Source: an uncultured Acidobacteriota bacterium (GTDB lineage: Bacteria > Acidobacteriota > Blastocatellia > RBC074). From it: a DNA stretch of 64,000 bases. Positions 1-64,000 of this stretch are shown here, one piece after another. The notes under the pieces were generated by a model that was given only the letters and a program-made list of their open reading frames with translations, ran no database searches and had not been told where the DNA came from. The position numbers were made by a program, and so were the translations under genes. Where the stretch lies: the NCBI GenBank assembly GCA_963796275.1, contig CAWCKY010000006.1, positions 2,464,001-2,528,000 of the forward strand. The letters run 5' to 3'. Position 1 is the stretch's first letter. Each line of letters opens with the position of its first letter.

Positions 1-1
1 A

Positions 2-307
2 ACTCTGATTGAGCGAGAAGTCTGGGAAAACATAATGGAGCAATTGGGAAGTAGTCTTTCAGCATCATCACGGCGGGCCAACCTGATGATCGAAGGGCTT
101 GAATTGGCTAATAGTCGTGGACGCGTTTTACATATCGGCGAATGCCGGATTCGAGTCTACGGTGAAACTAAACCGTGTGAGCGGATGGACGAGGTATTAC
201 CCGGGCTGAAGGATGCGATGTATGGTGGCTGGAAGGGAGGCGCATATGGAGAGGTGCTTAATGACGGGCAAATAAAGGCAGGGGATGAGGTTTGGTGGTC
301 AGAGTAG
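2..307 (+). CDS. MOSC domain-containing protein (5'-partial)
   Basis: The frame is open from the window edge. RRANLMIEG...[18 protein letters not shown]...[16 protein letters not shown] matches the MOSC C-terminal pattern with its conserved Cys. Confidence 0.85.
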
Positions 308-498
308 GGAGGGAATTTAGGAGAAAGTTAGTTGTTAACCGCTCACAGCTCCAGATATCCGATTTTAAAATCGCTGTGGAGTAGTTCATTCCTAGTTCAT
401 TCCAAGCCGCACAGCGATGGCCTGAATGACGGCGTCGCCCGCAACACCGTACATCATTGTGAACTCAGCGCCGCCAATGACAGCCTGCTGCGATTTCG

Positions 499-690
499 TT
501 AGAGAGTTGCCTGAGTCTCCTCCAGAGCTTTTTTTAAAGCTGCCCTTGCAAGCAGGCGCGTCGAATCCAACTGCGGTAACGGACTATCGTCAGGGCGCAT
601 AATCAGAGGTATCTCCGTACATCCGAGCACAACTGCATCACATCCTCGTTCCTTCAACTTATCAGTCACATCATTGAAATAGATTCTTCT
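499..690 (-). pseudogene. Aspartate/glutamate racemase C-terminal remnant
   Basis: GCDAVVLGCTEIPL...DSTRLLARAA is the second catalytic Cys motif of Asp/Glu racemases. The N-terminal half is absent and the upstream part of the ORF overlaps the S9 gene. Confidence 0.75.
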
Positions 691-745
691 CAGCGCTGCA
701 AGCGACAATTCCAATGTGTTGAGCCATAAATCCCTCGACCTCGTG

Positions 746-2821
746 TTACTTGAGATACTTCTCGAACCAGCTGACGACGCGGCGCATGAAGTCCTCCTGG
801 TGCGCGCGTTCGGCAATTCCGTGACCCTCGCGTGGGTACGTAACGAACTCAACCGGAACAGCCTTCCACTTTAGCGCAGTGTACATCTCCTGTGACTGGC
901 TGATCGGCACGCGCGGATCGGCAGCGCCGTGAACGATCAGCATTGGCGTGTTCGCGCGTTTGATGTGAGCGATCGGCGATCGCTCCCAATAGAGAGCATA
1001 ATTGTCGTACATGATCGCATCCCAGTGGACGGTCGAGTTCTCTAGGAAGATGTCCGAAGTGCCCGTCATGCTGTGCCAGTTTGAGATGCCCGCGAACATG
1101 ACGGCCGCTTTAAATCGGTCACTTCCATAAGTGGCCGCCCACGCACTTGTGTAGCCGCCATAGCTGCCACCTCCGATGCCGATCCGATTTGCATCGGCGA
1201 TTCCGACTTTCAATAGGTGATCGAGGCCTGCCAGCATATCCTGGAATTCCTTGCCCATCAGATCGCGATGGTCAGCCATTGCGTACTTCGGCCCGCGACC
1301 GATACTGCCGCGATAGTTCGGGTAGAAAGTCACGAACCCGCGCCCAGCGAGCATTTGTCCCCATTGCGAATAGGTGCCCAGCCAGCCGTTGAGGTCGGCC
1401 GCCTCCGGTCCGCCATGTGGCTGCATGACAACCGGGTATCGCTGGCCTGCCCGATATCCCACTGGCTTGACGATCACGCCTTCGATATCGAGACCGTCAA
1501 CCGATTTCCAGCGTACGATCTCTTGCTGGCCGAGAGCTACCTGGTCCAGGCGTGGGTTCAAATTCGTCAGCCGCTTCGGGTTAGAGCCGCCGGCGCCTGT
1601 CTCGGAGACCTCGGACACGAAGACCTCAGCCGGGTGCGACGGCGAGTTGGCTGCAAACGCCACGCGCTTGCCATCCCGGCTGAAGCTCAGGCCTCTAGTA
1701 AGCGAGAGGCTTCCGGTCGGGATGGGAGTACGGGTTTTCGAGGCGAGCGAGAGCATATATGCTCTGGTGTCTTGCCGCTCGATCCCGACGAAGGCGAGTG
1801 TGCTCGGTTCTTTCGGAACCCACGAGAGCGAGACAGCCGTGCCTTCGTATTGCGGCATCAGGTTCTCTGGAGTCCCTCCGGCGGCAGGCGCGACGAAGGC
1901 GCTGCCGGCGAACGGATCATTCAATGCCGTGGCGCCGAGCCACGCGATCCACTTACCATCAAGCGACCAGCGCGGCTGGCTCAATTTGCCAGCTGTTTTC
2001 GCGACGAGTTTCGGCGCCCCGCCGGAAAGCGGCACGGTCAATATCTTCAGCTTCATGAACGAATCGTCCACGGAGGGCGTCTCGGCCGCCGCGACGACTA
2101 ACTGACGCCCGTCAGGCGACCAATCGAAGTCGTGGACCGAAAGGTCAGTCGTCGTAACTAGGTGGCTCTTTTTCGAGGCAATCTCGATCGCATACAGCCG
2201 AATGTGTTTGTAGTTGTGATCGGCGACGACCCAGTCCTTACCCTTGCGTTCGGCTTCTTGCTCTTCCTTCGTCTTGGGAGTTGTTACTGTATAGGCGAGC
2301 CACTTCCCGTCCGGCGACCATTTGAACATAACTACCGAATTCTCCGCATTCGTTACGCGGCGTGCCTCGCCGCCGTCTACCGGGATGATATATATCTGCG
2401 TGTGCTCGAACCCGGGGCGGCGCGAGAGGAAAGCGATCGTTTGCCCATCGGGTGACCATTGCGCTGCGCGCTCGCCCTCCTCGCTTGTCGTGAAACGCAA
2501 CGGCTCGCCGCCCCCAGCCGCGACTCGCCACAATTCGGAAATGGAGCCGCCGAGTTTTTCGTCGGCAGTGCGCGGACGCGACACCTGGAAAATGATACGC
2601 GATCCGTCGGGCGATATCTGCGCGTCGGTCACCTGGCGAATGCCCAGGATCAGCTCGGGCGTGAGGACATTGTCCTGCGCCCAAACATGCCCAGTCCATA
2701 CGGCTATCAAAAGACATAGCATCAGGAACGATGCGGTCGCTCTCCGGCGTATCCTCGTAATCTCGAATGGAACCGGTGAACAGGATATAAATGGCCCAGA
2801 TGTCATGTTGCGAAATAGCAT
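746..2821 (-). CDS. S9 family peptidase (prolyl oligopeptidase/acylaminoacyl peptidase-like), secreted
   Basis: Signal-like N-terminus, PD40/WSPDG propeller repeats, HGGP, the GGSYGG nucleophile elbow, the DPRVP Asp and the EGH His. The true start may lie downstream of 2821. Confidence 0.93.
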   Translation of the reverse strand: MLFRNMTSGPFISCSPVPFEITRIRRRATASFLMLCLLIAVWTGHVWAQDNVLTPELILGIRQVTDAQISPDGSRIIFQVSRPRTADEKLGGSISELWRVAAGGGEPLRFTTSEEGERAAQWSPDGQTIAFLSRRPGFEHTQIYIIPVDGGEARRVTNAENSVVMFKWSPDGKWLAYTVTTPKTKEEQEAERKGKDWVVADHNYKHIRLYAIEIASKKSHLVTTTDLSVHDFDWSPDGRQLVVAAAETPSVDDSFMKLKILTVPLSGGAPKLVAKTAGKLSQPRWSLDGKWIAWLGATALNDPFAGSAFVAPAAGGTPENLMPQYEGTAVSLSWVPKEPSTLAFVGIERQDTRAYMLSLASKTRTPIPTGSLSLTRGLSFSRDGKRVAFAANSPSHPAEVFVSEVSETGAGGSNPKRLTNLNPRLDQVALGQQEIVRWKSVDGLDIEGVIVKPVGYRAGQRYPVVMQPHGGPEAADLNGWLGTYSQWGQMLAGRGFVTFYPNYRGSIGRGPKYAMADHRDLMGKEFQDMLAGLDHLLKVGIADANRIGIGGGSYGGYTSAWAATYGSDRFKAAVMFAGISNWHSMTGTSDIFLENSTVHWDAIMYDNYALYWERSPIAHIKRANTPMLIVHGAADPRVPISQSQEMYTALKWKAVPVEFVTYPREGHGIAERAHQEDFMRRVVSWFEKYLK

Positions 2822-2824
2822 AAT

Positions 2825-3350
2825 CTAAAACCTCAATGCGATACTCCATCCATAGCTAACAACTTGGTGAGCTTGGGTGGAGAGGAATTTTGATTGAAGG
2901 AAGCGCGGAGGGGTAACCCTCCTGCTTTCTTCGATGACATTTCATGGTGTGATTCACTCAAATAACTCAAGACTGTGCAAATAAAAGTCAATTGGAATCA
3001 GCATTTTCGGACCTGAGCGCCAGAGACGCGGGATGTTTATAGTATTCGATCACCAAAGTCTCACGAGCTCCGGAGGAGCTACATGTAGGCATTCATATGT
3101 CGCTCCTCCAGAGCTCAGGTTATGGCTAGGATCGTGATCTATAGACATTACGCGCCTCCGGCGCTATGAGATGCGAGACTTTTGATTCTGTTGGATTTTA
3201 ATTTGCACACGCTTCAAATAACGTAGCCCGATAATCGAGAGTTACAGCTGCATTCGATCCTGGCTGGGGCTGGTCACCATGAGCTTGTCCCGTCTTTCTA
3301 CCACACAAGCCGCCACTATAGCCCGTCGGGGCTTCGCGGTGGTCGTTGAC
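2825..3350 (-). mobile_element. Non-autonomous IS200/IS605-type (IscB/OMEGA) remnant: omegaRNA/HEARO 5' part plus right-end hairpin, no ORF
   Basis: The minus strand reads GTCAACGACCACCGC...GGCTTGTG...ACAAGCTC..GGTGACCAGCCCCAGCC...GGGCTACGTTATTTGA|GTGAATCACACC, the HEARO 5' pattern. It ends in the AATTCCTCTCCACCCA...TGGATGGAGTATC..TTGAGG hairpin typical of IscB element ends. Confidence 0.72.
2967..3213. mobile_element. MITE-like palindromic insertion carrying REP-like hairpins
   Basis: Imperfect terminal IRs TGTGCAAATAAAAGTCAATTGGAATCA / TGTGCAAATTAAAATCCAACAGAATCA. Flanking direct repeat TCAAATAAC at 2958-2966 and 3214-3222. Internal palindrome GAGCTCCGGAGGAGCTACATGT...ATATGTCGCTCCTCCAGAGCTC. 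Confidence 0.72.
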
Positions 3351-3503
3351 TCCTCCTAATCAAATTAACTTTAAGTATACGACTGAATTCCCCATTTCTC
3401 TCGTCCCAGGCAAAGGGGAGCCCTATGCTTCCTGTTTGAGATGGAAGAGAACGAGAATATGACGGACAGAGACACTCTTACAGATGAGCGGCATGTCGCA
3501 GCG

Positions 3504-6500
3504 CTAAAATTTCAGCTTGATTCCATATTGGATCTGCCGCGGATTCGCGACATCGCGCGGCGTGCCAAATCCCAGAATTGGATTGGGGGGCAAACTGAGA
3601 TCAGTCCCTCCGTAAAGCGTATTTAGATCCGTGATATTGACGCGATTGGACAAGTTGAAGAAATCGATAGTGAATTCGGCGCGGATGCGCTCGCCCATGC
3701 GAACTTCGCGCGCGATGCGCAGGTCGAAGCCGGCAAATCCGGATCCTTCCAGCGTGTTGCGCCCGAGCACCCCGGGGCGGTCGCTGGTCGGGTTGCCATC
3801 GCCATTTGCGTCAGAGCCCGCAAAGACCGTGAAGAACCGGCCGCTTTGGGCAGTGAGGATCGAACTGAACCTGAAATCGCCCACGATGGGCACGCTAGTG
3901 GGAATTTGACTGACGAATGCCAGAGTGTAGCGGTGGCGAGCGTGTTGTCGTGAAAGCGCGCGTTCCAAATTTCGATCAGGGTTCTCGGGAAAGTCATTGA
4001 CCGCAGCCACGGATTCGGTGTTGCTTATGGTCTGTGAGTAAGTATAGCTGCTGTGAAAACTGAAGCCCCGGGCGAACCGCTTCTGGAGTTCGAAACTTCC
4101 GCCGTTAAAAATAGAGTATCCGCCGTTGTCGAAAACAAAGAAGTCGCCTACCTCTGGAAATCTTCTTGCCCCAATGATGGGCTTGCCGCTGGATTGTATT
4201 CCGGTCTGTAAGCCGTTGAGCATGCCGGTAGGCGCCATTAGCTTGAGCGCGTGGACATACAAGTATCGCGCAGACACGGCCACGCCGCCGCCGATCTCAT
4301 GCGAAATCTCTACGCTCGCTTGCTCGGCGTAAGGCGTGCGGAGGGTTCCGGAGAGGTTTCCATTGAGGCCCGGGTTGATGACACCGCCGACCATCGGCGT
4401 CGTTGGGACCTGCCCGGTTGTGGTGAAGGTGAGCGTGGCAGGAGGCGCCAGGACCGGGCCGCGCACCGTGGGATTGATAAACCGGCCTCGCACGGGCGGG
4501 ATGCCCGGATATAGAACCTGAGAGTTCGGCAAATACCCGGTGCCGTTGAAAATGTTGGGACCGATCATCTGCCCTATACCGCTCGAAGCGACACGGTCGC
4601 TGAAAATCCCGAATCCGGCGCGAACGACAGTGCGCTGTCTTATGGCATAAGCCAGCCCCAGGCGCGGCTGAAAGTTGTTGAGGTCCTCGCGCAGGACGAT
4701 ATCATCGGGGTAGGTTTCAAAGTCGTAACGGAGCCCGTAGGTGAGCGTCAGTTTGGACGTCGCCTTCCACTCATCCTGGGCAAAAAAACCAAAACTATTA
4801 TGATCGAATCTGATGATGGTGAGGGGCTGATATGGCGCGGGAACGGCTTGCGTAAACGGGACTGGCGCCGGCGCCCCCTGCGTGGTACCGGTGGGGACTG
4901 GCCACCAGAAGACCACCGGAGTATGGTTGAAAAAAGTCGGCCCGGGGCCGCCCAGGTTCGTAAAGATCACGCGAGCGGGGAAGAACAGATTCCATACGGT
5001 CGTGTCGCGGATGTTGTTAAAGTCAGCCCCGAACTTCAAGGCATGACTCGCACGCGTGTAGCTGAAGCTGTCAGATATCTGTAGTCGTGATTCGCGGTAG
5101 AAGTCGGCATCCGAGGTGCTCTTTCCGGTCAGAAGTAGATTCGAGACTTCGAGGTCAGGTTCCATGAGCGCCGATGGAAAATCGAAACTACGTCGCGCCC
5201 ACTGAACCCGCGCTTCGTTGACCTTGTTTGCCCCGATCAGCGCAATATCGCTCACCACGAACGACTGGTCGAGCAAAAAGTTATTTCTCGCGGTTGACGA
5301 TGCCGGTGACGCGCGCCCGCCTCCGCCAAGAAACCCCAGCGTCGTTGAATCCAGTAGATTGTAACGGGCGAAAAGGCTGTTGCCGTCTGTGAGTTTGAAA
5401 TCCAGCTTCGCGAGGAAACCGTCATAATCGTTGCTTCGAAGCAGGTCCGGCGTTTCAGGCGTCAACCGGTAGAATCTTTTCACTTCGTTAATCGTATTCG
5501 GCTGGCTGCCGTCGGCAGGCCCGAGGTTATCGAGGATGATTTTCGAGAATTTATTCGACTCAGCGCGGCGCTGACCCTCGTAGTTGCCGAAGAAGAACAT
5601 CTTGTCCTTCCTGACAGGGCCGCCAATGGTTGCCCCGTACTGGTTTTGCCGCAAAGCATAGCTCGGCGTGGTCAGCAGTGGCCGCGCGTTGACCGCATCG
5701 TTCATCCCGAAGTAATAGGCCGAGCCGTGAAGTTGGTTCGTACCGGATTTGGTGATGATGTTGACGAAGCCGCCTAGCGCCCGGCCATATTCGGCCAGGT
5801 AGGTGCTGTTGAGCACGCGGAACTCGTTGGCCGCTTCCTGCGAGGGAGTGGCGCGCGGCAGTCCCGTAAAAGTCTGGACATTATCCGCGCCGTCCACGAG
5901 GATCATCGTGTGCATCTCTTTTTGGCCGCCGAACGCTAAGCGAGGCGCGGCAGCTTGTCCCACACCTGTGTCGGGTTCCTTGAAGGCTCCGCCGCCGATG
6001 TTCTCCCGGCCAGGGGCCACAAAGGCTGACAGCTTGACGAAGTCAACGAAGTTGCGTCCGATGTTGGGCAAGGATTCGATCTGCCGGGCCTCGATCACGC
6101 GGCTCAGTTCCGCCCTGGTGGTCTCAATGAGCGGTTCCTCCTGTTTGACATCAATCACCTCGCTCACCTCTCCGACCTGCAGAGTCATATCCGCCACCGT
6201 CGCCCCACCGACGCTCAAGACTACACCGGTTTGCATCGCCGTCTTGAAACCGGCGCGCTCAGCGCGGAGCTCGTATTGCCCAGGCTCCAAATTGGTGAGG
6301 CTGTAACGACCCGCGCTGTCAGACGCGGTCTCACGCGTTGCCCCCGTGCCCCTGTTCCTCGCGCTGATCCTCACACTGGGGAGGACACTGCCGGCTGAAT
6401 CCTGGACCACTCCCGAGAGGGTCGCCGTGGTGGTCTGCCCTGATGCGATTACCCCTGCGAGTAACATAGCCAATAGAAAACTATTCAAGCGGCTCGCTAT

Positions 6501-6533
6501 AATCGCAGAAGCCTGGTGCAGTCTTATAATCAT
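3504..6533 (-). CDS. TonB-dependent receptor, Oar-like, with carboxypeptidase-regulatory-like N-domain
   Basis: LSGVVQDSAG...TGATRETASDSAGRYSL; AEYGRALGGFVNIITKSGTN; C-terminal PRQIQYGIKLKF. The start is placed at MIIRL, which follows a GGAGG RBS. Confidence 0.93.
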   Translation of the reverse strand: MIIRLHQASAIIASRLNSFLLAMLLAGVIASGQTTTATLSGVVQDSAGSVLPSVRISARNRGTGATRETASDSAGRYSLTNLEPGQYELRAERAGFKTAMQTGVVLSVGGATVADMTLQVGEVSEVIDVKQEEPLIETTRAELSRVIEARQIESLPNIGRNFVDFVKLSAFVAPGRENIGGGAFKEPDTGVGQAAAPRLAFGGQKEMHTMILVDGADNVQTFTGLPRATPSQEAANEFRVLNSTYLAEYGRALGGFVNIITKSGTNQLHGSAYYFGMNDAVNARPLLTTPSYALRQNQYGATIGGPVRKDKMFFFGNYEGQRRAESNKFSKIILDNLGPADGSQPNTINEVKRFYRLTPETPDLLRSNDYDGFLAKLDFKLTDGNSLFARYNLLDSTTLGFLGGGGRASPASSTARNNFLLDQSFVVSDIALIGANKVNEARVQWARRSFDFPSALMEPDLEVSNLLLTGKSTSDADFYRESRLQISDSFSYTRASHALKFGADFNNIRDTTVWNLFFPARVIFTNLGGPGPTFFNHTPVVFWWPVPTGTTQGAPAPVPFTQAVPAPYQPLTIIRFDHNSFGFFAQDEWKATSKLTLTYGLRYDFETYPDDIVLREDLNNFQPRLGLAYAIRQRTVVRAGFGIFSDRVASSGIGQMIGPNIFNGTGYLPNSQVLYPGIPPVRGRFINPTVRGPVLAPPATLTFTTTGQVPTTPMVGGVINPGLNGNLSGTLRTPYAEQASVEISHEIGGGVAVSARYLYVHALKLMAPTGMLNGLQTGIQSSGKPIIGARRFPEVGDFFVFDNGGYSIFNGGSFELQKRFARGFSFHSSYTYSQTISNTESVAAVNDFPENPDRNLERALSRQHARHRYTLAFVSQIPTSVPIVGDFRFSSILTAQSGRFFTVFAGSDANGDGNPTSDRPGVLGRNTLEGSGFAGFDLRIAREVRMGERIRAEFTIDFFNLSNRVNITDLNTLYGGTDLSLPPNPILGFGTPRDVANPRQIQYGIKLKF

Positions 6534-6739
6534 ATTCTTGTTGCCTCCGGCGAATGTTTCGTTCTTAAGATATCGCCCTCGTAAGAAAGCGAGGTATACG
6601 GCCAAGGCGGATTACATTTGTCAGATACTCCCGAAAGATATTCTACATAATGGCTGAACTCGTCAATTCAAATGACCAGAAGCGTCAAAGCCTTAGATTC
6701 GATCGAGCGTTGTGAACGCTGGATGAATGACGAATTAAG

Positions 6740-6950
6740 ATGGCGGCCGAACGTCCTGAGATATTTCCAGTCCATCTTCGAAAAGCCCGGTAAAACGAAC
6801 TTACCTGTGAACCCGAGAAAATGGGATATCTCATCAATTTCTATCTGCCGTTCAGTTTACAAATCAACGGCGAGATCGCGGGGCAGGCGATCCAGCGCCT
6901 CTTGATACGAAGTTCCTTGCTTCTTGAGTTTTCACTGAAGATCGCGGTAA
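6740..6950 (-). pseudogene. Degenerate AraC-family HTH remnant
   Basis: Translating across stops and frameshifts gives KLKKQGTSYQEALDRLPRDLA..TERQIEIDEISHFLGF..SSFYRAF..WTG, the C-terminal AraC pattern. Confidence 0.6.
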
Positions 6951-7333
6951 CTGAGCGCTAATTTTCCGGGCCGTCGTTTTCAATCGAATATCCCACCTAC
7001 CCCACCTACTATGTCACCTGACATCCAAACATTCCTGTATATCTTGGTGCTCGAAAATAAAAAAGAGCGTACGAACTATACTTCCCCTTTTTTTCTGCAT
7101 ACAAGCGCATTAATCTGGTCTGCAGGTAGTGGCGGGTGAGTGATTACAAGCTGAAGGCTGCCGGTAAATATTGTCAGCAGTGTGTTTAAAGTTCCCGGAA
7201 GAGCTGACTGGAAGTCCACTGTTATTTGCGAGCCTGCAAGTACCCAGTAATGTATTTCTAAAAATCAGGCCGAGATGTCGAAGACCGCGGGATCTATTCG
7301 ATTGACTGGTACAAGTAAGAACCACGGAGAACG

Positions 7334-7372
7334 GTGAGATCACGAAGATTACCATCATCTTCGTGATCTCAC
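7334..7372 (-). terminator. Perfect 16-bp stem-loop just after the haloperoxidase stop
   Basis: GTGAGATCACGAAGAT-taccatc-ATCTTCGTGATCTCAC, 4 nt beyond the stop codon. There is no strong U tract. Confidence 0.6.
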
Positions 7373-7376
7373 TCAA

Positions 7377-8939
7377 TCACGCGAGCGCGGGGTTTGTGTT
7401 TAGCGCCATGGGCGTTCCTTCAAAACTCGTCAGATTGAAGCCCGAGAAGCCTTCGTTATAGGTCGCGTTGAAATCCGTCATAACGCTGGCCGCCGCACCC
7501 TGTCCCAGAAATATTCCCTCAATTTCGTCTCTCTGAAAATGTACTCCTGCCATGTTACGTCCTATTCCGGCATTAAGAGCCAGCTTGTTCAATTCACCGC
7601 CGATGGTCAGCGGCTCTCCTTTCCACGGCACCAGCGACAATCCATCATCGCTCGGTACCACCGGATTGGGGATCACGAAAGATTCGTTGAAGAAGGCCTT
7701 CAGCATGGTTACGCCGGCGGCGGTGAAGGTCGCGTTGCCGCCAGGGTAGGCCGGGTGTGTCGGGCATCCTTCGGGAAAGGCTTGTGGGCAGAGGTAAGTG
7801 CCGTTCTTGCTGAAGACTGAAGAGACCGCCATCGAGTCGAGCAGTTTTGAGTTGATCGGATACTGAGCTGCCCCGGCCATATGATTATGTATCCGTCCTC
7901 CGAACTCTTCAGGACGAATGCGGCGGTGGACAACCCATTTTTGATAATACGCCCCTTTCAGGGCATGATTTGCGGCGCGCGCGACGAGGTCTAAGATATG
8001 CGGCGCGCCGAAAGTGACAAAACCGGATTGAGACGACGAACCCTTGTATGGATTAGTCTCGTCGAGTGCCTCATTACCATAACTCAGAAGAATGAGAGTC
8101 GCGATCAGTGCGGCCTGATAGGGGAAATTGAGATGCGCCCAACTACCCAGCGCGCGGCCGTTATAAATATACCTCGGCGTATCATCGAAAGCCCCTTCTG
8201 AGCGAGCCGGGCTGCCGTTCTGAATATCGAGCCAGTCTTGATACGAGGTTATATGATCATTACCTCCGAGGTAGGTGCGGTAGCGCTGCTCATAAGAGGT
8301 GGTGCCGATCTTATAAGGCTGGAGGAGGAATTGCGAGATATAAGGACCGGTTTGAACGCCGGGGACATTTACGCGGAAAAGGGTTCCGGCATTGACATTC
8401 TGATAGGTTGAGAGACGCTTCAAATCGTCTATTGCGGCGGCGGTCAAAGTTTCATTACCATACTGTGAAAATGGTATATCGCGTGTCAGCGCAAGCCAAT
8501 AGCACTCGACCATTTCACCCGCGAACTCTTCACTATCGAAGCTCGGCGGCGGGTTAACAGTAAGTGTCTTTGAATCTGCTCCTTCAAGATCGAAGGCAAA
8601 TGCGCTCTGCGGATTGGCGAGCTTGGTAGATCCGGCAACCGGGACCTGTTCGAAATCGGATGGGTTGCGACTGCTGATAGCCTGCAGCAACCTTTTGTAC
8701 GCGCTCTCATCGACTTCGCCGAGCTTGTTATGAGGCAGCGCCTTACTAAAATTTGCAAATCCAGTAGGATATCTCCCTTCGTCTCCGTTATTCTGAGGCT
8801 CAGGAAAACTCCGGTTTAATTGAAAATCGGCCGCCTTCTTTCGTATTTCCAGAGCTTGCTCTTCCTTGGGTGCTTTGTCGGCCCACAATCGTGGAAAGAT
8901 TTTTGCCATACTAATACTTTGCCTTTCCCCGCATGACAA
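7377..8939 (-). CDS. Vanadium-dependent haloperoxidase family protein (VBPO-like) with altered motif 2
   Basis: FSKALPHNKLGEVD, QKWVVHRRIRPE (Lys/Arg), PEGCPTHPAYPGGNA, GELNKLALN, GRNMAGVHF (Arg and axial His). Confidence 0.9.
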   Translation of the reverse strand: MSCGERQSISMAKIFPRLWADKAPKEEQALEIRKKAADFQLNRSFPEPQNNGDEGRYPTGFANFSKALPHNKLGEVDESAYKRLLQAISSRNPSDFEQVPVAGSTKLANPQSAFAFDLEGADSKTLTVNPPPSFDSEEFAGEMVECYWLALTRDIPFSQYGNETLTAAAIDDLKRLSTYQNVNAGTLFRVNVPGVQTGPYISQFLLQPYKIGTTSYEQRYRTYLGGNDHITSYQDWLDIQNGSPARSEGAFDDTPRYIYNGRALGSWAHLNFPYQAALIATLILLSYGNEALDETNPYKGSSSQSGFVTFGAPHILDLVARAANHALKGAYYQKWVVHRRIRPEEFGGRIHNHMAGAAQYPINSKLLDSMAVSSVFSKNGTYLCPQAFPEGCPTHPAYPGGNATFTAAGVTMLKAFFNESFVIPNPVVPSDDGLSLVPWKGEPLTIGGELNKLALNAGIGRNMAGVHFQRDEIEGIFLGQGAAASVMTDFNATYNEGFSGFNLTSFEGTPMALNTNPALA

Positions 8940-9496
8940 TGCAGGTATAGATAGGGTTAGTCGAATGCCTAGTAGTAACTAAGCATTAATCTATTCGTTT
9001 TTTACTTGGGGAGTATTGCCTGCCAATCCGAAGCTGGGCACTGCTTCTCGGTGGATTTTCCGGCTCGAATGGTTCTTTGATTTTAGTGCCTCGGCGGAAT
9101 CAGATATACATCAATTTGAAGAGGAATGTAAACAATTTTCCCCTAGGCAAGCACAAAGCAAAAACAATTTGTTATTCGTATCAAGCAATAGGAACCGTTC
9201 TAACGGTGCGCTACCATGAATGGCTTCCATTCAACTGTAACGGTTCAATTCGTCAGTGGCCACGTAACATTAACCTAATAAATGTTGTGGTAGGCTAAAA
9301 ACGGAACCGTTATCTTACAGTATGAGCTTTGATTATACAGATGAATTAGAGGATGTTATTGAACTATCTGTAACTCAATTCGAGAAGGCATATAATTTGC
9401 TGTGAGTAACTAGAATATTCGCCAATTTGAAGTAGTCAGAGTTCGTAAAATCTGATTTCAAAGAATGTCAATTCCTTCGCTAATGGAAGGATAGAG

Positions 9497-12400
9497 ATGC
9501 TTCGACCTCACATATCCTCAAATCAAATCAGGCGTAGCTCAAGACTCATACAGTGCAGTCTCGTACTAGCCATCAGTCTGTTGTTCGTCTTGGTTCAAGC
9601 CTATCCCACTGCCCACTACAAAGAGGGAGAGGTAGAGGCTTACGCAGAAGTGATAAACCGGGGCCAGAAAGAAGAGCAGGCTCTGCAGCTGGAACAGGGC
9701 AAACCCATCGAACGCGAGTTGACTGGTGGCCAGTCTCATACTTATCAGATTTCTCTCAAGGCTGGTCAATATGTCAAGTTTGTGGTTGACCAACGTGGCA
9801 TCGACGTGGTTGTGAAACTGTCTGGGGCTAATGGCAAGTCGATCACAGAGGTTAACTCTGAAACCAGGACGGAGGGACCAGAGACCGTATCGTGGGTTGC
9901 GGAAGAGGCAGGGAGCCATAGAGTAGATGTTCTGGCGCAATTTAAGAATGCGGCGACCGGAGACTATCAGATTCAGGTAGTGGAGCTGGGTGTCGCGACT
10001 GAGAGTGATCGCGCATTGTCTGAAGCCCTCAAGCTGAATTCAGAGTTTCTCAGACTGTTTTTTGCCGGAAAGTATGATGAAGCGCGTCCATTGGGTGAAC
10101 GTGAATTGAAGATTCGGGAAAAGACGTTAGGGGCGCATCACCGGGATGTCGCTCAAACAGCTGACAATCTCGGTCGACTCTGTTATTTCAAGGCGGAATA
10201 CGCAAGATCAGAGGAGTACTTTCAACGAGCCCTGACCATCAGGGAGAAAGTACTGGGGCTGGAACATCCCGAGGTCTCCCGTTCTCTCAACAATATTGCC
10301 CTCCTCTATATCGCTATAGGCGAATACCATAAAGCAGAATTGTCCTATCAACGCGCACTCGACATTCACCATAAAACGCTAGGCGTAGAACACCCTGATG
10401 TCGCGGCAACTATCAACAACATCGCCAAACTCTATTACTATCTAGGCGATTACGAAAAAGCAGAGCCGCTCTTTCTGCAAGCACGGTCCATCTTTGAGAA
10501 AGCCTTGGGGCCGGAACATCCCAATGTCACGGTCGTACTCAATAGTCTTGCTACCATCTACAGGAATAGAGGCAACTATGCAAAGGCAGAGCCGATTTAC
10601 GTGCACATACTGGATATCAGGGAAAAACGGCTGGGACCGGAACACCCTAGTCTCGCTACTCCTCTGATCAATTTTGCCAACTTCTACTATGAAAGGGGAG
10701 ACTACGAAAAGGCGGAGCTGATGTTGGACCGCGTGCTGGCCATCAGGGAGAAAGCGCTGGGGGCGGAACATCCCGATGTCGCTCGAGTTCTCGATAATCT
10801 CGCCGACCTCTATAGAGAGAAGGAGGAATATGCGAAGGCAGAGGTGCTTTACCAACGCGCACTGGCAATCAGGGAGAAGATTCTGGGGCCGGCACATATA
10901 GATGTCGCTCGGGCTCTCAATAATCTGGCCGAGATATACAGCGAAGGAAAGCGCGACTATGCCAAGGCGGAGCCGCTCTACGGGCGAGCGCTGGACATCG
11001 TGGAGGAATCGGGAGGGCCGGAACACCCGGCTGCTGCCGAAGTGCTCAACAATCTTGCTAACCTTTACCGCGAGAGAGGCGAGTATGCCAGGGCGGAGCC
11101 GCTCTATAGGCGCGCGCTGACCATCAGAGAGAACTTGTTAGGGCAAGAACATCCGGAGTTCACCGAGACGCTGGTTGACCTTGCCCGGCTTAACGCGGCG
11201 AAAGGTGATTATGCCCAGGCAATTGCGATTCTCTCTCGCGCCAATGCCATCGACGAACGCATCTTCACGCACCAACTCGCCATCGGCTCCGAACGCCAGA
11301 AACTCTTTTATCTGTCTCTGTTTTCCGAACGGACCGCGTTTACACTCTCTCTCCATAGCCGGGCTGCGCCGATTGACGCGCAGGCCCTCGATCTGTCATT
11401 CACCACTTTGTTGCAGCGGAAAGGACGCGGCCTGGATGTGATGACCGATACGATCGCCAATTTGCGACGCCAGGCAACACCAGAGGTCAGAGCACTCTTC
11501 GAGCGACTCACGCGAGCCCGCTCTCAGTTGGCTTCGCTCAAACTCACAGATTCAGGCGCGAGTCAGCTCAAGACCTACAGGACACGAGTCAAGAACCTTG
11601 AAGGGGAAATCGAGAAGGTGGAAGATGCGCTCAGCAAAAGCAACGACTCAAGCAGCGAAGCGTTTCGCAAACAGATGCAGCCGGTCACGCTCTCCGCAGT
11701 GCAGGCTGCTCTTCCATCAGGCAGCGCCCTGCTCGAGTTCGTCTATTTCACGCCGCGGGAACTGACGCCAGAGAAGAGCAGGCGGCCACGTTACCTCGCC
11801 TATCTACTTGCGTCGCAAGGTCAACCGAAGTGGGTAGATCTGGGCGAAGCCAAACTGATCGATCGAGCAATAGAAGCCTGGCGGGTAGCGCTGCGCGACC
11901 CGAACCGGACCGATGTCAAACGACTTGCGCGCGCCGTGGATGAGAGACTGATGCGGCCGGTACGAACACTCCTAAGTAAAATGCCGGGTGTCACACGTCA
12001 ACTGCTGATTGCGCCCGATGGCTCACTCAACCTCATTCCTTTTGCCGCCCTCGTCGATGAACGGAATCGATATCTGATCGAGCGTTATCCCATCAGCTAC
12101 CTGATCAGCGGGCGTGACCTGTTGAGACTGCAATCATCAGAGGAGAGCAAGAGCGCTCCGCTGGTGGTAGCCAATCCTGATTTCGGCAGACTTGCCTCGA
12201 TGGCCACCAGGGGAGATCCGGACACCGGAAAATCGCAGAACGGCAACCAGGCGCAGGAACAAATCGACGCAGCACGAATTTTCTTCCAACCGCTGCCGGG
12301 CACGGAGGATGAGGCGCTGGCGATCAAATCCCTGCTCCCGTATGCCACGATTTTCCGGCGGAAGGAAGCGACTGAGACGGCGCTCAAACAGGTCATTGGA

Positions 12401-13024
12401 CCGCAAATTCTCCACATCGCGACCCATGGCTTCTTCATCGATTATCAGGACCCAGCACGCACCGTTTCGCCGGGAGGTGCCGGACATGCTTTGGCGCAGG
12501 CAAAACCCAGGACTGTTCAGCTTGAGGCGAACCTGCGGATGAGCAAATTGGTGGCCCGGGTGAAAGACCCCTTACTGCGATCAGGCCTCGCGCTGGCGGG
12601 AGTCAATGAGGGGAAGAGCGGAGAAGAAGATGATGGTTTGTTAACCGCACTGGAAGCTGCCTCGCTCTACTTGTCGGGGACAAAACTGGTGGTGCTTTCG
12701 GCCTGCGATACCGGTGTGGGAGAGGTGAAGAACGGTGAAGGTGTGCAGGGATTGCGGCGCGCGCTGGTCCTGGCCGGATCGGAGAGCCAGGTCATGAGTC
12801 TCTGGCCGGTTTCGGACGAAGCGACGAAGGATTTGATGACCCAATATTACAAGGTGCTACAGCAGGGGGAAGGACGGGGTGAAGGACTGAGGCAGGTGCA
12901 GTTGCGAATGCTGCGCGGGCGCAAGGATCAACGCCATCCGTTCTACTGGGCAGCATTTATTCAGTCGGGAGAATGGGCCAACCTCAACGGCAAACGAGAT
13001 ATCTCAGATCGTGTCGGTCAATAA
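9497..13024 (+). CDS. CHAT-domain (caspase-like) protein with PPC-like domain and TPR_12 repeats
   Basis: Signal/TM segment, about ten LGxEHPxVAxxLNNLA repeats, LLIAPDGSLNLIPFAAL, HIATHG (His), LVVLSACDTG (Cys), HPFYWAAF. Confidence 0.93.
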   Translation: MLRPHISSNQIRRSSRLIQCSLVLAISLLFVLVQAYPTAHYKEGEVEAYAEVINRGQKEEQALQLEQGKPIERELTGGQSHTYQISLKAGQYVKFVVDQRGIDVVVKLSGANGKSITEVNSETRTEGPETVSWVAEEAGSHRVDVLAQFKNAATGDYQIQVVELGVATESDRALSEALKLNSEFLRLFFAGKYDEARPLGERELKIREKTLGAHHRDVAQTADNLGRLCYFKAEYARSEEYFQRALTIREKVLGLEHPEVSRSLNNIALLYIAIGEYHKAELSYQRALDIHHKTLGVEHPDVAATINNIAKLYYYLGDYEKAEPLFLQARSIFEKALGPEHPNVTVVLNSLATIYRNRGNYAKAEPIYVHILDIREKRLGPEHPSLATPLINFANFYYERGDYEKAELMLDRVLAIREKALGAEHPDVARVLDNLADLYREKEEYAKAEVLYQRALAIREKILGPAHIDVARALNNLAEIYSEGKRDYAKAEPLYGRALDIVEESGGPEHPAAAEVLNNLANLYRERGEYARAEPLYRRALTIRENLLGQEHPEFTETLVDLARLNAAKGDYAQAIAILSRANAIDERIFTHQLAIGSERQKLFYLSLFSERTAFTLSLHSRAAPIDAQALDLSFTTLLQRKGRGLDVMTDTIANLRRQATPEVRALFERLTRARSQLASLKLTDSGASQLKTYRTRVKNLEGEIEKVEDALSKSNDSSSEAFRKQMQPVTLSAVQAALPSGSALLEFVYFTPRELTPEKSRRPRYLAYLLASQGQPKWVDLGEAKLIDRAIEAWRVALRDPNRTDVKRLARAVDERLMRPVRTLLSKMPGVTRQLLIAPDGSLNLIPFAALVDERNRYLIERYPISYLISGRDLLRLQSSEESKSAPLVVANPDFGRLASMATRGDPDTGKSQNGNQAQEQIDAARIFFQPLPGTEDEALAIKSLLPYATIFRRKEATETALKQVIGPQILHIATHGFFIDYQDPARTVSPGGAGHALAQAKPRTVQLEANLRMSKLVARVKDPLLRSGLALAGVNEGKSGEEDDGLLTALEAASLYLSGTKLVVLSACDTGVGEVKNGEGVQGLRRALVLAGSESQVMSLWPVSDEATKDLMTQYYKVLQQGEGRGEGLRQVQLRMLRGRKDQRHPFYWAAFIQSGEWANLNGKRDISDRVGQ

Positions 13025-13842
13025 AGCAGAGCATAATGAGTAATAATAATGCTGAGCGGTAAAAGGTTGGAGCAAGGCGGTGATACTCGCACTGCCTCTA
13101 AATCGCACCATGCAGAGCGCAGGCTGTCTGTTATCCGTTTAACCCTTTCCCAGTCCCCGTGTTGCATCAAGCAAAATCTAAAATGAAATATTGGGGCAAA
13201 TTCTAGACGAAATTCGATATAAAATTGCTTTCGCCTGCTCGGAGGAAAGGACAACGCTGGCGAGCGACCAGAGCGTCGTAGCAGCGTAGCAGGCGGTAGA
13301 CCGATGGGCTGCAGCCAAAAAGCCTGCGGCTCTCTCTTATTAACCTTCATCACTGCAATCACCGATTGCCTCTCTTTTGGTGTGCTGACGCTCGCCGACC
13401 TCTCCTTCTATACAACTTACCTACCGAGATTTCCGGTATAACGAGAATATCTATATGCTCAAATTTGCCACTAATGCATTGACTCCATGCTCATGTGGAG
13501 GCAAAATGTGCACCATTCAACGGGAAGTAATCGCTCAATAAGCCAAAGTGAAGTATTGCAACATCAATTGCTGAGCAAGATTTAAGGAACATATCTACTC
13601 ATAAGACAGGAGAATGTGAATCTCACCTTCTGTTGTTGGATTCTGTTTAAAGAAATCACTTTTGAGCAATGCCCCGGAAGTAACCGTGGCGCGCACGCTC
13701 ATGCCCGCGCGAAATGAACGATCATAGTTAGTAAATCTCCCGAATCGGCGGACATGACGCTGGTTGTTTCTCCGAGGGGGAGTGGATTAAAGCAGCGAGC
13801 TATTAATAAATAAACCGCTACGACATCAAAAGGAGAATATGC

Positions 13843-15396
13843 ATGCTCACCCTTGCAACTCGCTTGTTCACAATTATCATCGTCGCTTCTCTGTTATTCA
13901 GCAGTACGATCTCCGTTAGCGGTCAAACAACGCAAGCACGGATCAAGATAGACATTGACCGCACCATTGGCGAAGTTGATCCGTTACTGTTCGGCAATTT
14001 CGCTGAGCACCTGGGGAGGATGATATACGGCGGCATTTACGAGGAAGGCGGTTCATTGTCCGATGAAGGTGGCTATCGCAAAGACGTCCTCGAAGCTGTC
14101 AAGCAGTTGAACGTCTCGATTCTGCGCTGGCCGGGCGGTAATTTCGCCTCGGGCTACAACTGGAAGGACGGCATCGGGCCGAAAGATCAACGCCCGGTGC
14201 GGCCAGAACTGGCCTGGAATGACCTGGAAAGCAATCGCTTCGGGACCGATGAGTTTTTGAAGTATTGCGAAATGATCGGCACGGAGCCTTATATTTGCAT
14301 CAACGCGGGCCTGGGCACGATTGATGATGCGCGCCACTGGGTTGAATACTGCAACGAATCGCGCCACACATACTGGGCCGATCAGCGACGCAAGAACGGA
14401 CGCGAACAACCCTGGAAAGTGAAATACTGGGCGCTAGGCAACGAGATCGATGGGCCGTGGCAACTCGGCCACAAAAACGCTGAAGAGTACGCCAAGTTCG
14501 CGCTCGAAGCAGCCAAGGCTATGCGGTTAGTGGACCGCAGCATCAAGCTGATTGCCAGCGGATCGAGTAATTACGGGGCGGACTGGATTCATTGGAACCG
14601 CACCGTGCTGAATACGCTAAGGAATCAGGCCGATTACATTGCCATTCACACCTACATCAATAACCGCGACAACGATCTGGAAAAGTTTTTGGCGTGGTCG
14701 CAAACGATTGATAATTACATTGATGTCACCGCCAGCCTGATCAAGCAGATGCAATCAGGCCAGCAAAATCCGCGCCCTATCTATATTGCCTACGATGAAT
14801 GGAATGTCTGGTATCGCGCGTTCAACCGCGAAAAGCTCGAAGAGGTTTACAATTTTGAGGACGCGCTGGCGATGGGGATGTTTTTCAATTCTTTCTTCCG
14901 GCGCGCCGATGTGGTCAAGATGGCGAATCTCGCACAGATGGTCAATGTTATCGCACCGATTATGACCAACAAACAGGGGATGTTTTTACAACCAATTTAT
15001 TTCCCGCTCGCTGAATTTGCCAAACAGCGCGGCAATCAGTCGTTGGATGTGTATGTCTCCGCGCCGACCTATAAAGTCGGAAATCGCCCGCCGCTGCGCT
15101 ATCTCGACGTTTCGACGACCTACAACGCCACCGAAAAAACGATCTATCTCAACGTGCTGAATCGCAGCAAGGACAAAGACCTCGCAACACGAATTGATAA
15201 TCAAGAGGGTGCGTTGCAGGGCGAGGTCGGCGTATGGGAAATGAACCACCCTGATCTGAAAGCGACGCACACATTCGGCGATGACAAGAAAATCAGGCCC
15301 GCGATGCGCACGTTCTCCGCGTCGGTCGTCAACAATGGCTTCAGTTATACCTTCCCGGCGCATTCGCTGACGATTATGCGGCTGCGGCTGAAATAA
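13843..15396 (+). CDS. abfA: Alpha-L-arabinofuranosidase, GH51, secreted
   Basis: [31 protein letters not shown] (acid/base), YDEWNVWY (nucleophile), [17 protein letters not shown]. Confidence 0.93.
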
Positions 15397-15647
15397 TAAA
15401 GCGACGACGCGCATGTAGGTCTGCCCCGGCTTTGCCGATCGCCAGAGCCGAAACTCGTGTCCGCATTGCCGGCGCACCGCACCAGCGGCGACAGACAACC
15501 AGTACGATCGGCGTCAACAATAGCTTGCGCCTGCCGCCAATCGGCTCGTAGGTGGCGGACACGATCACTCCGATCAAGTGAATCAGTCAACAACACGACT
15601 TGTAATGCGATACGCCGTTATTCCGCATTTCAAAATCCGAATTGGCA

Positions 15648-18479
15648 TCACTCCTGGCGGAGCGCCTCAAGCGGGTCTACTTGCGCCGCCTTGCGCGCGG
15701 GCAGCCAGCAAGCAACCAGCGCCACCAGCAGTCAGCAGCGACGCGATGACGGCGAAGGTCAACGGATCAGTTCCCTTCACGCCGTAAAGCTGCTCGGCCA
15801 TCTGTCGCTGCCAGGCATCTGCTCGCGAAATATTGGCTCGCCAGCAGTCGCTTCAAGGCATACCCGCTCAATGCGCCGACAGCCAGTCCCAGCAGCACCA
15901 ACTTCATTCCCTGCCAGATCACCAGCCGCAGGACGTCAGCCCGTTGCGCGCCAAGCGCCATGCGAATGCCGATCTCGTTCGTGCGTTGGGCGACCGAATA
16001 GGCCAACACGCCGGACAGTCCGATGGCCGCGAGCAAGAGCGCCAAGCCGCCAAAGAAACTCAAGAGCCGCGCGTACAGGCGTTCCTGCCCCAGCGTGGCC
16101 TGCGCGCGTGCCGTTTGCGTGCTGATTTCCGTGACCGGCAGATTGCTGTCCAGTTCGCGCACGACTTGACGCACCGTGGCGGCGAGCGCGGTCGGTTCGC
16201 CCGCCGTGCGCAAGGCGAAATACATCTCGCCGATCACTGTCGCCTTCCTGCTGCCACGGCGTGTAGAGCAGCGGCTTGATCTCTTCGCGCTGGCTCATGT
16301 ATTTGGTATCGGCGACGACGCCGACGATCTCGACTTCGCGCTTTGCTATCGATTAATGTGACGCGCTTGCCGAGCACGTCATCGTTGGGGAAGAACTTGC
16401 GCGCGAAGGTTTGATTGACGATGGCGACTTTGGGCGCGCGCTGGTCATCTTGCGCCGTGAAGCCGCGCCCACGCAGCAGCGGGATTTCCATCGTCGCAAA
16501 ATAGTTCTCGCGCACCATCTGCCGCATTGGTGTCGTGCTTCGCGGCGGTCTTTTCCGTCTCGCCGGGCAGCAAGATGTCGTTGAACCAATTGTCATTCGC
16601 GATGAGCGGGACTCTCCCGAACGTCGCCGCGCGCACGCCGGGCAGGTTATCCAGCCGCGCAAAGAGTTGCTGATAGAACTGCAACAGCCGTTCGTCTTTG
16701 TACCCGCCCTGCTGCGGCTGCAACCGGAAGAGCAAGAGGTTCTCCTGATTGAAGCCCAGGTTGACGCGTTGCAGATTGTAGAGCGTGCGGATGAACAAAC
16801 CCGCGCCGACCAATAACAACAACGAGAGCGCGACCTGCGCGACGATCAGCCCTTTGCTCAACCGCGACACCGCGCCCGTCGTGCGGCGGCTCTGTTTGAG
16901 CGCCGTCGCCAAATCCAGGCTCGTCGCGCGCCACGCGGGCGCCAATCCGAACAGCACGCCGGTCAGTAGCGAGACGGCCAGCGTGAACGCCAGCACACGC
17001 CAATTCAGACTGAGGTCAACGCCGCTGGGCAAGATTCCCGTGTCTTTGTCGGTCAGCGCCAGGAGCGCGCTCTTGCCCCAGAAGGCGAAGAGCACGCCGA
17101 CCGCGCCGCCCAACGCCGCGAGCAGCACACTTTCGGTCAGCAGTTGCCGGATCAAACGCCAGCGCCCCGCGCCGACCGCCAGCCGCACGCTGATCTCTGC
17201 GCCGCGCAAGGCCGCCCGCGCCAGCAGCAGGTTCGCCACGTTGGCACACGCAATCAGCAGCACCAGCGCCACCACGATGAACAGTCCATAGATGGTGGGT
17301 GAATAACGTCTGCGGCTGTCCAGCATCCCACGACTGCCGGATTCCGCGATCAGGCGCGGATAATCTTTCGGTTCGAGTTGCGCCGGTTGATTCGCTTTGC
17401 GCGGCGGCGGCATGACTTCCAACGCGGCGGCTTGAAAAGCGCCGTTCAAGCTGTCGCGCGCCTGTTCGTAGGTCGCGCCCGGTTTGAGCCGCCCCATCAA
17501 ATTCAGCCACCAGACGCCCGGCTCGTTCGCCGTGCCCAAGTCTGCTGTGCTCACCCTGCAGCAACGGCTCGCAGGCAAGCGGGACGGTGACGGCGGGGTG
17601 ATAATCCACTTGCAATGTGCCGGTGAAGGCGGGCGGCGTGACGCCGATGATGGTGAAGGATTGCTTGTTGAGTTTGAGCGGCTGGCCGATGACGGCCGGG
17701 TTGGCGCCGAACCGCTCCTGCCAAAACTGATGGCTGAGCACGACCACCGGCGCTGCGCCTGGCTTGTCATCTTCGTCAGTGATCGCGCGTCCCAAGCTCG
17801 GTTGCACTCTCAGCCCGGCGTAATAGCCGCCGGACACGGCTTGCCCGTTGACGATCTCCGCCTGGTCGCCCACCACCGCAGTCAATTCACGGATCGGAGC
17901 GAAGGCAAAGAAATCGCTGAGCGGGCTGTCCGGCGCTTGCGGCGTGCGCCTGGCGCATCTTTTCAAAGACCTCGTAGCGAAACAGCGAAAGCCCCCGTGT
18001 GCCCGGCGGCGCAGGCACGTACGAAGTGCCGCTCATCCCACTTATCTCTGAACGGGCGTCCGGCTTGCCATTCAAACAGCACCAACCGCTCCGGCTCAGC
18101 GACCGGCAAGGTCTTGAGCAGCACGGCATCCACCACGCTGAACAACGCCGTGTTCGCGCCGATGCCCAGCGCCAGTGAAAGCACGGCGACCAGCGTGAAG
18201 CCTTTGTTCTTGAGCAACATCCGCACGCCATAACGCAGGTCTTGCCACAGTTCTCCCACCAAACGGATCCCCCACACATCCCGGCTTTCTTCTTTAACCC
18301 GCTCGATACCGCCAAAACTGCGTATTGCGGCGTAACGCGCCTCTTCCGGAGTCATCCCACGAATAATGTTCTCCTCAATCTCTCTCTCCAGATGAAACTG
18401 CAATTCCGTTTGCAGTTCATCTTCCAATTTTAGGCTTAAAGAAAAGTGCCCGTAATCGCAGTCTTAGCTTGTTGAGCAT
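15648..18479 (-). CDS. ADOP/MacB-like ABC permease, split by several frameshifts (pseudogene or read errors)
   Basis: Consecutive ORF pieces carry [39 protein letters not shown] and [11 protein letters not shown], ending DPLEALRQE*. Confidence 0.85.
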
Positions 18480-18495
18480 GACCATAACCTTTCAT

Positions 18496-18842
18496 TCAGG
18501 ATGTTTTCAAAATCATTTCCAATGCCCCGGTGGATCGTCGCCACGTCTCAGTTTTCGACAACAATTGTTTCCGCCCGGCGGCGGTCAGTTTGTAATACTT
18601 CGCTCTCCGGTTGTTCTCCGACGCTCCCCCATTCGGAAGCCATCCAGCCCTGCCTCCAGCCGGTGTAACGCCGAATACAATGATCCCTGGCCTACCCGCA
18701 GTGCATCCTGCGAAATCTGCTTTATGCGCTGCGCAATGTCCCATCCGTGAGTCGACCCGGACTGAAGCGTCTTGAGCACCAGCAGATCGAGTGTTCCCTG
18801 TAACAAATCGGTTTGTGCCGTTTTCTTATCCCCCCTCGACAT
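18496..18842 (-). CDS. PadR family regulator, acidobacterial type (one frameshift)
   Basis: [37 protein letters not shown] continues in another frame as [20 protein letters not shown]. Confidence 0.85.
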
Positions 18843-18883
18843 CCGTCAAGGCAGAGGGTAGTCGACGCGTTGTCGGATGTCAA
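18836..18883 (-). promoter_or_regulatory. sigma70 promoter and paired operator of PadR-1
   Basis: TTGACA-17-TACCCT (18883-18855). Inverted pair TTGACATCCGACAA / TCGACATCCGTCAA. Confidence 0.65.
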
Positions 18884-18999
18884 CAGGACGTAGGAAAGGA
18901 GATACAAAAGCCGACGGGCAGTTTCTGCCACGACGGCTTGTTGTTGACTTCTACTTTTGAAGTAACCCGACCATATCAATTCGCAACGGTCGTATGTAA

Positions 19000-19692
19000 C
19001 TAAAAAATTCCAGCCTCGTTTATGGGCGCCAGATCGGTGAAGATGAAACCATCGCGCTCAACACAATCTCCAATAGTGAATTCGACCGGGCGATTAAACA
19101 TCGGGCCGTCAAAGGCGAAACTGTGAAATTCCCCATTCTCGCCGCACGGATCAACTCCATCGGGCAACGCTTCCAGAAAATCGGCATTGTATTCTCTCCC
19201 GGCCAGAGTCGCTGGCAGAAGGCCCGGATCAATGCAGGTAATCTGAGCGCGGAGTCCTTCGTTAATCATCTCCCGCGCCAGCTGGTCGGTTGGCCGACCC
19301 CATAAGGGGAAAAGTGGCTCGATTCCCGTTCCCTCCATCATTCGCTCGCGATACTGGCGCACATCACTCAGAAACAGATCGCCAAATGCGATGCCTTCAA
19401 TGCCATCCGCCTGCGCCGCGCCGAACGCCGCGCGCATGCGTTCTTCGTAGACTTCGTTGCTGCAAGGGAAGGGAAGACTGATCAACCGCAATGGCAGCAT
19501 GACATCCTCGGCCTGACGTCGCAGCAGCTCCGTCCTGACAGCGTGCATCGCCACCCGATCAAATTGCTCATTGATGGTTGTGAGAAGCCCAGCCACTTCC
19601 ACGTCCGATCGCTGACGCAGCGCGTGCAATGCCCATGCGCTGTCCTTGCCACTGCTCCATGAAAGCAGAACTCTTTTTCTCTCAACTTTCAT
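19000..19692 (-). CDS. PP-loop ATP pyrophosphatase, Dph6/MJ0570-like (diphthine-ammonia ligase family)
   Basis: SWSSGKDS, RVAMHAVR, FGDLFLSDVRQYRE, FPLWG, DPCGENGEFHSF..GPMF. Confidence 0.9.
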   Translation of the reverse strand: MKVERKRVLLSWSSGKDSAWALHALRQRSDVEVAGLLTTINEQFDRVAMHAVRTELLRRQAEDVMLPLRLISLPFPCSNEVYEERMRAAFGAAQADGIEGIAFGDLFLSDVRQYRERMMEGTGIEPLFPLWGRPTDQLAREMINEGLRAQITCIDPGLLPATLAGREYNADFLEALPDGVDPCGENGEFHSFAFDGPMFNRPVEFTIGDCVERDGFIFTDLAPINEAGIF

Positions 19693-19790
19693 TAATACGC
19701 CTTATCAAAAGTTATACCATCTCCGGGTTAGCTATCAATCCACCGAATTAGCGGTCGACCAACTAACCCTCATCAGATTGCTTATATTTT

Positions 19791-20197
19791 TGACATTCAG
19801 TTTGGTCGTTTAACGCCCATGCCGAATTGCTGCGTAGCGGCAGGGATGAGTCTAATCGGGCGTTTCAACGCCGGCACCGGCATTCTTCGCAGCGTTAGCG
19901 GCGATTGAGTGTAGCCGTGGGTTTCAACCACGGTAGACATGTGAGATTGTCCCCGCGTCGCGTCAGCGACGCTTGACTCAACCGTCGCTGACGCGACGGG
20001 GAGCCTTTCCTGGCTTTCCGTGCGTTAAAACGCACGGCTACATTCACGCCGTCGCTACGCGACGAAGAAGGTGTATATTTCGTACGAAAGTTTGGGCAAT
20101 GACAAGGCGTTGAAACGCCGGGCTATATCCATAGCATCGCGTCGCGGCGGAAGCGAAGGAGGCAATCTTTGTAAAACCGATTGCCTGAAGCCCAATA
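19791..20197 (+). repeat. REP-rich dispersed repeat, copy 1 (short form)
   Basis: Near-identical to 38894-39433 and 58004-58526. Contains CGTCGCGTCAGCGACG-cttgactcaac-CGTCGCTGACGCGACG and GCCGTGGGTTTCAACCACGG. Confidence 0.9.
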
Positions 20198-20525
20198 AGC
20201 GAAAAGAAAGAGGCCACAACTCTCGACGCCGTGAGACCACCGGCACGATGGTTGACAACATGGTCGAGATACTGGAAGACTCTGCCCGGACAATTATGAT
20301 TTGCGTTCGATTCAACTGTTGGGGACTCGTCTTTTGTCAAAAAGCTCAACGACCAGTACCGGTGACGCTGGTGGGCGCTCGCCGTCGTTATCGTCGAGTC
20401 AGCTTCGGGATGACCGAGAAACACACCACCGAGACATTAGCCACCCGGATGCAGGAAGACGATTTTGACTTCAAATCAAAAAGAAAGAAGAACCGACTGC
20501 TTGATGATGCAACTGATTCTGGCGT

Positions 20526-23500
20526 ATGAATATCTCGAAGCTCCTGATAGCCAATCGCGGTGAAATCTCTATTCGTATCGCGCGCGCCTGCGCCGAACTC
20601 GGGCTGCGCTCGGTAGCCGTCTTCTCGCAAGATGACGCGCAGTCGCTGCACATCCGCGTGGCAGACGAAGCGCTCGGGCTGCGTGGGCGCGGCGCTACAG
20701 CCTATCTCGACATTGCGCAACTTATCGCGACGGCCAAAGAAGCGGGGTGCGAAGCCATTCATCCGGGGTACGGTTTTCTGAGCGAGAATGCAGCATTCGC
20801 TCGCGCTTGCGCCGAAGCGGGGGTGATCTTTGTCGGACCACGCCCTGAAGCGCTTGAGCTGTTCGGCGACAAAACTGCCGCGCGCGAGCTTGCTCGGCGT
20901 TGTGACGTTTCGGTTTCCGAAGGGACAGATGGCGCGATTACTCTCGACGAAGCGCGTGATTTCTTTTTATCGCTCGGCGCGGGTCGTGCTGTCATGGTCA
21001 AGGCGGTGATGGGCGGTGGCGGGCGAGGCCTGCGGGTGGCTGCAACCGTGGCGGAACTTGAAGAAGCCTACGCGCGGTGCCGATCTGAAGCGCGGGCCGC
21101 CTTTGGCCGGGATGAGATTTATGTCGAGGAATTCATCTCCGGGGCGCGTCACATTGAAGTGCAAATTGTTGGGGATAGCACGGGGCGTGTGATAAGCCTC
21201 GGCGAGCGGGAATGCACGATTCAGCGCCGCCATCAGAAGCTCATGGAGATTGCTCCGAGTCCTGCGCTGACGGTTCCGCTGCGAGAGCATATCTGTGCCG
21301 CTGCGACGCGGATCGCCGAAATCGTGCAGTACACTGGTCTTTGCACTTTTGAATTCCTGTTGGACAGCCGCGCCGGTCGTTTTGTTTTCATTGAGGCCAA
21401 CCCGCGTTTGCAGGTGGAGCATACGGTTACCGAAGAGGTCTACGGCGTTGACCTGGTAAAAACGCAGTTGCGCATCGCCGAGGGAAAAACACTCGAGGAG
21501 ATCGGGCTGGCGCCGGCACAGTCACCCCTTGGATACGCAATCCAACTGCGCGTCAACCTGGAAACGATGCAGCCCGACGGCGCCGCACTGCCTTCGAGCG
21601 GGACGATTACATCTTACGCTCCACCTTCAGGCCCGGGCGTGCGGGTGGACGGATACGGTTACGCTGGTTATGGCGCCAATGCGAGCTTCGATTCGCTGCT
21701 CGCCAAGCTGATCGTGCATGCGCCGGGGGCGGAGTACAAGGAAGCAATCATCCGGGCGCGGCGGGCGCTCTCCGAATTCCAGATCGAAGGCGTCTCCACC
21801 AACCTCGCCTTCCTCGCGGCGCTACTCGACCACGCGGATGTCGTGGAGAACCGAGTGACGACGCGCTGGCTGGATGCGCACGCCGCTCAATTGCTAAGCC
21901 AGGCAGCGAACGCAACGCCGCGACGATTCTTTCCGAAGGCGGAGACGAATTCCGCCCATATGGCGAAACCTACGCCGATCGAGGTGCTCGGGGGCGCATT
22001 GCCTGTGCCCGCACCTATGCAAGGGGTGGTCGTCTCGCTGGAAGTGAAAGAAGGCGACCTGGCGCGACCCGGCCAACCAGTCGCTGTACTTGAGGCGATG
22101 AAGATGGAACACGTCGTCACCACCGAAGTGGGCGGTATTATCCGCCTGGTGGCGGCCACTAGAGGCGAGGTGATGTCGGCGGGCCAGCCGCTCGTCTTCA
22201 TCGAGGCAGCCGAGATGGAGGCAACCGCGTCAGTGCAGGAAGATGAGGACAATCAAGATGCCATCCGCCCGGATTTGGCTGAGGTGAACGCCCGACACGC
22301 GCTCACGCTCGACGCGGCCCGGCCTGAAGCGGTCGCGCGCCGTCAAAAGTTGGGGTTCCGCACGGCGCGGGAGAATGTGGAGGACCTCTGCGATCCCGCA
22401 TAGCTTTATCGAATACGGCGCGCTCACCATCGCGGCGCAGCGCAGCCGCCGCTCGATGGAAGATTTGTTGCGCTCGACCCCGGCAGACGGACTCATCGCA
22501 GGAATCGGCACAGTCAACGCCGCGCTCTTCGGGGAAGAAAAGAGTTCCTCCATGGTCATCGCTTACGACTACACGGTGCTCGCGGGCACGCAGGGGACGA
22601 TGAACCACAAGAAACAGGATCGGATGTTTCAGCTCGCGGCGCAAACTGCGCTGCCCGCTCGTGCTCTTCGCTGAAGGTGGCGGCGGACGGCCCGGCGATA
22701 CGGATAAGATCAACGTCGCTGTCGCCGGTCTCGACATCGAGACCTTTCAGGCATTCGCGCGCCTGAGCGGGCTGGTTCCGCTCATTGGCGTCGTTAACGG
22801 CCGCTGCTTCGCCGGTAACGCGGCGTTGCTTGGTTGTTGCGACGTGATCATCGCGACCGAGAGCGCCACCATCGGCATGGGCGGCCCGGCGATGATCGAG
22901 GGCGGCGGACTGGGAGTTTATCAGCCCGAAGAGGTCGGGCCGGTCAGCGTGCAGGCGCCGAACGGGGTGATCGACGTAGTCGTGCGTGACGAGGCGGAAG
23001 CCGTGGCGGTGACCAAGCGTTACCTGTCTTACTTCCAGGGGCCGATCGCGGAATGGAATTGCGCCGACCAGCGCCTGTTGCGCCGCTTGATCCCGGAGAA
23101 TCGACTGCGCGTTTACGACGTGCGCTCGGTGATCCGCACGGTGGCCGATACGGATTCGTTGCTTGAGCTGCGATGCGAATTTCGGGTTGGGCATGATCAC
23201 GGCGCTCGTCCGCATTGAGGGGCGTCCGCTGGGACTGCTTGCCAACAACCCTATGCATCAGTCCGGCGCGATTGATGCTGACGAAGCTGACAAGGCGGCG
23301 CGCTTCGTCCAGCTTTGTGACGCTTTCGATCTGCCGATTCTTTCGCTCTGCGACACGCCCGGCTTTATGGTCGGGCCGCAAGCCGAGCGGGCGGCGCTGG
23401 TACGGCGCTGCTGCCGGATGTTCGTCAATGGCGCGAACCTCACTGTGCCGTACTTCACCGTCGTGCTGCGCAAAGGCTACGGGCTGGGCGCGCAGGCGAT

Positions 23501-23828
23501 GACGGGCGGGTTTTTTCACTCTCCGGTCTTCACGGTCTCCTGGCCGACCGGCGAGTTCGGCGGCATGGGCCTGGAAGGCGCGGTGCGGCTGGGCTTTCGC
23601 AAGGAACTTGAGGGCATTGCCGACCCGGCCGAGCGCGAGGCAGAATTCCGCCGCCGCGTCGAGGAGATGTACGCGCGCGGCAAGGCGCTCAGCGCCGCAT
23701 CGGTTTTGGAGATAGACAACGTCATTGATCCGGCGGAGACACGGCGATGGATCGTGAGCGGGCTGCGCGCTGTGCCGGCTCCCGCGCCACGCGAGGGGAA
23801 GAAGCGAACGCACATCGAGACGTGGTGA
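20526..23828 (+). CDS. Single-chain biotin-dependent acyl-CoA carboxylase (BC-BCCP-CT), three frameshifts
   Basis: LIANRGEI, HPGYGFLSEN, NPRLQVEH, EAMKME biotin motif. The CT motifs YDYTVLAGTQG, FAEGGGGRPGD and CDTPGFMVG follow in successive frames. Confidence 0.88.
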
Positions 23829-23966
23829 TCCCGGCCGGCTTACGATAGACGTACCGGGCTGTTCACTTTGTACAGACCGAGTGCGACCTGCACGCTCGGC
23901 GATTGATGAGGCGCAGAGCATGCGCCGATCGGAAAACGCGGGATTTGAATTACAGGAGTAGACAAT

Positions 23967-25598
23967 TTACAACTCTGATCGCCTAAGTTTTTCGACCAGC
24001 TGCTCGCTCGTTCGCCAAGAGAGCGCAATGTTGGTGAGCGTCGGGTTTTTCTCCGGGTAGGCGGCAAAGACAGATGCGTCCCCGATGAACAGATTCGGCA
24101 GGTCGTGGCTTTGCCCAGCAGTGTTGACTACGGAAGTCTTAGCATCCGTCCCCATCCGGCAAGTACCGGCCCAGTGATTTGAATCGATAATCAGGTCGGC
24201 GACTGTGATTCGCCCCGGCGTTTTGACGACCTGCCCGTCGCCGGCCCGGATCACATCTTCGCACGTCTCGGCGCAATCCTGCGCCATTGCCACGTCGCTC
24301 GCACTGTAATGCAGATGAATGCGTGGGCGCGGCAGGCCGAAGCGGTCTTTCGTATCCGCGTCGAGGTCAACGAACGTGCGTGGTGTGTTCTCAATCGTGC
24401 CCTGCATGTTCATTACCGCATAGCCCGCGTTGAGTTCGCGCAGGCCTTTCTTCATCCCGCTGCCGAAACCGACCACGTCGCGTAGCGCGAGCGGCGCGCG
24501 ACCGGCACGCAGCCCCGCGCCGCACTGTACTTGATAGCTGCCGTCAAAGTTCGGATGCGGCTTATCCCAATTAAGCCCTGTCAGCAAGCTGTGGAATTGG
24601 TCCGTTCCGTCTTCATTGCCCGCCGCGCGGCTGGCGAGTTGCGGGAAGAATCCGTAGACGTAAAAGCCGAAGTGGCTGAGCAGATTTCGGCCCACCTGCC
24701 CGCTCGAATTCGCGAGGCCGTTCGGGAATTCGCGCGTTTTATTCAGGAGCAGATGACGTGCCGTCTCGACCGAGCTGCACGCGAGGATAAAGGCTTTCGC
24801 TTCAATCTTCTCCGTCACGCCCCGCGTGTTGACGCATTCGATGGCGGTGACCTTGCGTCCAGTCCGGTCGGTCAACATACGGACCATCATCCGTCCGGTC
24901 AGAAGCGTCAGCTTACCGCTGGCGAGCGCGAGCGGGATCGGGGTGTTGGCCGAAGTGTATTTCGCATCCACGTCGCAGCCGAGCATGCATTGCCCGCAGT
25001 AATGGCAGACGGCGCGCTTTGATTCGTGCGGCTCGGTCAGGATGGCCTTGCGCATGGCGATGAAATCCATCCTGCGCCCCTGCGCCTTGAGGCGCGCGAC
25101 GCCGCGCCTGAGTTCGCCCTCGGGGCAACGCATCGCCATGCCCCGCTGAAATTCGCCGTCAGGCAGATTCCACAGCCCATCCTTGTCGCCGTAGACTCCC
25201 ATAAACTTCTCGGCGCGACTGTAGTAAGGCGCGACCTCTTCGTAGCTGATAGGCCACCGCTTAAAATCGAGCGGGCCAAACCGCAACGAATGCCCGGCCC
25301 AACATAGAGAGCGTCCGCCGAGTGCGCGCAACAGTCCGTGCCGCGGGTTATCGCCGATCGGGGTGAAATGATCGCTCTCAAAAGCGAGGCGCGGAGTCGT
25401 GTCGCGGCCTCCTCGGGCGCGCGCGGCAAAGGCTTCATACGGCCAGGCATGCGTCCCAAAATCAATCCCGGCCTTCAACAGCTGCCCCGCCTCGACGAGC
25501 GCCACCTTCAACCCAGCCCCCGTTAAAACGTAAGCGGCGACGCCGCCGCCCGGTCCGCTGCCCACTATACAGACATCAAAGATTCTTCCTTGCTTCAT
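23967..25598 (-). CDS. GMC family oxidoreductase
   Basis: DVCIVGSGPGG, LGGRSLCW, WPISYEEVAPYY, CHYCGQCMLGC, HWAGTCRMG, KNPTLT. The start is placed at MKQGR. Confidence 0.9.
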   Translation of the reverse strand: MKQGRIFDVCIVGSGPGGGVAAYVLTGAGLKVALVEAGQLLKAGIDFGTHAWPYEAFAARARGGRDTTPRLAFESDHFTPIGDNPRHGLLRALGGRSLCWAGHSLRFGPLDFKRWPISYEEVAPYYSRAEKFMGVYGDKDGLWNLPDGEFQRGMAMRCPEGELRRGVARLKAQGRRMDFIAMRKAILTEPHESKRAVCHYCGQCMLGCDVDAKYTSANTPIPLALASGKLTLLTGRMMVRMLTDRTGRKVTAIECVNTRGVTEKIEAKAFILACSSVETARHLLLNKTREFPNGLANSSGQVGRNLLSHFGFYVYGFFPQLASRAAGNEDGTDQFHSLLTGLNWDKPHPNFDGSYQVQCGAGLRAGRAPLALRDVVGFGSGMKKGLRELNAGYAVMNMQGTIENTPRTFVDLDADTKDRFGLPRPRIHLHYSASDVAMAQDCAETCEDVIRAGDGQVVKTPGRITVADLIIDSNHWAGTCRMGTDAKTSVVNTAGQSHDLPNLFIGDASVFAAYPEKNPTLTNIALSWRTSEQLVEKLRRSEL

Positions 25599-25844
25599 TG
25601 CTTGAGCCTCTTTGAACTTGGAGGTATTGAGAGGGCGGTCTTCACACAAGCCGGGAGATTTCCACAAACTCGGTCAAGCGCAGCGCGTTATTTCGTTTCA
25701 TGTCTCGGCTGAGCCTGGTACTCGCGTCGAAATCAACTACCCGCCCTTCCTAGGTAATTACCTTTCCCGTGTCGTCAATAATATTGGCAGCGCGCATAGA
25801 TGTCGACCATGGCGAGCGGGGCAATGAGGGATTTTTGAAACAAT

Positions 25845-25876
25845 TCAATCTCCTGACATATCAATCTCCTGACATA
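25845..25876. repeat. Perfect 16-bp tandem duplication
   Basis: TCAATCTCCTGACATA x2. Confidence 0.9.
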
Positions 25877-25983
25877 GAAGAAGCGCAGGCGCTCACTCGG
25901 CCGGCCACAAACCACACGTTGCGAAAGATAGGAAGCGAGGCAAATCTTGCCTGAGTGTGCGGGAAATCTAACGCACCAACCGG

Positions 25984-27728
25984 TTAGCGACGAAGCGTTT
26001 CAGGCAGCGACCGCATAAATTCGCGGACGGATGCGATCTGGGTGTTCTCCGAGATGAACTCGAAGTCATACGCGCTGACGAAAAGTAATTTGGGGTCCCG
26101 TGAAACGGCGACGCACGCATGCAACGCGGGAAATTCGTCGATCAAGGCAAGCAGGGTTGTCCACGCCGGCATGTCCAGTATCGCAATCACATCCAGCGCA
26201 TCTCGAGCGCGCCATGGCGTTCCAGCCTGCCATTGTCTGGCCATCTCGATTCGAAGCGCGTCGAGCCCCTTCTGAATGTCGCGGTCGGCACAGCGGAGAC
26301 AGGTAAGGACTCTGATCAATTCTTCCGCCGCGTACATGCCGACCGCGACATGAAGGACCTTCCACCCGACTTGGAACACGCTGACGAGGTCGTGATCGAC
26401 AAGAAATGAGTCGGGCAGCGCCGTTACGTTCGCCGGAAGCCAGTGAAACGGCCAGTTCTCCAAGCCGAGGTTGCAGACCGCGATGGCCGCATCCGACGCC
26501 TCCTGCACCGAGAAGGGCCGCGCCTGAATGGAACATCCTGCCATGAGCGTGTTCGCAAGATAGGCGAGTTCCTTTTCCCTCGCCGAGTAGACGGCCTGGT
26601 CACAATCGAGCACGAACTGCATGTGCAAATGGATACGCCCGAGATGCGGCGCGTGCGCCTCTGATCCGGCGAGCAATGCCCGAGGCGGCGGCGCGAGGAT
26701 ACCTGCCTCGTGAGAGTAAGATCGAACGACTCGCTGGCGAACCGCACTCCACGGTGTCCTCTGAAGTCGCCGGCGTCTCCGATCCTGCCGCCAAACGCCC
26801 GAACTCACTCCGGGCATCCGCAGCAGTTGTCTCGTCGAGTGCTCGGAAATATGCGCGCGCGACCGGGTTGGGGGGCGGCATGGCGTCGCTCTCGAGCTGA
26901 ATCTGGCGCGACATCTGGAGGAATGCGCGAGCTTGCGCGGGCGTCACATATCCCTGCTTCTCCCTGCGCCGCTCACGATCGACTGCCAGATCGAACTGGT
27001 CCTGGTCACTGTCGGCGAGGAGGTTATCCAGTCCATCGACCTCGGGCTTTGAGTTGGAGAGCGATCGGCATCCCCACATAACCTGATGGAAGTAGTCGGA
27101 ACAACTCTCCTCGAGGGACATCAGGACCGCGACGATCGCCTCCCACGAGTCGGTGCGCATGGCCACGAGCAGGTAGCCGCCTACCTCGAATGTGAGACCA
27201 TCATCAATAACGCGATTCGCATCGATCAGATCCCCATCCGTAGTCTCATAGGGAGTGATTGCCGCGCTGTCGTAGACGCGCAGCGTGCTGCGCGAGACCG
27301 GCGATCACGAGATCAACGTCTATTTCCGCGAGCTTCTGCGCCGAAACCGCAGCGCCATATTCCACCAGCACTTCGAGCCATACGCCGAACCGATCGGCGT
27401 CGAACTGCTCATCCAGGCCCGGTTGGGCGGCGCGCCACAGGTCGAGATCAAAAACACGCGCCAACTGCTCGGGCGTCGCCAGCGCCACGAGTTCACCGCA
27501 ATCCTCAAGTCCATAACTCTGAATGACCCGGTGTAGCAGCTCGGGCTGCAATCGAGGGACGACCTGTGCGAGCTGCGGCGTGTTCAGGATGCGATCGAGC
27601 AGATCACCCCCGTCTGGAGCTTCGCGCCGCGCGGGCTTGTCGTCGGACCGCCCCGCGTCGTCTGTGCGCATATGCGATTCCGGAACGTTGGTGAGGCGGC
27701 GGCGCCTACGATGAATAGATTTTGACAT
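25984..27728 (-). CDS. Conserved hypothetical protein, DUF6178-like, frameshifted into three or more pieces
   Basis: LATPEQLARVFDLDLW..DEQFDADRFGVWLEVL; RERRREKQGYVTPAQARAFL; ELAYLANTLMAG. The family label is from memory. Confidence 0.6.
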
Positions 27729-28104
27729 GGGCCTCTCTCATTTCACCTGTGCTGAAAATACCTTCCTTAGCTGAAGAATCAATCGTGCTGAATCATCTAT
27801 GATCAGGAGCGGCAAGCAAAGTTTTGTGATGAGATTTTTGAGCCGCAGAATCAGGCACATCGCCGGTGATTGCGATATAATAAAATTCAGGATAGGGGAT
27901 TTTAGCCAGTAAATGAAAATTCGGATCTTCGCAGAGTCACACATCTTTCGCATTCGTTCTTGCCAAAATTTGAAGAGATTGAAAATCTCGAACTTGACGT
28001 GAGGACTTAATATCACGAATCATGCTACGCCACTTTGTGGAGGCTCTGTCTTTTACTTCACGTTTTGTTCAAAGTCGGGCTGAAGTTTCCGCGAATATGA
28101 TAGT

Positions 28105-28881
28105 GTGAGACCAACAATGATCAGATACTTAAGGCACGTGAGACCTGTCCATGAGAAGTGTACTCGGGAGATTCGGGTTGCATTAATCATTGCGAAGTAT
28201 TCATGCGTGCTTGCTGCAGCCAGTACTCTCGTGAGTTTATCTGCTTCGCGAGTCTGCGCACAGCAGACTGCGCCAGCGACACCGGTCGTTGTCCAACCTG
28301 GCGCACCGGGGAAACCGACGCGGACTCTTCCCCCGACGACGAGGGGCACTCTGCCGCCAGCCTCCCCAGCGGATGTGCTGTTCATGCAAGGTATGATTAT
28401 GCATCATGCACAGGCGGTCGAGATGACTGCCCTGATCGAATCGCATACTGAGAACAAATATCTGAGGACGCTGGGAGCTCGAATCAGCAGCTCGCAGTCC
28501 GACGAGATAACCTTCATGAAACGGTGGCTTGCGTTCCGCGGACAATCAATTCCGGAGGCGATGCCTGACATGCATCACGAGAAGATGTCGCACGAGAAGA
28601 TGTCGCACGAGTCGATGGCGCTTATGCCTGGCATGCTTACCCCGGAGCAGATGGAGGCGCTCAGGAAAGCAAAAGGCGAGAAGTTCGACCATCTTTTTCT
28701 GAAAGGAATGATTCAGCACCACGGCGGCGCTTTGACCATGGTTAAAGATTTGTTCGACTCTGCAGGTGCGGGACAGGACGCTGAATTGTTCAACTTCACA
28801 ACCGACGTAGATAGCGGCCAGCGCGCCGAAATCCGTGTCATGCAAAACATGTTGGAGAAAAAACCTTTAAAGGATAAATGA
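28105..28881 (+). CDS. DUF305 (ferritin-like, Met/His-rich) exported protein
   Basis: DVLFMQGMIMHHAQAVEM, MPGMLTPEQM, FLKGMIQHHGGALTM. The start is uncertain. Confidence 0.88.
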   Translation: MRPTMIRYLRHVRPVHEKCTREIRVALIIAKYSCVLAAASTLVSLSASRVCAQQTAPATPVVVQPGAPGKPTRTLPPTTRGTLPPASPADVLFMQGMIMHHAQAVEMTALIESHTENKYLRTLGARISSSQSDEITFMKRWLAFRGQSIPEAMPDMHHEKMSHEKMSHESMALMPGMLTPEQMEALRKAKGEKFDHLFLKGMIQHHGGALTMVKDLFDSAGAGQDAELFNFTTDVDSGQRAEIRVMQNMLEKKPLKDK

Positions 28882-30908
28882 TGAATCGATTACATATCCT
28901 GGCTCTCCGTTTACTCGTAGGCTCCCTTCTTTTGTGGTTTTGTTCTGCCGGCAATATGCAGGCGCAAACGCCTTCGTCTCAGGAGTCAACGAAGGCAGCA
29001 AATGCTAAATCCGACCAAAAGAACGGAGAAGCGGATCTTGCGCCTGAACCGGCGCCGCCGCTCCCCGCCGGAATGACCGGCTCAAATGCCAACGACCCGC
29101 GCGCCAAACTGACACCGGGTATGTACGACGCAGGAGAAGCATCGATGGGCATGAAGCACCTCCTGTTGCTCAAGAAACCTGATTCGTTTCAACTCGGCTC
29201 GGCTGATCCTGATGATCCAAACGTGCAGAAGACGTTGGGGCTGCTCGGCGTTCCCAACGCCTCAAAGATGACTAAGCCGGCCCAACTAGTTATGGCTCAA
29301 CTGGCGTTTGCAAACTCGGACCTTGCGTTCCAGGGAAAACACCTGTTTATGGGTAATTTTTATGGAGTCAATATCTATGACATCTCCAACCCCTCTAAGG
29401 CCCAGTTGGTAACGTCGATGGTATGTCCGGGTGGTCAAGGGGATGTGTCGGTATACAAGAATTTGATGTTTATGTCGGTCGAGATGCCAAATGGCCGCCT
29501 CGATTGCAGCGTACAGGGATTTCCACCCGGCCCACCGCCCGCTGCCGGCGAAGAGAAAAAGCCGACTCCGCCTCCGCCCGCGCCGCAAAAAGATCGGTTC
29601 CGCGGCGTTAGGATTTTCGATATATCCAACATTAAGAGCCCCAGGCAGGTAGCAGCAGTGCAGACTTGCCGCGGTTCGCACACGCATACGCTTGTAGTAG
29701 ATCCGAAGGATAAGAAAAACGTCTATATCTACGTATCGGGCACATCGTTCGTGCGTCAAAGTGAAGAGTTGGCCGGGTGTTCAGATGAAGCGCCGGATAA
29801 AAACCCGAACACGTCGCTGTTTCGCATTGAGGTAATCAAAGTCCCGCTGGCTGCGCCGCAGAATGCACAGGTGGTGTCCAGTCCTCGTGTGTTTATCAAT
29901 CCCCGAACAGGCGCGCTCAACGGGTTGAACAACGGAGGCACTCATGGCAAAGACGGCGTGGAGAAGCCAACCGACAGCAACCAGTGTCACGATATTACAG
30001 TGTACTCGTCGATAGGGTTGGCAGCAGGCGCCTGCTCCGGCAATGGAATCGTGCTTGACATCAAAGATCCCGTGAATCCGAAACGCCTGGACGCCGTAAA
30101 CGACCCGAACTATGCATATTGGCACTCGGCTTCGTTTTCGAACGATGGGACAAAGATCGTGTTCACCGATGAGTGGGGAGGGGGACTGGGCGCGCGTTGC
30201 CGCCCCAACGATCCGAACAAATGGGGCGCCAACGCTGTGTTCCATTTGAAGGATAACAAGCTTAATTTCGCGAGCTACTACAAGTTGCCAGCAGCACAGA
30301 GCGATACCGAGAATTGTGTGGCGCACAACGGTTCTCTCATTCCAGTTCCCGGTCGCGATATAGAAGTGCAAGCCTGGTATCAGGGTGGCATCTCTGTTAT
30401 GGACTTTACGGACGCGGATCATCCGGTTGAAATTGCCTATTTCGATCGTGGGCCGATCGATCCAAATATGCTCGTACTGGGCGGCGACTGGTCCGCCTAC
30501 TGGTACAACGGTAACATCTACGCTTCGGAGATCGCCCGCGGTCTGGACATCTTTGAACTAAGCCCAAGCGAATTTCTGACTCAGAATGAGATTGATGCCG
30601 CGAAAACGGTGCGAGTGGCTGAGCTCAATGTGCAGAACCAGCAAAGGATCGAGTGGCCAGCTCGGTTGGTAGTTGCTAAGGCTTATCTGGATCAATTGGA
30701 GCGATCGCAGGCATTGGCGGCGGACCAAATCACTGCCGTGCGGAGCGCGATTCAAAGCGCAGAGAGTTCACAGCTGAAGCGAAGCGAGGTCGCAAAACTC
30801 CAGAGCTTCGTACGTTCGCTGAAAGAAAGCGCTCGAACGACCGATAGTGCGGTAGACTCGAAGCGATTGCAGGCTCTGGCGGAAATACTACAGCGCCCCG
30901 CAAAGTGA
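28878..30908 (+). CDS. LVIVD-repeat-like secreted beta-propeller protein
   Basis: NSDLAF, CPGGQGDVSV, QTCRGSHTHT, CHDITV, YWHSASFSNDG, ENCVAHNG. The start overlaps the DUF305 stop. Confidence 0.82.
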   Translation: MMNRLHILALRLLVGSLLLWFCSAGNMQAQTPSSQESTKAANAKSDQKNGEADLAPEPAPPLPAGMTGSNANDPRAKLTPGMYDAGEASMGMKHLLLLKKPDSFQLGSADPDDPNVQKTLGLLGVPNASKMTKPAQLVMAQLAFANSDLAFQGKHLFMGNFYGVNIYDISNPSKAQLVTSMVCPGGQGDVSVYKNLMFMSVEMPNGRLDCSVQGFPPGPPPAAGEEKKPTPPPPAPQKDRFRGVRIFDISNIKSPRQVAAVQTCRGSHTHTLVVDPKDKKNVYIYVSGTSFVRQSEELAGCSDEAPDKNPNTSLFRIEVIKVPLAAPQNAQVVSSPRVFINPRTGALNGLNNGGTHGKDGVEKPTDSNQCHDITVYSSIGLAAGACSGNGIVLDIKDPVNPKRLDAVNDPNYAYWHSASFSNDGTKIVFTDEWGGGLGARCRPNDPNKWGANAVFHLKDNKLNFASYYKLPAAQSDTENCVAHNGSLIPVPGRDIEVQAWYQGGISVMDFTDADHPVEIAYFDRGPIDPNMLVLGGDWSAYWYNGNIYASEIARGLDIFELSPSEFLTQNEIDAAKTVRVAELNVQNQQRIEWPARLVVAKAYLDQLERSQALAADQITAVRSAIQSAESSQLKRSEVAKLQSFVRSLKESARTTDSAVDSKRLQALAEILQRPAK

Positions 30909-31127
30909 GCAGCAATCCGTGTTGATGCTCCAGAGCGACTGAACAGCGCTCCGCTCAAGCGAGACGGCAAAGTAGTCGACGGGCAGTTCGGCGCACATCG
31001 GTAAGAAACAGATCGCCGAATGCGATGCCTTTAATGCCATTCGCCTGTGCCGCGCCGATCCTCTCATCTGAACCTCGCGAGCTGCGCTGCTGCGAAGACG
31101 TGGAATCGACGGTGGTGGTGAGCACGC

Positions 31128-32242
31128 TTTCTTCAAATCGACAACGATTGATGAGCGTGGAGATGGGGTTTGAGTCTCAGGGTCTGATTGCGGCTAACCT
31201 TCCCCTGCCGATGGAGCGCAACCCGGACGCAGCGACGGTGACGATGTATGTCGATCGCATCCTAGATGAGGTGCGTGCGGTGCCTGGAATCCGCGAGGCG
31301 GCAGTGGCCACCGGCCTTCCACTGCAGGGGTGGGGCGATGGTATGCCGTTTCGCTTATCGGACAAGCCGGATGAAGAGGTGGGAACCGGTTTCAAAATTG
31401 TCTCCCCGGAATACTTCCAAGCGCTTGGGCTGCCGCTGAAGGCGGGACGCTTCCTCGACAAGCGCGATACGGCTAACTCGCCGCCCGTGGTTGTCGTGAA
31501 CGAATCTTTCGTCGAACGCTATTTTCCCAAAGAAAACCCAATCGGTAAGCGCATCCTGGTTGAGAAGATTCTTCCGAACCGGCGCGGGCTGGGCCCTCAG
31601 ACCTCGTGGGAGATTGTGGGGGTGGTGGTTGACGAAAAGGGCAGGGGATTGGAGAGCTTGACCGACGTCGGCACCTATGCCAGCTTCACGCAAAATCCGG
31701 TAGTCGGTTTGGGAATCGTGGCGCGGGGGAGCGGCGACGGAGGTGCGTTGATTCAGTTAGTGGCGCGAGCTGTAACCAGAGTTGACAAGACGCAAGTACT
31801 CGATCGCGCAAGGACTGTCGAGGAGATGAAGAGCGAATCCCTGATGTCACGACGGTTGACAACTTCGCTGCTCGGCGGTCTTTCACTGCTGGCGATGCTT
31901 CTGGCTTGCGCCGGTATCTATGGCGTGCTTTCGTTTGTCACCGCGCGGCGCAGGCACGAGGTGGGGATTCGCATGGCCCTGGGCGCAACCCGTTTCGCCA
32001 TCATCCGCCTTGTGGTTGGGGGCGGCGCTTTTCCTGTGTTCATCGGAATTCTGGTGGGTCTAGGTGGGGCGATTGGCTTGGCCCGATTCATTCAATCGAT
32101 GCTTTTTGCGACAGAGCCCATCGATCCTTTGACGCTCGCCGGAGTGTCTGTTCTGTTTGCCGCCGTCGCGTTGATGGCCTGTATTGTTCCGGCATGGAGA
32201 ACGGCACGCGTCGATCCTATGGCGGCGTTAAGACAAGATTGA
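31128..32242 (+). pseudogene. C-terminal half of an ADOP permease
   Basis: Homology begins at LMSVEMGF and includes [29 protein letters not shown]. The N-terminal half and the PadR partner are missing. Confidence 0.8.
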
Positions 32243-32310
32243 CCCTCATGGTCAGGCCACACATACCAGCAGCAAGGCGATCAGCGCGAAGGTCGCTGGA
32301 TCGGTCGCGC

Positions 32311-34986
32311 TCAGTCCTGTCGTAGTGCGACCATTGGGTCAACCTTTGTCGCCCGGCGCGCCGGAATATAACAAGCCAACAACGCCACCAGCATAAGTGC
32401 CATTGCGACCAGAAGCATTATCCGAGGATCAGTCGAGCTGACGCCGTAAAGAAGATTGGTCTTGAAACGAGTCAGCAACAACGAACCTGCCACACCAATC
32501 AGCATGCCCGCGAGCGTCAACGCCAGCACCTGCCCAACAACCAGCCGCAAGATGTCAAAGCGTCTCGCGCCCAAGGCTATCCGAATGCCGATTTCCTGCC
32601 GCCGTTCGCTGACGGCAAAACTGAGTACTCCGTAAATCCCCACCGCCGCCAGCAACAACGCGATCAAGGCAAAGCCGCCCACCAGCAGCATGCTGATCCG
32701 GCGCGTCGCCGTCGAACGAGCAACCAGTTCGTCCATCGTGGCCAGCAGGTAGACCGGCGCTTCTGGATCCAGTTCGCGCACCTGTTGGCGCGCCGCATTC
32801 GCCAGTCGGGACGGGTCGCCCGCCGTGCGCACGACGATGAACATGCTGCTTGAGCTGCTCTGCTCGAACAGGTCATAGGCACGTGGGTCAGGATCGAGCT
32901 CCAGAGTGTGATGGCGCGCGTCGCCGACTACTCCGATGATTTCCCGCCAGTCGGCCTGATTCCTCGGCGCGCCGAAAGAAATGCGCTTGCCGACGGGGTT
33001 TTCGTTGGGAAAGACCCGCCGCGCCAGACTCTCATTAATCATAGCCACGCGTTGCGCGCGGACAGCGTATTCAGCGGTGAAATTGCGTCCGCGCAAAATT
33101 GGGATGCCCATTGTTTTGAAGTATCCCGCCGTAGCGGATTGCCAACCGATGGTCGGGGCTTGCTCGCCCACAGATAGCGGGCGGCCTTCCACGATGACCA
33201 CCGAGCCGCTGTTAGCCCCGCTGAGTGGCAGGCTGCTGACCACGCCAACCGATTCGACGCCCGGCAAGCTTGCCAGCCGCGTTTGGAGTTTCTGATAAAA
33301 ACCCACGCGCTGCGGCGTCTGGCTAGCGCGGGCAGCAGGCAGTGAAACGACAAATGTCAGCAACCGTTCGGTGTTGAATCCGACTTTGATGTTGAGCAAT
33401 GAAACGAAGCTGCTGACGAGCAGCCCCGCGCCAACCAGCAGTAGGAAGGCCAGCGAAACCTCCGCGACGATTAACAAGCTGCGCAGCCTTCGACTGCCTG
33501 CGCCTGCAGTCGTCCGTCCGGTGCCATTTTTCAACACTTGTTGCAAGTCGGGGTGCGCAGCCACGAGCGCTGGAATCAAGCCAAACAACAATACCGTCAT
33601 CAGCGCCAGCCCGAACGAGAAGCCCAACACTCTGGCGTCAACTCCGACTTCTTCGGCGCGTGGCAGATTGAGGCCGGGAAAGTTGACCAGCGCATTCATC
33701 AGGAGCCAGGCCAGCAATAACCCGGCCACTACGCCCATCAGCGCCAGCAATAAACTTTCCGTCAGCATTTGCCGTGTCAGCCTGCCGCGCCCGGCTCCCA
33801 GCGCTGCCCGAATGGCGATTTCTTTTTGCCGGACCCCACCCGCGCCCAGCAACAAACCAGCGACATTCACACAAGCGATCAACAACACGGCGCCGACCGC
33901 CGCCATCAATATATGCAGCAGCGGGCGGACACCGCCAGTCATCTGTTCCCGCAACGAAACCAGCTTGAAGCTGCGCCCCATGTTGGTGTCGGGATAAGTC
34001 TGTTCGAGCCGTTGTCCAATCGCTTTCAGCGCTGTGCGTGCCTGCGCTGGCTCGACGCTTTTTTGCAACCGCGCGATCACTTCGTACGTGTAAATTCCCC
34101 GGCTGCCCGCCCGTCCGTGTGCGCCGGTCAACGGCAACCAAAGATCGTTATCTTCAATACGGAAAGAGGGAGACAAAGGAAATTCCAGATCGAACCAAAC
34201 AGGCATTACGCCAACGACTGTCAGGCTTTCATCATTGACTTTGATTTTTCGCCCGACGATGTCCTCCGTCCCGCCAAGACGGTTTTGCCAAAGCCGGTGG
34301 CTGATGACTACCGCTTTGTCGTTACCGGGTTGATCCTCTGCGGGCGAAAAAACGCGGCCACGAATGGCTTCAACGCCGAGCAGGCGAAAGAAATTGGTCG
34401 AAACCAGCATACCTGGGAAACGCTCCGCACCGGCCTGATCCGTCAAAGTCAGCGACTGCAAAAAGATCGCGGCGGCTTCGTCAAAGATGTCGCGCTGCTG
34501 CCGGATGTCGGCAAAATCGAGGAAACTGACTTGCTGTTGCTGCTCGCCGTGCTGCGCGTGTTTCCCCCAAATCAACACTAGGCGATCGGGCTCGGCGTAT
34601 GGCAGCGCGCGCAACAATACGCCGTCAATCACGCTGAAAATCGCCGTGTTCGCGCCGATGCCCAGTGCCAGCGTCAACACGGCAATCGAGGTGAAAACGG
34701 GCGTCTTCCGCAACATTCGCACACCATAGCGCAAGTCTTGCCCAAAGGTTTCGAGCAATGGCAAGCCTCCCTGTTCACGGTAATGCTCTTGGGTCAACGT
34801 GACGCCGCCGAGTTTGATCAGCGCTTGTCGCCGCGCTTCTTCCGGCGACATCCCGGCGCGCAGATTGTCTTCAATGTGCATGGCCAGATGGCTCTCCAAC
34901 TCTTCGGCGAATTCATGCTCGCGCCGTTTGCGATTGATTGAGCCAAAGAGCTGCGCCAGCCAGCCGCGTATTCGTCGAATCTCCAT
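32311..34986 (-). CDS. ADOP/MacB-like ABC permease
   Basis: Intact duplicated FtsX/MacB domains. The ATG (MEIRR) overlaps the PadR stop. Confidence 0.93.
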   Translation of the reverse strand: MEIRRIRGWLAQLFGSINRKRREHEFAEELESHLAMHIEDNLRAGMSPEEARRQALIKLGGVTLTQEHYREQGGLPLLETFGQDLRYGVRMLRKTPVFTSIAVLTLALGIGANTAIFSVIDGVLLRALPYAEPDRLVLIWGKHAQHGEQQQQVSFLDFADIRQQRDIFDEAAAIFLQSLTLTDQAGAERFPGMLVSTNFFRLLGVEAIRGRVFSPAEDQPGNDKAVVISHRLWQNRLGGTEDIVGRKIKVNDESLTVVGVMPVWFDLEFPLSPSFRIEDNDLWLPLTGAHGRAGSRGIYTYEVIARLQKSVEPAQARTALKAIGQRLEQTYPDTNMGRSFKLVSLREQMTGGVRPLLHILMAAVGAVLLIACVNVAGLLLGAGGVRQKEIAIRAALGAGRGRLTRQMLTESLLLALMGVVAGLLLAWLLMNALVNFPGLNLPRAEEVGVDARVLGFSFGLALMTVLLFGLIPALVAAHPDLQQVLKNGTGRTTAGAGSRRLRSLLIVAEVSLAFLLLVGAGLLVSSFVSLLNIKVGFNTERLLTFVVSLPAARASQTPQRVGFYQKLQTRLASLPGVESVGVVSSLPLSGANSGSVVIVEGRPLSVGEQAPTIGWQSATAGYFKTMGIPILRGRNFTAEYAVRAQRVAMINESLARRVFPNENPVGKRISFGAPRNQADWREIIGVVGDARHHTLELDPDPRAYDLFEQSSSSSMFIVVRTAGDPSRLANAARQQVRELDPEAPVYLLATMDELVARSTATRRISMLLVGGFALIALLLAAVGIYGVLSFAVSERRQEIGIRIALGARRFDILRLVVGQVLALTLAGMLIGVAGSLLLTRFKTNLLYGVSSTDPRIMLLVAMALMLVALLACYIPARRATKVDPMVALRQD

Positions 34987-35327
34987 CACGACTCCTGTGG
35001 CGGCACGAAGAAGCGCGCCAGAATTGCCGTTGTCGTCTCCCATTTCTGGGTTTCTTTCGCCAGCCGTTTGCGCCCTGCGCGTGTCAGCTTGTAATACTTC
35101 GCTCTGCGATTGTTGTCCGACGATCTCCACTCCGACGCGATGTAGCCTTCCTGTTCGAGCTTCAACAAAGATGGATAGATCGTGCCGTAATTGATCGCCA
35201 GCTTGTTTTCGCTGATCTGTTCGATGCGCCGGGCGATGCCGTAGCCGTGCAATTGCCCCAGGGCTTCAAGCGTCTTGAGCACCATCAGGGCGAGAGTGCC
35301 TTGCCAGACATCGGTTTTCTCACTCAT
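34986..35327 (-). CDS. PadR family regulator, acidobacterial type
   Basis: [43 protein letters not shown]. Confidence 0.93.
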   Translation of the reverse strand: MSEKTDVWQGTLALMVLKTLEALGQLHGYGIARRIEQISENKLAINYGTIYPSLLKLEQEGYIASEWRSSDNNRRAKYYKLTRAGRKRLAKETQKWETTTAILARFFVPPQES

Positions 35328-35352
35328 GGTTTTTGACTCCTGATTTGTAAAC

Positions 35353-35407
35353 CTCCTATGGGGAAGTTATAGGGAGAATGGCACAGCTTATATGGGAAAG
35401 CAATAGC
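35353..35407 (-). promoter_or_regulatory. sigma70 promoter and paired operator of PadR-2
   Basis: TTGCTT-17-CATTCT (35403-35375). Related quasi-palindromes CCTATGGGGAAGTTATAGG and ATATGGGAAAGCAATAGC. Confidence 0.6.
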
Positions 35408-35595
35408 AGAAATCAACAGCGTCGAACGAAAGGGCGAGTTGTGTAGGCATCCATTGATCTCCAGAAAATATAGAGTGGAGTGGCAATAAATGCTTAAAGG
35501 CCAGCCAGGCGAACAAGAAAACAATTATCCGACCGAATTGGACGCAATCACAGAAAAATATCATTTCAAATGCGAGCCAACCGATCCTTGTACTT

Positions 35596-38271
35596 CTATT
35601 CAGATTTGAGGGCTACTATTGGATCAACCTTGGTTGCGCGCCGCGCCGGTAGATAACAAGCCAGCAGCGCGACACTGATTAACAAAAGCGATACGCCCAT
35701 GAATGTCAGAGGGTCAGTTGCCCTCACTCCATACAGCACACTTGCCAGCAGGCGCATCATCGCCCATGCCGCAAGCAGGCCAATGGCCGCGCCGCGGAAC
35801 GTGAGCCTGGCGCCGTGGCGCATTATCAACATAAGCGCATCTGAAGGTTGCGCGCCCAGCGCCATTCGGAGTCCGATCTCCTGCGTACGGTGCGTGACTA
35901 CGTAAGACATCACTCCGTACAGCCCAACCACCGCCAACCCAACCGCGATCGCCGCGAAGATTCCGAGCAGCAGACTCAGAGACCGCAGCCATCGGGTTGA
36001 TCTCCAAACGGACTGGTCGAGCATCATTATGCCGACGACGGGCTGCTTCCTGTCGAGTTTGAGGATTTCCGAACGTATCGCTTCATTCAGACCGGATGGA
36101 TCGCCGTTGGCGCGCAGGACCAGAGTCATGAAAGGGAAGGGCTGCTGCAAGTATGGCTCATAGATTTGCGCGGGCGTCTCAATATTCAGGTAATTGGACT
36201 TTACATCGCCGGCTACGCCGACGATCTCGCGATATACTTCATCTCCGTTGGTTAATAGGATGCGTTTGCCGATCGGGTCTTCATTCGGGAAAAACTTCTT
36301 CGCCATCGTATTATTGATAATGGCGACGCGCGGGGCACCTTTTGTATCGCGCTCACTGAAATAACGACCTCTCAACAATGGAATTCCAATGGCTTTGAAA
36401 TAATCGGGACTTACCGAAGAGTAATAGGCGTGTGGCTCTTGTCCCGGTTCAAAAGGCGCCCGGCCTTCGATCCTGAAGCCTTGGTTCAGTAATTTGAACG
36501 CCTCTTCAAAATCGCCCCACTGACCGTCGCTGAATGGGACGGCGCATGCCGCGCCCGCGACCTGCACGCCCGGCAAAGCGGCGACTCTCTCTATCAATTG
36601 CGTATAGAATGCGGCTTGTTGATCTTTTCCGCGGTACTTCTCCTTCGGCAATGAAAACGAGATCGTCCGCACGTTGTTCGGATTGAAGCCCGGATCGACC
36701 TGTTGCAGGTTGATAAAGCTACGGATCATCAATCCGGCTCCGATTAACAGAATCACCGACATCGCGACCTCGATCACGACCAGAGCGTTGCGCATGAACT
36801 GTTGGCGCTGCCCGGATGTCGAGCCGCGCCCGGCGTCTTTCAGAATTTCATTCATGTTCGGTCTGGACGCCTGCAACGCTGGAACAATTCCAACTATGCA
36901 ACCCGTCAACAATACAACCGCGAGATTAAAGGCGAGCATGCGGTCGTCCAGAGAAAGATCAAGCACGCGTAGCTGATATTCGCCCATCAACGACGTCGCC
37001 ATCAGAATCTTGACGCCCCAGTTAGCCAACGCCGCGCCCACAACTCCGCCCGCCAGCGACAACAGCAAACTCTCGGTGAGCATCTGGCGGACGATGCGCC
37101 AGCGGCCGGCGCCGAGCGCGGCGCGAATGGCTATCTCCTTTTGGCGGGCGGCGGCGCGTGCCATCAGCAGGTTCGCTACATTTGCGCATGCGATCAAAAG
37201 GACGAAAGCGACGGCGCTCACCATGAGAGCCAACTGTGTCTTGGTGTGGTCGGCGGCGTAGTCGAGCAACGTAAGGAGCCTCACATTCCAGCCGGTGTTG
37301 GAGTCGGGGTATTGTTTCGCCAGATTGCTGGCGATGAGGCTCATTTCCATGCGCGCCTCTTCGAGCGTGACGCCCGGCTTGAGCCGCCCGCACGGAAAGA
37401 GATAGCGCGAGTCATATTGCTGAGATTGCTCGGCCGTGATCGCCAGCGGCGTCCAGACGTCAGTATCTTCCATACGTAGCCCCGTGGTTGGCGCCGTCAC
37501 GCCTATCACCGTGTAAAGCTGATCATCGAGTGTGATGGTCCGGCCCAGGATGTTTAGATCGCCGCCGAAGCGCCTCTGCCACAAATTGTAGCCAAGGATT
37601 ACCACCCTGTTGTGTCCTGGACGATCTTCCTCAGGCAGAAAATAGCGGCCGATCATCAGCCGCAGGCCGAACATGGGAAGAAAGCCAGGAGTAGAGGGCA
37701 TGCCGCGCACCCGCTCGGGATTGATCTCGTCGGTCAGGTTAAAATATCTGACGGTTATGGCTTCGAGAGGCGCAAACATCGTGTTCTGCTTTTGCCAGGC
37801 GAGGAACGCGGCCGGCGAAACCTGGGAGTCGTTGGTCTCCGGCAGTTTCGTCTCGCGCACCACTATCAGCCTGTCCGGGTCGGGATACGGAAGCGGGCGC
37901 AACCACACCGCATTGATGATGCTGAAAATCACGGTGTTCGCGCCGATGCCGAGCGCCAACGTCAGCATGGCGGTTAACGTGAAACCTGGATTGGTCCACA
38001 ATAGGCGCGCACCATAGCGCAGGTCCTGCCAGAGTGTTTCTAACCATCTCCCGCCGCGAATGTCATAGCCGCGTTCAGTGCTCCGGCTCAGGTCGCCGAA
38101 CCTTTTCAGGGCAGCGGCTCGCGCCTCGTCTGGCGACATCCCTCGCTCGATATTCGTCTCCGTCTCCATCTCGATGTGGACGCGCAATTCTTCTTCAATG
38201 TCACGCAATACGCTTTCTCGCCGAAACAAGGCGCGCAGCCGCGCCCTGAGAATGTTGAACCATTCCATCAT
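35596..38271 (-). CDS. ADOP/MacB-like ABC permease
   Basis: Intact 891 aa. [49 protein letters not shown]. Confidence 0.93.
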   Translation of the reverse strand: MMEWFNILRARLRALFRRESVLRDIEEELRVHIEMETETNIERGMSPDEARAAALKRFGDLSRSTERGYDIRGGRWLETLWQDLRYGARLLWTNPGFTLTAMLTLALGIGANTVIFSIINAVWLRPLPYPDPDRLIVVRETKLPETNDSQVSPAAFLAWQKQNTMFAPLEAITVRYFNLTDEINPERVRGMPSTPGFLPMFGLRLMIGRYFLPEEDRPGHNRVVILGYNLWQRRFGGDLNILGRTITLDDQLYTVIGVTAPTTGLRMEDTDVWTPLAITAEQSQQYDSRYLFPCGRLKPGVTLEEARMEMSLIASNLAKQYPDSNTGWNVRLLTLLDYAADHTKTQLALMVSAVAFVLLIACANVANLLMARAAARQKEIAIRAALGAGRWRIVRQMLTESLLLSLAGGVVGAALANWGVKILMATSLMGEYQLRVLDLSLDDRMLAFNLAVVLLTGCIVGIVPALQASRPNMNEILKDAGRGSTSGQRQQFMRNALVVIEVAMSVILLIGAGLMIRSFINLQQVDPGFNPNNVRTISFSLPKEKYRGKDQQAAFYTQLIERVAALPGVQVAGAACAVPFSDGQWGDFEEAFKLLNQGFRIEGRAPFEPGQEPHAYYSSVSPDYFKAIGIPLLRGRYFSERDTKGAPRVAIINNTMAKKFFPNEDPIGKRILLTNGDEVYREIVGVAGDVKSNYLNIETPAQIYEPYLQQPFPFMTLVLRANGDPSGLNEAIRSEILKLDRKQPVVGIMMLDQSVWRSTRWLRSLSLLLGIFAAIAVGLAVVGLYGVMSYVVTHRTQEIGLRMALGAQPSDALMLIMRHGARLTFRGAAIGLLAAWAMMRLLASVLYGVRATDPLTFMGVSLLLISVALLACYLPARRATKVDPIVALKSE

Positions 38272-38279
38272 CAGCCTCC

Positions 38280-38612
38280 TCAGACTGCTTTTCTGACTTT
38301 CGCAATGGCCAGGACGAGCCGATCCCAGCTCTCTTCCTCGGCTTTGAGTTGTTTACTTCCTGCCTTGGTCAGCGTGTTGAACTTGGCTCGGCTGCCAGTC
38401 TCAGTTACGCCCCACTTGGAGGTGATCCAACCACGCTGCTCAATCCGGTAGACAGCTGGGTAGAGGGAGCCTTGTTCGACTTCCAGTAACTTGTCAGACA
38501 ACTGCCGAATGCGCTGGATGAGGCCGTAGCCGTGGAGCGGCCCTAAGCTGAGGGCCTTGAGATTGAGCATGTCGAGAGCGCCTTGCAGTATATCCGCCTT
38601 CGGTCGAGTCAA
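38280..38612 (-). CDS. PadR family regulator, acidobacterial type
   Basis: ILQGALDML..HGYGLIQRI..EQGSLYPAVYRIE. TTG start after GGAGG. Confidence 0.9.
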   Translation of the reverse strand: MTRPKADILQGALDMLNLKALSLGPLHGYGLIQRIRQLSDKLLEVEQGSLYPAVYRIEQRGWITSKWGVTETGSRAKFNTLTKAGSKQLKAEEESWDRLVLAIAKVRKAV

Positions 38613-38648
38613 ACTTAACCTCCAAATCGGGGGTGCTTATTAGTCACA

Positions 38649-38697
38649 CTCAGAAATTCTAGGTGTAGATTAGGCAGGGAGACCTAGAATGTCAATG
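38649..38697 (-). promoter_or_regulatory. sigma70 promoter and paired operator of PadR-3
   Basis: TTGACA-17-TAATCT (38695-38667). Perfect inverted pair ATTCTAGGT-N17-ACCTAGAAT. Confidence 0.65.
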
Positions 38698-38893
38698 CAT
38701 AGTCCGTGAGGCTTCTACATAGTTAGGCGACGGATTTGTGCGCGGCGCGTACAGACATTACCCAATATATGCCCAAAGGTCAGCCAAACGAGAGTAAAAG
38801 CACCGTGTCAGGAGGAGGAGACACTCGGCGAGATAGCTCGATGGCTGATAGGCGAGGGCGAGTGGTGCACTCATCACAGACATCGCTCCCATA

Positions 38894-39433
38894 TGACATT
38901 CAGTTTGGTCGTTTAACGCCCATGCCGAATTGCAGCGTAGCGGCAGGGATGAGTCTAATCCGGCGTTTCAACGCTGCGTTTCAACGCCGGCACCGGCATC
39001 CATCGTCGCGTAGCGACGGCGTGAATATAGCTGTGGGTTTCAACCAATGGCTGGCTTTCCGTGAGTTAATACCGTCGTTACCTATATCTTTTCACGGAAG
39101 CCACATTTTCCTCGCCGCGATAGCGGCGGCTGATTGTAGCCGTGGGTTTCAACCAGGTTTCAACCCACGGTAGACACGTGAGATTGTTCCGCGTCGCGTC
39201 AGCGACGCTTGACTCAACCGTCGCTGACGCGACGCGGAGCGTTTTACTGGCTTTCCGTGCGTTAAAACGCACGGCTACATTCACGCCGTCGCTACGCGAC
39301 GAAGAAGGTGTACATTTCGTGCGAAAGTTTGGGAATAACAAAATGTTGAAATGCCGGGTTACATCCATAGCATCGAGATGTGGCGGAATCGAAGCAGACA
39401 ATCTTTGTTAAACCGATTGCCTGAAGCTCGATA
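38894..39433 (+). repeat. REP-rich dispersed repeat, copy 2 (long form)
   Basis: Same ends as copy 1 (TGACATTCAGTTTGGTCG ... AAACCGATTGCCTGAAGC) plus an extra internal module. Confidence 0.9.
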
Positions 39434-39816
39434 GTTACGGATTTCGAGAGAGCATAAAAAATCTATAGACTGTGTAGTCAAGCCTATGCAAATTTGATGA
39501 GATCAGGCCCAGGATAGAGCCGGAACTGTTGATCTTCCAAAGATATCTTTGCTGAATCATCATCATCATTAAGGTTGCACGTTTTTTTGCAATTTGGATT
39601 TAAGAGCGGGGTCCAAAGTAGACATCTGCAACAATTGCAACAGAGATATTAAGCTATTCGTGTCTGCCCTAAACTTGGCCTCCAGTCCGGCGAATAGTTC
39701 GTTTGAGACGTGAAGAAGGGCAGGCCGTATGCCCGTTTACGTTGTCAATCTGCCGAAGAACCTTGCGAATCGCAGGCCCTTCAACGACCGACCGGCGCAG
39801 CTCCGAGAAGCGAAAT

Positions 39817-41121
39817 TCATTTACCAAAAGCGTAAAGGTGGCTTTCGGTTCTCACGTAGATGCTACCTTCGATTAACGCGGGCGTTGCCATGATCGCACC
39901 GTCAAGTTTATTGGTGGCCAGAATTTTCAACTCGGCACCGGCATCCATAACAATCACCACGCCCTCTTCAGATGCAATGTATATCTTGTTATCGGCCGCC
40001 ACCGGGGATGAGTAGTAGTAGCCCGGCGCTCCCAGGCGCCCGCTGTAAACCAACTCGCCAGTTTTTGCCGCTCGACAGAAAACGATGCCGCCGTTCTGGA
40101 AAGTATAAAGTCGCCCGTTGTAATACAAGGGGGAGGGAACACCGGGCACCCCCTTCTTCTCCGACCATATGATATTCGCCTGGCCGATTTCACCCTTGGT
40201 GCCCGGGCGTACGGCCACTATGCGAGCAGAGTTGTTCGCATAGAACTGTGCGGCCCTATCAGGGTTCCGCTTTTCAGCCGCCGTCTCCAAAATTATGTCT
40301 GGCGCGGCGAAAAATAGCAGACCGCCGCCAATCACGGGTGTGCTTTTCCCACACGGCGGCAGACCTCCCACCCACCATCGCTCAACGCCATCCGTGAGGT
40401 TGTAGGACATCAGACGCTGGTCCGGCTTAAAGTCGCCTCCCAGAACGACAACCTCGTCGATTCCGTCGTGACGCCAATGCACAGGAGTCGACCATCCATA
40501 CTGAAACATTGATCGGTCCGTCATCCAGACTGTCCGCCCATTGCGGCGATTTACGCCGAACAGGTATGCATCTTTCCCTTGATGATTGAGCACAACCAAT
40601 TCACCGGCGACAATTGGTGAAGAGACCGCCCCATAGGGATTCTCCGGCAAAGGGAGTCGCCTTTCCCACTTCTGATTTCCATCCAGGTCGTAACACACTA
40701 ACCCGTAAGACCCGAAGTAGACATAGACCCGCTCTCCGTCAGTGGCGGGCGTGGCACCGGCGGGGCTGCTGATATCATGAACTTTTTCGATTTGTTCCGG
40801 CGCCACCGTACGCCGCCATAGAATCTTGCCCGTGCCTCGGTCGATGCACAGTGTTGCAAGAATCTTGTTCGCCCGATCGAATTCCGTCAGGAAAATCCGT
40901 CTTTCCCAGATGACTGGCGACGACAGGCCAGCCCCCACGGCAGTCTTCCAACGGACGTTCTGTCCGGGGCCGAAGTTAACTGGAGATTTGCCTTCGCCGA
41001 TACCCGAGGAATTCGGACCTCTAAACTGTGGCCACCACGCCTTGCCGCTGTTCTGCGATGAGCCTGCGAAACTTGACAGAATGATTGTGGCCAAAAGAGT
41101 GATCAAAAGAGCTCGTGACAT
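39817..41121 (-). CDS. PQQ-binding-like beta-propeller protein (BamB-like repeats), exported
   Basis: WPQFRGP, SSPVIW, TPATDGERVYVYFGSYGL, YYSSPVAADNKIY, ATPAL. Confidence 0.88.
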   Translation of the reverse strand: MSRALLITLLATIILSSFAGSSQNSGKAWWPQFRGPNSSGIGEGKSPVNFGPGQNVRWKTAVGAGLSSPVIWERRIFLTEFDRANKILATLCIDRGTGKILWRRTVAPEQIEKVHDISSPAGATPATDGERVYVYFGSYGLVCYDLDGNQKWERRLPLPENPYGAVSSPIVAGELVVLNHQGKDAYLFGVNRRNGRTVWMTDRSMFQYGWSTPVHWRHDGIDEVVVLGGDFKPDQRLMSYNLTDGVERWWVGGLPPCGKSTPVIGGGLLFFAAPDIILETAAEKRNPDRAAQFYANNSARIVAVRPGTKGEIGQANIIWSEKKGVPGVPSPLYYNGRLYTFQNGGIVFCRAAKTGELVYSGRLGAPGYYYSSPVAADNKIYIASEEGVVIVMDAGAELKILATNKLDGAIMATPALIEGSIYVRTESHLYAFGK

Positions 41122-41639
41122 GATGGACTCCGGTTTGGTTTATCTTTCGAAATTCGATCCGGACGACAATCCGGTTCGTGTGCTCCCAGCAGCGAATGGT
41201 TTGCTCCGAGAATCCACAGCGACCTCTTGAGAAGCGGATATCTATCGAGTAAGTGATATCGGTAAGCAAGAAGTTTCAAGTTGGGAAAGTTTGCTGATCG
41301 GCGTGTGTCCAAGCCAAAGCCGTCGACCATCCGCCCCTGCGGTAACGGGCAAGTTGTCTAACCGCAAACAGTAAATGTCCGTGCCTGAGCAGTTCGGTGT
41401 GAAGGTTTTATTCGGATGTATGCGCCGAATGAATTGCTCTTAATGCCGTGGCCGCAAGCTAGATGCGGACTGCAAAAGCTGGCACAATACGCTCAGACAC
41501 CGAATGAATCCGGGAGATGCAATGCCCCGTATCCCGTATAAAACCCCGTATAGTAGGCCCCGTACAACCTTACAATAAGATTGACTCATTACTGCACCTC
41601 ACTGCGAACCGTGCAGAAACTAATTTTCGGAGCAAACGA

Positions 41640-42242
41640 ATGAAGAAATATGTCATGTTGTTGGTTCTTGCCGTTCTGATTATTACCTCCTTCTCCATCG
41701 CCCTGACGTGGGACGGAGGAGATCCTCTTAAAGATGGAGAGACGATGGTTGAAAAATCGGTGCTAGACTTCACTATGAAAAGCATCGACGGCGATGATGT
41801 AAAGCTGGACAGTTATAACGGGAAGGTTTTGATGCTGGTCAATGTCGCGAGCAAGTGCGGCTATACCAAGCAATATAAGGGGCTGGAGTCCGTCTATCAG
41901 AAATACAAAGAGCAAGGGCTGGTCGTAATGGGCTTCCCCGCCAATAATTTCTTTTGGCAGGAACCAGGGACGAACGAGGAGATAAAGACGTTTTGCACGA
42001 CGAAATACAACGTGACCTTTCCGATGTTCGCAAAGATTTCGGTCAAGGGAGGCAAGATTCACCCGCTGTACAAATTCCTGACGAGCAAGCAGACGAATCC
42101 GGAATTCAGCGGAGGCGTTTCATGGAATTTCAACAAGTTTCTGGTCGATCGAACAGGAAAGGTCATCGCCCGATTTTCAAGCAAAGATGAGCCGGAAAGC
42201 GTAAAAGTCGTAACGGCGATTGAGCAAGCTCTAAAGCAATGA
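41640..42242 (+). CDS. Glutathione peroxidase (Cys type) with N-terminal signal/anchor
   Basis: VNVASKCGYT, GFPANNF..QEPG, VSWNFNKFLVD. Confidence 0.93.
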   Translation: MKKYVMLLVLAVLIITSFSIALTWDGGDPLKDGETMVEKSVLDFTMKSIDGDDVKLDSYNGKVLMLVNVASKCGYTKQYKGLESVYQKYKEQGLVVMGFPANNFFWQEPGTNEEIKTFCTTKYNVTFPMFAKISVKGGKIHPLYKFLTSKQTNPEFSGGVSWNFNKFLVDRTGKVIARFSSKDEPESVKVVTAIEQALKQ

Positions 42243-42264
42243 GCTCTAAGCGTTAAGACAAGGA

Positions 42265-42474
42265 TCAATCGATCGCGATCATCACATCGCTCGCTTTGAT
42301 GACGGCATAGACATCTTTGCCGGCAGACAAAGTTAGCCGCTCGGCCGATTCTTTTGTGATGATCGCGACGACCTCAAGTCCATCGGCGAGTTCGACGATC
42401 ACCTCAGTATTAACCGCACCGGGTAGTATCTGCTTGACCGTACCCTTCAGAGTATTGCGCGCGCTGATATCCAT
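42265..42474 (-). CDS. mop: Molbindin / Mop (single TOBE domain) molybdate-binding protein
   Basis: ISARNTLKG...IITKESAERL...AVIKASDV. Confidence 0.9.
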   Translation of the reverse strand: MDISARNTLKGTVKQILPGAVNTEVIVELADGLEVVAIITKESAERLTLSAGKDVYAVIKASDVMIAID

Positions 42475-42748
42475 TATTTATACCGCTCCCATCTGTGAAT
42501 TTTGGCCTCAGGGAATCACTGTATATCATCTCTGCGTCCAGGCTCAATAAGAATCATCCGAAATACCATAAGACGTCAAAAAGTTTGATGAAACCATATC
42601 AAACCGTATAGGTATACGTGCATTCTATTGCGATAATCCGGTAGTAACGGTATAGGATAGTATACTTAGGTGTTTACATCGGCAATGTCGCATTTCAGCC
42701 GCGTTAGCCCACAAGAGCGCAAGGCTAATGCGGCTTAAAGAAGTCGCT

Positions 42749-43021
42749 ATGCTTTACATGATAATCGAGAAATTCAAGCATCAGGACCCGATTCCTGTCT
42801 ATCGGCGCTTCCGCGATCGCGGTCGTCTGGCTCCGGTAGGCTTGCAGTATATATCGAGCTGGGTCGATGAAAAGCTTGAACGTTGTTTTCAACTGATGGA
42901 GACATCAGATCGCAAACTTATTGACGATTGGATCGCCAATTGGATCGATCTCGTCGAGTTCGAAGTTTACCCGGTCATGCTCTCAGCGGAAGCTGCGGAG
43001 AGAGTCGCTGGGCGACTCTAG
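42749..43021 (+). CDS. DUF3303-like small protein
   Basis: MLYMIIEKF..PVYRRFRDRGR..YISSWV..CFQLME..W.DLVEFEVYPV. Confidence 0.75.
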   Translation: MLYMIIEKFKHQDPIPVYRRFRDRGRLAPVGLQYISSWVDEKLERCFQLMETSDRKLIDDWIANWIDLVEFEVYPVMLSAEAAERVAGRL

Positions 43022-43041
43022 GGTAAGACAACAATTCAATC

Positions 43042-43149
43042 AACTCCGAGTCGCCGTCAACCTACGGGTCCGCTATGCCAAGGGCCTAAGGACGCGTGAC
43101 CGATAGGGTGTGAGGGGAAACGCTCACGCCTCCCGTGCTTGGAAAGGAG
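43042..43149 (+). ncRNA. Moco (molybdenum cofactor) riboswitch
   Basis: CTCCGAG...CCTA...CCTAAG...AGGGTGTGAG-GGAAAC-GCTCACGCCTCCCG...TGGAAAGGAG. P1 sequesters the RBS 5 nt before the ATG at 43155. Confidence 0.88.
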
Positions 43150-43154
43150 AAGGC

Positions 43155-46100
43155 ATGTCAGTTTGGCGGGCGTCGCTAACGCGACGCGGGAATATCCTTC
43201 AAGCCTTCCGTGGATTTTGCGTCTTCCTGACGCCCATATTCACCATTATCTTTCTACTCACCTCGTCTTCTGTCGTGTTGGCGCAAGCCGGCCAGGCGGA
43301 ACTCACCGGCGAGGTACGCGACAGTTCGGGCGCCGGGATCGCGAAGGCGACGATCACCGTGACGCAGATTGAAACGGGGGATGTCACAAAAACGGCATCG
43401 GGGCAAAATGGCGTCTATACCATCACCAATCTGCGTCCCGGTCTCTATACTGTGACCGTCGAGGCAAACAGCTTTCGCCGCTCCGTGCAAGAAGGTGTGC
43501 GGCTGATGACGGGCGAGCGCATACGCCTGGACATGGCTCTGACCGCCGGCGAGATCAACGAGGAGATCAAGGTCACCGGCGACGCTTCGCTGCTGAGGAC
43601 CGAGAGCGGCAGTCTCGGGCAGGTCATTCCGAACCGCCGCATCGTCGATCTGCCGTTGAACGGGCGCAATTTCTTCTCACTTATCTCGCTCGTCCCTGGC
43701 GTCGCCGCGCCTCCGCCGACGACGGCAGGCCCTTCGTTTCCGCGTCTCAACGGCGGCAGACCGCGCGTCAATGAGTACCTCTACGATGGTATCTCTGCGC
43801 TGCAGCCCGAGCCGGGGCAGGTCGCATTCAATCCGGTGATCGATGCCATCCAGGAGTTCAAGGTCGAGGTCAACTCGCCGCCCGCCGAGTTCGGACGCTT
43901 CAACGGAGGCGTCGTCAACTTGACGACCAAATCAGGCACGAATGGATTCCACGGCACGGCGTTTGAATTCTTACGCAACGAAGCGCTCAACGCCCGCAAC
44001 CTGTTTGCGCCCGCGACGCCGGCCAATCCGAATAAGCCGGTTTTTCGCCGCAATCAGTACGGCTTCGCCCTCGGCGGTCCGATCATCAAAGATCGAACCT
44101 TCTTCTTTGGCGATTATCAGGGTGCGCGCCAGCTCATCGGACGAGTTGTAACCTCGAACGTGCCGACGCTCGCGCAGCGCAACGGTAACTTCTCTGCGAA
44201 TCTCGGAGCGCCGCTCTTCCTCCAGACAACGACGACGGGCGGCGTCACGACATCAAGCGCGACGACGACCAATACTGGTGTCCCGATCAACGTCCTTGCT
44301 ACTAACGGTGCTACGATCCAGGCCCGTGTCGGGCAAATCTTCCGCCCGAGCGATAAACTAGCCTATGTGGGCATCGTCAACGGCAACATCGTGGGCAACA
44401 TCATCCCGCTCACCGACTTCGATCCGGTCGCGAGACAACTGCTCGACCGCTATCCGTTGCCGACATCGGCGGGCGCGGCCAACAACTTCCGCCGCGTTGC
44501 CAACGAAGGAACGAATCAGGATCAGTTCGATGTGCGCCTCGATCATCGCTTTTCGGATCGCGACCAGGTCTTCGGGCGCTATTCGTTCTTCAACGAAGAC
44601 GCGACGCCGGTGACGCCGCTGCCTGACGGGAGCGGCGCCATCACACAGGGCGCGCTCGGATTTCAGAAGAGCCGCGGCTATCAGACTGTCGGCAACTACG
44701 TGCACGTTTTCGCCAAGCCGATCGTCAACGAGTTGCGCTTCGGTTATACGCGCCGCTCGATCGACCGCCGAGCGTTGCTGCTCGATGCGCCGCCGTCAGA
44801 GAGCCTGGGGTTACCCGGTATCCCGCAGAATGCGGCTTTTCAGAACGAATTGCCGACCTTCACGATCGCCGGCTTACAACAGCTCGGCCCAACGACGAGC
44901 ACAGACTCGCTCTTCAACACGGATGTGTGGCAGGTCTTCGATTCGGTCGGTTGGCAGCGCGGGCGCCACTCGATGAAGTTCGGCGTCGATTTTCGGATCG
45001 AGCGGCTGAACGTTCTGCAGCCGCCGTCGCCGACAGGCATCTTCAATTTCACCGCGCCTTTCACCAATTCACGAGGGACGGACAATACCATCGGCACACA
45101 GCCGGGCGGTGCGACGACAGGCACCGTGCTGGCCGGGCAGACTGGAAACGCCCTGGGGAGCTTCCTGCTCGGGCAGGTGAGCAACTTCTCGATCGACCTC
45201 CAGCAGGACGTGATTCACCCGCGCGCCCGCATCCTCGAGTTCTTCGCGCAGGACGATTTCAAGGTGACTCCGCGTCTCACCATCAACGCCGGAGTGCGTT
45301 ACACGCTGAACTTCCCATCGACCGAGACCGATAACCAGGGATCGATCTTCAATCTCGAAACGCAACAACTCGAATATCTCGGAGAGAATGGGTTTCCCAG
45401 AGCGGCGCGTCGAGTTGCACAAACTCAACTTCGGGCCGCGCCTCGGGATCGCTTACCGGCTGACCGATCGCACGGTGTTGCGCTCGGGTTACGGTTTGAT
45501 CTGGCAGGAGCAGGCCGGCATCACGACTCCGTTCACGATCCCGCAGTTTCCGTTCATTCAGACCGTCACGCAGCGCTCGCTCGACGGCGTGACGCCAGCG
45601 TTCGTGCTCTCGTCGGGTCCGAACGTCCAGCCCATTCCGCTAACGCCTGATGCGGGATTGGGGCAAGGCGTCTTCTCGGTCGATCGCGATTTGGGAAGCG
45701 GCTACGTCCAGCAATGGAACGTCGCAGTTCAGCGCGAGATCAGCGGCAACCTGGTCGCCGAGGTCGCATATGCGGGGTCGAAGGTCACGCACGTCGGCAT
45801 TCCTGATACGAACATCAATCAACTCACCGCTGAACAACTCGCGCAGGGAAACGCGTTGCTGCAACTGGTGCCGAACCCGTATCTTCGGACAGATCCCGCG
45901 CAATTCCACACTGGGCGACCCGACGATTCCGCGTGCACAGTTGCTACGGCCCTACCCGCGATTCACGGCTGTCAGCCTCTATCGCAACAACGTGGGCAAC
46001 ACGAGCTACCAAGCCCTGCAAGCGAAACTCGAAAAGCGCCTCTCGCGGGGGCTCGCGTTCCTTGTCAGCTATACCCGCTCGAAGCTGATCGACGACGCCG

Positions 46101-46739
46101 GGCAGGTCTTCGATCAGACCATCCAGACCGGACCGGTCGGCAACTTTCCCGTCGCCGACAGTTTCAACCGCGCGCTCGAACGCGACGTCTCGACCGGGGA
46201 CATCCCGAACGTCTTCGTCACCAGCTTCACCTATGAACTGCCGATGGGTAAGGGGCGCGGGTTCAATCTCTCCGGCATTGCCGACAAACTATTCGGCGGA
46301 TGGAATATCAACGGCATGGTTTGGTTGCAGTCGGGGTTGCCGTTCCCGGTCACGCAGATCACGAACTTCAACGCCTTCGCGGGATTCGGCACGCAGCGGC
46401 CGAATATTCTCCGCGATCCGACTCTGGCCGCCGACGAGCGGACGACCGATCGCTGGTTCGACACGTCGGCCTTTGCGGTCGCTCCGCAATTTACGATCGG
46501 GAACTCTTCGCGCAACCCGGTGCGTGGCCCTGGCTACACGCACGGCGGATATCGCGTTTATCAAGCGTACGTATTTCGGTGAGGACATAAACTTCGAATT
46601 CCGCACGGAGATATTCAACCTGACGAACACGCCGCCGCTCGCCAACCCGAACGGCGTGGTTGGCAATGCGGCGTTCGGCACGATCACATCGGCGGGAGAT
46701 CCGCGCGTGATCCAGTTCGGACTGAAGCTGAATTTCTGA
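43155..46739 (+). CDS. TonB-dependent receptor, Oar-like, three frameshifts near 45410, 45880 and 46540
   Basis: LTGEVRDSSG, DLPLNGRNF, AEFGRFNGGVVNLTTKSGTNGFHG, FAQDDFKV; ends PRVIQFGLKLNF*. Confidence 0.88.
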
Positions 46740-46802
46740 GGGAGAAAGATACTCCTTATGACCGGTCACCAATGATTCGAGAGGAGGCGTCAATGAGACT
46801 CC

Positions 46803-47306
46803 ATGATAATCCGCGGAATCCTTTGCTCCCTGATCATAACGTTTTACGCCACAGTTCCTGCCCCGGCGCAGACCGGTGAAACGAAGAAAAGCCTGCGGAT
46901 TAGCGGGGAAGTGGAGCGTCCGCTCACTCTCAAAGCCGAGGACCTGGCCAAATTGCCGCGCCGCAGCGTCAGGGCAAAAGACCACAGCGGAAAGGATTCG
47001 GAGTTCGAGGGCTCGCCGCTGGTCGCGGTCTTAACGCTTGCCGGCGTGAAATTCGGCGAAGATCTGCGCGGCAAGAATCTCGAGCTCTACCTCGTGGTCG
47101 AGGCGGCTGACGGTTATCGGGCGGTCTTCGCGCTGCCGGAACTTGATCCAGCCTATACAGACAAGGTCATCCTGCTGGCGGATAAACGCGACGGCAAGGC
47201 GATGGACGCCAGGGAAGGCCCGCTGAGGATCGTCGTGCCCGACGAGAAACGTCAAGCGCGCTGGGTTCGTCAGGTGACTGGGCTTGTCGTCAAACGCGCG
47301 CAATAA
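46803..47306 (+). CDS. Small exported molybdopterin-oxidoreductase-domain (sulfite oxidase-like) protein
   Basis: Signal peptide; LRISGEVERPLTL..DLAKLP; EAADGYRAVFAL.EL; EGPLRIVVPDEKRQARWVRQV. Confidence 0.78.
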   Translation: MIIRGILCSLIITFYATVPAPAQTGETKKSLRISGEVERPLTLKAEDLAKLPRRSVRAKDHSGKDSEFEGSPLVAVLTLAGVKFGEDLRGKNLELYLVVEAADGYRAVFALPELDPAYTDKVILLADKRDGKAMDAREGPLRIVVPDEKRQARWVRQVTGLVVKRAQ

Positions 47307-47335
47307 GCGGCTATGAACGGCGGTAGTATCGGAGA

Positions 47336-47545
47336 ATGGGAGTATCCCTCTCCCGGGTGAATCGAGGCATGGCCTTAGAGAAATTGGGACGGGATGATGA
47401 AGCGATGGAGGATTACGAGCAGGCTCAGTCGATCATCTTAGCCATTTGCCGGTGGAGCGATGTTACCCGGTATCGGTTGGACATGGGCATCGCGCTGCAG
47501 CATCCCCGGCAATACGAGCAGGCAATTCATGGAATCCATGAATGA
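47336..47545 (+). pseudogene. TPR-repeat fragment
   Basis: NRGMALEKLGRDDEAMEDYEQA is a TPR unit. It is short and degenerate. Confidence 0.45.
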
Positions 47546-47654
47546 CTGAACGCCGTGGAGCCGCTATTTAAAAAATGAAGACCTCTATCCTGTAGTTTCG
47601 CTTTTACCGCTATTCCATATCCGCGCCTGCATGTCATGGACGACTTCTTCAAAT

Positions 47655-47702
47655 TTCCGATAGGGGTTTTCCCGACAGTGCCAGATGTGCATAATGGCGC
47701 GA
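47655..47702 (+). promoter_or_regulatory. Putative promoter for a leaderless transcript, with an upstream quasi-palindrome
   Basis: CGATAGGGGTTTTCCCGA ... ATGTGCATAAT, then 7 nt to the ATG at 47703. Both motifs and the spacing are kept in the degenerate copy at 61771-61820. Confidence 0.5.
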
Positions 47703-49844
47703 ATGTCTATATATCTTAAACACCTTCTCGGAATCATAATTATCGCTTCAATCGCCGGAGCGACCATTCAACCGGTCGCGCTGGCGCAGACGACAGAACC
47801 GAAAGCCCCGATTCGCTTGGAACCGATAACCGTCCACGTTTACAAAGATCCGGACGACGTGCAGCGGCTCCCGGTCAGCGTCACCGGTGTTTCGGAATCC
47901 GTGCTGCGAGGGGCCGGCGTCCTCAGGGTCAGCGACGCTGGAATTCTGGCGCCGAATACTTTTTTCTCGGAGTTCACGGCGCGCAAGCTCAGTAATGCGC
48001 GCTTTCGCGGGATCGGTTCGAGCCCGTCGAATCCCGGCATCACGACCTACATCGACGGTGTACCGCAACTCAATACAAATTCTTCAAGCATCGAGTTACT
48101 GGACATCGAGCAGATAGAATTCGTCCGCGGACCTCAGAGCGCGCTGTTCGGACGCAATACCCTTGGTGGACTCGTCAATATCACGACTCAACGGCCTGAA
48201 ATGAAGGGATGGACGGGCGGTCTCACAGTCCCGCTAGCCAATTACTCGGAATGGGATGCGAGAGCGAACATTTCAGGGCCGATCAGCGAGAAAGCCGGCG
48301 TCCGCGTGACGGTCGGGCGTGGGACGCGCGATGGTTACACGATCAACGATGTCACGGGAAACGATCTGGACTATCGAAGGACGTCCTATGGCAAGGCTCA
48401 ATTGTGGTGGGCGCCAACCAGCAGGTGGGAAGCGCGTTTGATTGTCACCGGCGAGCGGGATCAGGACGGCGATTATGCGCTCAACGACCTGGCGGCACTG
48501 CGCCAGAATCCGTTTCGTTCGTCGCGGGACTTCGAGGGAATAGTGGAGCGGGATGTTCTGGCATCGACCGTTCAGGTCCGTCGGGAAGGGAGCCGTTTTG
48601 CATTCAGCACCACCGCCGGCCTGGTGAACTGGAAGACGCGGGACGTCACCGACCTGGACTACACTGCGCGCCCATTGATCACGCGGGACAATAAAGAAAA
48701 GGATGTACAGTTCACCCAGGAAGTGCGGCTCGCATCGGCTGCCGGCGCCCCCGTCAGATTGGGGGACCGCGTGAGGTTGCGATGGCAGACCGGAGCGTTC
48801 TTCTTCTCGCAGAACTACGATCAGGACGCGATCAATAACTTCTCGCCTTTCCTCCTTTCCCCCCAGGTGGGATTTCCGGTGGCACAGCATTCTCCTCGGT
48901 CGGCGCTGAACGACACGGGCGCTGGCGTGTACGGGCAGATGACGGCGACCTTCAGCGAGAGCTTCGACCTGACGTTCGGCGCCCGCGTCGATCACGAAAA
49001 CAAGCGAGCGGACCTGCGCACGTTTTTCGATCCTGCAATCAGTCCCGAAAACAGAGTAATAGCGAAGAAAGGCTTCTCCAATGTGTCCCCACAGTTGGCG
49101 GCATCGTACCGGTTTGCGGGAAGTCGCATGGTCTATGCGTCGGTCGGCCGCGGATACAAGGCCGGGGGCTTCAATCCTGCATCGCCGGCAGGCAGCGAGG
49201 CCTATGGAGAAGAAGGAGCGTGGCACGTCGAGAGCGGCGTCAAGACACTGCTGGCCGGCGGCAAGTTGTCCGCCAACGCTGCGCTGTTCTACATCGACTG
49301 GAGCGGCTTGCAACTGAATGTGCCGAATCCGGCCGTGCCGGCGCAGTTCTTTATCAGGAACATCGGGCGCGCCACTAGCAAGGGATTCGAAGCCGAGCTC
49401 AACGCGCGGCCTCACGCCAATTTGGATCTTTTCGCCACTTTCGGATTGACGAATGCGCGGTTCGCGGATGCTACGTCTTCTGGAGGAGTCGACGTATCCG
49501 GTAACAAACTGCCCAGCGCGCCGGATCACACCTTCACCGTTGGGGCGCAGGTTACGAAGGACCTCAAAAGCAGCTTCGCACTCTACGGCCGCGGCGAGGT
49601 ATGGTTCAACGGCGGGTTCGAATACAATGACGCCAACACGCAAAGGCAGGAGGCGTATTCACTCGCGAATATCCGAGCCGGATTGCGCGGGCGATATATG
49701 TTTGTGGAAGCATGGATCAAGAACGCGTACGACACTCGGTATATTCCGATCGCTTTCGCCTACGGCAGCTTTGCGCCTTCTGGCTTCGTGGGTGAAATGG
49801 GAGCGCCGCGCCGTATTGGAATCACGATGGGCTTGACGTTTTAA
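47703..49844 (+). CDS. TonB-dependent receptor (siderophore-receptor type)
   Basis: LEPITV TonB box, PVSVT, YIDGVP, IEFVRGPQSALFGRNTLGG, RGYKAGGFN; ends PRRIGITMGLTF. Confidence 0.92.
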   Translation: MSIYLKHLLGIIIIASIAGATIQPVALAQTTEPKAPIRLEPITVHVYKDPDDVQRLPVSVTGVSESVLRGAGVLRVSDAGILAPNTFFSEFTARKLSNARFRGIGSSPSNPGITTYIDGVPQLNTNSSSIELLDIEQIEFVRGPQSALFGRNTLGGLVNITTQRPEMKGWTGGLTVPLANYSEWDARANISGPISEKAGVRVTVGRGTRDGYTINDVTGNDLDYRRTSYGKAQLWWAPTSRWEARLIVTGERDQDGDYALNDLAALRQNPFRSSRDFEGIVERDVLASTVQVRREGSRFAFSTTAGLVNWKTRDVTDLDYTARPLITRDNKEKDVQFTQEVRLASAAGAPVRLGDRVRLRWQTGAFFFSQNYDQDAINNFSPFLLSPQVGFPVAQHSPRSALNDTGAGVYGQMTATFSESFDLTFGARVDHENKRADLRTFFDPAISPENRVIAKKGFSNVSPQLAASYRFAGSRMVYASVGRGYKAGGFNPASPAGSEAYGEEGAWHVESGVKTLLAGGKLSANAALFYIDWSGLQLNVPNPAVPAQFFIRNIGRATSKGFEAELNARPHANLDLFATFGLTNARFADATSSGGVDVSGNKLPSAPDHTFTVGAQVTKDLKSSFALYGRGEVWFNGGFEYNDANTQRQEAYSLANIRAGLRGRYMFVEAWIKNAYDTRYIPIAFAYGSFAPSGFVGEMGAPRRIGITMGLTF

Positions 49845-49898
49845 ATGTTGGGCACCGGTCGCTTCGCGGCGGGAACCTTGATGATTGGAGAGAGACCT

Positions 49899-50684
49899 AT
49901 GAGTCCAGCGATCACGGCGAGACAACTGGATGCCCGGGCGGTTCTGCAATATAAGGAAGACGGATTCCTTATCGTTCGCGGCGTCTTCTCGGCCGATGAA
50001 ATCTCCGCGCTCGACGGAGAGGCGGAGCGCCTTTACCACCGCAGCGACCTCATCGATACCGATAACATCCGCTGCCGCTGGCAAAATCACTTTCAGACGG
50101 GGGAATGCCGCTTCGATTGCTTCGATCCTGTCATCGATCTCAGCTCCGCTTACGAACGCGTTGCGCGCAGCCAGCATCTGCTCGATCTCGTAGGACAGCT
50201 CTACGGAGAGCGTGCGTGTCTCTTCAAGGATAAGCTGATCTTCAAGCCTCCCGGCGCAGAAGGTTACCACCTTCATCAGGATTACATCTCGTGGGATTCC
50301 TTTCCCACCAGCTTTCTCACCGCAGTCGTCGCTATCGATGCCTGCGATCGGGAGAATGGAGCGACCGAGGTCTTTCGCGGCTATCATCTCCGCGGATACA
50401 TGTCGCCCAAGGACGGAATGTATCACCAACTGCCGGACGAATCCGTGGACACATCGGCGGGGGTCGTTTTGACTTTATCTCCCGGCGATGTCGCCATCTT
50501 CAGTGGATATACGCCGCACCGTTCATCTCCCAATCGTTCCGGCCGCAGCCGGCGCCTGCTCTACCTGAGCTACAACGCATTCAGTGATGGCGGCGAACAG
50601 CGTGACCGTCATTACGCCGAGTTTGCGGATTGGCTGAAGGACCGATATGCCGAATACGGCAAGACGATGACGTACTTCCGATAG
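49899..50684 (+). CDS. PhyH-family Fe(II)/2-oxoglutarate dioxygenase
   Basis: YKEDGFLIVRGVFS, FKDKLIFKPPG..YHLHQD (HxD), HRSSPNRS..SRR (His, Arg). GGAGAG RBS. Confidence 0.92.
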   Translation: MSPAITARQLDARAVLQYKEDGFLIVRGVFSADEISALDGEAERLYHRSDLIDTDNIRCRWQNHFQTGECRFDCFDPVIDLSSAYERVARSQHLLDLVGQLYGERACLFKDKLIFKPPGAEGYHLHQDYISWDSFPTSFLTAVVAIDACDRENGATEVFRGYHLRGYMSPKDGMYHQLPDESVDTSAGVVLTLSPGDVAIFSGYTPHRSSPNRSGRSRRLLYLSYNAFSDGGEQRDRHYAEFADWLKDRYAEYGKTMTYFR

Positions 50685-50688
50685 TTCT

Positions 50689-51921
50689 ATGAGCTTGATC
50701 AACTCTTGTATAAACGTCCTGATCGCCGCGTTAATTATGGTTGCAACGCTGCCCGGCAGGACACAGGGTTTGGGACTGATTACCGAGCCGCTGCTGCGCG
50801 ATCTGAATGTGGACCGTGTCACGTATGCCCACATTAACCTATGGGCGACACTTCTCGGGGCGATTGTTTGCCTGCCCGCCGGAAGGATCTTCGATCGATT
50901 GGGCCTGCGAATCGCGACCACATTGATCACGGCGCTGCTAAGCTTCGTTGTATGGCAAATGAGCGGCCTCGCGGGCGGAATCGCGGCTCTCTTCGTCCTG
51001 GTCTTTGCGACCCGCGCGCTCGGGCAGAGCGCACTTTCAGTTGCGAGCATCACGCTCGTGGGGAAAGCGTTCGATCGCCGCGTCGGTTTCGCCATGGGCG
51101 TCTATTCCGTGCTCTTGAGCATGTTTTTTGCAGGCGCATTCATCATTGTCGGCAGCGTCGTGCGCAATACCGGCTGGCGCGAAGCCTGGTCAGGAATCGC
51201 ATTGGTGTTGGTCTTGTTTATCGCGCCCGCTGTGCTGGTGTTTATTCGTGAGCCCGGCAGAGCCTCGCCCGCGCAAGAGGAGAAAGGCGCCGCCGGAGGC
51301 GAAGATCTCTCGTTGCGAGATGCCCTGGGGACATCCGCCTTCTGGGTATTCGCAGGCGCAACCTCTCTCTATGGCCTGGTGGCTTCGGGGCTGGGGTTGT
51401 TTAACGAAGCTCTGCTGGCCGAACGCGGCTTCAGCCAGGAGACTTATCATAAGTTTCTGGCGGGAACGGCAATCATTGCGCTGTTCGGGCAGCTCGGCTG
51501 CGGTCTGATGACGTTGCGGTGGTCGATGCAGCGGCTTGCCGCCTACGCTTTGTTCGCGTACGCGGTGGCATTGGTCGCGTTTCCTTTTTTGACGACGCTG
51601 CCCCAGCTCTGGGGGTTTGCGGCACTGATGGGTTTCTCCGGCGGAATGATCACCGTGATCTTCTTTGCCATCTGGCGCCGCGCCTATGGGATGACGCACC
51701 TGGGCCGGATTCAGGGGGCCGCCCAGATGCTGACCGTCCTGGCTTCAGCCATCGGGCCGTTGCTGTTCGCGAAAAGCGTAGAGCTGACGGGTTCTTATAT
51801 GCCGGTTCTGCGATTGCTCGCGCCCGCAGTCGCTTTGTTGGGCATTGCTGCATTGCGCGTGCGCTTGCCTTTGACACCGGCGCCCGTCGAAGCTGCGCCG
51901 GATCACGTAGCCGTAAGATGA
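50689..51921 (+). CDS. MFS transporter
   Basis: About 12 hydrophobic segments; GRIFDRLGLR motif A; YGMTHLGRIQG. Confidence 0.9.
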   Translation: MSLINSCINVLIAALIMVATLPGRTQGLGLITEPLLRDLNVDRVTYAHINLWATLLGAIVCLPAGRIFDRLGLRIATTLITALLSFVVWQMSGLAGGIAALFVLVFATRALGQSALSVASITLVGKAFDRRVGFAMGVYSVLLSMFFAGAFIIVGSVVRNTGWREAWSGIALVLVLFIAPAVLVFIREPGRASPAQEEKGAAGGEDLSLRDALGTSAFWVFAGATSLYGLVASGLGLFNEALLAERGFSQETYHKFLAGTAIIALFGQLGCGLMTLRWSMQRLAAYALFAYAVALVAFPFLTTLPQLWGFAALMGFSGGMITVIFFAIWRRAYGMTHLGRIQGAAQMLTVLASAIGPLLFAKSVELTGSYMPVLRLLAPAVALLGIAALRVRLPLTPAPVEAAPDHVAVR

Positions 51922-51938
51922 AGGTATAGGGAGGTCGT

Positions 51939-53003
51939 ATGACAGCTATTGATGCTTCGCTTATCAAATTTCACATTTCGCTCACTGCCAGCAACCTTGA
52001 CCGTTCTATCGCATTCTACCGCGCTCTTCTCGGTACGGAACCGGCAAAGGTCCGTGATGATTACGCCAAGTTCGAGCTTGCCGAACCGCCGCTCGTTCTA
52101 TCGTTAATCCCCGGTGGTGTCGGCGGAAACGTCAACCATGCGGGATTGCGCGTACGAACCGCCGATGAACTGGTAGACATTCAGCGGCGGCTCGAGATTG
52201 CAGGCATCGTGACCCAGCGCGAGGAGGGAGTTGAGTGCTGCTATGCCCTGCAGACCAAGTTTTGGGTCGCCGATCCGGATCGGATGCTGTGGGAGGTTTA
52301 TCTTTTCCATGAAGATATCGACGAACGTGGAGACGCCACCGTTCCGGTCGCAGCGCTCAACGCTCCAGTTTCTCTATCGTCAAAGCCGCTCTCGAACTGG
52401 ACGCACCGTCTGGGCAGCGCTTTCCCCGACCGAATTCCTCATGACGACAACTCGCTGAATGAAGTGTTGCTTGAAGGAAGCTTCAACGCGGAGCGTGACA
52501 ATGTAAACCGCGACAAGCTGATGGCCGAAGCGCTGCGGGTGCTGCGGCCCGGCGGTGAAATACGATTGCACATGCTGACAGGCGACTCTTCCGGAAATTA
52601 CGGAAAGCTTTCTCTACCGGGTCCGGCATCGGCTGTAGGGTACGCGCCGATGCCATCAGAGCTGACGGCCGCTCTGACTCGATCGGGGTTCCGCGACGTT
52701 CACATCGTCCTGCTATCGCAAAAGCCGTGTTTCGTGGCTGAAGGAGTGGCGATGCGCGAGTGCCGCATCCAGGCGAGGAAACCCGGCCACCGGACGCAGC
52801 AGAAACAGCATCACGCGGTCTATCGCGGGCCTCTAGCCGAAGTAACGGACGACTACGGCAACGTGTTTCGGCGGGGAGAACTCACGCCGTTGAATGTGCA
52901 CGACTGGCAGATGCTATCGAAGGGAGACGCGGCTGCATCATTCGTGTTCATGACGCCGGGTGAGAGGAGCGAGGCTGCTTGCTCTTCAGTCGTTGACCTA
53001 TGA
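51939..53003 (+). CDS. arsI: ArsI/CadI-family VOC metalloenzyme fused to a methyltransferase-like (ArsM C-terminal-like) module
   Basis: KFHISL..FYRALLG.EPAK...YAKF..EPPL; NHAGLRV; ECCYALQTKFWVADPD..WEVY. Then AEALRVLRPGG and AVYRGPLAEVTDDYGNVFRRGE. Confidence 0.82.
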   Translation: MTAIDASLIKFHISLTASNLDRSIAFYRALLGTEPAKVRDDYAKFELAEPPLVLSLIPGGVGGNVNHAGLRVRTADELVDIQRRLEIAGIVTQREEGVECCYALQTKFWVADPDRMLWEVYLFHEDIDERGDATVPVAALNAPVSLSSKPLSNWTHRLGSAFPDRIPHDDNSLNEVLLEGSFNAERDNVNRDKLMAEALRVLRPGGEIRLHMLTGDSSGNYGKLSLPGPASAVGYAPMPSELTAALTRSGFRDVHIVLLSQKPCFVAEGVAMRECRIQARKPGHRTQQKQHHAVYRGPLAEVTDDYGNVFRRGELTPLNVHDWQMLSKGDAAASFVFMTPGERSEAACSSVVDL

Positions 53004-53354
53004 TGTTCGTTGATCGAACTGGAAGCTGCAACAGCCAAGATCCAGCACGCGCGCGTGTGCACGGCTGCGCCTGATTCTTTCCGGTACGACGTACAGGTGC
53101 TCCCGCCCATGTTTTTCGAGGTCGAGCAGTCCTGCTTCCCGAAGGATCCTGAGGTGTCTCGAAACGTTGTAGTACTCCAAGCCCAACCGGCGCGCAATTT
53201 CGCAGACGCCGAGAGGAGCGTCCATTAACAGACCGATGATGCGAACGCGATTGTCCTCGCCGAGCGCCTTGAGCGCATTCACGCAGTCGCCCCCGTCATA
53301 AAGCGGCAAATCGGGCTGCTTCTTCGCGATTCTTTGAGTGATAGATTTGCCCAT
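52998..53354 (-). CDS. ArsR/SmtB family regulator with C-terminal Cys-Cys
   Basis: LKALGEDNRVRII.LL...VCEIA..L....VSRHLRILREAGL; ends LDLGCCSFQF. Confidence 0.9.
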   Translation of the reverse strand: MGKSITQRIAKKQPDLPLYDGGDCVNALKALGEDNRVRIIGLLMDAPLGVCEIARRLGLEYYNVSRHLRILREAGLLDLEKHGREHLYVVPERIRRSRAHARVLDLGCCSFQFDQRTS

Positions 53355-53874
53355 CGAAACGGATTATAGCATGAAGGGAATTTTGGATTGAGGGCCATAC
53401 AGGCAGGCGAGTTACCCTTCTTGTGCATGCGGGCGCGGCAGACTGTCGCAGTAGTTCTTTCGCAATTATCCACGAGCAGAAAATTAAGAGATAACAGGAC
53501 AAACGGAAACTACTTCAGGCTGGAGCTGTTGACATGGATGTTTATAGTCCCGCCTGACACAAGTCGTAAGTGAATTGCTTAAGAAGCGCTCCATGGTTTC
53601 GTTCAGATTAGGAATTTCGTCTTTGCCTGCACCCGCAATGAACAGAAGTATCCTATGGTAGATCGCTGACCGATCTCCCCGTGCACGGATATGCAAATCG
53701 CATTGCCTGGCCGAATCTTACGGTTGATCGGATTGTTGGGCCGGTGTCGCTTTAATTGCGAGCTATACTCCAGCGCGGCGCGCAACTAAGGTTTATCGAT
53801 ACAGGCGCCAGTTAGGCATCTAGTCTATGAGCGTCGTCGCTGATCTAGCACCAGGTGAAACTTCAGCCAGTCAG

Positions 53875-54609
53875 TCACTGGTTCCTCCATCCAGGCTCGT
53901 CTCGATCGAGGATCCGCTTCAAAGCCTCAAAATGAAGCAGGTATTGCTTCTCTTCGGCGATCTGCCGGCCGGTCAGCGCTGCGATCGAATCGTCAACGAG
54001 CTTCAGCGGTTTGCCAGTACTTTGAGCCAGGACTTGCACCATGCAAGTACGTTCGAGGTAATAGAGATCATTGAATGCTCTGGCCACTGAATCGCCGCAT
54101 ACGATCACACCGTGATTGGAGAGAAATAGGACATCCGCATTTTGCGTCTGCGCCGTGATACGGTCGCCTTCTTCCGGATCGAGCACCAGACCGTTGTAGC
54201 ATTCGTCGTAAGCCACGCGGCCATAAAACCGCAGCGCATTCTGATTCGCCCATTCCAGCCTGCCACCGTCAATGATAGTAAGCGCTGTCGTATAAGGCAT
54301 ATGCGTGTGCAGCACGCAAGCAGCGTTCGGTTTCCCCAGATGAAGCCGCCCGTGAATAAAAAACGCTGTCGCTTCGACCTCATGCCTGCCTTCGATGATA
54401 TTTCCATCGGAGTCGGTCATGACCAGATCAGCAGGTGTAATCTCAGACCAGTGCAATCCTTGCGGATTTATCAGAAAGCGATCGGCGGTGCCCGGAACTG
54501 CAAGACTGAAATGATTGCAGATACCTTCATTAAACCCTAATCGCTCTGCCCATCGAAGAGCTGCCGTGAGGTCGATTCGCGCTTGAACTATTCTATCGTC
54601 ATAGTGCAT
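53875..54609 (-). CDS. Class II aldolase/adducin family protein
   Basis: EGICNHFS, FLINPQGLHWSEI, AFFIHGRLH, CVLHTHMPY, LSNHGV. Start at MHYDD after GGAGG. Confidence 0.9.
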   Translation of the reverse strand: MHYDDRIVQARIDLTAALRWAERLGFNEGICNHFSLAVPGTADRFLINPQGLHWSEITPADLVMTDSDGNIIEGRHEVEATAFFIHGRLHLGKPNAACVLHTHMPYTTALTIIDGGRLEWANQNALRFYGRVAYDECYNGLVLDPEEGDRITAQTQNADVLFLSNHGVIVCGDSVARAFNDLYYLERTCMVQVLAQSTGKPLKLVDDSIAALTGRQIAEEKQYLLHFEALKRILDRDEPGWRNQ

Positions 54610-54654
54610 AGAGATTGCCTCCAAATGGTAATGGTATCGTCGAGAGCAGCCGTA

Positions 54655-54928
54655 TGATCCCACCGTGGACGATCTGAAGGCGCCGGTCGGTACGAGAGTC
54701 CCGAGATCGGGACGGTCTTCCAGATCGAGTCCAAGTGAGACGGCATGCAAGTGCACCTCGAACACGCCGTCCAGAAGCCTGGAACTCAAGCCGGTCGACC
54801 GAGACATCGTCCAAAAATTCAGGATGACGGTGCGCTTCCCACGCGACAAGTACGGAAAAGTCGTGTCTCTCGGCTACCGCAGCTCGCTGGTACGCAACGT
54901 CAAATTCTCGAGGCTGATCTACCGCTAA
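54655..54928 (+). pseudogene. Degenerate C-terminal gene fragment (serine-hydrolase accessory domain-like)
   Basis: Across frames: VGRYESPEIGTVFQI..LELKPVDRD..MTVRF.RDKYGKVV..VRNVKF. Contains a stop and frameshifts. Confidence 0.35.
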
Positions 54929-54974
54929 TGATGCGTACAATTATAAATTAGCCAGAGGCGTACCTCGTTTACGC

Positions 54975-56690
54975 TCATAGTGTGGCTTTGTCCCGTTTTA
55001 GCGACTCGTCGCGACGCGCTTTGAACTCCGTGCCCGGTTTCCACTCCGGCCAATTTTCTCCCTGCGCCACCTGGTACCCGACCTGGAAGAGCAGCCGTAA
55101 ATCATCAATGGCGCCAGACATATCCCAATCCGGTTTCACATCGTCAGAAACCTTGTGATAGTCGCGATCGGTGTACTCCTTGCGCTTCTGCAGGCCGTAC
55201 CCTTCAGGCTTGCCGATGAATTCAGTCCCTTCGTCGGTATAGAGCGCAGGCACACCCTGCTTGGCGAATTCAAAATGATCGGAGCGATAGAAGAATCCCT
55301 TCTCCGGCTCGGCGTCGGGTTTGACCACACGCCCTTGGGCAGACGCCGCCTCGACAAGCGTATCGTCGAGCGTCGAATTGCCGTAACCGACAATCACCAC
55401 GTCTCTGGTGCGCCCCCATAGGTTGAGTCCGTCCATATTGATGTTGGCCAGTGTGCGTTCGCGTGGGTAAAGCGGATTCTCGGCATAGTACTTCGCGCCC
55501 AGCAGTCCCTTCTCCTCCGCGGTCACTGCCAGGAACAGGAGCGAACGTTTGGGCGCGGGATTCAAGGTCGCGAACGCTTCGGCGAGTTCAAGCAGGCCGG
55601 CCGTGCCTGACGCGTTGTCGTGCGCGCCGTTGAAAATCTGATCGCCCTGCAATTTCGAGTCGCGACCCATATGGTCCCAGTGCGCGGTGTAAATCACGTA
55701 CTCATCTTTGAGCTTCTCATTCGAGCCTTCCAGTTTGGCGATCACGTTGGTCGAAGCCACTTCGCGCAGCGCGGTCTTGATCGTAAAGTTGGCTTTGGCG
55801 TTTAGGGGCATGGGCTTGAAATCTTTGCTGAGCGCGGCTTTCTTCAAACCGTCGAAATCCTGCCCGGCGGTGGTGAAGAGCTGTTTGGCCTTGTCAACAG
55901 TGATCCACGATTCAACTGCGACCTTACTCATATTTCTATCGGGTGTCTGAATACCGAAGTTCTCTTGCCGCCAACTGGCCAAAGCCGCGAATGGATAGCC
56001 TGCGGGACCGGTTTCGTGAACGATGATCGCAGCCGCCGCTCCTTTCTCCGAAGCGATCTCGTATTTGTACGTCCAGCGGCCGTAATAGGTCATCGCTCTG
56101 CCCTTGAACATCTTCTCGTCGAGCTTGTTCGCATCTACGGGATCGGGGATCGCCGGGTCGTTGATGAGCATGACGATCGTCTTGCCTTTGACGTCCACGC
56201 CTTTAAAATCGTCCCAGCCGTATTCGGGAGCTACGACTCCGTAACCAACGAAGATCACGTCCGAATTCTCGACTTTGGTCTCCGGCGTGAACCGGGGCGA
56301 GCGCGCCAGATAATCCTCACTGGCGAGAGGCATCTGCTTGCCGCCGATGGTGAATGACGCCGATGGCTGGGGGGTATAACCAACGAGCGGAACTTTCTGC
56401 GTATAACTGCCATCGGGATTCCCGGGCTTGAGGCCCAGACGTTTGAATTGTTCGGTCAGATAGTTAACAGTCAATTCCTCACCTTTGGTGCCCGGCGCGC
56501 GCCCTTCGAACTCATCCGAAGCGAGCGTTTTGATGTGCCCAAGCAGCTTGTCACTATTGACGCGGTCGAGCGCGGGCTTGATGTCGGCGGACGCCTCAGG
56601 CGCGACGTTGTTTTTTGTTTCGGGAGCGCAGGCCAATGCGAATGATACGAAGGCGAAAAATACGCCCCGGAAAAAAATGTGCTTTTTCAT
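54975..56690 (-). CDS. M28 family metallopeptidase with PA domain, lipoprotein
   Basis: Lipobox ALAC; LASDEFEGR; TAHWDH; NGAHDNASG; TAEEKGLLG; YRSDH; YHKVSD. Confidence 0.93.
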
Positions 56691-57324
56691 TTTCGGTCCC
56701 TTCGGTTCTTTGTCTCAAGTTTGTGGTCGAACATTGCGTAATAGAAAATCCGCCTGAAATAGAGAGGCGGAAGTATGGTGCATTATTGATGATTTGTAGC
56801 GTCCGGCGCCAGACTTTTCAGCCGACGAAAATATTTCTAATTGCTTTGGTAACAAGGAAGCGGCCGCGTTGATCAACTGCAGCTACGCCACGTTCCGGCG
56901 GGCGGCGGTCAATGGAAAACTCAAAGCGGATTCTGTCGGTAATCGACAGCAAAATACTTGGATCAAAAATATTGCGTGGATTGAAACTGGATCAGGTGAA
57001 CTCACATTGATGAGTATATTTTTCAGCTGCTCAGAGCAGTCATTGGATCGACTTTCGTTGCCCGGCGTGCGGGCAGATAACAAGCAAGTAATGCAATGAA
57101 AAGCAGGAAGAGCGCCGTTCCCGCAAAGGTTACCGGATCGGTTGCGCTCACGCTGTAAAGCCAACCGGCGAGCATCCACGTCAGAGCGACCGTCAGTCCC
57201 AGACCAATGAAGATTCCAACCAGGTCACTCCCACTTGGTGCGCCCAGGGGCGAATTGGCTGAGACATCTTCAGGGTCCGGACAAAGTCGCCGCGTTGAGC
57301 GTCACCACACGCGATCAGTCACTT

Positions 57325-57981
57325 TCAGGTCGCGCCGAGCTTACTTGGGGTTGTCGCCTTAACTGCCCGATACTTCTTTACGTCAGCACCCGGTTCCGAG
57401 AATTTCAAGTCAAGGCCGCCGTCTTTGCGCTGCTCGATTTCAAGCACTGCGGCCTTGACTCCATCAAAGTAGTGAAGCAGGAAGGTCAATCCGTCAAAGC
57501 GCCCAGCTATCGGTCCCAACTCGCCGCTCGGGCGCGAAACGGTGGCAAAGGTGTCGTCGCCTTTCCGTCGGATTGTCAGGCGCCAGGCGGTGTCCGGCAC
57601 TTCCCAGGTTCCCGAGATATCCGGTCCTGCCTCGCCTACGAAGCCGCAAGTACAGAACTTTGACGCGGTGAACGGATGCATGTCCTGTCCACTCCCAATA
57701 GTGCCCTTAAGTTGCCCATCCGCCAGTGTAGCCTCAAGCCGTGTGCCGGATCCGAAAGTGAGGCGCACTGACCCAGCCTCAAAACTACCCTCCTTGGAAG
57801 CTACGCGGGAGTCGCCATTCACGAAAGAGCCCTTGAGCGTTTTGCCGTTGGGCTCGAAATGGATAATGAATGGAACATTCAGAGTGCCGAAGGTGATCGT
57901 TCCGTCCCATCGGTCGTCCGGTGCTTGCGCCCATCCGCAAGCCACGGCCAGAGTAACCATCGTGAATATTTTCAGGATCAT
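57325..57981 (-). CDS. Secreted hypothetical beta-rich protein with a CxC motif
   Basis: Signal peptide MILKIFTMVTLAVACGWAQA; WDGTI and ISGTWEV repeats; FCTC. GGAG RBS. Confidence 0.7.
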   Translation of the reverse strand: MILKIFTMVTLAVACGWAQAPDDRWDGTITFGTLNVPFIIHFEPNGKTLKGSFVNGDSRVASKEGSFEAGSVRLTFGSGTRLEATLADGQLKGTIGSGQDMHPFTASKFCTCGFVGEAGPDISGTWEVPDTAWRLTIRRKGDDTFATVSRPSGELGPIAGRFDGLTFLLHYFDGVKAAVLEIEQRKDGGLDLKFSEPGADVKKYRAVKATTPSKLGAT

Positions 57982-58003
57982 TTGTTTATCTCCAGAGTTG
58001 AAA

Positions 58004-58526
58004 TATTGAGCTTCAGGCAATCAGTTTTACAAACATTGCCTGCTTCGTTTCCGCCGCGTCTCGACGCTATGGATGGAGCCCGGCGTTTCAAGGCCTTGTT
58101 ATGCCCAAACTTTCGCACGAAATGTACACCTTCTTCGTCGCGCCGCGACGGCGTGAATGTAGCCGTGCGTTTTAACGGAAAGCCAGTAAAAGGCTCCGCG
58201 TCGCGTCAGCGACGGTTGAGTCAAGCGTCGCTGACGCGACGCCGGGACAATCTCACGTGTCTACCGTGGGTTGAAACCCGATTGAAACCCACGGCTACAA
58301 TCAGCCGCCGCTAACGCGGCGAGGAAATGTGGCTTCCGTGAAAAGATATGGGTAACGACAGGTAATAACTCACGGAAAGACAGCCATTGGTTGAAACCCA
58401 CAGCTTACATTCACGCCGTCGCTACGCGACGATGGATGCCGGTGCCGGCGTTGAAACGCCGGATTAGACTTATCCCTGCAGCTACGGCAATTCGGCATCG
58501 GCATTAGACGACCAAACTTAATGTAA
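58004..58526 (-). repeat. REP-rich dispersed repeat, copy 3 (long form, inverted)
   Basis: Reverse complement of copy 2 with scattered substitutions and short indels. Confidence 0.9.
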
Positions 58527-58566
58527 ATAGATGAACCGACCAGCCTTATCGGCCGCGTCAAATTTG

Positions 58567-59750
58567 CTAATCATTGATTTGAAGCTCTTTCAGAGCACTT
58601 CGAGGTTTAAGCAGATGCTGAACCTCGAGCATAGTCTTGTGCACGTACGCGTCTTCCGCTGCTCTCCTGGATAGGGCGGTAGAAAATTTTAGAGCGTTGG
58701 CCAGGTCCTCAGGACGGTCGCCCATGGCTCGGGGGTCGGCATAGTCCTGCACGTGAGTAGTGAGCCAGGGCCCTTCTATTACAGCTTGTGCACGCAATCA
58801 ACACAAATTCGCGTCCCGGATGGTCTGCGGCCCCCATTAGGGCCGTCTCAGCTAGCACGCCTTGCAGTATGGTTGCCTGTTGAGCAGCCACGCTCATCCC
58901 TTGACCGTATACCGGATTGAACCGGCACATGGTATCAGCGAACGGGATAACATTACCCGGCAGAGCATAATTCCTGCCAAATCTCCTCCAGCGGCTCGCC
59001 TTGAATATGTATAACGCTGTATCACCGCGGAGCCTGGCTGCTCTTACGGCGTTGTACATGTCCGGTACGGGCAAATTCCGTAGATGTTCAACGAACTCCG
59101 AGGCCTTATTAGATGGCTTCTCATCGTAACGGCCGGTCAAAACCACCATCCAATTATTCCCCTCGATAGGAAACAGAAACGCAGCTCGGCGGTTCTCTTC
59201 AGGATGCGACAGAATAACGAGTGCCTTCCAGTCCTCTGGGGCGCTTTCCGGCATCTCGAAGATCGTTGTGGCATAGCACGCGCCATCAGGGGCTTGACAC
59301 CTGATGCTGCTGATGGTTTCGATGCTCGGGTCAAGCACGAACTCCAGTGCCTTCCAGCCCTGCAAAAAACGTATGTTTGGATATTGCTCAGTTCGTTTTC
59401 TGATAAGCAATTCAATCAGGGGGCGAGACATGCTGTAAATAGTCAAACCGAGATCACGGCGCGGAAAAGGATGATATCCGGGCCGGTACATCAAATACTC
59501 CTGAGTCAATCCAATCGGCACAGCACCGGCGGTAATCAGATCCTGATCGAATCCAGGAAATAAGGAGTTCAATGCGTTCATGCCGCCGGCCAACAACGCC
59601 TGAAGGTGCCTTGATTGCGGAGTACCCGGTCGTGGAACCGCGTTCTGCGGTAACGTATCGTTTTCAATTACTTCCACTTGATCGAAGTGATCGCTCAACG
59701 CTCGTGCCGCTGTCAGACCGCCCACACCCGCTCCGATGACGACAGCGAAC
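58567..59750 (-). pseudogene. FAD-dependent monooxygenase-like pseudogene
   Basis: AVVIGAGVGGL, RPGTPQSRH, DTMCRFNPVYGQGMSVAA. The expected central DA(S/T)GR segment is missing, there is a frameshift near 58790 and the native start is lost. Confidence 0.75.
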
Positions 59751-60179
59751 CCTGTGCAGATGCGAGGCAATAGAACGAGAGCAAGCAGGCGATGAGGATA
59801 AAGCCGCGCCGTAAATTAGTCATGATAATTCTCCTATACAATCAATGGGAATGACGAAAAGCGGCACCAGGTCGTCCTTAGACCGCAAATTTCAACTTCG
59901 AGAGAACTCGGACACCCCACCGCGCGGTCAAGGCCATTGTGAGGCAGCGTGTTGACGCACTCCGCAGGCACAATTGGACACACTACAACCATCACGAATC
60001 GTTTTTTCATGGATTTCCTTCTCGATTATTTGTTTTTCAAGTTCTGATTTTTGGGCTTCGTTTCTTTAACCCCGTACGCCTCCCACGGTTGCCGGCTCGC
60101 TACATTTCTTGTGTCGCGTCACGGCTTGGCGATGCTTATATCTGATCACTATCGGCCAGGTTGTGGCCGATCTATCGAA

Positions 60180-61274
60180 TCAGTCTCCCGCCCCCGCGCC
60201 AAGACTGGCGCCGTTCTCGTGACGCGCTTCGAGCTGGTCGAGCTTGTTCATCATCTGCACGCTGTGAACCAGCGCGATTCCGGCCGCCATCGCGCTGGCG
60301 ACGTGGACTGCTTCGCTCATCTGCGCTTCGCTCACGTGCATCTTGTGCAGTGTCGCGGTGTAGGAGTCTATGCAATAGGGGCATTTCAGCGCGTGCGACA
60401 CCGCCAGCGCAATCAGAGCTTTCTCGCGCCTGGTCAGCTCGCCGTCCGCCATGACCTGCCCGTAATAGGCGAAGAAGCCTTCCGCCATTTTCGGATTGGC
60501 GCGGCTGATTTCGCTGAAGCGGCCCAGGTCTTGCCGTTGATAATAGTTGCCGTAGCTGCCGCTCGCCGCATGGCCGTTGGCGCTGGCTGTCGCGGTCTCT
60601 GATGAGGTTTCGGCCCCGCAGCAGGAGATCGAGGCGGGATCGATCTTTTCGGGATTGGCCGGGCGCAGATCGCACCCCATCTTGTCGGGATTGACCTTCA
60701 GTGCGCCGTAAGCGAACTCAAGCGGAATGCCCGTATTTTCGCCTTCATCCGGGGGGTACAGCCAATGCTTCTCAGCCACCTCTACGTGGCAGCAGTAAAC
60801 GGGACGATCCGGGCCGCCCTGAGAGGCGTGCGCCCAATTGAGCGTCTGTGCCGCGGCTGGCAATGCGTCGAAGGTTTGGCGGACTGCCGCGGTTTCATCG
60901 CGCAGGTCGATTCCGATGTGATCCAGGAAAGGGCGCGGGCGGCGATTGGCTTCGGTCTCCAACAGTTCGTCCTGCGAGACTTTGATGTGGGAGAAGATGG
61001 CGTTGATGGCTCCGGGAAAACGATATTTGACGAAACCGTCTTTTTGATGATCGAGCCGCGCCCCCAAGTCGAAGAACTGATTGATCGGCAGCATGTGCGT
61101 ATCATCTACCTTGATGTGAAGATGCAAAGTCTCAGCCAACTCGACCGCGCCGTCGAGCGGCGAGTCAGGCGCGCCCAGACGGTTGACGACTTCAATTTCT
61201 CGGTTGTTGAGCAGGCCGCATTCTTGTAAGGCTTTGAGACTGGCGATCGCTTCGTCGTTGTTTCGAAATTTCAT
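60180..61274 (-). CDS. Fusion of a VOC/ArsI-like N-domain and an AhpD/CMD peroxidase of the arsenosugar-associated type
   Basis: C-term YY..QDLGRF..I...PKMAEGFFAYYGQV..GELTRREKALIALAVSHALKCPYCIDSYT. N-term HLHIKV, DHIGIDL, VYCCHVEVAEKHWLYPP, LEFAYG. GAGAGG RBS. Confidence 0.8.
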   Translation of the reverse strand: MKFRNNDEAIASLKALQECGLLNNREIEVVNRLGAPDSPLDGAVELAETLHLHIKVDDTHMLPINQFFDLGARLDHQKDGFVKYRFPGAINAIFSHIKVSQDELLETEANRRPRPFLDHIGIDLRDETAAVRQTFDALPAAAQTLNWAHASQGGPDRPVYCCHVEVAEKHWLYPPDEGENTGIPLEFAYGALKVNPDKMGCDLRPANPEKIDPASISCCGAETSSETATASANGHAASGSYGNYYQRQDLGRFSEISRANPKMAEGFFAYYGQVMADGELTRREKALIALAVSHALKCPYCIDSYTATLHKMHVSEAQMSEAVHVASAMAAGIALVHSVQMMNKLDQLEARHENGASLGAGAGD

Positions 61275-61344
61275 TTCAATCCTCTCCTTTCAATTGGGGC
61301 TTCATATCAATATCAGAGGTTCGTCACAGTTACCTGTCGCTGCG

Positions 61345-61378
61345 AATTACAGTCAATTGGATATATTTCACTGTAAAT
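61345..61378. promoter_or_regulatory. Inverted repeat upstream of the VOC-AhpD gene (candidate operator)
   Basis: AATTACAGTCAA-N10-TTCACTGTAAAT, with a perfect core TTACAGT / ACTGTAA. Confidence 0.45.
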
Positions 61379-61716
61379 CGTCAGGAATTTTTGAATATTC
61401 AAACGATAATAAAGAGGACCAAAACGAGTCGGGGTGATGTTCGGCCCTGTGAGATAATATCTTCGGCGCTCTTTGATGGTTATTGGATTGCTGCGCGGTG
61501 CATCGTAATTCTGGGGCACGTCAAAAGCGCATATTGTCTCTCGCGTATACGCCTCTCACTCGAACGCGGTTTCGCAAGAAACAACTAACATCTCAATTAC
61601 TATACAGATCGTATTTCGATATGTGGATTCTTACTGACATTCCAATCGAGCCACACATTGCAGCATCCGATCGGCTTGTATTTCCGCGTGTCTGTGGTAC
61701 TGCGAGGAACTCTTTT

Positions 61717-62033
61717 CTGTAGTTTTTGCGTTGACCTGTCCGGCTCGCGTCCGCGCATAATGCTTTGTTTTTCGATAAGGGTTTTCTCTACGAGATCACA
61801 TGTGCATAATAGCGCAATTGTCTAAACCCGTAAACATTTGCGGAATCATTGTAGTCGCTTCAATCGTCTGCCTGATCGTTCGATGAGTTCGCAGCGGGCG
61901 CGGATGCAGACAAACAGAACCGATCCGCCTGGAACCGATTACCATCCACGTGTACAAAAATGCGGCTGCCAATTAGAGTTCATCGAGGTTTCGGAATCCG
62001 TGCTTCGCGGGGCTGGCGTAACTACGCCGGAAT
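61717..62033 (+). pseudogene. Degenerate copy of the promoter and 5' end of the TonB receptor at 47590-47944
   Basis: Shared blocks ATGTGCATAAT, CGGAATCAT, TCGCTTCAATCG, GGAACCGAT.ACC.TCCACGT.TACAAA, TTTCGGAATCCGTGCT.CG.GGGGC.GGCGT. Confidence 0.85.
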
Positions 62034-62074
62034 CATTGTGTTGAAGGTTGAATAAACTAAAAGGAGAATAGAGC

Positions 62075-62566
62075 ATGACGAAAAGACGTTTGGTAGTTTT
62101 ATTCAGTTTTTTGTTAATCATCGGCCTTGGCGTGGCCTCGGCTCAAAACGCTCAGACTGCTCAAAACCCGGCCTCACAAGCGAAGGATGCGGCCCCAGAC
62201 GTAACCGGAGAATGGACAGGCGTTTGGTTCGCCTACAATCCGTCGCAGCCCGTGAGTTCGCCGAAGGAATTGTGTAAGGCACTCTCAGCAAAGGTCTCGT
62301 CGAAGGAAGGCGTCTGGGAAGCGACGTTCGAAGGCGAATGCGGCAGGCCCTACAAGTACACGATCAAGATGGAAGGCCGTCAGGTAGGCAAGGCCGTGTT
62401 GTTCAAGGGAACGACCGACCTCGGCCCCAAGGACGGAGGAGTCTACGATTGGATCGGGCGGGCCAATGAGAAGGAGTTCGTCGGGTTCTATACGAGCGGC
62501 TACTACACCGGATCATTCGCTCTCAAACGGGCGATTAAGAAAGAGAATTCCGCCATTTCCCAATAA
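62075..62566 (+). CDS. Secreted hypothetical protein (two Cys, beta-rich)
   Basis: AAAGGAG RBS, signal peptide ending ASA-Q, GEWTGVW, GGVYDWIG. Confidence 0.8.
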   Translation: MTKRRLVVLFSFLLIIGLGVASAQNAQTAQNPASQAKDAAPDVTGEWTGVWFAYNPSQPVSSPKELCKALSAKVSSKEGVWEATFEGECGRPYKYTIKMEGRQVGKAVLFKGTTDLGPKDGGVYDWIGRANEKEFVGFYTSGYYTGSFALKRAIKKENSAISQ

Positions 62567-62655
62567 CCGGTAATGCCCGATTGACTATCACTGCGGGTGT
62601 AGCCTCGCTACAGGCCGCGCCACGTATTATCCCCGGCGACAGAAAGGCTCGATAG

Positions 62656-64000
62656 ATGTACGTTATACCATTGAGATCGCTTCTTCTTCTTTTACTCCTC
62701 ACTCTCCCTGTTTTGGCGCAGAACTATCGCGGCACGATTCGCGGGAGAATCGCAGATTCGCGGAGCGCCGTCATTCAGGGGGCCTCGATAAAAGCGACGC
62801 ATCTGGAGACTAACGAGTCGCGCTCAGCCGTCACCAGCCAGAGTGGAGAGTTCGCGCTGACCTTGCTCCGGCCTGGATATTACAGGCTCGACGTTGAGAG
62901 CAATGGGTTCGATAATTATTCGGCCGAAGTGATAGTCTCAGTAGGTCAGGATATCCGCCACGACGTTATACTCGGAGTGGCTGCCACGACTCAGGATCCG
63001 ATCCAGATCACCGATTACGGCCTCCTCAGGCAATCGTCGCCGGCGCTCGGCGCGGTAGTTGAAAACAGACAGGTCACGGGATTACCGCTCGACGGGCGTA
63101 ATTTTCTCGAACTCTCCTTGCTCGTCCCGGGCGCGGCGCCACCAGCGCAAGGTTCAGCCGCTACAGTGCGCGGCGATTTCGCCTTCAATCTCAACGGCGC
63201 GCGCGAGGATTCCAACAATTTCCTGCTCGATGGCGTCTATAACATCAATCCGACGCTCAACTCTGCCGGCGTCGTACCGCCTGTTGATGCGATCCGTGAG
63301 TTCGAGGTCGCCACCAGCAATTATGACGCTTCATTCGGGCGCAGCGCGGGCGGGCAGATCAGTGTCGCGATGAAATCCGGTTCTAACAACATTCACGGCA
63401 CGGTCTATGAATTTCTGCGCAACAAATCGTTCGACGCGCGCAACTTCTTCGCACCTCCCAACGAGGCCGCGCCACAATATCAACGCAATCAATTCGGCTT
63501 CAGCCTGGGCGGGCGCATTATCAGGGATCGCAGCTTTTTCTTCGCCGACTATGAAGGCACGCGTCTCCGCGAAGGCGTCACGCGCGTGACCAACGTGCCC
63601 ACGCTGGAGGAGCGCAACGGCAACTTTTCGCAGAGCCTGCTGACGAAACCGGTTATTCCTCAGGGCCAACCAGGGGCGGGATTTCCGTTTCCAGGTGGCC
63701 AGCTGCCGTTTATCAATCCGATCGGGCAGGGGATCGCCGCTCTCTATCCGCTGCCCAATCGCGACACGCCGTTCGCGAACTTCGTCTCTTCGCCTACGCG
63801 CCGTGACCGTAATGATCTGTTCGACATACGTGTGGACAATCAGATCAGCCGGGCATCACAAATCTCCGCGCGCTACAGCTTCAACGACCGCGATCTCTAC
63901 GACCCATTCACGGGGCCGAGCTTTGCGCAGGTTCCCGGTTTCGGCGTCCGCGTGCCGCGCCGCGGCCAGAATGCGATGATCGGCGAAACGCACGTCTTCT
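62656..64000 (+). CDS. TonB-dependent receptor, Oar-like (3'-partial; absent from the ORF track because it has no stop in the window)
   Basis: [30 protein letters not shown]...[11 protein letters not shown]...[24 protein letters not shown]. Confidence 0.9.

Follow-up and report, generated by a model that had tools for sequence, protein, structure and literature searches.

Can a bacterium capture an organic arsenic compound and take it apart with a dedicated set of genes? This question is raised by a cassette that a soil acidobacterium has in common with many planctomycetes; it lies in the window, which is the whole stretch of 64,000 nucleotides analysed here. The cassette encodes a TonB-dependent receptor, a PhyH-family hydroxylase, an MFS transporter, a fusion protein with an ArsI domain and an ArsR repressor. 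Organoarsenicals in the environment are mostly pentavalent. To our knowledge, ArsI is the only C-As lyase known and acts on trivalent substrates only, and we know of no bacterial methylarsenate reductase that has been identified. The mechanism of dimethylarsenate demethylation was still called unclear in the introduction of a 2023 paper (PMC10579292). A hydroxylase-lyase pair that is widespread in dominant phyla of soil and freshwater could be a missing link of the arsenic cycle, with relevance to rice straighthead disease, herbicide residues and arsenic antibiotics. As judged from sequence, the cassette probably serves to take up an organic arsenic compound and break it down. The reading that we favour, an ArsR-controlled module for organoarsenical uptake and C-As cleavage in two oxidative steps, is given a probability of roughly 0.45.

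Organization and conservation of the cassette

The genes and the DNA elements near them are as follows.

47525-47543, no strand: candidate operator for ArsR, a perfect 9-1-9 palindrome about 140 nt ahead of the receptor gene
47685-49844, + strand: TonB-dependent receptor gene, 719 aa, outer-membrane type
49899-50684, + strand: PhyH-family Fe(II)/2-oxoglutarate hydroxylase gene, 261 aa
50689-51921, + strand: MFS transporter gene, 410 aa
51939-53003, + strand: ArsI fusion gene, 354 aa, ArsI C-As lyase domain and degenerate C-terminal half of ArsM
51966-52337, + strand: ArsI domain of the fusion, residues 10-133
52386-52961, + strand: ArsM-like pseudo-methyltransferase domain of the fusion, residues about 150-341
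52998-53354, - strand: ArsR/SmtB repressor gene, 118 aa, with C24 and C108-C109 (GCC motif)
53363-53375, - strand: conserved TTCATG and TATAAT box, 8 nt ahead of the first base of arsR

The receptor gene starts at 47685 and not at 47655, where the earlier note had placed it. The open frame of PhyH extends back to 49845, and homologues found by tblastn start at the position of 49899. With the PhyH start set there, the intergenic gaps are 54, 4 and 17 nt, and the ORF coordinates thus agree with the earlier description of four co-directional genes with these gaps, followed by ArsR. By the same coordinates, arsR is convergent to the ArsI fusion gene and overlaps its 3' end by 6 nt. ArsR had been said to end in LGCC; the motif actually occupies residues 105-109, and nine more follow before the protein ends at residue 118.

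The local absence of arsB, acr3 and arsC noticed earlier extends to the whole window. A search of the whole genome, which is 94.7% complete, turned up neither ArsB nor ArsP, and the best Acr3 match, at 21.9 bits, stayed under the cut-off. Two clusters of the canonical arsR-arsI type, accompanied by ArsC-like genes and each with a 158-aa ArsI, are also present in this genome and were overlooked in the earlier note. The cassette ArsI is only about 42% identical to these two proteins, and the presence of canonical ArsI genes in ordinary ars clusters of the same genome argues for a distinct role of the cassette.

Neighbourhoods were counted at 80 loci from Acidobacteriota, Planctomycetota and Verrucomicrobiota, and the adjacency figures come from the 67 loci with enough flank. 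PhyH and the ArsI fusion are co-directional neighbours at 64/67 loci, the MFS gene is on the same strand at 56/67, and both are present at 55/67. A lack of synteny in other genomes had been named beforehand as a possible refutation; synteny is conserved across phyla. ArsC-like and full ArsM-like genes lie beside the cassette at only one of the 80 loci (L044). Literature searches did not find the cassette described, and the earlier note likewise knew of no account of such an operon.

The ArsI fusion protein

The ArsI domain scores 130.1 bits over residues 10-133 against the ArsI/CadI model NF041414, above the cut-off of 116, and among PDB sequences it matches the C-As lyase 5c4p best (88 bits, E 7e-24). 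The triad of H12, H67 and E119 and the C100-C101 pair are in register with the residues of 5c4p. These residues and K107 are invariant in an alignment of 30 sequences. The triad (2-His or Gln/His, 1-carboxylate) and the cysteine pair of the substrate loop presumably play the roles described in the ArsI literature. Among 8000 candidates examined, 2078 proteins match the fusion at E ≤ 0.001. The AF2 model of the fusion has a pLDDT of 83.6, and residues 139-148 form a disordered linker.

By fold and by sequence, the domain fused behind ArsI is a degenerate version of the C-terminal half of ArsM. Its top Foldseek match is ArsM 4fr0 (E 1.6e-10), the VIA comparison with residues 84-344 of CrArsM gives Z 12.1 with 181 aligned and rmsd 9.1, and BLASTP aligns it to residues 157-341 of a protein of the ArsM family with 28% identity and an E of 5e-16. 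Among NCBIfam models, this half is closest to NF040538. The GxGxG SAM motif is not found in the 30-sequence alignment, and the ArsM match begins at residue 157, past the motif. Both arsenic-binding cysteine positions of the ArsM-family protein are occupied by other residues in the pairwise alignment with the fusion, and none of the cysteines of the C-terminal domain is invariant in the 30 sequences. Because the SAM-binding half is missing and both cysteines are replaced, a methyltransferase function of this domain is almost certainly ruled out. The identity of the fusion partner had been overlooked in the earlier note.

The hydroxylase and its possible coupling to the lyase

The hydroxylase matches PF05721 with 102 bits (cut-off 22), and its AF2 model (pLDDT 95.3) has the fold of PhyH-type hydroxylases, the nearest of which act on free small molecules. 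Its best NCBIfam match is the methylphosphonate hydroxylase model NF052437 (PhnY*), at 91 bits and far under the cut-off of 500, and because NCBIfam holds few PhyH models this best match is weak guidance. The same model is the best match for 40/40 cassette PhyH proteins, which upholds the analogy to PhnY drawn at the outset. True PhnY* members, which are present in related planctomycetes, score 516-559 bits on it and are 28.5-29.8% identical to cassette PhyH. The residues of the HxD...H iron triad (H126, D128 and H207) do not vary among 40 PhyH sequences, and neither do R218 and R219, in keeping with the 2OG-binding arginine expected of PhyH oxygenases. A family-specific loop with N56 and R58-C59-R60 is also invariant in cassette PhyH, and the R-C-R loop is absent from PhnY*.

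A complex model and natural fusions suggest that PhyH and the ArsI fusion work together. The modelled pair scores 0.61, compared with 0.27 for the best control; in the benchmark of this score, the mark was reached by 58/80 solved complexes and by 2/110 mismatched pairs. The model runs have at least 67% of contacts in common, with a partner pLDDT of at least 88. On the fusion, the modelled interface involves the ArsM-like domain; on PhyH, it involves the tail and residues 50 and 55, which lie next to the family-specific loop. The C-terminal tail of PhyH is also conserved in true PhnY* and is therefore not specific to the ArsI partnership. Five clusters carry PhyH and the VOC domain in one protein, one of them in reversed domain order with a Pro/Ala linker.

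Transport and envelope genes

The receptor has the plug and the 22-strand barrel expected of its class (Plug PF07715, 55 bits; TonB_dep_Rec barrel PF00593, 126 bits) and scores 149.5 bits against the siderophore subfamily TIGR01783, under the cut-off of 223.5. The loci L005 and L006 have orthologues (83% and 71% identity, respectively) immediately before PhyH, and L010 has a fragmented copy. A TonB receptor is directly upstream at 6 of the 80 loci, TBDR is present at 11 and TonB_C at five. The receptor is a lineage-specific part of the cassette, a restriction that had been overlooked. Its place is taken in most planctomycete loci by a DUF1559 pilin-like protein, whose gene immediately precedes the cassette in the same direction at no fewer than 31 loci, and the cassette-linked DUF1559 proteins form their own clade. 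Because envelope genes of either type recur upstream in different lineages, uptake is favoured, as had been proposed. The MFS protein matches MFS_1 with 94.5 bits and is weakly like the lactate/monocarboxylate carrier SfMCT (48.9 bits, cut-off 320). This carrier is its sole NCBIfam match; no NCBIfam arsenical-transporter model matches at E ≤ 0.01.

The ArsR repressor and its DNA elements

ArsR contains HTH_5 (47.8 bits) and scores 66.6 bits against the metalloregulator model NF033788, above the cut-off of 55. All 23 cassette-linked ArsRs have the GCC motif and an N-terminal cysteine 83-87 residues before it, and the type-1 CVC (CxC) site in helix 3 occurs in none of the 23. A canonical ArsR of the same genome has the CVC site. 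The TTCATG and TATAAT box of the window recurs exactly in L004 and L005, and L006 has a related version; the box is likely to be the promoter or operator of a leaderless arsR. The palindrome upstream of the receptor gene, a candidate ArsR operator, has one exact match in the window and none in 100 shuffles, and has the TTCATG half-site in common with the arsR box. It is not kept as a palindrome in L005 or L006.

Proposed mechanism and alternative explanations

The gene families, the conserved residues and synteny, the fusion proteins and the modelled interface are direct results of the analysis. Which compound the module handles, by what chemistry, in which direction it is transported and how the genes are controlled are inferred in the following scheme. 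An envelope component, which is the TonB-dependent receptor here and a dedicated DUF1559 pilin-like protein in most planctomycetes, would capture the organoarsenical, be it an arsenosugar, arsenobetaine, arsinothricin or another compound, and the MFS transporter would carry it across the inner membrane. The PhnY*-like Fe(II)/2-oxoglutarate hydroxylase would then hydroxylate the carbon adjoining pentavalent arsenic. The resulting alpha-hydroxyalkyl arsenical may collapse into an aldehyde and a trivalent arsenical with one fewer C-As bond, for example from DMAs(V) to MAs(III) and formaldehyde; that this collapse would be spontaneous is a chemical expectation only. The toxic trivalent intermediate would be handed directly to the ArsI domain, which would use Fe(II) and O2 to cut the one C-As bond that remains, and the degenerate ArsM half would serve as a docking platform for the hydroxylase. 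Binding of a trivalent arsenical to the three-cysteine site of the GCC-type ArsR would lead to derepression. A stronger claim is that this is the first dedicated uptake-catabolism pathway for pentavalent organoarsenicals, in which the PhnY*-like hydroxylase releases trivalent arsenic without an arsenical reductase and a toxic intermediate of the methylarsenite type is channelled in a hydroxylase-ArsI complex held by a fossil ArsM domain. We advance it tentatively and consider it somewhat unlikely in this full form.

An imported organoarsenical would yield toxic arsenite, and the benefit to the cell is not obvious. ArsR-family repressors usually control efflux or detoxification rather than uptake, which counts against the uptake reading. 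The cassette could instead serve detoxification only: PhyH and ArsI would degrade an organoarsenical that enters otherwise, the MFS protein would be an ArsK-like exporter of arsenite or of the trivalent intermediate, and the upstream envelope genes would have another purpose. ArsR-type control is typical of resistance genes, and because the genome is without ArsB, Acr3 and ArsP, the MFS protein could be an efflux pump; it is missing from 11/67 loci and is therefore dispensable for the enzyme pair. However, unrelated envelope uptake genes (TBDR with or without TonB, or the DUF1559 clade) are repeatedly found upstream and co-directional in different phyla, and the MFS protein weakly resembles a monocarboxylate carrier and matches no NCBIfam arsenical-transporter model at E ≤ 0.01, which makes detoxification alone unlikely. 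It is quite improbable that arsenic is not the target and that the module handles a thiophilic metal or chelate (Cd, Zn, Ni, Co or a metallophore) sensed by a CadI-like domain and ArsR/SmtB. NF041414 takes in both ArsI and CadI, and the receptor is closest to siderophore receptors. Linkage of a G3E metallochaperone GTPase (G3E/CobW), which adjoins at 7/80 loci and is fused to the protein in 15 clusters, could indicate metal handling. In contrast, the fused domain is specifically ArsM-like, the full residue set of a C-As lyase is invariant, the vicinal-cysteine ArsR presumably resembles known arsenical sensors, and a repressor opened by metal excess would not sensibly turn on uptake of the same metal. 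The arsenic link of the earlier note thus finds support in the invariant ArsI residues, the ArsM-derived domain and the GCC-type ArsR that travels with the cassette; synteny, the PhnY analogy and the uptake role are supported as well, and the receptor start and the end of ArsR had to be corrected.

Scavenging of phosphonate or phosphinate, with PhyH as a true phosphonate hydroxylase and with the ArsI fusion and ArsR guarding against co-imported arsenic analogues, would explain why PhnY* is the best family match throughout and would fit the true PhnY* of related planctomycetes. Against this, identity to PhnY* is only about 30%, the R-C-R loop is missing there, natural proteins fuse PhyH to ArsI, and clustering of the neighbour families at the 80 loci yields no frequent family beyond those described above, and hence no recurrent PhnZ-type partner; we hold this explanation very improbable. 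PhyH enzymes and relatives of ArsM are known in natural-product pathways, including arsinothricin biosynthesis, and the ArsM half is most like NF040538, so that a role in making or tailoring a natural product, arsenic-containing or not, has something in its favour. It hardly seems probable at all, since the ArsM-like domain lacks the SAM-binding half, ArsI chemistry is degradative, and the same clustering shows no recurrent neighbours of the radical-SAM or another biosynthetic kind.

If the stronger claim is true, the cassette would provide the missing aerobic enzyme route for demethylating dimethylarsenate and methylarsenate, or for degrading arsinothricin, in soils, and a new three-cysteine type of ArsR sensor. 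The cassette would also offer the first candidate import system for organoarsenicals, a pseudo-enzyme domain that acts as an assembly scaffold, and a function for one planctomycete DUF1559 subfamily.

Comparison with known systems

A classical ars operon clusters an efflux pump (ArsB or Acr3) with an arsenate reductase, none of which is present in the window. The cassette ArsI has the VOC fold, the triad positions, the cysteine pair and the conserved lysine in common with ArsI of Bacillus sp. MD1 and of Thermomonospora curvata (5c4p). Unlike these lyases, it carries about 200 residues of degenerate ArsM, and unlike the ArsI of efflux-centred ars operons, it is partnered with a PhyH hydroxylase. 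This additional domain has the fold and a detectable sequence homology of the C-terminal half of ArsM/AS3MT, whereas the SAM-binding N-terminal half is absent and both arsenic-binding cysteines of the C-terminal half are replaced.

ArsRs with C-terminal vicinal cysteines include AfArsR and the MAs(III)-selective SpArsR. Like the cassette ArsR, they have the ArsR/SmtB fold, and a Cys-Cys pair close to the C-terminus replaces the CVC site of helix 3. In the cassette ArsR, in contrast, the candidate third ligand is a conserved cysteine just before helix 1, at the constant spacing given above, and we know of no description of this arrangement. TonB receptor and MFS uptake pairs, for example those of siderophore systems, are likewise encoded together with cytoplasmic processing enzymes, but they are regulated by Fur or an ECF-type system and not by ArsR.

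The PhnY*/PhnZ1 system for methylphosphonate and the PhnY/PhnZ system for 2-aminoethylphosphonate follow the same logic, in which an Fe/2OG hydroxylase of the PhyH type acts on the carbon adjacent to the heteroatom and a second iron oxygenase then cleaves the bond. The cassette PhyH differs from PhnY* in its sequence and in a distinct loop on the substrate side. The second enzyme is an ArsI/VOC dioxygenase in the cassette and an HD-domain diiron PhnZ in the phosphonate systems, and the sensor of the cassette, as a further difference from these systems, is a thiol-based ArsR.

Organization and conservation of the cassette

The cassette region has five genes, four in the same direction and the fifth convergent with them:

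47685-49844, + strand: TonB-dependent receptor (ORF with Pfam/NCBIfam family)
49899-50684, + strand: PhyH (frame open from 49845; a later Met is the start in homologues)
50689-51921, + strand: MFS protein (ORF with Pfam/NCBIfam family)
51939-53003, + strand: ArsI fusion, a 354-aa glyoxalase-fold protein (ArsI/CadI model NF041414)
52998-53354, - strand: ArsR, convergent, with a 6-nt overlap with the ArsI fusion gene

An earlier note had proposed an organoarsenical import and catabolism operon from the sequence alone. The gaps of 54, 4 and 17 nt that it gave were reproduced from the ORF coordinates, and each of its gene families was borne out by Pfam and NCBIfam. The search for relatives used one genome per species and found 188 loci, the best 80 of which were retained, and synteny was counted where the upstream sequence spans 2.6 kb or more, which holds for 67 loci. 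Of these 67, 64 have PhyH and 56 have MFS next to the ArsI fusion, and 55 have the two together. Thus, the synteny in other genomes on which the earlier note had staked its proposal is conserved. All PhyH matches (69/69) and all MFS matches (59/59) share the strand of the ArsI fusion. PhyH is missing at L021, L024 and L030, and an intact MFS is missing at eleven loci. The best 80 of the 188 loci are mostly from Planctomycetota, with seven from Acidobacteriota, two from Verrucomicrobiota and a few from MAGs otherwise labelled. One locus, L067, belongs to a cultured bacterium, Anatilimnocola sp. NA78. The protein database yielded 2078 relatives at E <= 0.001 among 8000 candidates scored. Because a C-domain query found no strong match and six weak ArsM-type matches in 300 other sampled Acidobacteriota genomes, the cassette is rare within this phylum in the genomes searched.

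The genome that holds the cassette is 9.46 Mb in seven contigs (94.7% complete, 5.2% contamination), and the locus search places Blastocatellia MAGs closest to it. In the closest related locus, L004, MFS and the ArsI fusion are separated by an inserted 220-aa ORF without Pfam matches (2344-3006, +); in another relative, L005, its homologue precedes the receptor and has the opposite orientation. Six small lineage-specific neighbour ORFs had no Pfam match. Just upstream of the cassette, 46803-47306 (+) encodes a 167-aa protein whose N-terminus resembles a signal peptide and which carries a molybdopterin-binding oxidoreductase domain (PF00174, 42 bits); no cassette link was seen for it in other loci. 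At 43110-46582 (+), a CarboxypepD_reg and OMP_b-brl_4 outer-membrane barrel is divided into two overlapping ORFs, of 846 and 310 aa, with their junction at 45650; its relative in L005 is one ORF of ~1116 aa, and the split is likely a frameshift, a pseudogene or a sequencing error.

Structure of the ArsI fusion protein

The N-terminal domain scores 130 bits against the ArsI/CadI model NF041414 (cut-off 116) over residues 10-133, and by sequence it is nearest to the solved C-As lyase 5c4p (88 bits, E 7e-24). H12, H67, E119, C100, C101 and K107 are invariant in an alignment of 30 sequences with 40-91% identity, and they fall where the lyase has its metal ligands and its substrate-binding cysteines. 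The VIA list for this domain consists mostly of generic VOC proteins and gives no evidence on the specific family. The AlphaFold model (pLDDT 83.6) has two domains connected by a disordered linker (139-148). Foldseek places the arsenite methyltransferase ArsM first (4fr0, E 1.6e-10), followed by ArsI structures. In VIA, residues 150-341 align to CrArsM 84-344 (Z 12.1, 181 residues, rmsd 9.1), and residues 150-283 align with a similar Z to generic class I methyltransferases. The C-terminal domain matches an ArsM-family protein of 388 aa from another acidobacterium over residues 157-341 of the latter, with 28% identity (E 5e-16); this protein itself scores 360 bits for NF040538 and 202 bits for PRK11873, both under the cut-offs. 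Because the SAM-binding half of ArsM is missing, the two cysteines of this relative are replaced by other residues and the domain has no invariant Cys, it is read as a probable fossil ArsM half that would not methylate.

In the alignment of ArsI fusion proteins, the C-terminal tails of several acidobacterial members and of the canonical ArsI of this genome carry a second Cys-Cys pair; the tail of the fusion protein in the window has one Cys only. The gene is tandemly duplicated in L021, L033, L056, L065 and L074, and the upstream copy has diverged far more, with full-length matches to the window protein at 28-37% identity.

The PhyH hydroxylase and its predicted coupling with the ArsI fusion

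The methylphosphonate hydroxylase (PhnY*) model is the best match for all 40 of 40 cassette PhyH proteins (best E 2.8e-29), at scores far under its cut-off. True PhnY* proteins from planctomycete genomes (516-559 bits) are 28.5-29.8% identical to PhyH of the window. The iron and 2OG residues are common to both, whereas PhnY* lacks the insertion that bears the invariant N56, R58, C59 and R60 of the cassette family. In one planctomycete family, 43 of 201 genomes (about a fifth) have, by match alone, a PhnY*-like protein at E <= 1e-15, and true PhnY* is present in only two of these 43. The PhyH model (pLDDT 95.3) is nearest in fold to hydroxylases of free small molecules, namely proline hydroxylase H11, leucine hydroxylase GriE and ectoine hydroxylase.

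Complex prediction for PhyH and the ArsI fusion, from self-made input alignments, gave a score of 0.61 (runs 0.61, 0.56 and 0.61), compared with 0.27 for the best control; among solved complexes, 58 of 80 attain this mark, and among mismatched pairs, 2 of 110. At least 67% of the contacts are common to the runs, and the partner pLDDT is at least 88. In the modelled interface, the PhyH tail (247-261) and residues 50 and 55 face residues 169-172, 203-205, 283-286 and 319-324 of the ArsM-like domain, which would be loops of the vestigial methyltransferase cleft. This tail is also conserved in PhnY*. The model supports a predicted binding of PhyH to the ArsI fusion.

Natural fusions of PhyH with a VOC domain occur in five protein clusters (P0138, P0140, P0142, P0143 and P0144) and give independent support to the coupling. 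P0142 consists of ArsI-ArsM-like, a Pro/Ala linker and PhyH; because this domain order is opposite to the usual gene order, a read-through artefact is ruled out. MFS is fused with ArsI in two further clusters and with PhyH in one.

Regulation and other ars genes in the same genome

ArsR lies within 4.5 kb of the ArsI fusion in 28 of 80 loci, or in 23 of the 60 having both flanks. Its usual arrangement is downstream and co-directional in planctomycetes, and convergent in acidobacteria. In 23 of 23 ArsRs, including that of the window, a GCC motif close to the C-terminus is combined with a Cys immediately ahead of helix 1, at a spacing of 83-87 residues, and the classical CxC site is present in none of these 23. 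A repeat search found no inverted repeats in the two intergenic regions; a script and pattern search found a 9-1-9 palindrome at 47525-47543. Because it is not conserved in L005 or L006, its assignment as a candidate operator is tentative. The promoter scan returned no sigma-70-like sites and the terminator scan 11 terminator-like sites against 6.7 expected; both scans are uninformative.

Two canonical ArsI genes, for proteins of 158 aa (162 and 158 bits), are present in the genome, and each adjoins an ArsC-like fusion. They belong to near-duplicate clusters, at 2835691-2839077 of contig C6 (L002/L096) and 734925-738299 of contig C2 (L003/L097), whose proteins are ~86% identical; each encodes ArsI, a 345- or 447-aa protein that is partly ArsC/LMWP-like, and a possibly ArsN-like GNAT acetyltransferase. 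Only in the C6 cluster, which lies near a phage-type integrase, is an ArsR with a CVC site confirmed; the GNAT gene, too, is confirmed for one copy. Given these canonical clusters, and a CVC-type ArsR there against the GCC type here, the cassette is a distinct, separately regulated paralogous system. In L044, the genes right after the cassette (9487-10608) encode an ArsC-like and a full-length-type ArsM-like protein, the sole case among the 80 loci.

Proposed uptake and mechanism

ArsI requires trivalent substrates, and environmental organoarsenicals are pentavalent. Hydroxylation of an As(V)-bound carbon by PhyH would produce an alpha-hydroxyalkyl arsenical, which could collapse into an aldehyde and a trivalent arsenical. 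Where a methyl group is left over, as in dimethylarsenate or arsinothricin, the product would be methylarsenite. Such a product would call for ArsI, for tight coupling of the two enzymes and for a sensor tuned to a trivalent arsenical. A 2023 paper describes DMAs demethylation as still unclear in its mechanism (PMC10579292).

A TonB-dependent receptor is present in 11 of 80 loci (fragmented in L010) and lies directly upstream on the same strand in six, and five of the 80 have a gene for a TonB C-terminal domain. At least 31 planctomycete loci have, directly upstream and in the same orientation, a gene for a DUF1559 protein that bears a prepilin signal. A quick tree groups 29 DUF1559 rows in one clade, 25 flagged as adjacent and four also upstream, which had been mis-flagged; other paralogues are on long branches. 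The main argument for the putative import of the substrate is that unrelated envelope components have been recruited to the same enzyme pair. However, the benefit to the cell of importing a source of arsenite is not obvious. An Atlas search with MFS returned generic MFS clusters only, and because no ArsB, Acr3 or ArsP is over the cut-offs in the whole genome (94.7% complete, with three ArsI-type genes), MFS might be an exporter rather than an importer.

The cassette could also serve metal handling, and canonical ars genes adjoin it in only 1 of 80 loci, which speaks against the arsenic reading. Metal handling could be indicated by the linkage to CobW/G3E metallochaperone GTPases, which form the C-terminus of ArsI-ArsM-like proteins in 15 clusters (P0121-P0135, 717-755 aa) and neighbour the cassette in 7 of 80 loci (L006, L008, L010, L058, L074, L076 and L083). 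This linkage suggests assisted metal loading of the ArsI paralogue.

Relation to known systems

The earlier note knew of no description of such an operon, and a full-text search of literature outside subscription journals likewise found no paper on this gene combination. In passages of a global arsenic-gene survey, arsI features solely as an MMAs demethylase (PMC9582695). That the cassette represents a genuinely new route in the arsenic cycle is rather unlikely, at roughly three chances in ten. The cassette, with its proposed uptake, hydroxylation and C-As cleavage, is rated as related to known kinds, namely ars systems and oxidative cleavage of the PhnY/PhnZ type, for which the PhnY*/PhnZ pathway is the point of reference (PMC6581173).
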